Assembly: GCA_964016885.1 (NCBI GenBank)
Contig: OZ024745.1
Coordinates: 94,922,001-94,986,000 of the forward strand
Reading direction: 5' to 3'
Origin: Eledone cirrhosa
Lineage: Eukaryota
Length of the DNA stretch: 64,000 nucleotides
Position numbers and translations under genes: made by a program. The notes under the pieces are model-generated. The model ran no database searches and had not been told where the DNA came from. It worked only from the letters and a program-made list of their open reading frames with translations. Below are positions 1 through 64,000 of the stretch, in pieces (position 1 is the first letter of the stretch; the number at the start of each line of letters is the position of its first letter).

Positions 1-49
1 ATAGAACCATTACATTTAATCGTGTTTCATTATATGACATGAGAGTCGC

Positions 50-235
50 TGTGGATTGGCAGTATCGGTAGAGGGTCGGACGCCATGCGTTGACCTATAG
101 AGTTACGGCCCTTGCTATTCTGAGTTTAAATCCCGCCGAGGTTAACTTTGCCTTTCATCCTTATGGGGTTGAAAAAATAAAGTACCAGTAATACGCTGGT
201 TATTTCTGGCCTTGTGCCAAAAGTAGAAACAATTA
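50..235 (+). mobile_element. tRNA-derived SINE (family A)
   Basis: A-box-like TGGCAGTATCGG, B-box-like GAGTTTAAATCC and body TTTGCCTTTCATCCTTA...AAAGTACCAGT...GGCCTTGTGCC shared with about 20 other copies in the window. Confidence 0.85.
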
Positions 236-1000
236 TATGACATGAGAGTCATCCCATAGAACATAGGACTATTACATTTAATCATGTTTCCTTATATGGC
301 ATGAGAGCCATTCCATGAAACATGGGTCCTTTATATATATACTTATATGTTTTCATATTTACAAATATTTCTATTTAAATGAGGACTATATTACATCTTA
401 AAAATGAGAGAATATTGAATATTAGGATTATTTTTATAAACATTTCGTGCTGTTCAAAGTCTTGGTCTGTCCACACAAGACCCGTCCTCTGGTTTCATAT
501 TTTTTCCCCTTTTACTGATTTTTAGTATACAGAGTGAGAAGATATTGTTAACCTCTTGTCTACCAATTTTTCATTTCATAGAGGAAAAGGACATTGTGAA
601 TCGACACAATTACCTTCTTACAGTGCATCACTAACGATTCTGGAAGTGTGAGGGAGAGATGAACGAATTTACCCAGTACTTTACTGGTATTGTCGATAAT
701 TACTGTTATAGAAAGAATGAAAGTTTTTACCTCACCTTGATCTGAAGTACGAGCACAAAGAGCCGGAAAAATGACCACCTTGATATGAATTCTCATAATC
801 TTCTACATTGAAATCAGTTAAACAATATTTTCTTATCCGTGTCCAATTCGTTGCACCACAATATTTTCACAGGAGATTCCCCTAAGACATTTTCAGATTT
901 CAGTTCACCACAAAATATGTTAGTTTTTATTTGATATGTTTTCTCCTGGGGAGAAAACCTAATGTCAATATGTCCTGAAGTGTTTGACGGAGTAACTTAC

Positions 1001-1054
1001 TGATTCAGCATATTTAATTCTACAAATATTATACAATATTTTTATACGTTTAAC
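1001..1054 (-). CDS. candidate 54-nt coding exon (VKRIKILYNICRIKYAES) of an unidentified host gene
   Basis: On the minus strand it is flanked by tttctatatacAG and GTAAGT and is open in phase 0; no homology recognised. Confidence 0.3.
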
Positions 1055-3399
1055 CTGTATATAGAAATTATTCTTTACTGCAATAATCAGTCACTGACAT
1101 GACATTCCAAGCTGAGATAATTAGCAACAAATGAGAGATCCGATTGTCAAAACTGGGCTTATCTTTTCAACAGATAATTTGCTTAACACATTTCATTTCA
1201 CCAATCGATTTTGTCACTGATGCTTCTACTTTTACATCATTGTATTCTTTTCTTCTATTTTGCTGTTAGCAGATGCGCTATTTGTACAATTTCCTATTGC
1301 GATCGTCAGTTACATTCTAAAAATCTATCTATCTTTTAATGTAACATATTATTTCTGTCACGCTAGCAAACATTTTGCAGACAGTTTAATAGTTCTATGC
1401 AGACAGGTAACTGCCTGGTCATCACGATAGTTTAAATTACTTTAGCGCTTGTCTGTAATGTTTCTTTTAAATACAATAGTTGCTTATTTAAACGTAGTTA
1501 GTAGATAACCCTAATGATACCAAATCGCATGAAATCACGCTAGTTCTATGATACTATATTGTCTGTTTTAAGGTGTATATATTTTTCTAAACATATTCCA
1601 CCATAGTTTTCATAATTTTATGTAAAAACCTATATTAAGTTATACTAGCAGAAAAACCATCCTTAGGGTGGTTTTCTGCTAGTATGTGTAGTGTGCCTAT
1701 TGATATTATACGCAAATATATATGCATGTAGATATGATACGTCAAAAAAAATCGTAATTGGCAATATCCACAGAAATTAAAGAGCGACTGTGTTACACTC
1801 TCTTCTGCAATCAGTAAAGTAATTCATGATACATTTTAAAAAGACGATAATATATATAAGCTGCATTGGGAGAAAATTAACGACGGAAATATATGTGATG
1901 TTTTTATAAGTGTTATAATATAACGAACGCTAACCGGAAGTGTTGACGTTTGAAAATTTTAAAGAAGTGAATCTTTAAATAAGCAATGCAATTATTTATA
2001 TTTAATTAAGAGTTACGAAATTTAGTACATAAATTATGTAATATTCATTTATTATTTATTGAAAGTAATCCAACTTATTTTACAAACGGGATAAAATAAT
2101 ATAATCTGGAAACAGTTCCGCACTCCTTTCTTTATTATAGTTAAGATTTCAAAAGATACTTAATATTGGGGATGTTAGTTATATTACTAAATTCCTCCGA
2201 ATTCTTGATTATTTTCAAAATCATTATCTTTCATTAGAAATAGCCATTATCTTTCATTAGAAATATGGTAACGAAAGGTTTAAAGTATAGTCTTATATGT
2301 CGACTCCTTGGGAAGATGGGAAGATTTTTTGGTCTATTATATTCTTATAATTGCAGATGATTGTATGTATGTGCTCGTAACTCTTGGGCGTGTTTAGGGC
2401 GCTGCAGTAACGTGCGGCGTTCCTTGGACAATTTTAAAACCTGCTGGTGCCCAACTCCTATCCAGGTCTGAATAAAGTAGATTTCTTCTAGAGAGAGAGA
2501 AAGAGGGATAGAGGAAGTGAAAAAGAGATATAGAAATAGAACCGACCTCAGTACTAGATTGGTACTTTTTTATTGACCACAGAAGGATCAAATACCACGA
2601 AGTATCTAAAGTTCTAATGACTCTGCCAATTCGTAGGCTTGTAGACGATTACACCATATGATAAACATGTGAATGATTGTCCAGTTTAATTTCTAATCAA
2701 ACATTTTGTTTCTTCTTAGATGGAAGCCTAAATATCTGATAAATAAAAGTACCCTTAAATAGAACCGTATGCATTATCTTGAGAACCCCTCCCAACGACG
2801 AATCTAATATACATTTATTACTAAATCTAACTGGTAGAACATACACACACACATATATACCCACACACGCATGTACGGGCGCACGCAAACACATAAATAG
2901 ATATGTACATTAAATAATAAATATATATAATAAAATACGGTGTATTCTAAGAGATTAAGGTTCATTTAATTCAGATATCACTACAATTATTTTTCATTTA
3001 GAAGCCGTCACTCTGAAGAGAAAAAATGATGAGATTACTGATATTCCTCTTGAAGATTTTTTCTCCTCATTGGGGCCTAACTACACATGATTCTGTGTGT
3101 AGAAGAATATTAATATATGCCAAGAAAAATATATAATATTGTCGAAATACGCATGAAGTGCATACGCTTGGCAACGTAATTGATTAAATAATAAATATTA
3201 ATGCTAGTACAGCATATATTAGAAGAATTAAGTTAACATATTGTTGTTAGAACCAGTCTTTGAACTAGAATGCTTCTTTGTGAAAAGAATGAAGTGTAAA
3301 CACATTAAACTATTCCACAAAACACATATTTCCTTTATTTATTTGGGAGATTTTTATCTCGACATAGTAATGTCAATCTATCGACCTATCTATCTATCC

Positions 3400-3484
<85 letters not shown>

Positions 3485-3517
3485 TAAGTATTAATAAAAT
3501 AGATGTTCTTTTGATCA

Positions 3518-3580
3518 ATTACATTTTATTATACATATTTCGGATGTACAACAGTACGTCCTCATCAGACAAAATATAAT
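3518..3580 (-). ncRNA. type I hammerhead ribozyme
   Basis: attatattttgt CTGATGA ggacgtac-tgtt-gtacatcc GAAA tatgta TA ataaaatgtaat: 12-bp stem I, stem II with one mismatch, near-palindromic stem III. Confidence 0.85.
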
Positions 3581-3734
3581 GATACATGACATACCCTGAG
3601 ATGTTAAATGGTTAAGATTTAATCAAGGTACTACCTTGATTAAATCTTAACCAAAATTATCCCCTGTGATTGTTTCATATGTTTATTTATATGTTAATCA
3701 ATTTCTAGTTGTTAAATATATATATATATATATA

Positions 3735-4152
3735 ACATCACAACTTACAATTAAGGACAAAATGAAAACACACACACACATAGAACAAACAACTAACCGG
3801 CAACATGTAAATAAACAAATAAATAAACAAATATAAACACACACAGACACCCGGATGTGGCGCATGCGCAGACTGACCACACAACACACACACAGAAACA
3901 AAATGGCGTAGGACAGAACAAAGGAGAGGCACAAAAACAAAGAAAAGAATCCCCAGTCACTGATGAGGTCACATAATGTGTAACGAAAGAACTTTGACAA
4001 TATATAAACAACTATCTGGTTGTGGAACCAACCAACCAACCAGAAATTTATAAATTTATAAATTCCTAAATTTATAAATTTATTATAATAAATTGAAGTG
4101 AAAGCACATGGTGCGAGTGTTTCTTATTGGCAACATGACCCTCCCAAAGTAT

Positions 4153-4158
<6 letters not shown>
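3735..4158 (+). mobile_element. solo PLE pseudo-LTR between (TA)n tracts
   Basis: Homologous to 9071-9405 (inverted) and 9921-10090, which flank a PLE RT fragment; carries an HHR. Confidence 0.7.
3956..3998 (+). ncRNA. minimal type I hammerhead ribozyme
   Basis: gtca CTGATGA ggtcacataatgtgtaac GAAA gaac TT tgac. Confidence 0.65.
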
Positions 4159-4194
<36 letters not shown>

Positions 4195-4449
4195 GGTATT
4201 ATGAATATGCAAATCAGTTCCTTATTTTTCCTTTTACCAGGCATTGAGATTTAAACACGTTTTCAATGGCAGCCATGTCAAAAGCAGATACAAACTTTAT
4301 TTTGATTTATATTTGTACTTCCTGTCTAATGACACCGCATTGATTGATTATTCAATAACGGCCTTTTGGTGCCTTGCAGTTGTGCATAACGGGATGATAT
4401 AATGGAATAAAATGATGTTGAATATGTGATACCATTTCTCTTCTGTCTC

Positions 4450-4785
<336 letters not shown>

Positions 4786-5130
4786 GCAGTGAATTGGCAG
4801 GCATTATTTTGCGATATTCATTCCAGTTCTGTTCACTCTGAGTTCCTATATTTACATATGCATACTCGAGAAGCTAAAATATAACGCTGATAACACTGTT
4901 TATTTCTCTTGTCATTAGAAATGCTATGAGTGGATTGCTGCTTTTGAAATCTGTACAAACGTCGTTGTTATTTACCAACTGGGATATGAAGCAAACAATG
5001 AAGTAATTTTCTACTCCAAGCTTGAAAAATATTTCTAGAATTGAAAGGAACGCCATGCTGTTAATAACTCTATTTTGAAATTAGCTTAACAATCGAAACG
5101 CACCCAATGACAGAAAGATAGTAACTAAAT

Positions 5131-5368
5131 CAGGGGCGGTGGAAGCATTTCTGAATTAAGGTGGGGTGGGGTCAAATTTGGACAATTTAACTGTAGTGAT
5201 TAGTTTAGCTCTTTGCGCTCTAAAATGGTCACAAAACTTCGATATGCGATAAATATAACATGTACATAAATTGTAGCACATATCCAAATATATGATTGTT
5301 TTGGTAGTTTGGGGAGAATATATAATTATTGGAAGGGGCATTCCCCTTCCCCCAGTTTCACCGCCATT
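5131..5368. mobile_element. possible hAT-type MITE
   Basis: Imperfect terminal inverted repeats CAGGGGCGGTGGAA / TTTCACCGCCATT; no target-site duplication confirmed. Confidence 0.4.
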
Positions 5369-5559
5369 ATATACATATAATTAAAAGAAATTCTGCTCCG
5401 TGCCCTTTCCTAATGGGTTAATATATCGAGCTTCTTCGTATTTGATAAAAAACTGGTATTATGCCTAATTTATTCAGCTCTTATATATATATGTATATAT
5501 ATATATATAGTATAAAAGAGAAAACACAGGTAAGCATTAAGAGAAGGATTTTATCCAGG

Positions 5560-5661
5560 TATTTACGACCGTTTCATTGGTAAGTGCAACCTTATATTGC
5601 TATACTGCAAATAGCAGCCACTCAATTATAATTGTTGTTCACAGTCCAAATTTTCAAAATA
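5560..5661 (-). ncRNA. hammerhead-like motif, U3:A8 core, long stem II
   Basis: tatt TTGAAAA tttgg...ccaat GAAA cggtcg TA aata; near-palindromic stem III; lies in a (TA)n-bounded segment at about 5510-5995. Confidence 0.55.
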
Positions 5662-5992
5662 GTGAGTAAGTTACTCTTGAAATAATTCTTAATATATAGA
5701 GAAAAACATTTATTTGGAATTATATTTACTAGTATATAGAGAGAGGAATCAGAAGGTGAGGGGACAAACGGAATAGTATAGAGAGAGAGAGGAAGGGGGA
5801 AGAGGTAGGAAGTAGAGTGACAAACTGAGATGGAGGGAGGGGTAGAGGTGGAAGGATTCCTTGGTCAGTTTTGATAGCAGACTTCATGTCGTGGAATGTA
5901 GTGAGTTAAAGAGAAACCGTTGAAAGCATCCATGAAACTGGCTTTCTTAACCAAGAACTGGATCACAATAACCAATTTTTTTCTTCTCTAAC

Positions 5993-6066
<74 letters not shown>

Positions 6067-6107
6067 AAAAGAAATTGAAAATGGAGTCTTTTAAGAATAT
6101 TTATTTA

Positions 6108-6151
6108 TTTACTTTACCGATTTCACAGTTCTTATGCTTTTCAAAAGTAAA
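6108..6151 (-). ncRNA. minimal hammerhead ribozyme, U3:A8 core
   Basis: tttactt TTGAAAA gca-taagaac-tgt GAAA tcgg TA aagtaaa; perfect 7-bp stem I. Confidence 0.7.
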
Positions 6152-6429
6152 ATTGAGAAGGAGGGTTGTGGAACTTTGCTGACGAACTCATGGCAATAAA
6201 CAGTTATTATCCTATAGATAAATTATAAATTATTATTAACAATATACCGTATTTGCCTATATTTTACGTTGTTTTGACGTTTATAAGCATTTTATGGAGC
6301 AGATCCAATATTCGTGATTTTTAACTCTGCGGGGGTGCTCTAGGTACGTAACTCCCCCGCGAATACCGGGGGACAACTGTTCTCTCTCTCTCTTTCCCCT
6401 CTCTTCCTCCCTATCTCTATCCCTCTCCC

Positions 6430-6528
<99 letters not shown>

Positions 6529-6851
6529 AATGAGATGTCAAAGGAATTCTTTATAGTTTCAGTTCACCTTTCAACTAACTAAATGATATAAAAGATGGCA
6601 GTCTCAAAATTAATTGGTGAAACATTAATTGGCGACAGAATTCCAAATATAAATCAAAACGATATTGACTTACATTTATTTTCGCAGAGAAGTACTACAA
6701 ATACATATATTTTATGGGTTTCATGGTATTTTTGTATGTATGTTTCTCTTTCTCTTAATTTCGAGTACACTTTTGACCGGCCACCTTCCTGGTGGCAAGG
6801 TATGGTGTATGTATACGTGTACACCAGATATATACGTGTACACATATATAC

Positions 6852-6910
<59 letters not shown>

Positions 6911-6914
<4 letters not shown>

Positions 6915-7450
6915 AGTTATTCCGCGTTGAATCGGAGGTAACCACAGTAAGAAAGGTACCCAATACATAGCAGAGTATAACAGTTTTAATATAGATAAGA
7001 TTCTACAGGACTAGAACTGTTTCATTCTTTAGAAATCATCAGGAATCTGGCTGTCCAAAATAAATGTTGTGGTATTTATATCTTTTCTGGTGGTAGGAGA
7101 GGATGGGGAGTGGGGTGGGTGGAGGTCATTGGTTGAAAGAAAAGGGAATTCATTAAAAGCTAATTCTTTAAGGCTATAATTTATATTGAGAGTGTCAAAG
7201 GCAGAAATTATTCTATAAACAAGTTCAAATTGGGGTGCCACTCCTTATTTTTATGTTTCTCTTAAGCTAACAATGGCTATATTTCAGGTGTCTATAAGAT
7301 GGTTGGGGGTCGGTCATGGTTGATGGATTTAAAGAAAAGGGAAATTCTTTAAAAGCTAATTCTTTAAAGCACTACTTAGAGCTATAAACCAGTTCAAATA
7401 TTGGGTGCCTATCAATATTGTCATGTTTCTCTTAAGCTATATTTCAGGTG
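6911..7450 (-). mobile_element. PLE pseudo-LTR with internal partial duplication
   Basis: Homologous to 30603-30930 and 17915-18110, which abut Hydra-like PLE coding fragments; carries an HHR. Confidence 0.75.
6998..7048 (-). ncRNA. type I hammerhead ribozyme
   Basis: agattc CTGATGA tttc-taaa-gaat GAAA cag-ttctagtc-ctg TA gaatct. Confidence 0.8.
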
Positions 7451-7472
7451 TTAACAGAAACATTCACATACT

Positions 7473-7574
<102 letters not shown>

Positions 7575-7710
7575 AATATACACATATAGAAACTCATCTA
7601 CACATATACACATATATATACAAATATACATAAATACCCATACACAAATATATACATATATATATATATATACACATATATATACATGTACCTATACACA
7701 TATATATATA

Positions 7711-8309
7711 TAAACGGAAAAAAGGAAACGAAATTTCATTTCTCACTCTTAGTACGGCTGTTACTTAAATATAAGTATGTATACGTACATACATATATGT
7801 ATACAGACGTACAGTAGTATGTATATATATATATACATACATCAGACATATATATATATGTAAGTATGGATTCACCGAACATTTATTATAATGCTCGGTG
7901 TGTTTGTAAACAAACACCCGAATTAAGCCGTACAGTGTCTAGCAACCATCGTTGTTCATTTGTTCAACACTGACAAAGGAACGCTCTACTAGTTTAAAGC
8001 TTATTAGCTATCGTCAGCAACGTATACCTTTCTGCCAGATGATTGAACGTCTGAAAGTATATACTTTCCATATGCATATTAACGGCTGAGCAGCCTAATT
8101 TGCATATCGAGTGAGTTAACAAATAAGCAACGATGGTTGCTAGACACTGTACGGCTTAATTCGGGTGTTTGTTTACAAACACACCGAACATTGTAATAAA
8201 TGTTCGATGAATCCATACGTACATATATATATGTGTGCATATATGTGTATATATATACATACTACTGTACCTCTGTATACATATATGTATGTACGTATAC
8301 ATACTTATA

Positions 8310-8310
<1 letters not shown>
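7711..8310. mobile_element. diverged member of the 469-bp retrozyme-like family with an inverted arm
   Basis: Inverted repeat at about 7768-7965 / 8117-8310; degenerate HHR at 7981-8023 (-): CTGACGA tagct-aata-agctt TAAA ctag TA; octamer ATTTGCAT at 8098; collinear with the 56663-58791 unit. Confidence 0.7.
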
Positions 8311-10090
<1,780 letters not shown>

Positions 10091-10146
10091 ATCGGTTTCA
10101 ACACATGTTTTCAGATAAAGAATCTTGCTAAACAAATTCAGAAACG

Positions 10147-10200
<54 letters not shown>

Positions 10201-10420
10201 GGGGTAACAAATAATAGTTATATCCAGTCCCCTTAGGTGTAGTCCAGTTATGGTATTCCGGGTAGTGGATGATATCAACGCTAGGCTTGGTTTGACTCAA
10301 CAAGGCGTATTCATAGTGATGTTGCGAGTATGCTGTAATTCCTATGTTGTAAACACTTGGAGTAATAATAAATCAGGAAAGAAGATTGACATGGTTTGCA
10401 ATACAAAAAAGGTTTTTAAT

Positions 10421-10539
10421 CTCATTGCTGACAATTGTTTCTCTGAACTGGTAGGTCTAGAGATCGCTATTCGCTTGTTTTCACGTTACTCGATCGCCAA
10501 TACAAAATTATAACCAGTCAATTCTTCGGAGCATGCGAG
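10421..10539 (-). ncRNA. hammerhead ribozyme, CCGAAGA core, long stem II
   Basis: tgct CCGAAGA attgactggt...accagttcaga GAAA caattg TC agca; palindromic stem III ACAATTGT. Confidence 0.65.
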
Positions 10540-11092
10540 AATGAAGAGAATATACAGGCATGAATGGAATATACAGGCTACTATATGAAGTAGTAATGGC
10601 ATTCAGTTAGAACAATAACAACAATTACAACAATGCTAGTAATAAATTATTTGAGGAGACCCTGACATTACATTAGGTGGGGGGTATAGTGTATCTAAGA
10701 TTTCAGCGTGTAAAACTAGCTGACATGAAGCAGAAGTATAAGTTTGGCATGTCGTAGGGTGTATTGTATCAATTTTAAAGATAAGCCGGTGTTTATCACC
10801 AATATAGGTCAGGTGGCCGTAATGTTCAGTATTTATCTGACCGGCGAAGTATTTATCATTGAGTAGAATTTGTGTGGTCTACATTAGATGAGAATACAGT
10901 CTTTCTTTTCATCTTCAATACCATACATGTATAGGACAACACTGTCAAAGCTAAATGGTGGGCGAGTTAAAACAGAGGTTAAGGAGGTAATACATATATA
11001 TATATATATATATAAATATACATTATGAAGAGAGAAGAAACATTTAGATATAATTAGTAATAAAATGTATCATACCTAAACTGCTCCTAGAG

Positions 11093-11182
11093 TCCTCGAC
11101 TACGTAGTTTCGTGGCATAAACAAAAACAATACATCATAAAGATATAGAGTCCTTGCGAGGTCTGCCGACTTATCAAGAGGA
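11093..11182 (-). ncRNA. hammerhead ribozyme, U3:A8 core (593-bp unit, copy 1)
   Basis: tcctc TTGATAA gtcggca...tgccac GAAA ctacgtag TC gagga. Confidence 0.8.
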
Positions 11183-11685
11183 TACCTCATTTTACTAGTG
11201 TCAAGAACGCGTCTACACGACGTGAGAAAGAATCCCAAAAGGCGGAGGGGGAGATAGTCACGCGATATAACGGTCGAGAAACAGAGCTAAGCCTCTTATA
11301 ACCCCGAAGAAAATACCACGGAGGCGGAGGGGGTATTTATATCGAAGCCGTAGAAGAGGTGGTGAAGGAGGAGAGAAGTATGAGTAATGGAAGCTTTCCA
11401 GCAGTCCCCACACCTCAAAGATTGCTCGACCAGAGGGAGTTATTAACAATATATTTAGAAACACACAGATACATGCGGACACACACATATACATGAATGC
11501 ATCCGCACCCAACCGTGAGTTAAGGGTGCCAACTTCACCGATGTTGCTCAATGAATGACTGGGACAGACCAATCCGGTTGAACCAGACTGAACCAGTATC
11601 AGAGTTAAAAATACATTATGAAGAGAGAAGAAACATTTAGATATAATTAGTAATAAAATGTATCATACCTAAACTGCTCCTAGAG

Positions 11686-11775
11686 TCCTCGACTACGTAG
11701 TTTCGTGGCATAAACAAAAACAATACATCATAAAGATATAGAGTCCTTGCGAGGTCTGCCGACTTATCAAGAGGA
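11686..11775 (-). ncRNA. hammerhead ribozyme, U3:A8 core (593-bp unit, copy 2)
   Basis: Same motif 593 bp from copy 1. Confidence 0.8.
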
Positions 11776-12107
11776 TACCTCATTTTACTAGTGTCAAGAA
11801 CGCGTCTACACGACGTGAGAAAGAATCCCAAAAGGCGGAGGGGGAGATAGTCACGCGATATAACGGTCGAGAAACAGAGCTAAGCCTCTTATAACCCCGA
11901 AGAAAATACCACGGAGGCGGAGGGGGTATTTATATCGAAGCCGTAGAAGAGGTGGTGAAGGAGGCGAGAAGTATGAGTAATGGAAGCTTTCCAGCAGTCC
12001 CCACACCTCAAAGATTGCTCGACCAGAGAGAGTTATTAACAATATATTTAGAAACACACAGATACACGCGGACACACACGCGTTCTTGAGACTAGTAAAA
12101 TGAGGTA

Positions 12108-12197
12108 TCCTCTTGATAAGTCGGCAGACCTCGAAAGGACTCTATATCTTTATGATGTATTGTTTTTGTTTATGCCACGAAACTACGTAGTCGAGGA
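12108..12197 (+). ncRNA. hammerhead ribozyme, U3:A8 core (593-bp unit, inverted copy)
   Basis: tcctc TTGATAA ... GAAA ctacgtag TC gagga; 10-nt palindromic stem III ACTACGTAGT. Confidence 0.8.
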
Positions 12198-12439
12198 CTC
12201 TAGGAGCAGTTTAGGTATGATACATTTTATTACTAATTATATCTAAATGTTTCTTCTCTCTTCATAATGTATTTTTAACTCTGATACTGGTTCAGTCTGG
12301 TTCAACCGGATTGGTCTGTCCCAGTCATTCATTGAGCAACATCGGTGAAGTTGGCACCCTTAACTCGCGGTTGGGTGCGGATGCATTCATGTATATGTGT
12401 GTGTCCGCATGTATCTGTGTGTTTCTAAATATATTGTTA

Positions 12440-14300
12440 TATATATATATATATATACACATACATACACACACACATATATATACACACGCATGTGTAC
12501 ATAGACACATACATACACATCAATATACACTCGTACAAATACATACATATATGCAAAGAGATAAACATGCTGACTGTAATTATGGCAAAAAGGAAGGTAA
12601 AGTTACATTGTAGTAGTGATTTGAGAAATTCTTGGATTTAGGATCAAGTGATGGCAGCAGCTGAGAAGGAATAAGTTTATGTGTTGATGAGCTACTTACA
12701 GACATTTGTGTGGTAAAGACTTGTGAAGGCTAGAGTGTACTTAATGAGTATATTTCTGTAGTGATTTATGCAGGGTAGTGGGCATCCTAGTTTAAAGCTA
12801 TGTTGTGTTGGTTCGATTCACGGAGGTTTGAATCTTATGAATTTAGTGGCAATTCTATGTCTGCAGAAGATAGATCTTTCTAACTTATTGTTAAGTAGCC
12901 TTTTTACATTTTTGAGGATATACATTAGTTCTAGATCACATAGCCCGCAGTGGGACATACCTGTACTATAGGTTTTAGCAGCCGACAACTTCGACCAGTT
13001 AATGCTGTAGTTAGTGTTGCTCTCCTTCAGTTCCCATATTTTTTTGGCGAGGGTTGTGGAACCCATAAGTGCACGGTTTTTCATTGAGTGCCTGTGCACA
13101 TACCATCTTTTTTTAAAAGAAACAGACGAAGAAAATACCTATGGTTCAACCCAATCTTCAACTCCTCTATAAAAAAACTAGACTGCCCTCGATATTCTTT
13201 AAACTTATAGATAAACACTTCCCTATCTCACATAGATATCACAAAATACTCAATAGATTTACCATAAAACTCTCATACTCGACAGCAGCAAATATAGAAT
13301 CACACATACGCAGGATCAACCACAGAAATATCTCTAGTAAATCAACCGCACCTATGCATAACGTAGCACCAAATTATAAGCATAAACACATCACAACATC
13401 ACAACCGCAAGCGCATACAAACGCGCAACAGCAAAACCCCAATGGGCATATATCACAACCCACTTAAAACAGAGTACTAAACAGGAGTGTAGAAGCTGCA
13501 CAAAATAGCGCCTCAAACTGTAACTGTCACCTACCAGATAGGTGCCCATTGGCGAACAGATGTCTCGATTCGAGCCTAGTATACATGTGCACGGTCAACT
13601 CGGATAACTCCACCTGGAATTACATAGGATCCACCGCGGGTTCTTTTAAAAAAAGATGGTATGTGCACAGGCACTCAATGAAAAACCATGCACGTATGGG
13701 TTCCACAACCCTCGCCAAAAAAATATGGGAACTGAAGGAGAGCAACACTAACTACAGCATTAACTGGTCGAAGTTGTCGGCTGCTAAAACCTATAGTACA
13801 GGTATGTCCCACTGCGGGCTATGTGATCTAGAACTAATGTATATCCTCAAAAATGTAAAAAGGCTACTTAACAATAAGTTAGAAAGATCTATCTTCTGCA
13901 GACATAGAATTGCCACTAAATTCATAAGATTCAAACCTCCGTGAATCGAACCAACACAACATAGCTTTAAACTAGGATACCCACTACCCTGCATAAATCA
14001 CTACAGAAATATACTCATTAAGTACACTCTAGCCTTCACAAGTCTTTACCACACAAATGTCTGTAAGTAGCTCATCAACACATAAACTTATTCCTTCTCA
14101 GCTGCTGCCATCACTTGATCCTAAATCCAAGAATTTCTCAAATCACTACTACAATGTAACTTTACCTTCCTTTTTACCATAATTACAGTCAGCATGTTTA
14201 TCTCTTTGCATATATGTATGTATTTGTACGAATGTATATTGATGTGTATGTATGTGTCTATGTACACATGCGTGTGTATATATATATATGTGTGTGTATG

Positions 14301-14368
<68 letters not shown>
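12440..14368 (+). mobile_element. 5'-truncated Hydra-like PLE with inverted duplication of its 3' end
   Basis: 12440-13118 is the near-identical reverse complement of about 13645-14330; coding part lies at 13119-13944. Confidence 0.85.
13119..13944 (+). pseudogene. PLE RT C-terminus plus CxCx5C linker plus GIY-YIG endonuclease (disrupted)
   Basis: WFNP...KLIDKHFP.SHRYHKILNRFTIKLSYS; CNCHLPDRCPL; LVY...YIG; CGLC..E; FCRH. Confidence 0.85.
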
Positions 14369-14370
<2 letters not shown>

Positions 14371-14637
14371 GAGTTTATATTTAATTTGTTGGGATACAAC
14401 AAGCAAAATATTTTTATAACTGATACAAAGCACTCAACAAATTATTGGAGTAAATATACAATATGTTAACAAATGGAAACTATATTTATAAAACCATATT
14501 TATTTCATGATACATATTTCAAGGGCCACCAGAGCAAACAATAAATCTAATAACTCCACAATCCAGGAGATTCCAACCAGAATGGTTGCATTTTTAAAGG
14601 GTATGTCAATATTTATTTATAAAGCTAACCTATATTA

Positions 14638-14703
14638 TATTTTATCTGATGAAAGCGCACCATAGTTTGCTCTGGTGGCCCTTGAAATATGTTTAATGAA
14701 ATA
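14638..14703 (+). ncRNA. type I hammerhead ribozyme
   Basis: tattttat CTGATGA aagcgcacca...tggtggccctt GAAA tatgtt TA atgaaata; the inverted partial copy at 14460-14540 has GAAA tatgta TC. Confidence 0.7.
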
Positions 14704-14756
14704 AATATGGTTTTATAAATATAGTTTCCATTTGTTAGTATATTGCATATATATAC

Positions 14757-14787
<31 letters not shown>

Positions 14788-15734
14788 CATACACATACAT
14801 ATACACATACACATACATATGCATACCTATATATATATATATATATATACATATACACATATACACATATATACATATATATACATATATACATATACAT
14901 ATACATACATAAACACATATATATATATATATATACATATTTATACACATATACACATACACATAAATACACATATATATACATATATATATATATATAT
15001 AAATAAATACACACACATACACACATATACACATACACAGACACATACATACACATACATATCCATATATACATATATGTATGCGTATCGGTGTGTGTAC
15101 GTGCGTTCATATGTACCTGCATATTGGCATGTATGTGTATGTTTGTGTAAATATATATATATATATACATATATATTCATTCAGGTTTGAGGTTCACCAC
15201 TGGATAGAGCTGGTCAATTCCGTATGGTCAATCTCAATGTAATAATATGGAGAGTACTCAACGTAAAGCAGTTCAACCGTCTTTGTTTTTGTAGTTGGTG
15301 GTGCTAGTACGGAGTTAAATATTATAATGAAATGACAGGCTGACTCCCTGCTGGCGCACCTGAAGCCTGTTATACATTCCTAGAGTGCTCGCAAAAATCG
15401 ATTTCCATATCTTTCGCTAGGCGATATCACTCGGAATGATGGGCTGCCCAAGCTTGTAGTCGCCGCATGCTGTTTGACGGCTAAACAAAGACATAATCTT
15501 TACTCTATAATAAAATTTAAGTGTCGTCATAAAAGACTCTTTCTTTGCTTAAAGCTCGCAACCTTTAAAATATTAAACTGTTTAACTTTCAATTTTCTAA
15601 TTTCTTTAATTTTATAATGTTAATATTAAATATTAATTTTTTAACTTCATCCTATAAGTCTGAACAAAAATGTAACGTTCCAATCTTCTGCTCACACATT
15701 ATAACACACTGACCCCCACTATATTTACCTCTGT

Positions 15735-16448
15735 TAAGATACGGGTCCCTTTGAAAATATTTTTTCGCGCCATTCCTGGTCTGACTGTAGTCTGACATTA
15801 ATATCGACCTTTCTTCCTCTTTCTTTCTATCTTTCTTCTTGTAGCCATCAACCCTGACTTTTCTTCTTCCTTTTCTTCCTTCTCTTCTCCCTTCTTTCTG
15901 TCTTTCTTCTTGTGGCATGATATTAACGCTGACTTATCTTCCTCCCCCTTTTTGTTTGTCTAAGATACGGGTCCCTTAGTTAACATTTATTTCGCGACAT
16001 TCCTGGCCTGACTGTAATACCGACCTTTCCTCCTCTTTCTTTCTGCCTTTCTTCTTATAGCTGACATTAACCCTGGCTTCTCTTCTTCTTCCTTTTCTTC
16101 CTTCCCCCTTCTTCTCTCTTCTTTCTTTCTTTCTTTTTTCTTGTGGCATGATATTAACGCTGACTTATGTTCCTATTCCTTTCTGTTTCCCTTTATTTGA
16201 CCGGTAGAAGCACACTGCAGGCTTTAGCCCCGTCACTCGAGGGCGACAGGCAAAGGTGGAAGTTGCCGGATGGCGGTCGTCCTCGGGTCTTTGATTTTCA
16301 GCCCCATGGATTTTATCTATTACATTCACTTATTATATTTCGAATACCTGATGATATCACCGGATTCATACGGAACCCGGTCATTGAAATGATCATAGTA
16401 TAATAAACCTTTGAAGGATTTACACAAGTCCAGCCTCCTGTCATTTCA

Positions 16449-16450
<2 letters not shown>
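15735..16450 (+). mobile_element. PLE-like 3' end: pyrimidine-rich ~225-bp tandem duplication followed by an HHR
   Basis: TAAGATACGGGTCCCTT occurs at 15735 and 15961; HHR at 16344; ends in (TA)n. Confidence 0.55.
16344..16401 (+). ncRNA. type I hammerhead ribozyme
   Basis: atac CTGATGA tatcaccgg...ccggtcatt GAAA tgatca TA gtat; palindromic stem III ATGATCAT. Confidence 0.8.
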
Positions 16451-16489
<39 letters not shown>

Positions 16490-16492
<3 letters not shown>

Positions 16493-16590
16493 CAAAGGAA
16501 TTGTGGTAAGGAACCAGAGGGACCATAACGCACCACAGTACTCAATACTTAGGGTAGTAGAGTGAGAAATAGGTTATACTTTTTCCTATA
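16490..16590 (-). mobile_element. short terminal fragment of the half-hammerhead foldback family
   Basis: AACAAAGGAATTGTGGTAAGGAAC...GTACTCAATACTTAGGGTAGTAGAG shared with 30040, 35972 and 48850. Confidence 0.7.
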
Positions 16591-16673
16591 TATATATATA
16601 TATAAATATATGCATATACATACATACATATACATATATACACATATATACACATATATACATATATATACAC

Positions 16674-16718
<45 letters not shown>

Positions 16719-16769
16719 CATACATATACACACACATACATATATATACATACACACATACATACACAC

Positions 16770-16821
<52 letters not shown>

Positions 16822-16942
16822 ATATATATGTGTATATATATATATATATGCGTGTGTATATATGTGTATATGTATATGTATATCTATATATATGTGTGTA
16901 TGTGTGTATGTGTGTATATATATGTATGTGTGTATATATATG

Positions 16943-17014
<72 letters not shown>

Positions 17015-17119
17015 AATATACACATACATGCCCATATGCAGGTACATATGAACGCACGAACACACAACGATACGCATAGAAACGAGCGGCCACTCATACA
17101 AATACATACTTACATATAC

Positions 17120-18295
<1,176 letters not shown>

Positions 18296-18709
18296 TATAA
18301 AGTATGTCCATAGAATCATTTGATAATATATATACACGATTTCCTCTCCCAATTAGCATAATCAACCACATAAAAAATTAATTAGACCAGGCTATAAGAT
18401 TAAAAGGCACCTATGAAGAAACATTAGCTAAATAAACAACACCAATCTCTTCGCGGCCGACCGCCATAGAATGTTTACCCAGCATTTCAACAGCACGTGC
18501 AAATCGACTAAATATACCGTCAACCATACACAATTAGGTATAAAATTAAAGTTAGAAGAAATGCGTACACACTTACCAGGATTGTGTCTCTACCCTTGGG
18601 ATCCATTCGCATTTTGAGATATCCTATTAAGGATAAAATCTCGAGCTTCGAACTCGTCAGGAAACAAACTCATAGGACAAGTAATTTTCTAAAGTGATCC
18701 CCGCCAGAA

Positions 18710-18749
<40 letters not shown>

Positions 18750-18949
18750 GTATATATCTGGTGTACACGTATACATGCACCATATTTGCAGTATGTCCTT
18801 AAGGTGATTGTGCCCACGTTTTCCTGCCTCTAGGGTTTGTGACCCACTTTACTTTCAACTATTATATTGTTAAGATTTATATGTTGTGATACATTAAGTA
18901 AAAGGTAAATATATTTTTAAATATGTATGTATGTTCCAGTTTCATTATT

Positions 18950-19140
18950 TTGGGATTGGCAGTATCGTTAGAGGGTCAGACACCATGCTTTGACGCATAG
19001 AGTTACGGCCCTTGCCAATCTGAGTTCAAATCCCACCGAGGTTAACTTTGCCTTTCCTCCTTACTCAGTCGATATAATAAAGTACCAGTAATGCACTGGG
19101 TAATTTGCTGGCCTTGTACCAAAAGTAGAAACAATTATTT
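18950..19140 (+). mobile_element. tRNA-derived SINE (family A)
   Basis: A/B boxes and family A body. Confidence 0.85.
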
Positions 19141-19439
19141 TGTACATTTTGTCCAATAGAGAGAGAGAGAGAGAGAGCCAGTTTCTAACATAGACACAAG
19201 ACTCTTTCAATGGAATTTAGACAACGTCAACTAGGTAAAAAATATTAATGCTTGGCTGCATATGTATATGTGTGTGTGTGTGCAGGTATGGACGTTATTG
19301 TATGTGTAGATCTGTATGTTTTGAGTTATATCTGTACGCGTACATATGTTTTGTATCTATACATTAATGGATTGTACTTGTAACTTCCTAAACTGTCGTG
19401 TTCTATCTGGTTCTGAGAAGCCCAGCTTCTCAAAATTAG

Positions 19440-19795
19440 TACTGAGACTGTTATTAAAACTCCGAGTCACTCCAGGTAGAGCCGCTACTTCTCCTAATTT
19501 AGAGATCACAGCTCCGATACTATGGGCATGTAGTTAGAATTCTCAGGAAAGAATCGCTAGACAGGTTTTACAGACAAAACCAATCAGCAGGAGACCCAAG
19601 GGTAGACCTCGAGCAAGATGATTGGACAATATCCATGAGCGTGACTGGTTTCGCTTGGGGATCCATTCAGATCAGTCTCAGATGGTTGCTTTTGACAGGA
19701 CCCACTGGAAGGAGTGTTTTTGAAGAAGAAGAAGAAGAAGAAGAAGAAGAAGAAGAAGAAGAAGAAGAAGAAGAAGAAGAAGAAGAAGAAGAAGA
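19440..19795 (+). mobile_element. RTE-type LINE 3' end with (GAA)n tail
   Basis: Degenerate translation VEPLLL.I*RSQLRYYGHVVR...ARQVL...RRPKGRPR.R*LDNI followed by (GAA)n. Confidence 0.75.
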
Positions 19796-20526
19796 ATATA
19801 TATATCAGGAGATCAATCTCTAGCTCATTTACAAATATTCCACATCAAGAATAATTATACGAAATTCCTGAAACAAATTTTAGAGATAATGTGATAATTT
19901 TTCATCAAGAAATCTATAATTAGGAAGTGAGTTTTATGGCTATGTGGAGTTCTACAGTAACGGAAAGGAATCATTAAGGATTTTCAAGCCATTTTTATTA
20001 TTTAAGATTCTCTGGATGAATTTATTTTGCCTTAATTATAAATGACTGTTCACAATAATGCACATTTAATTTCAATTAGGAAACCTTTATTTATTACCTG
20101 ACTTCATTGGAAATTCATGATTCGATGAACGAGATATAAAAACAAAACAATGAATCGAGATTGATGCATTTCATGCATCTCAAATATATGTTTTTTAATC
20201 TCAACAATCGTTGCTGGGAAATCTCTGTTGAAATTTAGAATTTCCTATGAAATTTGAAGCTTTCTGATGATAATTGAAAAAAAATTAAAATGATAATTCT
20301 GAAAAATTGTTAATTCTAGTTCTTACATAATTACGGAATTAAAAAGGTACAAGGAACATTTAATTAGATCCATAATCATTAAACGTTTAATCGGGTCATT
20401 ATCCTGACAAATGTTCCATACGTAATATTGAAACCAAGTCATTAACATACCATACAAGCGTCCGTTAAGTGATTACTTGATCTACTGTATTTAGCAGCCA
20501 AATCTTTTTCTTATTATTTTCTACTG

Positions 20527-20910
20527 TCGGTGAATTGGCAGTTTCGGTAGAGGGTAGGACGCCATGCATTCCAGCATTCCATTCCATTACGGTCTGAGTT
20601 CAAATCCCGTCGCGGTTAACTTTGCCTTTCATCCTTACGGGGTCGATAAAATAAAGTACCAGTAATGCACTGGGTAATTGCTGGCCTTGTGCCTAAAGTA
20701 GAAACAATTATTTTCTACTGTCCGTGAATTGGCAGTATCGGTAGAGGGTAGGACGCCATGCATTCCAGCATAGTTATGTCCCTTTACGGTCTGAGTTCAA
20801 ATCCCGTCGAGGTTAACTTTGCCTTTCATCCTTACGGAGTCGATAAAATAAAGTACCAGTAATGCACTGGTAATTACTGGCCTTGTGCCAAATGTAGAAA
20901 CAATTATTTT
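20527..20910 (+). mobile_element. two tandem family A SINEs
   Basis: Two head-to-tail copies at about 20527-20712 and 20722-20910. Confidence 0.85.
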
Positions 20911-21929
20911 CTACTGTCTTCACAAAAGGAGAAATATATATTATAAACACACACATAAGCCCCTCCCCATACCTACACACGTAAAACATACTCTCATACG
21001 CACATGTGTGTATATTATATATGTATGTATGCATGTATGTTCTGGTTTTATAAGTTTATGAATTTTTACCAATAGAGAGAGAAAGTCGGTTTCTAACATA
21101 GAGTCCCTCATTATATATGCATTTATGTATGTATTTATGTATGTATCTATATATGTATGTATGTACGTATCTATGTATGTCTGTGTGTATATGTATGTAT
21201 GTATTTATGTATGTGTGTGTATATATGTATGTATTTATGTATATACGCATGTATGTAAGCATTTCTGTATGTATGTATGAATGTATGTAGTTATGTATGT
21301 ATGTTTGTATGTATGTGTGTGTATATATATATATATATACGTATGTATGTAAGTATGTTTGTACGCTTGTATGTGTGTATGTGTGTTTATGCCTCTGTGT
21401 GAATGAAAGATGAAATAATCACAGCCACGGCAACAAACAGCTAACGGATTACAGGCTATATTCACTTCTAATACATCGTTCCACTTAAAGAAGGACATTA
21501 AAAAATGTTAAAGTATAAAAGTATACATTATAAAAATTTTGTATTGCACAGCATATAATTTCTTCTCAATAAACATTTCTTTCTTTCTAGCAGCATTTCT
21601 TAATTATGGTTGTATTAACCATTTGTTTCATAAAATTAATAGATTTGAAAGAGCTACACAGTAGGCAAGTATGTTAGAATTCGTGATTTGTTGCTAAGAA
21701 ATAGTAAAACCAATATAATATATGTGTAAAACTAATATGTGTACTTTCGCGACTTATTTAAGAGGGACGAAATATACGTCTAGAAAAGTCCACATGATAT
21801 AGGTAAACATTATTATAATGTATCAATCAATAAAATATCATATGATAGAAAATATCGTTGATGAATAATCATAGTTGAAACTGTGTTAGAGTAACTTATA
21901 TCTGTTACATGGGACCGTGGCGCAAACAA

Positions 21930-22420
21930 GATTCGTTACGAGGAAAAGTAGATGGAAAAGTAGGTGGAGCAACATCAGAACCTATTCATTGTATTTGTGG
22001 ATGGATCTATCAAAAAACGTTTGACATATTTAAAGAAGAAAGATTTGTGGAATTTACTAGAAAGTTTGGTTTTTCGCTCAAACCTATATATCTCCATGTC
22101 AATGCCTCACAGGTATAATGGCCTCAGTAGTTGTTAGATGGCAGAAACCTGACGTATTTAATGTAATAAAGGTGAGTTAGGTAACGATGTGTACTGACAC
22201 TTGTGCTGTTGAATGCTTTTCTCATATCACACAAAATAATGAGAAAGAAGATGTGAACATATTCAATCAGCATGATGCAGGCCGTACTAAACTTAGGTCT
22301 AAACAAATACTTGAGCTGCATTATAGTGATAGCTCTGCCCTGGTAGCACACAATCTGGATGTTCTATGACCACAGTTTCAACAGTTGTTGTAGTTTATGA
22401 AAGAATATGCCTCTAAGTCA
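21930..22420 (+). pseudogene. degenerate RTE/BovB-like reverse transcriptase fragment
   Basis: Across frameshifts: EK.VEQHQNLFIVFVD.SK.FD, KFG, VFNV..GVR..CVL...L, LELHYSDSSALVAH (decayed YADD motif). Confidence 0.7.
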
Positions 22421-23405
22421 ACGTTTAGAAAACTGAAATCATATATCAATAACACACTGCACCCAGATCTCGCCTCCCCACTTTCTCTGTTCAACTACAT
22501 CACCTAACCAAATCATCTGATTTCAGCTACTGAGACAGCAGCATAGTTTCCAGCCACTGTATACTAGCCGAGAGCGATTTTAAATCATCTGAAAGAGACC
22601 TCTGTATATTTAGGGAGACTGGTGGTTTTTCTAAATAATTTCAACCTCTATTCCTAGTTTCTCATCTCACGGGAAATCTAATTCTATTTTTCTGTATTAG
22701 TCTGAGGTATGAACCACATACAGGCGACACGTTTACGTACTAGAGTCCTTTATCAAATGCTGACTCCAGAAGTTCTTTTTAATCACCTGGCCTATGAGGG
22801 TTACATATAGAAAAAATCCCCGCGTCGAACAAACAACAGTAGCATTGGATTCACACTATTTAAGGAGCAATTAAGTGCTAATTCACTTAATGTAGTGGAC
22901 CAAAGCTTTGTAATAAATTAGAAATAGAACCTTAATGAAGATAAATTATTTATTCTTGGCGAGACAGACGAGAGACAGAGCCGAAATTATTATAAATTTA
23001 AAAAAGTTAAGGAATGAACTATGCACATCGTGAGGAGTGAATTTGACCGGATATGTAGACTATCAAGCAAAAAACATTTGGACTGAGTTTATAAAATAAT
23101 TATGCTCCTTATCCTCATTTTTTTGCAACTCAGATTTCTAATGATGTCAACATCATTATCATCATTATCAATACAGCATCTGAAAGCCCAAGGGAACATA
23201 ACAATAGGAGTATTAACGAGGTGTTTATATGGGACAAGTCTAGACATGTGGAATGATAGAATATAGTTGATTGAATTGATAACGAAGATTAGAAGTACTT
23301 ATTCTAGTAATCCCGAGTTCACAGAAAGGTAAAGTAAAGCTATTCCAGCTGGATCTTTAGATGGATCTTTAGCAAACATTTAGAGAGACGAAACATTTAG
23401 ATAGA

Positions 23406-23533
23406 CAGTAATGGGCAAGCTACGGCCCACGAACCGTATGTGGCCCGTATGACGTTCTGTATGGCACGCCTAATTCCAAAATTGCCTTGAAGGTTTTAGT
23501 AGTGCGGTCCTCCTAAATGAATGCCCACGTCTG
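23406..23533 (+). mobile_element. possible hAT-Charlie-like MITE
   Basis: Ends CAGTAATGGGCAA / ATGCCCACGTCTG with repeated GGCCC subterminal motifs. Confidence 0.5.
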
Positions 23534-24334
23534 ATATAAATTGAGATGTTTTATCCGACATCCTACAGTTTCTGACATTCAAGGATATTAAAGAGGCACT
23601 AATAATGCGTTGGTATTCCAATATAATTTAATAAGGAATTTTAGTGTTTTTTGGTGGCTTTTATCATCTGCATAACACAGGAACTTTATACTAAACCAGT
23701 CAAACTTGATATTCTAATATAAAATATATTATCGGGATATTATCTACACTGACAAAAGCATCTTAATGAGATATTAGTCTCTTAATGTTTTCTGATTTCT
23801 TTCGTCTGTTGTATATGATTGGTGTAGTACAATATGGTCGATATCACACACAGACGTTTGGAAACAGATAATAAATAATATTGTTTTCAACAATATCTAT
23901 CACTAAAAATATTCAGATTTGCTTTTCAAAGTAAAAAAGAAATACAAAAAAGAAATAATCTTTCATTTATCAATAAAGGTGACAATGCATACAAATCAGT
24001 GAATCATCGCTGTTTTAACAGAGAATCCGATGAGAACTTCATTATTCCACTATATAGGGTATAATCATATTGGGTAGCTATTAAAACGTTCAAAAATAAC
24101 GTTATACTAGAACGTTTTAGTAGCTAACCAACATGATTATAACCCATGTTGATTTTAATACCAATTTATTTTTATTCCTTCCTTCGGACTAATTTTTGGC
24201 AGTCATTTATTTCTGATGAACTAATAATAATAGAATTGAGATATTTGTTTTTATCGAAACAAATTTTATGTATATCATTTGATTTTATTAATGTTAGCAA
24301 ACCTTGTTTTATTTACTTAACACATGCACACACA

Positions 24335-24419
<85 letters not shown>

Positions 24420-24454
24420 TTAGACACACAGAGACGCAAACACAGACACCCACA

Positions 24455-24492
<38 letters not shown>

Positions 24493-24516
24493 CACACACA
24501 CACACATATATATATA

Positions 24517-24595
24517 CAAGGTGTCCGCCCAAAATGTATAATCACTTGAACAGCATTGTAATCAAAGTATGTATACATTTTTGTGGGACACCTTG
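24517..24595. mobile_element. 79-bp Tc1/mariner-type MITE
   Basis: TA|CAAGGTGTCCGCCCAAAATGTATA ... TATACATTTTTGTGGGACACCTTG|TA. Confidence 0.75.
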
Positions 24596-24610
24596 TATTC
24601 GTAAAGCATT

Positions 24611-24670
<60 letters not shown>

Positions 24671-24802
24671 ATTGTTTCTACTTTTGGCACAAGGCCAGAA
24701 ATTATCCAGTGCATTACTGGTACTTTATTTTATCGACCCTGTAAGGATGAAAGGCAAAGTTAACCCCGGCGGGATTTGAACTCAGATCCTAAAGGGCCGT
24801 AA
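24611..24802 (-). mobile_element. 5'-truncated family A SINE with (TAG)n tail
   Basis: Reverse-complement family A body at 24670-24802 abutting (CTA)n at 24611-24670. Confidence 0.8.
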
Positions 24803-25194
24803 ATAATATAATGCAATCAATTAAAGTATAAAATTGCACGATTGCGGAAATTGAAAAAACTTAAATCATACCGATAGCGATCGGAGACTTAGGAACAGTA
24901 GCCCTTAAGTTCGATCATTCGATAAAGGAAATAGAAATTGATTCCATATAGCATTATCCCAGAAAGATTGCCTTTTGCGAGCGCGAATGATCAGAAAAGT
25001 TATAGACAGGTGATGGACACAACTTTTGTGACCACTGGGTGTGGTCTGCTAATACGGAATATCCGGATTTTCAATAGCTTATTTGAGAAAATCCTATAAC
25101 AAGGAGTGGAAAGAAAACAATGAATGTAAATAACGAACATCAACACATCAAATGTTGTATTATCATAACACTTATGAGGAGAAAAATGAGTGAA

Positions 25195-25510
25195 GGCGCG
25201 TGGCATTGTGGTTAGTATAATCTCACAACCGTAAGCTCGTGAGATCGATTTCCAGCGCATTGTGTCCTTGAGCAAGACAATGTATTTCATGTTTCTCCAG
25301 TCCATTCAGCTGGCAAAAATGAGTTGTACTTGTAATTCGAAGGCGCAGCCTCGTCACATTCTGTATCACGCTGAATCTCTCTGAAAATTACGTTATGGGT
25401 ACACGTGTCTGTGGAATGCTCAGCCACTTGCATGTTAATCTCTCGAGCAGGCTGTTCCATTGATCGTATGAACTGGAACACTTGTCGTCGTAACCGACGC
25501 AGTGCCATCA
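25195..25510 (+). mobile_element. tRNA-derived SINE (family B)
   Basis: GGCGCGTGGC...TGGTTAG head and TGTGTCCTTGAGCAAGACA...CTCCAGTCCATTCAGCTG core, related to 49992-50250. Confidence 0.65.
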
Positions 25511-25788
25511 TTTATAACCTGATGTGTATGTGTGTGTGTCTGTGTGTATGTGTGTGTAAGGGAGAGAACCAGTGAGAATGAGAAACACTTGTCAAATTTT
25601 AAACGCGTCTGAAAGGGCCCCCAGAAAGAATAAATTTTCTTCGGTCAGAAAAGTGATATAAGTACAAAGAATTATGTGGATCGTGTAAAAATATGTCTCT
25701 AACTGTACGTATATGTTTGTCAGGTCTCGAGTGCTACTGATAACATGTAACCCAGTACAACCTGTCGGGTCGTCGGCAACTAAACAGG

Positions 25789-25990
25789 CAACCCACCAAG
25801 CTTGCTTCGTTGAATGATATTTGGACACCCTGCGGGATGAAATATAAGACCCGGCAAAGGGTGGAAGAACCCAATAGAGTAAACAGCTATACAAATAGTA
25901 CTTTTTTTTCACCTGGGAGTGAAAGGCCCAGTTGTTGTTACAAGACCTTTGTAGGAAAGGGAAACTCTGAAAAAGAAACCTGCTGCTTCG
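25789..25990 (+). repeat. dispersed repeat resembling an RTE LINE 5' UTR
   Basis: Diverged homology to 48455-48660 (CAACCC.ACCAAGCTTG...CGGGATGAAA...AAAGGG.GGA.GAAC...AACTCTGA...AAACCTGC). Confidence 0.45.
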
Positions 25991-26315
25991 GAAGCAGCCG
26001 ATGATATTGACCAGTTCTCCTTTTCAGGTAGTTGTTTTCGATGCTAGGAGAGTGGGATTGGTCGAGTGCAAGGCCTTTCCCCACTTAAAAAACCTTCAAA
26101 GCACAGGCATTGCTTGTTCAGGATCTGTTATAACCAGATAAGGGATTTCAATACTGTTAGCTGAGTTTGCAGCCATCATGTAGGTCAATGTAATTGATCA
26201 GTGGATAACAGCTAATAAACTCTGTGGAATTATTAAATATGTGCTCAGGCTTGGTATGTTTTGAAGTGTTTGTCTGTGAATGATTGACTGTGTTTTTAAT
26301 ATGTGTGATCATGAG

Positions 26316-26635
26316 GGTGGTCGATTGGCAGTTTCGGTAGAGCGTCGAACAATATACTTTGCGGCATATAATTACGTTATTTTACGTTTTAAGCTCAAAT
26401 CTCGCCGGCGCTAGATTTGCCTTTCATCCTTACGGGATCGACAAAAAAAGAGCAGCAATAAGGAACTGGGGTGAATTTAATCGACTTTCCTAATCCATTC
26501 CCATTGTAGGCCCTGTGCAAAATTTAAAAACAACATGTGTGATCATGTGCGCTGTGTTCCTTTAGAAATATGTGTATGCGGTGCCCCAGCATGGCCTCAG
26601 CCGGATGGCTGAAACAGGTAAAAGAGTAAAAGAGT
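26316..26635 (+). mobile_element. old family A SINE plus a separate SINE 3' tail
   Basis: Diverged A/B boxes and body at 26316-26530; GTGCCCCAGCATGGCC...GAAACAGG(TAAAAGAG)2 at 26581-26635. Confidence 0.65.
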
Positions 26636-29600
26636 ATGTGTCTATATACAATTGAAAAGACACTGTTCTTGATAAGCCAATATGTCTGTTATTTTGCAGG
26701 TATAAAAGTTTTTAGTGTGATGTGTGTATATGGAGGAGGGTTCGCAATTGAATCTATCTATCTATCTATAAGAAAGATATCTATCTATCTATGTATCTGT
26801 GTTATTGTGTGCAATTTTGCTGACGGATATGTGTATGTATGTAAAGACTTTGGTGCGCTGGTGTAATAGCTGATAGCATGCCTTAAAGGTCGTTGTGAGG
26901 AAAGCTGTTAGTAAGTTCTTGTATGATACATTTAAAGTGGGAACGTAACATGTCTTAGTGTGCATGTATATGTGTGTGTGAGTTTGTGCGTACTTGTATA
27001 TGTGTGTTTGGGGTGAAGAACTGAGGCGGCGAATTGAGAAAATTTGGTAGGGTGGGTTTAAAACGAAATATCAGTTCTTGTTTTCCATGGAACTGAGAAG
27101 TAAGTAGATAGCCGGATGTGCAAGTATCCGCAACCATTATATATATATATAACTGTTGATACACGGAGAACATTAAATGTAAAGATACTAATTTTGTATA
27201 ATCGCACAATAATGAATAGTAAATAAGTATTTCAGCTTTGAATCAATATGTATATGATGTAAATTCCTCGTGAAAGAAATTAGTACTCGAATAACAATAT
27301 TTTATAATCAATCTTATATGATTTGTAGAATAACTTCAGCAACAGTTGATATACTAGATACACGAAAATCATTTCAAGATGGATAATCACAATCCCGTGA
27401 ATACCTATGATCTTTTCTGACATTTATTGAAGATACGATAAATTGTTTCGCTCGAGACAATGAAGAATGATGCTAATTGTCCTGGTTAGCTAACTAGATA
27501 TTTTATAAACAACATTACATGTGACATCTCAACAGCATTTTCTTCCCTTTTCCATATTATCTTTGCCATTTCCTTCAAAATCAATATTGAGGGATTTTTG
27601 CAAAGTAACTCTTAACAACGTTATTAGTGAGATAAGTGCTTAGATTATTTTACTCAATGTTCACACACTCAGTAGTGATGGAGCAAAGAGCTTATCAATG
27701 TTAGCACTTAGCCCTTGTAGCTAGATTATATAATGGATGTCACTAACTATAATTTGATATCCTCTGGCCAACATTGTACATTAACTAACATTACGGTGAG
27801 TCGATTATGCAATTCAACTAGCATGTTAATCCAGTTAACTTCTTGTCACTAATACACCTACTACAAGAGCATGATGAAACGTCTACTCTGTCACTCAACT
27901 TACTAGAGATAGAAGCCAATTCTATATTATTTACTCTACTGTCAAAAGAAATAATATATTAAACCTAGTCATAGATAATCAGACGGTATTGTTTGTTCAG
28001 AGATCTGCATGATTATTGTTGACATGGAGCTCAACAATAAAACTGTAATTTAAAAAGAACTGGTCCCCACATTATTTAATGCCTTGCACGTACACATCTA
28101 GCTTTATGATTATCGCTCAAAATTCGACTTTTAGTAATACTGATGTTGGTACAATAGTATCAATACTACACTGTATAGTTTCCCCTTCTACTCTGGTCTA
28201 AAGCCCTCTAAAACTTGCATGGCATATCATCTTATGGCGATGAATAAAGAGCGGATCAAAGATATTCTAGGATAGTATCAGTTATTCACATTCTGTCCAT
28301 GGAAATCAGATTTATTTCAAATAGTAAACTGCTATATAACGGATGTACTGGTAGCTTGAGATAGAGCAGCTAAACAGCCAAAATACTCCCGAATCATATC
28401 GTCTTTAGAGAGAAATAACACATTAGAAATCGCAGTCTTTAGTTAAATAGTATCTGATAATAAAATGGTATAGTCATTGTTTGATGTCCTTAATGAGACC
28501 TGATCTCTGGTTAAACAACAACAAAAACTACAACAATAAGCTTATCTGGAGATGAAAGCACTATTTACTTTAGTAGAAATCCAATTAACAGTAGAGTTCC
28601 TCATGAGAACAATCTATTGCAAATTGACCTATCCCTTGTCTGATTTTATCATATATAAAATGACTTCAACACTTTTGATGTTAACCAAGTCCTGATGTCG
28701 ATTTAATCGACTTTCCTTTCTTCTCAAATTGTTGGTAATGTGCCTAATAAGAAACCACATTTAGAGTGTTTCTTTATAATTATTTTAAAGTTCTTTAATG
28801 AAAAGGGAAAGAATTTTGCGATATTTGAAACTTAGAAATTGAAAAATAATTCAATATCCTGAATGAAGTATTAAAATGTATTCTTATTCTTTCATTTTAT
28901 TATTACATATTGATATAGTAGACATTCTAAGATGGTTGAATGTATGATGCCACTTTAATATTATCTATATTGTTTTGGTTAAGAATTATCTAATAGTAAA
29001 ATATTTTCATATTTTTATTTATTCCGATATTATAACGTTTGGTTTCAGGATGATCAAAATGTTCAAAATACACATTTTCTTTTATTCTGTATGCACTTGA
29101 AAGCAGTTTAAACTTAGATAACAACTGAATAGATATTATATATTATCATATTTTCCTGAATAGATATTATATATTATCAATATATACAAAATCCCTTGAA
29201 ATTCAAAAGAAATTGTAAAGTATAAAGAAGCAATGATATGGTTTACACATTTACAGAGAGAGTCACTGTAATCAATGATGCCTATAGTTATTGGTTCATT
29301 GATTATTTTAGTATACTGTATTTCAATATTCATCTTTCTATATTGAAATACTTACTTTCAGTAACAAAGCATAAACTTTGCCAGCGGCATCAAAGGAGAA
29401 AATAAGATATATATTTTTTTTCTTTTCTAAGAAAGCTACCTCCACAATAATTTAGTCAATCGATGGTGTATTATGCAAATATATTGAAAAATGGATCGAA
29501 TTAACAGTAAACTATATAGATAGTTCACTCGTCGTTTACCCAATCACATAAAAGGATAAATGATTATTTATGTTTTACATACTCTCATGACATAGATGTA

Positions 29601-29786
29601 TTTTTCCTGATCACCTGTTATGACTTAGAATTTGTTTATCATTCTGATTTTTATACTTTCTCAAGTATCTAGCTAAATACTGACTGCAATATTGAATAGA
29701 AACAGAAAAGGTACCTTCTAATCTACGCCCACTCCTTTCCCATTCACCTCCTCTCTTTTTACACACAATAAACGTTCACACACAAT

Positions 29787-29904
<118 letters not shown>

Positions 29905-30039
29905 GTGTGTGAATCATATAAAATGTATATACATAAGTTTGAGTGTGTGATCCTTTTCGCGGAGGGCCTCACAAAGGTTACATGTAAGTTCTTTACCGAG
30001 AAAAATCTGTAACTCTGGTATATATATATATATATATAT

Positions 30040-30233
30040 AACAAAGGAATTGTGGTAAGGAACTAGATGGACCATAAAGCACCAGAGTACTCAATACTTA
30101 GGGTAGTAGAGTGGGAAATAGGAAAAAGTATGACCCCGACGGCAGAGATCTAGCCGTTTTGACGGCTATTTCTGTATAGTCCAGAAATAGCCGTCGCAAC
30201 GGTTAGAGCTCTGCCGTCGGGGTCATACTTTTT

Positions 30234-30238
<5 letters not shown>
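30040..30238. mobile_element. half-hammerhead foldback element
   Basis: Family terminus plus an ~120-bp hairpin ATAGGAAAAAGTATGACCCCGACGGCAGAG...CTCTGCCGTCGGGGTCATACTTTTTCCTAT between (TA)n tracts. Confidence 0.75.
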
Positions 30239-30294
<56 letters not shown>

Positions 30295-30572
30295 GCGCAT
30301 TTATGGGCGCAGTATAGCATTTCCCTACCTACAAACATAAGGTCCCATGCGTATAGAAAACAATCCAGTATACAAACTGTTTACCTGAATTAGGTGCATC
30401 TGTTTGGTGAGGCCTATCTTATAACATATTTTCTTTTTGTATATTCTCATCATGTTACCTTATTGTCTTCTGGTCATAACAATGGAGTATTATCTTTTGT
30501 AATTCGAAACTTTCATATACAGTATTTAATGAAAAAAATATTTACGAATTATATAACTATACGGATTACACG

Positions 30573-30602
<30 letters not shown>

Positions 30603-30606
<4 letters not shown>

Positions 30607-32330
30607 TTATTTCGGGGTGAATCGGAGGTAACCACAGTAAGTAAGGTACTCAATACATAGCAGAGTATAAAAGTTTTAATATAGAAGAGCTTCTACAGGA
30701 CTAGAACTGTTTCATTCGCGAGAATTCATCAGGGAGCTGGCTGTCCAAGTAAGTAGTTTTATTTATCTCTTTTATTTTCTGGTGGTAGGACAGGGTGGGG
30801 ATTCGGATGCGTGGAGGTCATTGGTTGAAGGATTTAAAGAAAAGGGAATTCAGTAAAAGCTAATTCTTTAAAGCTATTATTGATATAAACAAAGGTAGAA
30901 AGAATACTGTGAACAGGTTCAACTTGGAATACCTGTAAATTCTACATCACCTGAAGAACCTCTTCACTGGCCTCACCGGAGGTTTATACAGAGACGATAG
31001 CCTCTTCGCCTTTCACAAGGTTAACCCCAGAACCACTAATGGGTTTCGGAGAAACTTAAGATCGTTCTTCCGTAATCTAGGATTTAGTATAACCATAGAA
31101 TCTAATATGACTAGGGCCAACTTTTTAGATCTCACCCTCGACCTAGATACTTCCCTCTATTACCCGTACCACAAACCTAATGAGTCCCTTAGATATATTA
31201 ATGTTAATTCGAACCACCCCCAAAACATCACTGATAACTTAGTAAAAAGCGTCTCAATTAGAATCTCTGGCCTCTCGGCCAATGAAGATATTTTTAACGC
31301 CTCCGCTTCCTACTACAATGACGCCCTCATCCGCAGCGGATTTAAAGTAAAGATAACATACCTGGAAACCACCGCAAGGCTACCTAGGAGGAATAGGCAT
31401 AGGCAGATTAGCTGGTACAACCTCGTCTTCAATAGAGAGGTCTCTACACCTATAGTTAGGACATTCTTCACTTTGCTGAACCCATACTTCCCATACAACA
31501 TAGGTACTATACCATTTTCAATAAGAACACAATAAGACTCTCCTACTCCACTACACCTAACCTAGTTAGGAATATAGCCAATCTCAATTCTAAAAAATTA
31601 ATTAAACCAACTACCTCCGAACCCAATCCCCGGACTGAAGCCTTGTGTACTTGCCTAAATCAGGAAGCCTGCCCATTTGAAAATAAATGCCTGACAAATG
31701 ACATCGTATACAAATGTGATGTCATCTTAGGCACCGATGATAGCAACAACAAAAGACTTACATCGGCATGACTTCCAATAATTTTAAGACCCGGTGGTAT
31801 GCCCATACCCACTCTTTCAGAAGACCGGACAAATCAAATCAGACAACACTCACCTCCTATGACTAGGACCTCAAAAGGAACTCCAGCCCCTTCACGCTTA
31901 AATGGAAAATAATCCAGGAAGCGTGCTCATAAAAGGGAGGACACAAGTGCTGCGACCTTTGTATCTCAGAGAGCTACGAAATATTATTTGCCAAGGGCTC
32001 ATTACTGAACAAACTCTCTGAACACTGCCTGAATTGCATGCACAAAAACTTTGCAACTTTCAAATACTTTAAGCCAATGTTAATGCCATATGGCTAAAAA
32101 AGATTCCCTTTTTTTTTAAACCCCACTCGACAAAATACGCCTCCACCTCCTTCCCACCCTACCACTACCCCCTATCGACCCGAAACACGGCACTATGGTG
32201 ATGTAAGTATTTCTTACCTATCTGCTCTTTCCGCATGTAGAGCGTATTTCATCTTAATACTGTATATATGTGTGTGTGTATTTGTGTATATTTATGAGTG
32301 TATGTATGTACGTATTTGTATGAGTGGCCG
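30603..32330 (+). mobile_element. 5'-truncated Hydra-like PLE with inverted pseudo-LTR
   Basis: Inverted pLTR at 30603-30930; GGLYRDDSL, NFLDLTLDL, YPYHKPN, SNHP, CTCLNQEACP, IVY...YIG, NCMH; several frameshifts and stops. Confidence 0.9.
30688..30738 (-). ncRNA. type I hammerhead ribozyme
   Basis: agctcc CTGATGA attc-tcgc-gaat GAAA cag-ttctagtc-ctg TA gaagct; stems covary with 6998-7048. Confidence 0.8.
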
Positions 32331-32463
32331 TACGATTGTATGCGTATGTTTTGTGTGTACGTGCGTTGATATGTAATTACGTATATGTGTATGTGTGTGT
32401 ATGTATATATATGTATGTATATATATATGTATGTATATATATGTATATATATATATATATATT

Positions 32464-32542
<79 letters not shown>

Positions 32543-32659
32543 ATGTATGTATGTATATATATGTATATATATATAGGTGTGTATGTAGGTGTTTATATAT
32601 TTGTATATTTTTATATGTATATATATATGGGTGTATATATATATATATATATATATAAA

Positions 32660-33279
32660 TTAGCGAGAATCGTATTTCGGCTATTGGAGATTAGCGAAAA
32701 ACAACTTCCGAGATGAGTGGCGAGCGCTCCAGAGAAGCTAGTGAACTAGAGCAACAACGTTAGTTAAAAGGCCAAACACACTGAGACGATGGTTAAACAA
32801 TTATCCGCACAGCCATAGAAACGACCAAGTAATTCGGGTCAAACAAATAAAATGTGATTGAAAATTATACTTGGACCCCTGGAAGGTTGGTAATATCCAG
32901 TATGGGGTTTCTGCAAGTCTTAAATCAGGTACTGTCTGCTTAGACAAATAATGTTAAGATTTTGGTATGATGATCGAACAAGGAAGTCACTTTTTCAACA
33001 GGCTTTTAGATCAGTTCCAAGCCAAGGACTGACCGTTATCAAAACCCAGGTGGGGCTTGACAAGGGGGGGGGGGGGGCAACCCTTAGTTTTGGCGGATGA
33101 ATTCAGTATGTGTGTTATAGCAAAATTGCAAAATATCATAAAACGAATTAAGCTCTCAACAGAATGGTTTTAAAATTAACAACAGCTATTAATCCGTCAA
33201 TAGAATTAACTAAAAGAATCAAGAAAATTAACTGGTCAATAGCTAGACTCAGGAGATTAATACAAATATATGTTAGCGA
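32660..33279 (-). mobile_element. one-monomer copy of the ~613-bp retrozyme-like family
   Basis: Terminal redundancy TTAGCGA at 32660 and 33273; collinear diverged homology with 46591-47556; HHR-like motif at 32869-33003 (gcctg TTGAAAA...GAAA cccc...ggg TC caagt). Confidence 0.6.
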
Positions 33280-33283
33280 TATA

Positions 33284-33945
33284 TATAAAACGAAAAATCA
33301 GTGATGCATCTGAACTCAATTTATTGTGTGTTACAATTGTTTCGCCGGCGGACAGCTCGAGACACGATAATTGTGTAGATCTGTCTGATTCTGGATCCGC
33401 AGGTGCGACGGACACGTCTAATGATTTCGGAGCAAATTCTCTCACATATATATCTGTGTGTGTATGTGTTTTTATTTATATATGGGTGTATGTGTGTATA
33501 TATGTGTATATATGTGTTTATATGTGTACATATATATATATGTATATATATATATATATGTGTGTGTATTTGTATATGTGTGTGTATGTGTGTATATATA
33601 TATATGTATATATATATATATACTTGTGTATAATGGTAGCTATGGTGCTTCCATAGGCGGTATGCCAAAGTTAGCACTCAATATTCATACAGAACTTAAG
33701 TTGACGTGGAATGGGAACAGCCAATGGCATGATAGGAGTGGAAGATGTTTTTTGAAGGTCTTCTTTTGACGATAACACCCCAGTGAGAAAATTTGCTCTG
33801 AACGAACTACCCGTGTCCGAAGGAACCTGCAGCCGTAGAATCAGCCAGATCCATGCAGTGATCATGTCTCGAGCTACCTGCCGGCGAAACAATTGTAACA
33901 CACAATAAACTGGGTTCAGATGCATCACTGATTTTCCGTTTTTTT
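33284..33945. mobile_element. old inverted-repeat element with degenerate HHR
   Basis: Diverged inverted repeats 33284-33445 / 33783-33945; gtgt CCGAAGG...GAAA caattg TA acac at 33813-33901 (+). Confidence 0.55.
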
Positions 33946-34188
33946 ATACTATATATATATATATACGTAGAATATTTAAGTATTGTGAGAGAGAAGAAGA
34001 GGTTTAAAAGGATAAGCGATACATATAGTTAGTTGCCAAAAGGTTGTGCATTTATGCTCAGTACTTGTGCTTACAGGGTTAAGTATTGGAAGCGTTAATA
34101 TTTAGCGGACGAGAAAATAAGAAGAGCGGTTACAAATGAAAGGATTACAAAGGAGAATATATACTGTCAGAACATGTTTATATAAAAG

Positions 34189-34227
34189 CACCTACGTACG
34201 TTTCGCCCGAAAAAGCTTCTCAAGGGG
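34189..34227 (-). ncRNA. minimal hammerhead, U3:A8 core
   Basis: cccc TTGAGAA gctt-tttc-gggc GAAA cgtacg TA ggtg; palindromic stem III, weak stem I; downstream of a GIY-YIG ORF on the same strand. Confidence 0.6.
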
Positions 34228-34554
34228 ATAGAAAACTACAGAGTGTTCAGTACAGGACCCAGAAGGGGTTTTAAAGTGATACATACATCAAAGTTCATTC
34301 TTAGTTCAAACATACGCGTTGTTATTGTCACAGAGCAAGGGGAGTAACTCTGGCCGGTGTTTGAATAATTATCCCCAAATGGCTTATTACCCGTTCACAT
34401 GATGGTAGTTTTCCATTACTAATTTGTGGGTGCTACTTTACTATTGTCAATTCAGGCAGGGTCTGAGATGCATAGTTGGTGAACAGATGTTTATTTGCGC
34501 AGCCTACCCACCGGAGTGTTATGGTTTGATGCAGGAGGACCCAGTTTATGGTTT

Positions 34555-34960
34555 CTAGATCTCTGTCAATTTCAACCCGAAGAAAGACTGCTGTATTCTG
34601 TGTCTGCAGTTTATCTCCGATTCTGCTCTGCTGCTGATGAGCTCGAAGGGTGCTCTTATTATATGGTAAAGTTCCACGAGGCAGAGCTCGCATTTCCTCT
34701 TGAAGTTGTACGGTGCTGCTCTGCTGACAATTTCCCAGTGTGTGGAGAAGCTGATGTTGGGGTCTTTTAATGTTGTGATGTAATTGGCGAGTGACGGGGA
34801 GTGTCTTATTTTCTTGTTTCTAAAAGAGTGGAGATGTGTTCGAAATCTAGCTTTGAACGGGCCAGAAGTGGCCCCTATATAATGTTTAACACTATTATGG
34901 TTAGTTATGGTGCACCTAACATTATCTGTCCTAACAGTTATGGTGCACCTAACATATATC
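34555..34960 (-). pseudogene. PLE GIY-YIG endonuclease fragment (Hydra-like)
   Basis: HYIGATSGPFKARFRTHLHSF...LANYI..LKD...WEIV..A.PY....KCELCLVE...NCRH. Confidence 0.85.
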
Positions 34961-35117
34961 CGATAAGAGCTTAAACTATCCGATAAGAGGTTGTGAAAAC
35001 TACTTATCATGGATATTTTAAGCGTACGGCATTATGTGACTCAACAAGAGGTTTACGTGGATGACGAGTTAATGTCTTCACTTGTATTCCTATGTAAGTA
35101 TATCTTGGAGTGATAGC

Positions 35118-35940
35118 ATTGAAAAAGTGAAGAATAACATGGTCAACAGTACAAACAAGGAAATTTATTTACAGTCTAACAATTGTTTTTATGATAGAGA
35201 TGTCTAGAAATGGCTAAACACTGAAGGCAGTGACACTCGATTTAAAAAATACATGCAACCTTCATCATTTTGTCAGAGACTAAGAGAAAATACAAAATAT
35301 ATGCGTAACGGTCAATTTATAAATTCAAATTACCAGAAACTTCTTCTCTCCATCCTATTTCTGCCCGTCTTCATCAACAATTACTCATCTGGTCGCACGC
35401 CTTATTTCTTTTGTCTTCCACATGATGTCTCTACCTGTTTTTCTGTTTCCTTCTTCATATTTCTCTATCTCTTTCTCTTTTTCCTTCTTCATCCTTCTTT
35501 TTCTTCTCTACCTTTACTACATCTATACCCCTCTTTTCTTTCTATCTTTATTATTAATATTATTTTTATTTTGATGTGATAGTTTGATTTCGTAATTTTG
35601 CCGGTTGTGCATATAACGGTTTTTCGTTTTCTCTTTCGTCTTTCTCCCCCTCCGCCCCTTCTCCTTTCCATCTGTCCCCCGTCCTTTATTTCTCTCTATA
35701 CCTTTATTGTTAATATTATTATTGAAGTGGTAATTTGAATTTATAAATTTACCGTTACGCATATATTTTGTATTTTCTCTTAGTCTCTGACGAAATGATG
35801 TTGGTCGCATGTATTTTAAATTGAGTGCCACTGCCTTCAGTGTTTAGCCATTTCTAGACATCTTTATCATAGAAACAATTGTTAGACTGTAAATAAATTT
35901 CCTTGTTTGTACTGTTGACCATGATATTCTTCACTTTTTC

Positions 35941-35943
<3 letters not shown>
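35118..35943. mobile_element. PLE-type 3' end with inverted pseudo-LTR
   Basis: Inverted repeats 35118-35335 / 35728-35943 around a pyrimidine-rich spacer. Confidence 0.75.
35782..35888 (+). ncRNA. hammerhead ribozyme with ~78-nt stem II domain
   Basis: agtct CTGACGA aatgat...atcata GAAA caattg TT agact; the inverted copy has a mutated core (CTGACAA...AAAA). Confidence 0.65.
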
Positions 35944-35971
<28 letters not shown>

Positions 35972-35973
<2 letters not shown>

Positions 35974-36157
35974 ACAAAGGAATTGTGGTAAGGAACCAGA
36001 TGGACCATAACGCACCAGAGTACTCAATACTTAGGGTAGTAGAGTGGGAAATAGGAAAAAGTATGACCCCGACAGCAGAGCTCAAGCCGTTTCGACGGCT
36101 ATTTCTGGATATAGCCATCGAAATGGCTTGAGCACTGCCGTCGGGGTCATACTTTTT

Positions 36158-36162
<5 letters not shown>
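35972..36162. mobile_element. half-hammerhead foldback element
   Basis: Same family as 30040-30238; hairpin 36051-36162 whose arms read GAAA cggc-ttgagctct-gccg TC ggggtc (consensus). Confidence 0.75.
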
Positions 36163-36213
<51 letters not shown>

Positions 36214-37597
36214 ATTTATATATATAGACAGAGATAAATTCACACACACACACACATATATATATATACACACAAGTACGTATGAATATATATATGTATA
36301 CATTATGTGCATGTATGTGTGTGTGTGTATGTATGAGATGTGTCTGTGTATTTGTGTGTGTATATAAAGATACACATTTCATTTGTAAACAAAGCATGTT
36401 TTTAAAATGTCTTCTATATTAATTTTTTCCATTTCTATACATTTCAATTTAATTCAATATATTGACTTTGTGCACAAACAATACAAAAGTATATTATAAC
36501 GAAAGTTGAAGAAAAAATGGCGATTAAAGTATTTCGAGAGACAATAATAATATACAATATTCAATTCTAACGTTGGTACAAAGCCACATATTGTCTGAGA
36601 AGGGTGAAGTATATATGCTTGTATACATGCCTGGTCTCGTAACACTCGAGTGAGTCGTGGGAGCGTCGTATTGACATGCGGCGTTTCGAGTGCATTCTAA
36701 AACCTTGGTGACGTACATCACCTCTCCAGGTCTGAATACAGCATATTTCTTCTAGAGAAGGATAGAGAGTAAGAGAATGGAAGTGCTGAAGACATATAGA
36801 GGCTGAATCGACCCCCAGTACTTGACTGGTTCTTTGTTTTTTATTGATCTTGAATGGACGAAAATCAAAGTTGAGCTCGGTGAGATTTGAATCCAGAGAA
36901 TGGAGAGCCAGAATGTATATCGCAAAACATTCTATCAGACGTTATAAAGACTGCAAATTCGTCGCCTATGAAGTCAATATAACCGACCTCAATTTTTGAC
37001 CTAACCCTAAAAGATAAAGATAATTAGATGGAATTTGGACTAAAGTGGCAAAAGTGGCGTCGCCGTTCTACCATCTGTCGCTCTTAACACATAACTTTGA
37101 ATATCTCATACTAATGATTCTATCTCTGACAGAAGATCACATATGTTGAGTCAATATCAGTATCCGTGGAATTTGGCTAGCAATATATAATTTCTGCCAC
37201 TCCAACTACTTTATTTTATCATGATATCGAATGACAATATCGATCTTGATATATAATACAATATTAAATACGTTAATGATATATTGCATGTAAAATAAAC
37301 TCACACATATCTCCGAGAGAGATAGAGAGGGGGGTAGAGAGAGGGAGAGAGAGAGGGGGTGAGTAAGAAAAAGAGAGGGAGAATGATAGAGAGTAAGAGA
37401 AAGAGAGAAAGAGAGAGAGAGTGAGAGAGAGAAAACATGGTCCAAGTGTGTAGTAGAAAAGTTGCCCCGTGTTCCTAATGGCTATGTTTAAATAAACGGT
37501 AGATTATTTTAAGGATAACAATCTCTCATTTAAATATTATTCTTTTAAGATTATATATAATTGACTTAAGGATTAAAATCACTATGCAATGCTAAAT

Positions 37598-38216
37598 AAT
37601 TACTTCTTATATAGGCACAAGGCCAGCAATTTTGGTGGAGGGAAAAGTCGATTAAATCGACCACAGTACGTGACTGGTACTTTATTTTTTATCGACCCCG
37701 TAAGGATGAAAGGCAAAGTTAACCTTGGCGGGTTTGAACTCAGATCATAAAGGGCCGTAACTCTATGCTGCAAATCATGGCATCCGACCCTCTACAGATA
37801 CTGCCAATCTACCGCCCTTTTTTTAATATAGGCACAAGGCTAGTAATTTGGGGGGAGGGGAAAGTCGATTAAATCGACCCAGTGCATCACTGGTACTTTA
37901 TTTTATCGACCCCGTAAGGATGAAAGGTAAAGTTAACCTCGTCGGGATTTGAACTCAGACTGTAAAGGGCCCTAGCTCTATGATGCAAAGCATGGTGTTC
38001 GACTCTACCGATATTGCCAATCCAACGCCCCTGCAATGCTAAATAATTGTTTCTACTTTTGGCACAAGGCCAGTAATTAGCCAGTACATTACTGGTACTT
38101 TATTTTATCGACCCCGTAAGGATGAAAGGCAAAGTTAACCTCGACGGGATTTGAACTCAGACCGTAAATGGCCATAACTATGCTGGAAAGCATGGCGCCG
38201 ACCCTCTGCCGATACT
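37598..38216 (-). mobile_element. cluster of three family A SINEs
   Basis: Three co-oriented reverse-complement copies. Confidence 0.85.
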
Positions 38217-39084
38217 AGATCGTCGAAAGAAAGATTAACATATCCATGGTATTGAACCCGGGATTATTCGGCTTGTAGAAATAGCAGCTCAAACTAAAAC
38301 GACTCGCAGATCCCTGAGGTACGTACCTTATCGAGCAACGTTACTCTAACATCAATACTATTAATAATTACTTCTAACTTAGGCACAAGGCCACATTCTG
38401 CATGGCATAAATAGTCATTTTGATCACCTTCTGTACATGTTTTATCAATCCAAGGAGTGTGAAAAGCAAAGTTGCTTACGGTGGCTTTTGATTGAAAACG
38501 CAAAGACATAATGGAAAATTAGCTATATATGAACAATGAAAAGATTTGCAAAATTCTGTTCAATATTTTAAATACCTTGAGAACAGTCTAGTTGATTAAA
38601 TCAACACCTCTGTACGCATAGTACCTATTTAATTTTGTCTGACCTGGTACTAAATATATTTCGTCAGACACTTTTTCGTTCTGCCATTACCTTACAATTA
38701 GATAGTTTTGTCTATATAAAAGAGTACTTACTGTCATTATGGAAAATATAGAATAATGCTTTTAAATTTTGACATTTATCAACTTAAAAAGGAGATTTGT
38801 TTAACAAAACAGACAGTCTTCTGTTATTGAACAGATTAGTGAAAGTAATTTTCCCAGTAAAATTACATATTTGACACTCTGAAAATTAAGTTTGTAATTT
38901 TGACTGTTATTGAAAGTAAAATAAAAGATACTTACAAATTACAACTTGCAGCAATAAAGAGGTGTCTGTTTATATTGTTAGTATAAAGTTGAAGCTATTA
39001 TTAGGGGCAATGAGCAATTTCCTCTAATTTACATATTTGAAATGTTCATTTATAAATCACAAAGAGAATTATTTAACAAAATTG

Positions 39085-39700
39085 GTATTGGCAGTATCGG
39101 TAGAGGGTCGGACGCTATGCTTTGATGCATAGAGTTACGGCCCTTGACATTCTGAGTTCGAATCCAGCCGAGGTTAACTTTGCCTTTCATCCTTACGGGG
39201 TCGATAAAATAAAGTACCAATAATGCACTAGGTAATTGCTGGCCTTGTGCCAAAAAGTAGAAACAATTATTAATGAAATTTAGGCCGGTGGATTGGCAGT
39301 ATTGGTAGAGAGTCGGACACCATGCTTTGCAGCATAGAGTTACGGTTCTTTACGGTCTGAGTTCAAATCCCGCCGTGGTTAACTTTGTCATTCATCCTTA
39401 CGGGGTCGATAAAATAAAGTACCAGTAACGTACTGGGGTCGATTTAATCGACTCTCCTCTTTCCCGAAATTACTGGCCTAGTGCGTATACTAGAAATTAT
39501 TATTAGTGAAATTTGAGGGCGATAGATTCGCACTATCGGTAGAACCTCGAATAATATGTTACGTGGTATATAGTTACGTCCCTTTACGTTCTAAGTTCGA
39601 ATCTCGCCGAGGTTAATTTTGCCATTCATCCTTACGTGGTCGATAAAAAGTACCAGAAACGCAAAATTGTTCGCCTCGTTCCTAAATCAGAAACAATTAT
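39085..39700 (+). mobile_element. cluster of three family A SINEs
   Basis: Three co-oriented copies with A/B boxes. Confidence 0.85.
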
Positions 39701-39839
39701 TAATGAAATCCATAGAGCAGAAAGACTGCCAGCATGTAGGGCAAAATATTTTGTAGCATTTAATTACTGCCTTTTACATTCTATGTAACTTTACGTGTTC
39801 TCTAGTTTACTTGAATTATTTGGTGACAGAGTCAAATTA

Positions 39840-40020
39840 GTTATTGACCATTGTTCCTTTCCAGTCTGTTGATCGACGGTATAATTTCTTTTATCAAGAA
39901 GGCTTCCTTGATCCGCAGGTCTCCTATGTTGCGTTTCGTGAGTGTGAGTATATTGGCTTTGTTTTCACATTGAATGTGTTTCCGGGTTGACGAAGAGTTA
40001 GTAGTTCAACTAACAGCGTC
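39840..40020 (-). pseudogene. GIY-YIG C-terminal relic (Penelope/Poseidon-like)
   Basis: SSTRKHIQC...DLRIKEAFLIKEIIPSINR. Confidence 0.5.
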
Positions 40021-40059
40021 AATGCATCTATTTTGTCAGCACGTAATCTCTGTTTGGGA

Positions 40060-40523
40060 GGGGAGATTTATAATGGACGAACAGTCGGTGTTGATTTCTC
40101 GACCCTGTGAGAATGAAAGGCAAAGCTAACTTCGGCGGAATTTGAACTCAGAACATAAAAAGACGTTTCTATATGCCAAAAAGCATGTTGACCGACGCTC
40201 TACCGATTAGTGGCAATCTATCGCCCCCGGAATCACTATTACTAATAAGTATATATTAAATAGCTAATCATCAAAGCACATCCTATATGAACGAAAACAT
40301 ATATTTCAACTCTGCTCAGCTGAGAAAAATATAATCGTTTCTACTTTTGGCACAAGGCCAGCAATTAACGCAATGCATTATTCGTACTTTAATTTTATCG
40401 ACTCCGTAAGGATGAAAGGCAAAATTAACCTCGGTGGGATTTGAACTTAGACCGTAAAGGGCTGTAACTCTATGATGCAAAACATGGCGTCCGACCCTCT
40501 ACCGATACTGCCAATCCACTGCC
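40060..40523 (-). mobile_element. two family A SINEs
   Basis: Diverged copy at 40060-40228 and a younger copy at 40331-40523. Confidence 0.8.
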
Positions 40524-41021
40524 TTCTGAGAAAAATATAATAGGGTTATTTAAGATAAAGGCCATTCACACTCAATACGACAACTTAGCCCGTTAACAGA
40601 GGGAAATAACCCCCATCTTCATTGTAATGATGCATGCCTAATCTACAGGAAATTTTAATTCAAGACTATAATGATAATCACCCATAATAAATAAATACTT
40701 TAATATCAGAGCTGTACTGAATGTATTGTGGTCATTTATTTGGACTATATCATAAATCTGCATACACAACACTACATAGACACAGATATGTAGCACAGAT
40801 GTATGTATGTATGTATGTATGTATATATGTATATATGTATGTATGTATGTATATATGTATGTATGTATTAAAAGGAAATTGGTTGCCAAGTTTCGCAGTT
40901 TTGATTCACTAACGGTCTAACGGGAAAATTTATAGCCTGACATTATATTTTACTATGAGGATCCGCAATTAATTAGTGGACTCAACAAATCAATAATTTT
41001 AATTACTCTTTCTACACAATA

Positions 41022-41068
<47 letters not shown>

Positions 41069-41627
41069 AGTGTAAGTTTCTACACAAAACGAAGGTTATA
41101 GAGAAAATTGAGGTTGGTAATGGCAAATGGAATATATAAGAGACAGAATACTTTTTTGTAAAAAAACACATAATTTTATAAGGTAAGGAAATAATAAAGG
41201 GTATAAAAAATGATCGGTTTCGATGGGTCTGCAAAAGCCATCTTTTCAAATATTGATTAATATTAAGAAAATTAATAATAAGAAGAGTTAAAATTTGAGA
41301 TTTGAAAATTCAAGTATAAAATTCAGTGTGGGATTTCATAGTAGTTTTCATCTTGGTAGCAGCAAGTTGACTGCTGTGTGCCTTTCTGGTAGTGAATGAG
41401 GAGTTATTTGAGGGAGTGGGTTATTTTATAAAGGTCAGATTTAGCAATGGCCAGATGGCCAGCTGCTGGTCAGTGAGGGGGTGGAAGCAATATACATACA
41501 TATATCTCCCTGTGGTCGGTAGGAGAGTGGAGAGTGATAGATAGGGATTTAGTGCACTTACACCTATATATACACACATACCCTCATCCACACACACATA
41601 CATATACATATACATACATATATATAT

Positions 41628-41694
<67 letters not shown>

Positions 41695-41817
41695 TATACA
41701 TATACACACATACATACACACATACATATACATACACACATACACACACACACACATATATACACGTACACACACATATATATATACACACATATATATA
41801 CATACACATACATCCAG

Positions 41818-41906
<89 letters not shown>

Positions 41907-41915
41907 TACACATAT

Positions 41916-41948
<33 letters not shown>

Positions 41949-42484
41949 CACATACACACACATATATATACACACACACATATATATACACATACGCATA
42001 CATCCAGATACACACATACATACACACACACACACACAATACATACATACATCCACATGCACACACATACACACACACACACACACATACACATTCATAC
42101 ACCCACACACATAGAGAAATGGCCTCCAAATATATATATATATACATACACACACATATATTTTTTCCATAATATAAGAAGTTAGGACAGTGAAATTAAA
42201 ATACAAGTCATTCTGATCACATTGAGTTCTGCTTGTAGATTGGGCCCCGCAACCGACAGTGGTCAATTCTGTGTGCGGATATATATATAGATATATGTGT
42301 GTGCACGTGCAGTGTTTAACATGGATGTGTTGGTCACACAAAGGCATGGTCTGTCAACGAATAAACCTGATTCTACAGAATTGGTCTCTGGTCTTTAATA
42401 GTAGTGATAATTATATACATGCACACATACACACACATATATCTGTCACTCCGTGCGTATGTGTGTTTATATTTTATGACAATT

Positions 42485-45400
42485 CTATTGGGGTGATAAC
42501 CCGTTTAGTTTTGGTTTAAATTTGTTAAGGAATAGATTTTCTTTGTTTATTCTTTGTTGCTGTGTGAACGAATCTGAGCACTTGTAGAAGGGGAAGATTT
42601 TAAAATTGGGTAGTGTCATTCCTGCGCAGTTCGCAATATGGCTGCTCAAGGGGATTTTTCTTGTGTTAGCGTCCCGGATTTGTTGGCAGTGGATGGTCAT
42701 TCTTTTGCGTAATGAGGTGCCCGTCTGTCCTATGTAGTTGTGTTTGCACCCACCGCAAGTTATTGCGTAAATCAAGTTCTCCGAGTTGCAGGTGAAATTG
42801 TTTTTTACTGTAAATGTTTGGCCATCTTTAAATGTAAATTTTTGTCCTTCAGTGAGGTAGAGGCACGTTCCACAGTTTGTTCTACCACATTCGGTAACTG
42901 TAGGGTTGAGGATTGGTTTGGGTATATTTGGTCCAGTGAGAATGCGTTTTAGTGATTTGGGTTGTCTTTTACTTTTAAGGATCTTGTGTTTCAAGAATAG
43001 ACTTCATTTTTACATCTTTAAGTAGGATGGGGAGGTTTTTGTGTAGGTGATCAAACATTTCGGTATTTCTGGGGTTGAAAGTGGATACATATGGCAGGGT
43101 GTTGAGTTGGTTTTCTGTTTTGGATTGTTAAGTTGATGGGGATTTAGGTGTTTTGCCCTGTCTATTCCATTGTTGATTATTTCAAGTGGAAAGGCTCTTA
43201 AGATAAGGGTGTCTTTTAGTTCCTTTAGTCTTTGCTCCCGTTTAGGTGGGTCTGATACTATGGTACATATACGTTTGGCCAAATTGTAAGGAATGTTAAG
43301 TTTTGTATGTTTTGGGTGACTTGATGTGAAAAAGAGGTATTGCTTGGAATCTGTGGGTTTATAGAATATATCTGTATCTAATTTCCCGTCTATTACAGAG
43401 ATGAGAATATCCAAGAAGGCTAATTCCTTGGGATTGGATTCCATTGTGAATTGTATGTTATTATCTATGTTGTTTATCATGTTTTTAAACATAGTAAGTG
43501 AGTTCATGTCTTCTTGCCATAGGATAAAGCAGTCGTCTAGATATCTTTTCCAATTGGCTTTGAGGTGTGTGTGGAAAGAGTCTCCAAATAAGAGAAGGGA
43601 CTGACTGTATATTTGTTGTTCATGGAATCCCATGACTAGGTTGGCATATGTGGGTGCTACTTTCGTGCCCATTGCAGTACCTGATACTTGTCTGTATGTT
43701 GAACCATTGAATGTGAAGTAGTTATTTTGTAGGATAAAGCGGAGTCCGTCAGTGATAAAATCTTTGTTGATGCGTGTCGGTATTTCTGATGGGTGTGTGT
43801 TAAGCCAGTATTGGACTGCTGTTATTCCATAGTTGTGGGGTATGTTTGTGTAGAGGTTTATTGCGTCAAAGGAGACAAGAATTGTATTTGCACTTACTGT
43901 TTTAGGGAGGTGCTTCAGCATGTCAAGGTCATCTCGTATGTAGCTCTGTATATGTTGTAGAAAGGATTTCAGTAGGATGTCCAGAAAGCTGCTAAGTATG
44001 TGGGTTTCACATGTAGGGCCTGCTATAATTGGCCTGAGTTTTAGGTCTTCTGGTGGTGTTAGTTCAATGTAATTGTTGGTTGAGGTGTCACATGCATCGT
44101 TTATGGGCTTACATTTGTGGAGTTTCGGTAAGCCGTAAAAAGAGCTTGTATTGCATTTGAAGTGGCTTATATAGTTAAACTCTTTTGTGGTTAAGCTGTT
44201 GCGGTATTTATTCAGTAAGGTCAAAAGGTTCCCCATTGTTTTGGTGTGTTTGTAGTTTTCTGTTTTTTCATAGTATGTGTTGTTTTCTAAAATGTTAAGT
44301 GCGAGGGTCCTATAGTAGTCCGTATTCATAATGACAACAGTACTGCCTTTATCGGCTTCTTTGATGGTTATCTCAGGGTTATTTCTAAGTATGAATAATT
44401 CTTCCCATTCGTGTGTAGATAGGTTTGATTTCGTGTGTTTATTTGTAATTTTTTCATAGGGAAAGTTGGTGATGTGTACGCAGTACGTGTCCAATGCTTT
44501 ATTTCTTCCCTTTTGTGGGCGCAGAAATTGCTTTTATTTCTAACCAGTGATTCGTCCTCAGTGTTGGTGTCGTTGTGGAAGAATTCCGTTAGTCGCAGCT
44601 TTCGGCAGTATTCCATGATGTCATCCTTCATTTCGGGGAAGTTTGGTTTACGTGGTGTAGGTGTAAATTTCAGGCCCTTACTTAAAATGTTGATTTGTGT
44701 GTTGGTTAGAGGTGTCTTTGAGAGGTTGATTATTTTTGGTTTCTCCCGAGGGGGGGGGGGGGCATCGAGTATCCTGGTATTTCAGGCTTTTCCCTAAAAA
44801 AGGAATGTAGTTTTGTGTGTGATTATATTTTGTTGGTCTGTTGCGTGTGGGTCTGTAGCTTGTTGTTTCATGAGGGTGAATGTGATGGTGGGAGTGGTAT
44901 GTGTTGTGGTTGTTGATGAGCAAGGGTTCTGTTGTTGGTTCATGTGGTCTGGGTGCGTTATTTCTGTGGTACAGAGTGTTGAGGTTGGGGGTTTGTCTTT
45001 TGTTGGATTGAGGGTGATGTCTGGTGTGGTTGTGGGTAAGTTCTGTTGTGATTTCAAGTGGTCTGGGTGGATTTCTTCTGAGGAATGTGGTGTGTGTGTT
45101 GTGAGTTGGATCTATGTTATTTCGTCGTTGGTTTATGTAGGGGGTATTTCTACGGAAACCTGTGTTGTGGTGGTTGGGTGTGTTTCTTTTGGCGTAGTTG
45201 GCCGTATTTGGTTTGTGTTGGTGGGGGATGTGCCTGTGGTTAGTGTGTGTTGGGTTTGGTGGTGTAAATGTGTCTGTTGTAGTTCTTGTTATGTTCAAAT
45301 GCTTTATAAAGGGGTTACCTGTTTGGTGCGTCCTTTTAAAGTCTTCTTCATATTTGAGGAACCAGTTTTTGGATTTTTCCCACCGTTTAAGGGAAATAAT

Positions 45401-45820
45401 TTCTGCATTCTCGCAGTTCTGTTTCCACGATTTGATTAAATTGTGTAGGGTTGTTCCCTCGGCCTTTTTAGTGCATTCTTCCTCCATATTTTTATCAGTA
45501 TCCTTATACTCTTGCTCGTTGGAGGTGGCCCTTAATTTTAGGAGTTCTATTTCCATGTTTATCCTGTTGAGTGACATTTGTTCACGGAGTTTTCTTTCTG
45601 GTTCAGGTTCGTTTGTAATATGCTTTATTTGGAATTTACGTGGTAAAACTATCCGTGTTGAGTTAATCCATTTTTGGTAAATTCCAGCTTTGTTGAGGTT
45701 TTTATCATATTCCAGAAAGTGAATTTTCTGGTTTTTAGATGTTTTTTCCAGAGGTGTCCCATTTGGTTTTTGATATGGAGCAATGTCGTCTCTTCTGTTT
45801 TGGTATTCATAAGTTTTTCG
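42485..45820 (-). pseudogene. PLE polyprotein (N-terminal region, RT, Cys linker, GIY-YIG) with at least three frameshifts
   Basis: IINLS...SKGLKFTPTP; ADKG; FYGLPKLHK; RPII; SFDAINLYTNIP; GTAMGTKVAPTYANL; RYLDD; CGRTNCGTC; LIYAITCGGCKHNYIGQT. Confidence 0.92.
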
Positions 45821-45947
45821 ATATGTGTATGTATATATATGTATGTATATATATATGTGTGTGTATGTGTATATATATGTGTGTGTGTGTGTGTGTATGT
45901 GTGTATGTATATGTATGTGTGTGTGTATGTATGTGTGTATATGTATA

Positions 45948-46008
<61 letters not shown>

Positions 46009-46375
46009 ATATATATATGTATGTATATGTATGTGTGTGTGGATGAGGGTATGTGTGTATATATAGGTGTAAGTGCACTAAATCCCTATCTATCACTCTC
46101 CCCTCTCCTACCGACCACAGGGAGATATATGTATGTATATTGCTTCCGCCCCCTCACTGATCAGCAGCTGGCCATCTGGCTATTGCTAAATCTGACCTTT
46201 ATAAAATAACCCACTCCCCCAAATAACTCCTCATTCACTACCAGAAAGGCACACACCAGTCAACTTGCTGCTACCAAGATGAAAACTACTATGAAATCCC
46301 ACACTGAATTTTATACTTGAATTTTCAAATCTCAAATTTTAACTCTTCTTATTATTAATTTTCTTAATATTAATC

Positions 46376-46423
46376 AACATTTGAAAAGATGGCTTTTGCA
46401 GACCCATCGAAACCGGTCATTTT
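46376..46423 (+). ncRNA. hammerhead-like motif, U3:A8 core (second copy at 41207-41254, minus strand)
   Basis: aacat TTGAAAA gatgg...ccatc GAAA ccgg TC atttt; palindromic stem III, weak stem I. Confidence 0.6.
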
Positions 46424-46522
46424 TTATACCCTTTATTATTTCCTTACCTTATAAAATTATATGTTTTGTCACAAAAAACTATTCTGTCTCTTATATATTC
46501 CATGTGCCATTACCAACCTCAA

Positions 46523-46590
<68 letters not shown>

Positions 46591-46596
<6 letters not shown>

Positions 46597-47556
46597 GGAA
46601 ATCAGTAAAATCGAATCTCTGGCGGTTTGCAAGTAAATTCGGCCTACTTCTATGAAATGACGAGTTAGCAAAGCACTCGATAAGATAGGACCTAAGAGTA
46701 ATAACATACGTTTAAATAGCTTGACAAATCGAACAGTGTGGTAGGCGAAACTAACACACAATATATACCAAAGTAACGATAGAACTAATCAGGTTAAGAA
46801 AATTACACCTGGACAAATCAAACGAACAATCGTTTAAGGTGTTTCTTTGAATCCGAAATCAAATATCAGACTTACGTGAATGGCAAGCTCATGGTATTGG
46901 TGATCGAAGGGAGGATTCAGTTTATCAACAGGTATTTCGTTCTGCCTAGGACCGTAGTGATAAATTATATGTTGCTGCTCCATGCGGCTGCTAATCGTAT
47001 CTATAGTTATCACGTGTTAATTCTGGCAAGGTAAATAAGGTCCTATCTTATCGAGTGCTTTGCTAACTCATCATTTCATATAAGTAGGCCGAATTTACTT
47101 GCAAACCGCCAGAGATTCGATTTTACTTGCAAGTCTGATATTTGATTTCGGATTCAAAGAAACACTTTAAACGATTGTTCGTTTGATTTGTCCAGGTGTA
47201 ATTTTCTCAACCTGATTAGTTCTATCGTTACTTTGGTATATAGGCGGGTCATTCAAAATGCTAGCGAAAGGAAATATTTTAATTTCCGCTAATCATCATG
47301 ATAAGCTCTCAACTAGATGTTATAAAACAAACATAAATAATTAACCAATGGACAGAATTGTGTAATTAAATTAATTAGTTAATTATTAAATCTAGGAGAA
47401 TAATATAATTGGAAATCAGTAAAATCGAATCTCTGGCGGTTTGCAAGTAAATTCGGCCTACTTATATGAAATGATGAGTTAGCAAAGCACTCGATAAGAT
47501 AGGATCTTAGAGTAATAACATACGTTTAAATAACTTGACAAATTGAACATTGTGGT
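46591..47556. mobile_element. rearranged copy of the ~613-bp retrozyme-like family
   Basis: 46591-46745 is repeated directly at 47406-47556 and partly inverted at 47038-47126; 46753-46875 is inverted at 47128-47242. Confidence 0.75.
46806..46934 (-). ncRNA. hammerhead ribozyme, U3:A8 core, long stems II and III
   Basis: tacctg TTGATAA ac-tgaatcc...ggattca-aa GAAA cacc-ttaaacga-ttgt-tcgtttga-tttg TC caggtg. Confidence 0.65.
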
Positions 47557-47639
47557 ATATATATATATATGTATGTGTATGTGTGTGTGTTTCAACAATA
47601 AAACCATAAGTCAGCTGTAGGTAGAGAGTTAGTTCATTG

Positions 47640-48020
47640 TTATATATATAAGTATGTATACGTACATACATATATGTATACAGATGTACAGTAGTATGTA
47701 TATATACATACATGCACACATATATATATATATATGTATGTATGGGTTTACCGAACATTTATTATAATGCTCGGTTTGTTTGTAAACAAACAGCCCGAAT
47801 TAAGCCGTACAGTGTCTAGCAACCTTCGTTGCTCGTTTGTTCAACACTGACAAAGGAACTATGTACTAGATTCAAGCTTATTAGCTATCGCCAGCATCGT
47901 ATACCTTCCTGCCAGAAGATTGAACGACTGAAAGTATATACTTTCTTGATGCATATTAACGCCTGAGCAGCCTAATTTGCATATCGAGTGAGTTAGTCGG
48001 CCGGGCGCACCGAAAACGAT
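47640..48020 (-). mobile_element. diverged member of the 469-bp retrozyme-like family
   Basis: Close to 7770-8120; degenerate HHR at 47858-47900 (CTGGCGA tagct-aata-agctt GAAT ctag TA); octamer at 47975. Confidence 0.7.
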
Positions 48021-48098
48021 ATATATATATATACGTTTATATATATATATATATATATGTATATTTATATATATAAATATATATATATATATGTATAT

Positions 48099-48179
<81 letters not shown>

Positions 48180-48183
48180 TACA

Positions 48184-48222
<39 letters not shown>

Positions 48223-48231
48223 ATATATATA

Positions 48232-48312
<81 letters not shown>

Positions 48313-48849
48313 TATATGTAAATATGTATGTGTTTGAGGCGTGGAGTGGGAATATGGGTGTGTGTAAATATGCACATAAAAACCAGGTTGCGCTTCAGCG
48401 CTACTGCTAACATATAATTTAGAACAACCTGTGCATGCCCAGCAACTAAACCTGCAACCCCACCAAGCTTGATTGGTGACGGGGGTGATTTTGGACCTAC
48501 GGGATGAAAAACAAAACCCGTCAAAGGGCGGAGGAACTGATCCAATCAAGTTTTTATTTATTTTATTTATTTATTTATTTTGTGGAACGAGAGACTCCTA
48601 GTCTTCATTAAGGCATCTCTCTAGGAGAAGGTAACTCTGATATAAAACCTGCGACTTCATTTACATCCAATGATGTAGATCAGGTCATCTTTTTGGGTAA
48701 AAAAAACATTCGATTGGCCCCGTACAAAGCCTAGCAAGACTAAAAGGACATGTCCGGGATGCTCATTCTTAAGTATCAAGTGATGGTATTACTCGAAATC
48801 GAGTTGCAGCCATCATATCGAGTTGCGCGATCATATATATATATATATA

Positions 48850-49140
<291 letters not shown>

Positions 49141-49474
49141 CATATATATATATACATGAGTAAGAGAGGAAGAGAAAAGAAAATGAGAGAGATAGCTGGC
49201 ATTTGTGTGAATGCACGTATAAATCTGAGCTTGTAAATATTTACGTTTCTGCGCACGTACGACTATGCTGTGCCAAGTGAATGCATGGTGCGATCCATTG
49301 ATTCCCTGACATTTTTGTTAGACTGTTGTTATGCTTGTGATTCTATTTGTACGTTGGTTTTGCAAACGCCCCTGATCTTAACGCTCAATGTTATTTTATA
49401 TACCATGTTTAGATTTTCTAACACAATTTTTCTTTCATATAAAGACGTCCGACCCATTATCAGATTTCTTCTTC

Positions 49475-49660
49475 ATGTAGAATGCACTGCGCAGACGTTT
49501 TTGAGAGAATGATTGTCTCAGTTTCTCAGCACTGTTTTTTCATTCCAGCCATGCAGCACTCGGTATGAAACCTGTCAAATGCTTGTCGGAGATCACCTTC
49601 TGTCGAGTTAAGTAACACCATGTCGTCTGCAAATCCCAACCGGCTGATAATACCTGCCAG
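49475..49660 (-). pseudogene. RTE-type LINE reverse transcriptase fragment
   Basis: ISRLGFADDMVLLNSTEGDLRQAFDRF..EC..AGMK...KTETIILS. Confidence 0.75.
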
Positions 49661-49943
49661 TCATGATAACACTACCAACACGGCTGCGCATATCAATACT
49701 GTTCATGAAAATAATGTGTTAGATTTCTCACTGCTAAATATGTACTATATATCATATATTAAGATATGTTCTACACGCTCTCAAATGCGTCAATTATCAG
49801 AACCTGTCCCCATTTTCTTCGCCATTTTATATCTAAAAGTATCTCATTTTCCTCATTAATTTATCCTTGTTATCAAATGGGTTGGCCGATAAATACTCCG
49901 ATTACAGTGTTAAATCTATAACTCTTTCTCTTCCTCTCGCTCC

Positions 49944-49982
<39 letters not shown>

Positions 49983-49991
49983 TATATATAT

Positions 49992-50250
49992 AGTGGTAAG
50001 GGAGTTGGACTTACGATCATAATGTCGTGGGTTCGATTCCTAGGTTACGTATTGTGTTCTTCAGCAAAACACTTCATTTCACGTTGCTCCAGTATACTCA
50101 GCTGAAAATGAGTACCAGCAATAGCTGAGGGGGATAACCCTGTGATGGACTGGCATCCTGTTCAGGTGGAAGTCTTGTACTCTCAGTAGTTTCTTGCCAT
50201 GAAACCGGGATAGATAAGCAAAGGAACCTTCTGCTTCAGACAGACTTTAG
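49992..50250 (+). mobile_element. tRNA-derived SINE (family B)
   Basis: TAGTGGTAAGG A box and GGTTCGATTCC B box; related minus-strand copies at 53890-54017 and 54940-55187. Confidence 0.8.
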
Positions 50251-50270
50251 ACATATATACATACACACAA

Positions 50271-50320
<50 letters not shown>

Positions 50321-50405
50321 GTAATTCCGAAGGAAAAGCAAAGGAAAAAAGAGTGGTCTCTATATAGAACAGAACTATTTAATTAGAAAGTGAACAACAC
50401 AAAAT

Positions 50406-50479
50406 ATAACTACTCCATTACCAAAGGTTTCTGGATCCCAGACAATACGTTTGGATCGGTCATCAGACAGAGATGTTAT
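50406..50479 (-). ncRNA. type I hammerhead ribozyme
   Basis: ataac-at-ctctgt CTGATGA ccgatcc...ggatcca GAAA cc-ttt-gg TA atggag-ta-gttat. Confidence 0.7.
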
Positions 50480-50624
50480 GGATAAAAAACGTGAAATATA
50501 TATATATGAACAGATTCAGGGCCCCGACGGCTGAGCTCCGACCATTTCGACAGTTACATCCGAACGCTGGTGCGAGTACTCTGGTACGTTGTGGTCAACC
50601 GGGTATCTTACCACACCCTCTTTG

Positions 50625-50655
<31 letters not shown>

Positions 50656-52464
50656 ATAACACTATATTACCTTCGTTGTGAGCCCAAATGCTAATACTGA
50701 ATTACTTCTGTATGTAAACTCACTTAATTCCATTTTGAGTATTACTTTTTTATTAACACAATACCGTAGTTAATGAGATCGTGATCTGGAACTCAGTTAC
50801 ATAATTCCCAGTCTCTTTAGAAATTCTTCTCATCCAGTTACCCGGCTTATATATTTCCTTATCCCTGTGTAGAAGCTCTACGAAAATTCGTAACCATCCG
50901 GAAATTTTGGCGACAAACGATCAAAGTTAATTATATATTTGGCGAAAGAGCTTATATATCTATATAGACAAATATAGTTTTGCAGATTAAAATGAAATCC
51001 GAGACAATCGACTCGGTAATATTGATTCCGAAGTTACTTAGATTCAAAATATAATTTCTGATTACGTGCTCCCAATAACTTGGGTTTTAATCGAAATTGA
51101 TCGTTATACTAATGCTGAGTATATTTATATACACATATCAAATAATAGGATATATGATGTGTTGTACTATCATTAATCTCTGCATGTCAATTCGGTGATA
51201 TTTTCTGAAAGTGATGTTATTCTATTAAGCTCTTTGCTTTTGTAAATATTTTGTTTAGGCTTTTAAACCTAACTCTATACTAAAATTACCGAGTTGTGAT
51301 ATTTGTCAAGATACATGCGATACGTTCGCGTTGAATATTGGATACTCAGATCATGATAAGTAAGCTTTTATCGACATGAATGTTGAATTATATTTCTGAC
51401 TAAAGTTCTTAATTTTACAGCTCTTTTTAGGCGACAATGTGGCGGAATTCTGGTTGCCGTTAGGTTGGTGTCTGTGGTATTCATTTGCCTTGGATTGGTT
51501 TGAAAATAAAGGACCCTAAGTAATTCACCAGCAATATAAATACTTGTTTATCCTCGATATATTTACCATTTTAATAGAAAAATATTAACAATGTTCGTTT
51601 GTCTTCATATTTCTCACTAAATAATTACTATCATTATGATAAAAGCAAATAGCTATGACCAGAATAACTAAACTACGGAGCTGTTGGTTTAATGCATCCA
51701 GTTTAGGAAATGAACGTAGAATTTTACTGGTATAGTTCTTGAGTGATAATGGTCTCATGTACTAAAGTCCTATGGTTGATTCAAGGAATAGTTATGGATT
51801 CTTTCTTTTATTTCACTCAAACTGTTTTTCCTCACAAAAAGGCGAAAGCCAGAGATCACAATTCCCCTTCATCGTTATAAATATGATAATGACTCTTTGA
51901 TTCCCAATTAGAGCGTTGCATTGAATGACTTGCGGTGTTTGTTCGGTCTCTCTGTGAACTAAGTTTAAATCTCCCCGAGGTTAACATTGTCGTTCATCAT
52001 TTTGGTGTGGATAATTGAAATAACGGTCCTGGAGAAATTGGACTGGATAAATTATTAGAACGTAGTACAAGATGTCTTGTGGTATCTTTTCTAGTCATGC
52101 GAGTGCTGTGTGTAAATCCCACTTGTTGTCACCGGAAAAAGCAGTGGCATGATATGAATCCTACCATTAAAACACCCGAGTTATGAAAACATGTGTGCAT
52201 GCATTTATTGAATCTACTGCCTATAGAAATATATTGTCCCACTGTGTGGTAAATATTATACCTATGTGAATTCAACTGTTCATATTAAATATCCTGAAAA
52301 TATATACTTTCTCCTCCCCACAAGTTATAGGCCTTGTGCCGAAATCAGAAACTATTATATTTCCGGTACTCATTTTGTCGATACAAACAGATGAAAGATA
52401 AAGTTGAACCTGATTTTGAATTGAAAAAGCAGAACAAAATGTAAATTACCCATCGTTGCTATTC

Positions 52465-52720
52465 CGCCAGTATTGCACAACGCCAGTATTGCACAACGCC
52501 AGTATTGCACAACGCCAGTATTGCACAACGCCAGTATTGCACAACGCCAGTATTGCACAACGCCAGTATTGCACAACGCCAGTATTGCACAACGCCAGTA
52601 TTGCACAACGCCAGTATTGCACAACGCCAGTATTGCACAACGCCAGTATTGCACAACGCCAGTATTGCACAACGCCAGTATTGCACAACGCCAGTATTGC
52701 ACAACGCCAGTATTGCACAA
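52465..52720. repeat. perfect minisatellite (CGCCAGTATTGCACAA) x16
   Basis: 16 identical 16-bp units with no spacers. Confidence 0.97.
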
Positions 52721-53460
52721 CGTAATCAAATAGGAGGTTATAAGTTAAGAAAGTATCATTTTCTTTAGAGTTGTTTTTTGAATATCTTATATCAATTATT
52801 AGATGTGCATTAAAATGATCAAATTGTATTCCATTCCATTTATACCAGATTCATCGATATATAATCGATATATAACAAACTAGAAAGAAATTTAAAAAAA
52901 AAAGAATTATCTCGGACAATAGGCATTTATCTAGAATAATCACTAAGTTTTAAGTGAATTAATTTAAAAGCCACCTGGTTTTCGAACCATATTTATTGGC
53001 ATCGTACATTTCCTCTGGCGTGCAGAAATACGAACGTATTTGAAGTAAAAGAGAGTGACATTAAAAGGTTTCGTTCCACAATAAAATACAGAGGCTGGTT
53101 GCATGATAAACATCAATTCATGAAGAGATATAACAGGAATATTTAAAGGAATTATTATCTTTAATGTACTACTCATTATGACTGACTCAAGATGAAGTAC
53201 ATTTGCAGATGTATACACGCTTTCCTATTAAAACGATCGGATTCTAATTTCCGCATTGTTCTCACGTGACAATATAATACACGTACGTTAATGGTTGTTG
53301 AAACAAATATTTCAAACAAATACTAGTCCTTGTGAACATGTATGCTTCTCTAAGAACATGCATGAATATATAAATATATAGAGAGATATATTTAAATGTA
53401 GGGTTCTGTATACAGACATGTTATATATAAATATATATTATTATTACTATATACTATAAA

Positions 53461-53648
53461 AGGTGGATTGGCAGTATCGGTGGAGGGACGGACGCCATGC
53501 TTTCCAGCATAGTTACGTCCCTTTACGATCTGAGTTCAAATCCCACCGAGGTTGACTTTGCCTTTCATCCTTACGGGGTCGATAAAATAAAGTACCAGTA
53601 ATGCACTGGATAATTGCTGGCCTTGTGCCTAAAGAAGAAACAATTATT
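53461..53648 (+). mobile_element. tRNA-derived SINE (family A)
   Basis: A/B boxes and body; a truncated copy also lies at 54746-54878. Confidence 0.85.
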
Positions 53649-53889
53649 TATTTATTTATATTTATATATATGTATCATTTCATATTTAATATACTATTAT
53701 ATCATCTCTAAGGTCCCCTTATGCCCCAGCACCCCCTGAACTTTCTCAATGCCTCCTCCCTCGGGGGTGGTAGCGCCTACTTTTAGAACCTCTGATCTAC
53801 AGCAAAGACACGAGTAAATAATCATACATATATTTAGTAAACGTTCCCTAAATCTTTATCTAAAGTCTGTATTAAGCCGTTAGGCCAAT

Positions 53890-54017
53890 CCAGCTGAGTA
53901 TACTGGAGCCACGTGAAATGAAGTGTTTTGCTCAAGAACACAACACGCAACTCAGCCCAGGAATCGAACCCACGACATTATGATCGTAAGTCCAACACCC
54001 TTACCACTAGGCCATGC
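53890..54017 (-). mobile_element. family B SINE 5' part
   Basis: Reverse complement of the 49992-50105 head. Confidence 0.75.
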
Positions 54018-54524
54018 CTCTCTTCAAACATTCCCACAGATACAAAATATCAATTGTAAATTCCCTATTTGAAAGATCATGTACATTGTCTTGATAAACG
54101 AAGCAGGTGATAATGAAATTCACAGAATACAACAAATACTAATCCTTATGTATCTATACTATATAGGATTCCCAACAAAAAAATGATGATTAATGATGGA
54201 AGCAATAAACATAGTGCAGAATGTTGTTAAAATGGACTTGCAAAATATCATACATTTGTAATGATATAAATAAATATCTGATTGATGACGTATAAATGTA
54301 AAGGTGAAACATTAAAAATACGACAGAAATGTCTGCACCAATCACATTGGTTGTGTTATTGTAAGGAAGCAACAACATACGCCAAGATGTGAATATGAAG
54401 GTCTAGCAATGATGATGATAGATTTAATAAATAAGCTGTTAAAGAATATACAACTAGGAAACATTCCTGTATTGAATAAAACATGCTTACAAGAAAAGAT
54501 GTTTCAAAGACAGGCAGACCGGTT

Positions 54525-54654
<130 letters not shown>

Positions 54655-54903
54655 CCCACAAAAGCACAGGCATAAATATATATTATCCATTGTCTCTAAT
54701 TCGCTTCACCAAAACCTATATTAATTCGATATCATTTGAGTCAGGGTGTCCCTTTACGGTCTGAGTTCAAATCCCGTCCAAATTAACTTTGCCTTTCATC
54801 CTTACGGGGTCGATAACATAACGTGCCAGTAAGATACTGAGTTATAGCTGGCCTTGTACCAAAAGTAGAAACAATTATTTGAGTCAGTGCTCTTGCTTGG
54901 TAT

Positions 54904-54935
<32 letters not shown>

Positions 54936-54939
54936 GTGT

Positions 54940-55187
54940 GTGTCTAAAGTCTGTCTGAAGCCAGAAGGCTCATTTGGCCGGTGCTTATCCTCGCTTCATG
55001 GCGTGAAGCAACTGAGAGTACAAGACTCCACCCTGGAGAGGACGGCAGTCCATCGTAGGGGTTTTTCCCCCAGCTATTGCTGGTAATCATTTTCAGCTGA
55101 GTATATGGAGCAACATGAAATAAATCGATCCAACGACGTTATGATCGTACGTCCAGCACCCTTACCACTAGGCCACGTGCCTCCACA
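54940..55187 (-). mobile_element. family B SINE with internal deletion
   Basis: Reverse-complement homology to 49992-50250. Confidence 0.75.
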
Positions 55188-55282
55188 TATTTTTATATAT
55201 ATATATATAGTTGTGTGTATACCTATACACAAAAACACACATATATTATGTGTGTATACCTATACACAAAAACACCCATATA

Positions 55283-55438
55283 TATTACTTAAAATACATG
55301 GAAACTAAACATGTTTTCGTCGGAACTCAAAGTTTCATGATGTTATCTGATTAATCTACTACGATTAATCGCATGCCATGATACATCTCTGAGTACCGAT
55401 GAAAACACATTTAGTTACCATGTATTTTAAGTAGTATA
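55283..55438. repeat. ~155-bp imperfect foldback (MITE-like)
   Basis: Arms TACTTAAAATACATGG.AACTAAA..TGTTTTC.TCGG.ACTCA and its reverse complement. Confidence 0.7.
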
Positions 55439-56079
55439 AAGTACATGTGTTTACATATCGAGGGCACATTCATTTTTAATTGCAATTTACTGTTAGATAA
55501 TAATACTAGATACCCACTACATCCATCACATATTGTATTATATCAAGAGAGTATAGCACGATTTCTGATATATATAGATGCCAGACATACAAGAGAGAGC
55601 AGTCACTTATTACAAAGATAATAAACATATACCTATGTAAGCTGACTTACTCGATCAAAAATATCCTTGCACCATCAACCGAACATTATAGGAGTTTATT
55701 AGATAAACTAATAGGTATTTCCGTAAATGATGAAGATTGTTGGGGCACGGTAGATTAAACTGCTACAATCAATTGGATACAATTCACACTCAGATAACGA
55801 TATCCCCCCCCCCCACACACACACTCACACACGCGCGCACACACTTACATATATACACACAGACACTTTCACATTTACACACACACAAATATATATATGT
55901 CTGCTGGACGCACGAGCAGAAGGACGTGTTTTTCTTGCCGGCGACATATCACAAAATCGAATTTCATCTGAGGATACCGTTCTCATAACAACAAATGAAA
56001 GATTTACATCTTGATTGTATGGAAGAACCGTTGAAATAATTATAATGAATAAACGATTTATGTAACATCAGCATCTTTC

Positions 56080-56112
<33 letters not shown>

Positions 56113-56115
<3 letters not shown>

Positions 56116-56583
56116 TGTCAGGCTAAATCATTTTCTTTAATTTCTTTAGTCAAAATACGGCGATAGCTTACATTTATAATTTCAAACTCGCTCGCTGTTT
56201 CGAAAATATTCTTACTTGATATATATATCTATATCTCTCTCTATATATATAGATAGATATATAGATATATAGATATATATATAGATATATATAGATATAT
56301 AGATATAGATAGATATATATATCAAGTAAGAATATTTTCGAAAGAGCGAGCGAGTTTGAAATTATAAATGTAAGCTATCGCCGTATTTCGACTAAAGAAA
56401 TTAAAGAAAATTATTTACCCTGATAGTGGGGTTAAGAACCCTCGGAGAAATGGAAAAAGATGAGTATTGACGTACATGTACGTCAATACTCATCTTTTTC
56501 CATTTCTCCGAGGGTTCTTAACCCCACTATCAGGGTAAATAATTTTCTTTAATTTCTTTAGTCGAAATACGGCGATAGCTTAC

Positions 56584-56590
<7 letters not shown>
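56113..56590. repeat. overlapping inverted repeats including a perfect 228-bp spacerless palindrome (56363-56590)
   Basis: Centre CGTACA|TGTACG at 56476/56477; a second inverted pair at about 56113-56220 / 56321-56428 surrounds a TA/GATA tract. Confidence 0.92.
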
Positions 56591-56669
<79 letters not shown>

Positions 56670-56881
56670 GTTAAAGTGTACATCTACATATGTATACGGA
56701 AGTATTAGTATGCGTATAAATACACACATGTATACATATGTACATGTACTCAGCTTTTCACTAGACACTTTACAGTGAGTGTCAGCTAGTCTGTATGTAA
56801 CCACACAGGCGGACCGGGTTTTAGAGTCATACGAGTTTTCAAGGAAACACATTTCCTCTATTCTCCAGAGGGCCAGACAGG

Positions 56882-56926
56882 AATATTGGACTAGTTTCGA
56901 TGTTATTACATCTCATCAGCAATATT
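56882..56926 (-). ncRNA. type I hammerhead ribozyme (469-bp unit)
   Basis: aatattg CTGATGA gatgt-aata-acatc GAAA ctag TC caatatt. Confidence 0.92.
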
Positions 56927-57350
56927 TACCCATCTTCCGGCTTCTCTGGAGAATTGTAAAAGCACATATCGTTATATGCTTTTTCTATGAAAATTAGTAG
57001 TGGGTAGACTAATTTGCATAGAACGTGAGTCATTGTACGCACCGGTTCAGCGGAAACGATAAAAACAAATAACGAAACGAAATTAAATTTCGTTTCGCTT
57101 CTAACTCACTTTTGTATGACTGACGCTTAAACAATTAAGTTAAAGTGTACATCTACATATGTATACGGAAGTATTAGTATGCGTATAAATACACACATGT
57201 ATACATATGTACATGTACTCAGCTTTTCACTAGACACTTTACAGTGAGTGTCAGCTAGTCTGTATGTAACCACACAGGCGGACCGGGTTTTAGAGTCATA
57301 CGAGTTTTCAAGGAAACACATTTCCTCTATTCTCCAGAGGGCCAGACAGG

Positions 57351-57395
57351 AATATTGGACTAGTTTCGATGTTATTACATCTCATCAGCAATATT
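57351..57395 (-). ncRNA. type I hammerhead ribozyme (469-bp unit)
   Basis: Identical motif 469 bp away. Confidence 0.92.
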
Positions 57396-57896
57396 TACCC
57401 ATCTTCCGGCTTCTCTGGAGAATTGTAAAAGCACATATCGTTATATGCTTTTTCTATGAAAATTAGTAGTGGGTAGACTAATTTGCATAGAACGTGAGTC
57501 ATTGTACGCACCGGTTCAGCGGAAAAGATAAAAACAAATAACGAAACGAAATTAAATTTCGTTTCGCTGTCTGGCCCTCTGGAGAATAGAGGAAATGTGT
57601 TTCCTTGAAAACTCGTATGACTCTAAAACCCGGTCCGCCTGTGTGGTTACATACAGACTAGCTGACACTCACTGTAAAGTGTCTAGTGAAAAGCTGAGTA
57701 CATGTACATATGTATACATGTGTGTATTTATATGCATACTAATACTTCCGTATACATATGTAGATGTACACTTTAACTTAATTGTTTAAGCGTCAGTCAT
57801 ACAAAAGTGAGTTAGAAGCGAAACGAAATTTAATTTCGTTTCGTTATTTGTTTTTATCGTTTCCGCTGAACCGGTGCGTACAATGACTCACGTTCT

Positions 57897-57904
57897 ATGC
57901 AAAT
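57897..57904 (+). promoter_or_regulatory. octamer motif ATGCAAAT, candidate snRNA-type distal element (one per unit)
   Basis: Exact octamer about 90 bp upstream of the HHR, retained in diverged relatives at 8098 and 47975; function is inferred only. Confidence 0.4.
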
Positions 57905-57989
57905 TAGTCTACCCACTACTAATTTTCATAGAAAAAGCATATAACGATATGTGCTTTTACAATTCTCCAGAGAAGCCGGAAGATGGGTA

Positions 57990-58034
57990 AATATTGCTGA
58001 TGAGATGTAATAACATCGAAACTAGTCCAATATT
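57990..58034 (+). ncRNA. type I hammerhead ribozyme (469-bp unit)
   Basis: Perfect stems I and II, palindromic stem III ACTAGT, predicted cleavage after GUC at 58027. Confidence 0.92.
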
Positions 58035-58458
58035 CCTGTCTGGCCCTCTGGAGAATAGAGGAAATGTGTTTCCTTGAAAACTCGTATGACTCTAAAACCC
58101 GGTCCGCCTGTGTGGTTACATACAGACTAGCTGACACTCACTGTAAAGTGTCTAGTGAAAAGCTGAGTACATGTACATATGTATACATGTGTGTATTTAT
58201 ACGCATACTAATACTTCCGTATACATATGTAGATGTACACTTTAACTTAATTGTTTAAGCGTCAGTCATACAAAAGTGAGTTAGAAGCGAAACGAAATTT
58301 AATTTCGTTTCGTTATTTGTTTTTATCGTTTCCGCTGAACCGGTGCGTACAATGACTCACGTTCTATGCAAATTAGTCTACCCACTACTAATTTTCATAG
58401 AAAAAGCATATAACGATATGTGCTTTTACAATTCTCCAGAGAAGCCGGAAGATGGGTA

Positions 58459-58503
58459 AATATTGCTGATGAGATGTAATAACATCGAAACTAGTCCAAT
58501 ATT
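58459..58503 (+). ncRNA. type I hammerhead ribozyme (469-bp unit)
   Basis: Identical motif 469 bp away. Confidence 0.92.
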
Positions 58504-58787
58504 CCTGTCTGGCCCTCTGGAGAATAGAGGAAATGTGTTTCCTTGAAAACTCGTATGACTCTAAAACCCGGTCCGCCTGTGTGGTTACATACAGACTAGC
58601 TGACACTCACTGTAAAGTGTCTAGTGAAAAGCTGAGTACATGTACATATGTATACATGTGTGTATTTATACGCATACTAATACTTCCGTATACATATGTA
58701 GATATACACTTTAACTTAATTGTTTAAGCGTCAGTCATACAAAAGTGAGTTAGAAGCGAAACGAAATTTAATTTCGTTTCGTTATTT

Positions 58788-58828
<41 letters not shown>

Positions 58829-59045
58829 GGAGGTGAGTTTTATTGTAGTACAATAAAGCAATCACCCATCTCTCCCTCACCACCTTCACTCTCATCTCCT
58901 CCCCTTTTTTTCATCCTTTCCACACTCCTCTCTAAATAAAATATTTTTTTCCCAATATCACACATCAATCTAAAACTACTTCTCATATGTTGATTTAAAA
59001 CTGCACTATCCACAAGTGTTTTTTAGCCTTCATATCATGTTCTCC

Positions 59046-59118
59046 TGTTTTATCTGATGAAAACACAAATATTATTGCATGATGATGTTTGTTCTTGAAA
59101 TGCGCATAATAAAATACA
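59046..59118 (+). ncRNA. type I hammerhead ribozyme in 5' pLTR
   Basis: tgttttat CTGATGA aaacacaaatatt...gatgtttgttctt GAAA tgcgca TA ataaaataca. Confidence 0.8.
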
Positions 59119-59322
59119 TGGAACTCCTTTAACCATCTTTTGATCTTATATATTATGTATACTCCAGTCCTACAAACTGTAGAGTGCTTCTTATCCGATA
59201 TCTGCAATGCTTTATTGTACTACAATAAAACTCACCTCCTACATTAACTTGCTCCTTAACGGTTGAGCGCTTACTCTCATATTGGATACCTTTTGATGGT
59301 CTTTTACTTCTTCTTCTACAAC

Positions 59323-61719
59323 ATGGATTATTACAACATAACCAATTCAACTAAAGACATTCCTATACCTGGTAAATCTGAATTCACCAAACTTCTAATT
59401 GAAAAAACTGACTCCTTCGTAAGAAGACTTAGATGGATAGCCTATTTCTATGACCAGCTCCTAAAAGGGAACTTCTATACCAAAGAACATAACTTCCTCG
59501 ATCATCTATTTAATTCTAGAAGAAATCCTCCTTCCAACAAAAATCTAGTGCAATTCGAGGAAGAGTTAACTAAAATAATAAAAAATCTTAAATTCAAGAG
59601 ATACCCTTACAAAGGACAAGAGCACCTTGTAAATCTCAAGAACACAATTTCTAACATAAATTCCTCAAAAAATGTTTTAGTCCACTCTGACAAAACCAAT
59701 AACTTATATGGTATTTCCAACGATAATTATAACAACCTTATCCTAAAGGAACTTAGGAAAAAATATCGTAAAACCAACCATGAAAATTTAGAATACATAA
59801 ACCTTGAAGCCTCTGAGATTATGTCAAAACTTGGCATTGAAAAAAAGACCGAACCATTCCTCCCAAGAACTCCGAGGATAAATCTCAAGGATCACAAAAA
59901 CAATTTTCGCACTGAACTACCTGTTAGATTAATCGCCCCCTCTAAATCTGATCTGGGGGTTGTTAGTAAAGCCATCTTGGATAGAATTATCCCACAGGTT
60001 CGTTCTAATTGCTCTTCTTTGAACCTAAATTTATGGTTTGGTACTTCTGAAGTGATTGGCTTGTTCAACAAATTGGATAATAAAAACAAACTAAAATTTA
60101 TTCAATTTGATATTGCCAGCTACTATTCCTCCATTTCGCCTTCACTTCTCAATAATGCTCTATCTTTCGCACTTAAATATTCTGACATCACCACAGATGA
60201 ACTTCACATCATCCTCACCGCACGTAAAACCATCCTAGAGTTCAACAACGAATATTGGACCAGAGCCGATACCTCTAACAACTTCGACATCACAATGGGA
60301 GCATCCGATTCATCCCAATTGACTGATTTAATTGGTATCTTTATTTTGAACTCTTTGAGTCGGAAAATTCCTCAACTTCGCGGTGGAATTTATCGTGACG
60401 ATGGACTCTTTACTATCTTAAATTGCAATATAGTTAACCTTAATATTATTAAGAACAATATACGTAATCTCTTTAACCAATATAACCTAAAAATTGAATT
60501 TGATAACAATATCAAACTAGCTAATTTCTTGGATGTATCTCTTAATCTTGACACTGGCCTATATTACCCTTACCATAAAAACAATGAGAACCTAAATTAT
60601 GTTAACTTTAAATCTAACCATCCTACTAATATCAAGAATGCTATAGTTAGTAATATTGGAAAAAGAATATTTAACATATCTTCTAATAAAAACATCTTTG
60701 ATGCTAACGCCAATTACTATAATAACGCACTTTCTAAAGCCGGCTATCCTGATAAAATCAAATATAGTAAAGAAACAAATTCTAAAAGAACTTACAGTAG
60801 AATAATTAATCATGATCATTCCAATAACTTTAATAAAAGACCTAGATACAAAAACATAATCTGGTATAATGCTCCTTTCTCCATCTCTATTAATAACAAT
60901 ATTCCTAAATTATTCTTTAGTGCCTTAAATAAATGCTTCCCTCCCTCACATATCTATAGTAAAATATTTAACAAACACACCATAAAATTTTCTTATTCTA
61001 CATCCTCCAATATTTCCAACATTATCTCTAAACACAACAATACTAAATACTAAATCTCTTCCTTCCAACACTGAATTTCATAATAACAGTAATAGTACTC
61101 CCGACGTCATTGTAAACCCTAGGCTAATTTCTGTAAACCCAAATACAACGTCAAACACAACTTCGCTAAATGTTCATAATCCAACTCTAAATCAAGAAAC
61201 TATTATTCCTATCGCAAACAACTTCTCCAATCCAATTCCTTCTATAGATAACACTAGGTCACTCATTAATAATCTCTCTAATTGCAATTGCAATTGCCCT
61301 ATAAAAAATAAATGTCCTCTCAACAACCATTGTCTTGATAAAAACTTAATTTATGAATGTAAAGTTATAACTAACACCAATTCCTTCACCTATTTTGGCT
61401 CCACTTCCACGTTTTTTAAAGCTCGTCTCTATAATAATCATTCATCTTTTAAATACAAACTTAAAAGAACCAACACGGCTCTCTCAGAACTCATATGGTC
61501 CTTGAAAGACAAAAACATTAAATATACCATCTTTTGGAAGAAAGTTTCTTCTGCGTCTCTATCTAAAATCTGCAATCTCTATCTAAAATCTGCAATCTCT
61601 GCCTAAATGAAAAAATTACCATTATCTCTAATCTAGATTCTATAATAAATAGACGAATAGATTTGTTTTCTATCTGCTTGCATAAATTCCATAAGACATT
61701 TCACAAAGTATACAACTAA
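59323..61719 (+). pseudogene. PLE RT plus GIY-YIG polyprotein (~789 aa if repaired), frame broken by 7-bp and 20-bp tandem duplications
   Basis: SDKT; LKDHK..F....PVRLI.PSKS; FDIASYYSSI; ITMG; GIYRDDGL; NFLDV; WYNAPFS; then CNCPIKNKCPL, LIY...YFG, CNLC..E, ICLH in shifted frames. Confidence 0.92.
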
Positions 61720-62532
61720 TATTCAATTCTTTATCAATTTAGAATCTTTTCTCAAAGGCACATATACATACACCTCTTTTAAAATATACCCACCTTCCTA
61801 CCTTATTTCAAAGTGTATTATACACTCTATAATACTTGTTTACTCATTACCCTTACTCTATTTTCACCTTGTAAAATCCTTCGTAACATATACATTTGTT
61901 TTGACGCCAGATTATTCATCCTTAATTCATTATTTTTTTCTCCCCATCATCTAACTCATTCTTAATACATATTAACTCTTTCTTCGCACATATTATCAAT
62001 TCCTTCAATATACAAACCTTAACTTCACATTATTTTTCTCAAATCCTTCAATAAACAAACCTTAATAATTTTTTTCTCTTCGTTAATTTTCAAATTTCCA
62101 TAATACTTGTAAACATACACACTTTTTTGACGTTAGAATATTCATCCGCCATTCATTATTCTATTCTCTCTATCATCAAACTTTTTAATCTCAATACATA
62201 TTAACTCCCTCTCCTTCTTCGTACATATTTTTCCCTTCGTTAATTTTCAAATTCTTTTAATTTATACATTATCTTCCAACGGTTTTCAACCGCTCTATGT
62301 AAAACAATATATCTTTCTCAGTTATAAAAACTATCTCTCTCTCTCTATCACCCAACTCTCCCTCTCCACCTTCACTCTCATCTCCTCCCCTTTTTTTCAT
62401 CCTTTCCACCCCCCCTCTCTAAATAAAATATTTTTTTCCCAATATCACACATCAATCTAAAACTACTTCTCATATGTTGATTTAAAACTGCACTATCCAC
62501 AAGTGTTTTTTAGCCTTCATATCATGTCCTCC

Positions 62533-62605
62533 TGTTTTATCTGATGAAAACACAAATATTATTGCATGATGATGTTTGTTTTTGAAATGCGCATAATAAA
62601 ATACA
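62533..62605 (+). ncRNA. type I hammerhead ribozyme in 3' pLTR
   Basis: Same motif as 59046-59118. Confidence 0.8.
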
Positions 62606-62683
62606 TGGAACTCCTTTAACCATCTTTTGATCTTATATATTATATATATATATATATGTTGAGGTTATATTTAATATTTAATT

Positions 62684-62718
<35 letters not shown>

Positions 62719-62788
62719 ATCATTATAACTATATATATATATATATTATTATTATTACTATATATACTATATATATATATATTATTAT

Positions 62789-63265
62789 TGGATTGACAGT
62801 ATCGGTAGAGGGTCGGACGCCATGCTTTCCAGCATAGTTACGTCCCTTTACGATCTGAGTTCAAATCCCGCCGAGGTTGACTTTGCCTTTCATCCTTACG
62901 GGGTCGATAAAATAAAGTACCAGTAATGCACTGGTAATTGCTGGCCTTGTGCCTAAAGTAGAAACAATTATTATTACTATATAACTATTATTATATAGGT
63001 GAAAAACAAATCCCGCCAAGGATTAACTTTGCCTTTCATCCTTACGGGGTCGATAAAAGAAAGTACCAGTAATGCACTGGGTAATTGTTGGCCTTGTGCC
63101 TAACGTAGAAACAATTATTATTACTATATATAGAAAGTTACGCCCCTTTACGATCTGAGTTCAAATCCGGCCGAGGTTAACTTTGCCTTTCATCCTTACG
63201 GGGTCGATAAAATAAAGTACCAGTAATGTACTGGTTAATTGGTGGCCTTGTGCCTAAAATAGAAA
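62789..63265 (+). mobile_element. cluster of three family A SINEs (one full, two 5'-truncated)
   Basis: Family A body at 62789, 63005 and 63136. Confidence 0.85.
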
Positions 63266-63305
63266 AAAAAAAAAATAAAAATAAATATTATTACTATATA
63301 TATAT

Positions 63306-63738
63306 ATATTAAAATAACAGATTAAAGTTTAAGCAAAGAATAGCTGCTTTCACCCTTAACGGGATCTTCTGAAACTAACAAAGTCAATATGTAAAGGCAG
63401 AAGTGGATATTTCAAAAAACTTTGCAGCCGGAGGAAGACAGGAAGACTATACTTTGGTTCGTGGAAACGTTCCCTGGCAAACAACGGGAAAAAACGAATA
63501 TAATACGTCATTAATAGGAGCGGTGAAAAACAATTACACGCAAAGACAGAACCACGTTCATGGTATAAAAGAAGTCGTAGACTAATGTTCTCTTAGGTGG
63601 TTCATAGAGACGTTCTCAGGCAAAGAACGGAAAAAAACGAAGATAATACGTCATATGTGGTGCGTGGAGAACAATTGTAGATCCCGTTAAGGGTGAAAGC
63701 AGCGATTCTTTGCTTAAACTTTAATCTGTTATTTTAAT
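63306..63738. mobile_element. inverted-repeat element of unknown family
   Basis: ~60-bp inverted ends 63306-63367 / 63679-63738; internal diverged direct repeat at about 63456-63535 / 63598-63676. Confidence 0.6.
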
Positions 63739-64000
63739 AAATATTTGCTCTACGGTTCTTATATATTTGATATATATTTATCCTTATCGAGCCCTCTTCA
63801 AATTTATTATTATTGCTATATATATAGGATAATTTAATAAAAAGAGGTAGAATAATGTGAGGAAATTTATTTTTAGATTAATTTTAATTTGTTTTCGGCT
63901 TGTAAGTGTATGCTAGCAATCAAATATAGGCACTGTGTGTTTTGATTTTCAGAATTAAATTTTAGTTTATGACGGAAGACAATAAATATTTGAAGCCGAT

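Follow-up and report, generated by a model that had tools for sequence, protein, structure and literature searches.

Two loci of the window, the 64,000-nt stretch of Eledone cirrhosa DNA analysed here, carried copies (A and B) of one superfamily of non-coding repeats, 580–621 bp long. Both were on the minus strand and inserted in (TA)n. The family is probably a non-coding, non-autonomous retroelement of about 600 bp that is copied by the enzyme of a Penelope-like element (PLE), and whose predicted hammerhead would cut only part of the template RNA. Insertion ends that stopped at the predicted cut in three subfamilies pointed to cleavage in vivo, and told which form of the RNA was copied. If this is true, mapping of insertion ends could measure the ribozyme activity of any PLE or retrozyme family from the genome alone.

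The window DNA was AT-rich, of animal type and dense in microsatellites. Copy A (32660..33279, minus strand) was a subfamily A insertion comprising a full unit of about 613 bp plus 7 nt of the preceding unit, and was 94% identical to a family unit over 32660–33270. Its fixed 3' end at 32660 ran into a (TA)n-rich target tract (32400..32659, no strand assigned), and its truncated 5' end at 33279 was followed by a short TA run (33280–33287). The 7-mer TTAGCGA, from which the sequence-only reading had taken a period of 613, was indeed present at 32660 and 33273, 613 apart; it occurred a third time at 32691, and alone is a weak sign. The period itself was genuine, as many genomic relatives entered a second unit head-to-tail about 605–617 bp on. 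An inverted repeat (33287–33445 and 33783–33942, 81%) began right after copy A and flanked a TA/TG tract; it is probably another TA-targeting element.

Locus B, read along the minus strand, consisted of unit positions 469–621, 1–164, inverted 339–450 and 519–608, and 175–621, followed by (TA)n. Copy B, positions 175–621 of the subfamily B unit (46591..47038, minus, 95% identical to a family unit), abutted (TA)n at 46566–46593 with its fixed 3' end at 46591. Positions 1–164 (47241..47404, minus, 96%) were joined to a 5'-truncated preceding unit (469–621 at 47405..47557, minus, 95%), and a TA run lay beyond 47557. This head-to-tail junction, noticed in the earlier reading, was present at 47404/47405 without an ORF. 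Positions 47038–47242, which had been omitted from the earlier alignment, were an inverted insert of two pieces of the subfamily B unit, 519–608 (47038..47127, plus strand) and 339–450 (47131..47242, plus strand), each 98% identical to it. The second piece contained the 3' half of the ribozyme and gave a partial match to the ribozyme profile (47124–47199). Together they replaced about 10 nt of the unit. Each of the two loci thus laid out had one whole ribozyme only. A 780-bp inverted duplication (41032–41810 and 45822–46593, 92%) ended at the TA tract of copy B.

The similarity of the two loci, formerly aligned by eye, was significant. Local alignments gave E values of 2e-7 (62%, ribozyme region) and 2e-6 (62%). 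The A and B units aligned end to end over 375 of 671 columns with a score of 62.5, compared with −110 ± 21 for dinucleotide shuffles (0 of 100 as high). On the other hand, the description of the unit as circularly permuted was not borne out: the 3' end was fixed, the 5' end alone varied, and no random entry points were seen. Loci A and B were not permuted relative to each other, both beginning at one homologous fixed end. The proposal of a retrozyme-like unit stood as to the lack of ORFs, the hammerhead and a template longer than the unit, and fell as to random permutation. The (TA)n target, the PLE-like layout of the insertions and the accumulation of 5' ends at the cut had escaped the earlier reading.

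Other repeats were noted in the window. A separate 469-bp unit at 56664–58795, with a hammerhead of canonical type (Rfam HH9, 31.8 bits, below the cut-off), was present as back-to-back blocks of 1.9 and 2.6 units that were 99% identical and bordered by TA tracts. Decayed PLE RT/endonuclease fragments of other families lay at 12857–13905, 17281–17915, 30894–32043, 34600–34890 and 60295–61683. A SINE-like repeat of about 190 bp had more than 15 copies (48–238, 18944–19145, 20508–20918, 37595–40523, 53422–53673, 62732–63298 and others), and 52465–52722 was a perfect 16-bp tandem repeat of 16 copies.

A first look at the genome gave 4,360 and 2,755 candidates for the families of the two loci, the top copies being 89–96% identical. 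The core pattern of the ribozyme had at least 1,636 exact matches in the genome, and the reversed control had none. It revealed further subfamilies, including C (580 bp, 77% to A) and D; identity between subfamilies was 56–77%. Dimers and arrays of up to 6.7 units were found, with a ribozyme in each unit. There was no ORF inside the units or at a common 5' junction, and the ORFs at the loci belonged to neighbours. A box similar to the 5' segment of the ribozyme itself (CUGUUGAGAG) was conserved from subfamily A to subfamily D at about unit position 108–120, about 150 nt upstream of the hammerhead (33149–33162 and 47305–47318 of the window, both minus). In subfamily D (L076, L080 and L082), a TA/TG microsatellite was located within the unit directly after the ribozyme.

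The predicted hammerhead, on the minus strand, starts with stem I (CCUG with C(A/G)GG) and the core bases U3 U4 G5 A6 N7 A8 A9 and an extra A. These are followed by a stem II domain of 74–78 nt, another extra A, G12 A13 A14 A15.1, a stem III domain of 30–35 nt and GUC. The core was that of a type I hammerhead (UUGANAA/GAAA/GUC). In copy B (46808..46932, minus; U3 46928, A8 46923, G12 46845; predicted cut between 46812 and 46811), the core was intact, the stem II and stem III domains were 74 and 30 nt long, and positions C10.1 and A11.1 were mismatched. The hammerhead of copy A (32870..33002, minus; U3 32998, A8 32993, G12 32911; predicted cut between 32874 and 32873) was decayed, with CAAG as the 3' strand of stem I and with mismatches and lost pairs at the base of stem II, and its predicted P(stem I) was 0.0. 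The motif CCUG-UUGA(U/A)AA...GAAA...UC-CA(G/A)G, which the earlier reading had seen in both loci, was found there, but CAAG was a private change of copy A: position 1.3 was G in 36 of the 37 sampled A-type ribozymes.

Variation in the core was scored in copies sampled by their 3' end and unselected on the core (A, n = 37; B, n = 38). All 12 core bases were intact in 30/37 A and 31/38 B copies. The sole polymorphic core position was N7 (A: 30 G, 6 A and one gap; B: 30 U and 8 A). Positions 10.1–11.1 were G-C in A, and C-G (16/38) or C-A (21/38) in B. Nearly all copies had an extra A on either side of stem II, including the one before G12.

Pairing was examined in 20 sequences picked to span the subfamilies. 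Paired cells amounted to 95.4%, compared with 17–51% in slid controls; kinship among the 20 inflates the shuffle test of pairing. Seven of 21 pairs changed on both sides, six of them among the eight of basal stem II and one among the three of basal stem III. Stem I changed on one side only, being partly fixed by the search pattern, and the invariance of the core and stem I in this set was by construction, because 16 of the 20 sequences came from the core pattern. This comparison suggested a fold of three helices with an open stem I, supported by covariation.

The long stems II and III proposed from the letters were supported, and the predicted fold would close as a monomer (6/7 copies). When the modelled RNA extended 6 nt past the motif, its active fold was 0–1.5 kcal/mol from the minimum in six of seven copies, copy A being the exception. 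With 45 nt past the motif, the predicted P(stem I) was at most 0.04 in L091 and in the A, B and C copies, and 0.6 in L080. A predicted downstream hairpin would account for this drop with longer 3' sequence. The folding z was −2.57 for copy B in the window, and −0.95 to +0.35 for four others (−0.34 for copy A), that is, unremarkable in four of five copies.

Rfam models gave no hammerhead match in four loci at E ≤ 0.5, and none at the two loci of the window among the 150 matches listed of 209; the Rfam matches at these two loci were rejected as miRNA noise driven by microsatellites. Counts of animal hammerheads are likely short, because the Rfam models miss more than 1,600 intact places. Matches to the core pattern in viral (1) and metagenome (48) stretches were attributed to chance, the family stems being absent as judged by sequence and crude fold energies.

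Insertions were sampled by exact 3'-proximal patterns, first by coordinate among the matches listed: 90 loci from 100 listed of 353 matches for A, 90 from 100 of 458 for B, and 68 from 100 of 660 for C. Removal of duplicates (three each in A and B, four in C) left 87, 87 and 64. A common 3' end was shared by 82/87 A and 86/87 B insertions (168/174 together) and by 60/64 C insertions; five A, one B and four C insertions were dropped from the counts because their 3' end was not the standard one or because they extended past the retrieved DNA, and a 4.8-unit array was excluded from the C table. TATATA was present within 24–28 nt past the 3' end in 81/82 A, 82/86 B and 60/60 C, and (TA)n was found on both sides of the insertions. 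The 3' end was downstream of the predicted cut by 214 (A), 221 (B) and 191 (C) nt.

The 5' ends, in contrast to the fixed 3' end, varied. Insertions longer than one unit made up 17/82 A, 19/86 B and 22/60 C, and no A or B insertion among the 168 sampled attained two units. Short tandem duplications of the 5'-terminal 10–25 nt were seen in copies ending near the cut (L108, L120, L135, L153 and L322); these look like the result of template jumping where an RNA ended. The copies of the family had a fixed 3' end and were truncated at the 5' end, as in the target-primed insertion of PLEs; together with the partial tandems, the inverted pieces and the microsatellite target, these are the features of a non-autonomous PLE. 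The RT and GIY-YIG ORF between terminal repeats (pLTRs) that marks an autonomous PLE was not found in it.

These insertions also bear on the idea that the units are merely pLTRs of autonomous PLEs, remaining as truncated ends. PLE copies are mostly 5'-truncated and have hammerheads in the pLTR, according to the available text of PMC4209133, and in one B copy (L214) no TA run separated the unit from the adjoining PLE 3' end. However, sampled insertions longer than one unit continued into the previous unit, with no shared ORF junction in 238, and the junction in L214 was rejected as a shared 3' end, this being where that PLE family normally ends by itself. Local DNA scores were within those of shuffles (best, 37/300 as high). 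A reading frame of B that had been likened by eye to a PLE N-terminus also failed (153/300 shuffles as high). We consider this idea very improbable, and for A, B and C it is largely refuted; an ancestral pLTR origin of the units is still likely. The direct adjoining in L214 (1300–1320) would reflect either a template switch or the loss of a short TA tract.

The 5' ends were not spread evenly around the predicted cut. Of the pooled cDNAs at risk, 46 of 185 ended within the first 25 nt on its 3' side, compared with 5 of 139 within the following 25 nt upstream (Fisher p 5e-8). By subfamily, the ends in the first bin were 26/72 for B (background 0.038 per bin, p 5e-19), 11/60 for A (0.051, p 2e-4) and 9/53 for C (0.032, p 5e-5), and those in the next bin 1/46, 2/49 and 2/44; the 25-nt bin was chosen after viewing A and B, and the prediction for C was written down first. 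Thus, 17–36% of cDNAs arriving within 25 nt of the predicted cut stopped there, and 64–83% passed. The excess recurred one unit further (B 4/10, A 3/6, C 2/15), at p 0.08 and not significant in C.

Most ends in the peak were 4–20 nt inside the predicted 5' end, and few were at 0 or +1 (B three, A one, C none). The modal ends were +9 to +10 in B, +4 to +9 in A and +4 in C (six copies, on the U that comes first after CGGG). Individual ends could be misplaced by a few nucleotides, and segmental duplication may account for some of the copies. These modal positions fit trimming to TA microhomology. As the cause of the peak, A/T microhomology was rejected: bins equally or more A/T- and TA-rich had no such peak.

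A stall of the RT at stem III, or a transcription start there, would also place 5' ends in this region, the hammerhead then being without activity or importance in vivo. Position alone does not separate stalling at stem III from cleavage, because the base of stem III is 1–2 nt from the cut, and the peak ends were mostly at +4 to +20. PLE repeats are described as containing promoters (PMC6765202, in part), and PLE hammerheads as weak in vitro (PMC4209133, in part). Yet stem II (about −15 kcal/mol), about 6 kcal/mol stronger than stem III (about −9), gave no stop (4/134). The edge was at the predicted cut in three subfamilies that differ in stem III and in downstream sequence, and the core was kept while the stems covaried between subfamilies only 56–77% alike. 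We therefore judged a stall or a transcription start unlikely. The likely source of the pile-up is self-cleavage, in vivo, of part of the template RNA.

We propose the following course for the insertion. A PLE RT/GIY-YIG protein acting in trans would nick (TA)n. The cDNA would start at the A/U-rich junction of units and be copied toward the 5' end. The stops at the cut would be run-offs from RNA with a 5' end made by self-cleavage, and the run-off ends may then be shortened by a few nucleotides, as far as the first TA microhomology. The remaining cDNAs would read through a site that was uncut or re-ligated, which is how we interpreted the 64–83% that passed. A hairpin predicted just downstream may compete with stem I and so keep cleavage partial.

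The stops at both the first and the second site led us to linear RNA with a 5' end there as the template. A classical rolling-circle retrozyme, in which excised monomers form circles that serve as the main template and yield cDNA longer than a unit, has in its favour the cDNAs that passed the cut, and the RNA circles demonstrated for other animal retrozymes (PMC7229834, in part). In subfamily C, arrays of 4.8 and of 6.7 units had the standard 3' end and TA on both sides, and pairwise identity was near-uniform within them (96.6–98.3% and 90.3–93.6%, respectively). They resemble one-step products, such as a single round of synthesis would give on a circle or a long multimer. A closed circle, however, would yield no run-off. 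None of the 168 A and B insertions reached two units, and entry was fixed rather than random. A circle as the main template is thus quite improbable. As a minor or extra template it fits partial cleavage of a linear RNA too, and rare arrays of five to seven units may possibly derive from it.

We lean, somewhat, toward a more specific form of the partial-cleavage reading. The 5' ends of the insertions would be a fossil record of germ-line self-cleavage by a monomer-competent, long-armed U3-A8 hammerhead, limited by the hairpin and cutting 17–36% per site. PLE-type enzymes would then copy both the cut linear RNA and the read-through RNA, uncut or circular.

A helper was assumed, because no autonomous PLE with the ribozyme or the unit of the family was found among the PLEs compared. 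PLE endonuclease fragments of one family were present in 10 distinct loci among 273 examined, often sharing the TA tract. That family was large and young, with 13,399 candidates, 95–98% protein identity and open frames above 1,200 aa. One apparently intact member, L460 (G000:C28:68554000-68562000), was arranged as pLTR-ORF-pLTR with an ORF of 1,229 aa, a Cx4Cx2C linker, a C-terminal GIY-YIG, a minimal C3-G8 hammerhead in the pLTR and (TA)n ends. Pfam assigned the 1,229-aa ORF to no family and recognized GIY-YIG only, in the C-terminal piece, so that the putative names 'PLE' and 'Neptune-like' rest on anatomy and motifs. A sister family was found at L329–L358. In the family of L460 and L459, 3' ends lay within the start of the ORF, at two or three fixed positions.

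The two TA-targeting PLE families had no significant DNA or peptide similarity to A and B. The long-stem ribozyme profile matched the element's own repeat in 0 of 62 PLE loci, and 14 other PLE 3' flanks had no sequence in common with the A or B units. These young, TA-targeting PLEs would be candidate helpers; shared targets are not proof.

As far as its sequence goes, the family would be placed with the animal non-LTR retrozymes (Cervera and de la Pena 2020; Li, Clavereau and Pollet 2026), having non-coding tandem units with one type I hammerhead each. It appears to behave like a non-autonomous, PLE-dependent retrozyme, a class that is already known. The available text of bioRxiv 10.64898/2026.07.22.740005 describes animal retrozymes as non-autonomous PLE derivatives with units of 51–972 bp. 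With those described there and in PMC7229834 (in part), the family shares ORF-less tandem units, low GC, dispersed monomers and short multimers, a length within this range and a PLE as the proposed helper. Classical animal retrozymes, as these sources present them, have canonical cores and a helix III of 1–2 bp, whereas the family here has U3-A8, a stem II of about 75 nt and a stem III of about 30 nt. In the family here, the fixed 3' end in (TA)n and the pile-up of 5' ends at the cut were also measured.

The ribozyme itself is closer to those of PLEs, for which the available text of PMC4209133 gives a U3-A8 core and an extra base after A9. With the U3-A8 pLTR variant of Schistosoma Cercyon described there it shares the type I topology, the U3-A8 covariation, the extra base between A9 and 10.1 and the short stem I. 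A large helix III is also reported there for fungal and protist PLE hammerheads, the fungal form cleaving as a monomer. The metazoan PLE ribozymes of that text are minimal and dimer-dependent, whereas the one here has both U3-A8 and long stems II and III, besides an additional A in front of G12, in an ORF-free unit. Searches of the main texts of freely accessible papers gave no description of this ribozyme form or of an accumulation of insertion ends at a hammerhead cut; supplementary variant tables of published work could already contain the form.

In its insertions, the family is like the EN+ PLEs and their non-autonomous derivatives such as MRC1, whose anatomy and (TA)n preference are described in PMC8557442 (in part): partial tandems, 5' truncation, inverted pieces and preference for (TA)n are common to both. 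It differs from EN+ PLEs in lacking an ORF and any sequence match to the PLE families tested. The available text of PMC8557442 states the role of the hammerhead in PLEs and animal retrozymes as unclear, and that of PMC4209133 states that in vivo evidence for PLE hammerheads is lacking. For one PLE, the available text of PMC11167929 reports an internal RT start, and cleavage in vitro that required protein and was dispensable for insertion. The start of the cDNA downstream of the hammerhead cut is thus shared with that element, Poseidon PAc. On the other hand, that text reports no RNA-seq reads ending at the site in PAc, whereas in the family here the genomic ends accumulated there.

Follow-up and report, generated by a model that had tools for sequence, protein, structure and literature searches.

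Penelope-like elements (PLEs) are inserted with inverted copies and an optional tail of 30–40 bp, for which self-priming or endonuclease resolution has been proposed in the available parts of the literature (PMC3846280, PMC8557442). For the protein of an Anolis PLE (PAc), which is predicted to form a dimer, the available text reports that both strands are cut and extended in vitro, that two internal RNA start sites bound the tail, that hammerhead cleavage is dispensable in vitro and that no RNA reads ended at the cut (PMC11167929). Retrozymes are defined, and their dimeric hammerheads and the use of circles as templates described, in the accessible portions of PMC7229834 and PMC4209133, and they are regarded as non-autonomous PLE derivatives on the basis of homology and co-occurrence in the accessible part of a preprint (bioRxiv 10.64898/2026.07.22.740005). 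In these texts, the origin of the inverted repeats and tails of PLEs is left open and the insertion mode of retrozymes is stated to be unknown.

The window analysed here, a 64,000-nt stretch of the Eledone cirrhosa genome (contig OZ024745.1, positions 94,922,001 to 94,986,000), contains a 469-bp unit arranged as a head-to-head array between two (TA)n tracts, an array of a 593-bp unit and, adjoining the 469-bp array, an element at 58826–62640 that we take to be a PLE on account of its layout and of motifs identified by eye. Unit coordinates are counted from u1 = 58028 in the 469-bp family and from u1 = the equivalent of 12078 in the 593-bp family. The two sites at which the outer ends of the arms lie are designated A and B, and the arms are named after them. 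The features are as follows.

11013–12079, plus strand (sense = minus strand), 593-bp array, A arm; from an outer end at site A (u195–200) to an inner end at u320
12078–12439, plus strand, 593-bp array, B arm, whose outer end is at site B (u357–365)
56587–56663, no strand, left (TA)n flank; likely target site
56664–57568, minus strand, A arm of the 469-bp array; 1.93 units, outer end at site A (u225), inner end at u259, the foot of the hairpin
56919 and 57388 (minus strand) and 58466 (plus strand), further hammerhead cores from a core scan
57567–57568, no strand, head-to-head junction; CT fits both arms
57567–58791, plus strand, B arm of the 469-bp array; 2.6 units, inner end at u9, outer end at site B (u295)
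57979–58049, plus strand, type I hammerhead motif; Rfam HH9, 31.8 bits, E 6.6e-6, gathering score of 52 not reached
58252–58258, plus strand, site A of the middle unit (u225–231); fixed 3' end of one arm
58755–58783, plus strand, 13-bp hairpin predicted from the fold (u259–287); commonest arm stop
58791–58795, plus strand, site B (u295–299), at which the second arm has its fixed 3' end; TA-like microhomology
58792–58825, no strand, right (TA)n flank; common to the array and the next insertion
58826–62640, plus strand, neighbouring PLE; inverted B arm of about 35 nt (58826–58860, a copy of about 59208–59244) and a long A arm reaching to the equivalent of 59151

The minus arm of the 469-bp array (56664–57568) is the reverse complement of 57817–58721. 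The period is 469, three positions vary among the copies, and no coding frame of at least 120 aa was found in the array. A previous sequence-only reading had placed the start of the plus arm 8 nt beyond the predicted hammerhead cut, with CT common to both arms, and these coordinates are correct. The arm overlap of 37 nt that it had described was also confirmed for this locus; it spans u259–u295 and contains the 13-bp hairpin. The left arm of the 593-bp array has an inner end equivalent to 12397, which gives the claimed overlap of 43 nt. These single-locus facts of geometry hold for both arrays. On its left side, the 469-bp array is adjoined by nested palindromes (56113–56590), including a perfect 228-nt self-inverted stretch at 56362–56589.

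Each tandem unit of 469 bp contains a type I hammerhead motif scoring below the Rfam gathering score, at which there was no match in the window. The GUC at 58025–58027 places the predicted cut at 58027/58028, and the exact hammerhead 33-mer is present in 1446 copies in the genome. Stem II is GAUGU/ACAUC in most loci of the 469-bp family and GUUGU/ACAAC in 33, a compensatory change affecting both sides, and the hammerhead triplet is GUC or GUU. This compensatory change and the two triplets indicate, as far as sequence comparison goes, that the motif is probably under selection. In the 593-bp unit, whose 30-mer occurs in 5510 genome copies, the window copy contained no hammerhead core and the Rfam matches in four loci included no ribozyme; the 593-bp array therefore cannot back the ribozyme part of the sequence-only reading. 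A short inverted element at 14367–14750, located between (TA)n tracts, has 92-nt arms (14450–14541 versus 14661–14752) and a hammerhead-like core at 14646. Other repeats in the window include a dispersed family of about 190 bp that often occurs in short tandem runs (20513–20918, 37595–39709, 53422–53673, 62789–63298 and others) and a perfect 16-bp minisatellite of 16 copies (52465–52722).

The neighbouring PLE served as a benchmark. It contains a hammerhead with a predicted cut at 59108/59109 and an RT-like frame at 59260–61053, its sites A and B are at 59151 and 59244, respectively, and its ends are present in about 6000 genome copies. Pfam returned no RT match for the frames of this element, and the Atlas neighbours of its frame were partly RVT_1. 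An additional PLE, with RT (RVT_1) and GIY-YIG frames at 42485–44533 (minus strand), is distant from the frame at 59260. The segment 12426–14338 is an inverted 3' fragment of another PLE-like element with a GIY-YIG-like frame at 13468–13944 (motif identified by eye); its two outer ends apparently share one position in a CA/TA-rich tail, which sets it apart from the arrangement of the A and B ends described below.

All loci sampled for comparison are located on contig C1 and come from among the first 100 matches listed in each case, to which the counts of loci, arms, ends and joints given below refer. For the 469-bp family, these comprised a hammerhead-selected set, 40 loci selected by the A end, 20 selected by the B end and, as a retest, 40 more selected by the B end, which were drawn after the retest criteria had been fixed. 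The 593-bp family was represented by 40 loci selected by the 30-mer and 30 selected by the B end. Arm calls were obtained by aligning the loci dynamically to the unit in circular form. Arms shorter than 60 nt were kept only when they ended at A or B, and for this reason counts that omit these arms are reported as well. Before counting, duplicates were excluded (L042, L131, 7 repeats among L238–L267 and the second copy in L079). L111, which is broken by a microsatellite, and L063–L065 and L067, which represent the interior or far end of long arrays, were also left out. L041/L042, L130/L131 and the copies in L079 each show the same insertion with the same junctions at two nearby places and represent local or assembly duplicates.

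In all three families, the arms have fixed outer ends, one arm at A and the other at B. Among the matches listed for the 469-bp family, 85 of the 91 two-arm loci in which both ends were visible had one A and one B end (AB), none had two A ends (AA) or two B ends (BB), and the remaining six had one end elsewhere, whereas independent ends would give AB in at most half of the loci. The proportion was similar when both arms were required to be at least 60 nt long (73/79), among loci that were not selected by an end (21/22) and in the retest (25/27). Two further exceptions, L030 and L038, in which a short second arm ends elsewhere, were counted as one-arm insertions; one-arm calls numbered 13 and 21 among the listed loci that were not end-selected. 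The A ends of 88 of the 89 A arms in complete two-arm loci of the 469-bp family fell within u225–231, and the B end joined to (TA)n had 2056 matches in the genome. In the 593-bp family, 27 of the 30 listed loci were AB and three had one end elsewhere, again with no AA or BB. For the PLE, the A-end pattern matched one place; among 30 listed loci selected by the B end, 7 were not resolved within 1.5 kb and, of the 23 resolved, 21 were AB, one had its other end elsewhere and one was a three-part insertion. One BB insertion, the second insertion in L236 (85–92% identity), was found in another PLE sample. The distance between A and B is about 70 nt in the 469-bp family, 163 nt in the 593-bp family and 93 nt in the neighbouring PLE. 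Either arm can be on the left or the right (60 versus 54 among the listed loci), and 133 junctions were head-to-head, with one tail-to-tail junction at a nested insertion. This one-A-one-B rule, which the sequence-only reading had overlooked, is the strongest signal in the data, and it is this rule, rather than the 8-nt offset or the overlap of about 40 nt, that constitutes the footprint.

The A–B stretch of the 593-bp unit (11434–11626, minus strand) has a good predicted fold (z −4.5), with A and B on opposite strands of the closing helix. A general rule in which A faces B in one helix was rejected, as such a helix was predicted in the 593-bp unit and in neither the 469-bp unit nor the PLE.

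The inner ends, in contrast to the outer ends, are scattered. The sequence-only reading had expected ends to be enriched at the cleavage site, and this expectation was not supported: among the 230 listed inner ends of the 469-bp family, none fell at u1–3 (microhomology would allow such a position for at most two) and 177 of the 230 arms crossed the predicted cut, which argues that the predicted cut usually does not set the boundary of the insert. A weak excess in u−4 to +25 (24/230 versus 14.2 expected in the pooled listed samples, p 0.011) came from the first samples (19/164 versus 10.3) and failed the retest set beforehand (5/66 versus 4.0). In the predicted hammerhead helix, u4–25 belong to the 3' strand, so that ends there may be explained equally by stalling. 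At four loci (L138, L139, L147 and L159), both arms end near the cut, and three of these have lengths of about 210–220 and 290–305 nt, as would be expected for a fully copied linear monomer. The PLE shows that a true RNA 5' end is visible when it is present: 17 of 38 listed inner ends are concentrated within 8 nt (58982–58989) upstream of the hammerhead, a sharp peak that is likely to be the transcript start and has no counterpart in the 469-bp family. One of the 38 PLE arms (L275) begins exactly at the predicted cut.

The largest pile-up of inner ends in the 469-bp family was found in the hairpin, where 19 of the 230 listed ends fell in u261–268 (the 95th percentile of the null was 12). A arms ended in u255–280 in 13 of 107 cases versus 4.6 expected, in an interval narrowed post hoc, and 14 of 115 B arms versus 8.4 expected stopped in the hairpin (both among the matches listed). 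The 37-nt overlap in the window arises because the A arm stops in the hairpin and the fixed site B is located 30–40 nt downstream. Consequently, the overlap of about 40 nt, which had been proposed to be a recurrent and fixed geometry, is not a constant: overlaps of 25–55 nt were found in 10 of 85 listed loci of the 469-bp family (5.6 expected if uniform, p 0.054), in 5 of 25 loci of the retest (p 0.022) and in 2 of 27 loci of the 593-bp family. A cut-proximal end and such an overlap occurred together in none of the 85 other listed loci. B arms stopped at site A in 16 of 115 cases versus 10.7 in the 469-bp family (p 0.08), in 2 of 55 versus 4.4 in the 593-bp family and, for the PLE, in 6 of 19 (59139–59165, around site A, an interval chosen post hoc; p 3e-4 on 6/10, also post hoc), again among the matches listed. 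An inner-end peak after TATAAATA at u465 in the 593-bp family was rejected, because 16 of 64 listed ends versus 6.4 in the first sample, which was biased by the mode of selection, became 3 of 38 versus 3.2 in the second.

Outer ends in AB loci lay within 12 nt of TATATA in 219 of 228 listed cases. Flanking direct repeats of at least 10 nt containing non-TA letters were found in 31 of 114 listed loci and were mostly weak; clear target duplications outside pure TA were found at L039 (16 nt) and L061 (13 nt). Microhomology of at least 2 nt was present at 31 of the 73 clean joints listed (about 16 expected by chance), and the 58 other joints contained inserted or unaligned bases. Short tandem slips of the unit at the junction (L037:1691–1720 and L101:4306–4400) resemble repeated re-priming during joining.

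The two arms of a locus differ from one another by 1.1% and from other loci by 3.4%, and in 36 of 49 loci no other arm matched better than that of the same locus (both among the matches listed). Locus-private letters were common to both arms at 19 positions (11 loci) and restricted to one arm at 95, and in-register variants marking a linear multimeric template were found at 1 of the 22 listed sites. These sequence patterns would fit a uniform template (a young array or a circle) followed by mutation; alternatively, the arms could be alike because a single source locus supplied two RNAs or because one arm was later converted by the other. No correlation was seen between the lengths of the two arms (rho 0.06 and 0.11). 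Two places on contig C1, namely L062–L065 (95.62–95.66 Mb; arms of more than 35 kb) and L066–L067 (127.66–127.69 Mb; arms of about 22 kb), contain very long arms of the 469-bp family with block-wise repeated variants and appear to be retrozyme insertions turning into satellites. Long arrays were rejected as single RT products because such block-wise repetition is typical of later expansion.

Taken together, we consider it probable that the 469-bp array represents the head-to-head insertion of a non-LTR retrozyme, the arms of which were started at two fixed sites by a Penelope-like RT/endonuclease priming at both cut ends. A putative PLE protein, probably a dimer, would bind the RNA between A and B and cut both (TA)n strands in a staggered manner, and one 3' end would prime at A and the other at B, aided by a few TA-like bases. 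Both RTs would then copy upstream on an uncut circle or a uniform multimer, usually through the hammerhead, and each would stop either by chance, with the u259–287 hairpin as a preferred place and the hammerhead helix as a somewhat preferred one, or at a true RNA end, after which the two cDNA ends would be joined through 0–4 bases in common. At the window locus, the A arm would have stopped in the hairpin, 37 nt inside site B, and the B arm at u9. The proposal of the sequence-only reading that both broken (TA)n ends were primed is upheld by the fixed outer ends against TA repeats, by some target duplications and by the junction microhomology, and its view of the product as a footprint of PLE/retrozyme integration is likewise supported. 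The link of the two repeat families to PLEs is inferred from the geometry that they have in common with the neighbouring element.

That reading had combined these points with L1-type twin priming on one linear multimer with a hammerhead-made 5' end, which would give consecutive arms with an overlap of about 40 nt. In L1 twin priming, the arms copy consecutive parts of the RNA, starting from a variable internal site. In the present arrays, the two starts have fixed positions, and for the most part one and the same stretch is copied in both arms. The pooled excess just past the cut, the four loci with both arms ending near it, the PLE arm that starts exactly at its predicted cut and the A arms and retest overlaps associated with the hairpin are all in its favour. 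They are outweighed by the lack of ends at u1–3 among the 230 listed, the many arms crossing the cut, the failed retest and the sharp peak that a true RNA end gives in the PLE; in addition, helix stalling accounts equally well for the ends at u4–25, B arms also stop in the hairpin, overlaps of this size are a minority, the two features never coincide at other listed loci, and no ribozyme was found in the 593-bp unit. As a rule, this explanation is largely refuted, and we regard it as quite unlikely. Priming at the fixed sites could instead have occurred on two separate RNA molecules held in an asymmetric complex. The uncorrelated arm lengths are consistent with this, as are the scarcity of B-arm stalling at A in both repeat families and the usual copying of one stretch by both arms, for which strand displacement would be needed on a single RNA. 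However, 6 of the 19 listed PLE B arms stop at site A, private letters and subfamily are common to the arms of one locus, and the strict exclusion of AA and BB is simpler with one RNA, so that two RNAs seem unlikely. The halting of PLE B arms at A suggests that both primers were on one RNA; the earlier claim of a single RNA is thus supported in part, and we lean towards both primings having used one molecule.

Another alternative is self-priming or snap-back, in which a single priming event is followed by fold-back copying and the tail derives from endonuclease resolution (available parts of PMC3846280 and PMC8557442). In its favour, the inner ends lie no more than 15 nt apart in 9 of 59 listed loci and in 4 of 18 (3.9 and 0.9 expected), and the top stop site is a hairpin. 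Under this scheme, a copy of the first strand must be nested in that strand, yet at many loci it is the A arm that extends further upstream and the B arm alone that contains the A–B stretch. Such non-nested arms are found in the 593-bp array of the window (1067 versus 362 nt), at L117, L128, L190 and L194 and at the PLE loci L283, L292, L293 and L295, which makes snap-back very unlikely. Fold-back chimeras arising from library preparation or assembly would also produce inverted arrays. The window is rich in palindromes, and no reads across the junction at 57567 were seen in 441 nt around it among the records covered, which consist of short contigs and RAD-seq and are probably from other individuals. 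On the other side, the outer ends are fixed and complementary in three families, there are target duplications, the flanks are not mirrored, the B end joined to (TA)n was seen as loose ends in contigs from one sample (three runs), and a second study contained 7 raw reads, with 4 starts, of a different inverted joint of the 469-bp family. A fold-back artefact is unlikely for this class of arrays and is, as a rival explanation, hardly credible.

Fixed-site priming by a PLE enzyme thus remains the preferred reading. A broader form of it is put forward only tentatively, our judgement leaning slightly against it: PLEs may depend on obligate two-site twin priming, in which a dimer on one RNA primes with each subunit at its own site and the tail equals the A–B distance. 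Retrozyme circles would then routinely yield head-to-head arrays, and unrelated non-coding repeats, with or without a ribozyme, would parasitise the machinery through an A/B pair. The strict one-A-one-B rule, seen in about 130 insertions of three families, reduces the inverted repeats and tails to a single testable mechanism, and the integration footprint ties retrozymes to the PLE machinery. It also gives annotators exact repeat ends and provides two RNA sites to mutate for in vitro work.

A pairing of one site per arm was not found in the titles and abstract openings of the literature searched. The arrangement resembles the inverted pLTR and tail of PLEs as described in the available texts, with a head-to-head inverted 5'-truncated copy and an extension at one end, as well as (TA)n targets, target duplications and non-autonomous head-to-tail passengers (PMC3846280, PMC8557442). 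It differs in that the extension is 70, 93 or 163 nt instead of 30–40 bp, and in that one arm with and one without the extension are found in nearly every two-arm insertion, whereas the published tail is optional (same sources, available parts). With the Anolis PLE (PAc), the present loci share two internal starts, priming on both strands, AT-rich targets, a predicted dimer and the dispensability of hammerhead cleavage (PMC11167929). The available text of that study describes no difference in start site between the strands and no pairing of sites per insertion, and the evidence presented here is genomic and extends to non-coding repeats.

Like animal non-LTR retrozymes, as presented in the accessible parts of PMC7229834 and bioRxiv 10.64898/2026.07.22.740005, the 469-bp family carries one type I hammerhead per tandem unit, lacks a coding frame and ranges from dimers to large multimers for which mobilisation by PLEs has been proposed. 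Neither inverted two-arm insertions nor fixed ends are described in the accessible parts of these two texts, and the word 'inverted' occurs 0 times in PMC7229834. The 593-bp family obeys the same rule of ends with no ribozyme detected, unlike retrozymes. As in L1 twin priming, both DNA ends prime and the cDNAs are joined head-to-head through short microhomology; in L1, one end is at the RNA 3' terminus and the other is internal, whereas here both are internal and fixed, with no poly(A) (available part of PMC2912911). Consecutive arms were found only in a minority of the listed PLE loci (6/19). The one-A-one-B rule is therefore a new form of the known tail and inversion signature of PLEs, one that reaches retrozymes and a repeat in which no ribozyme was detected.
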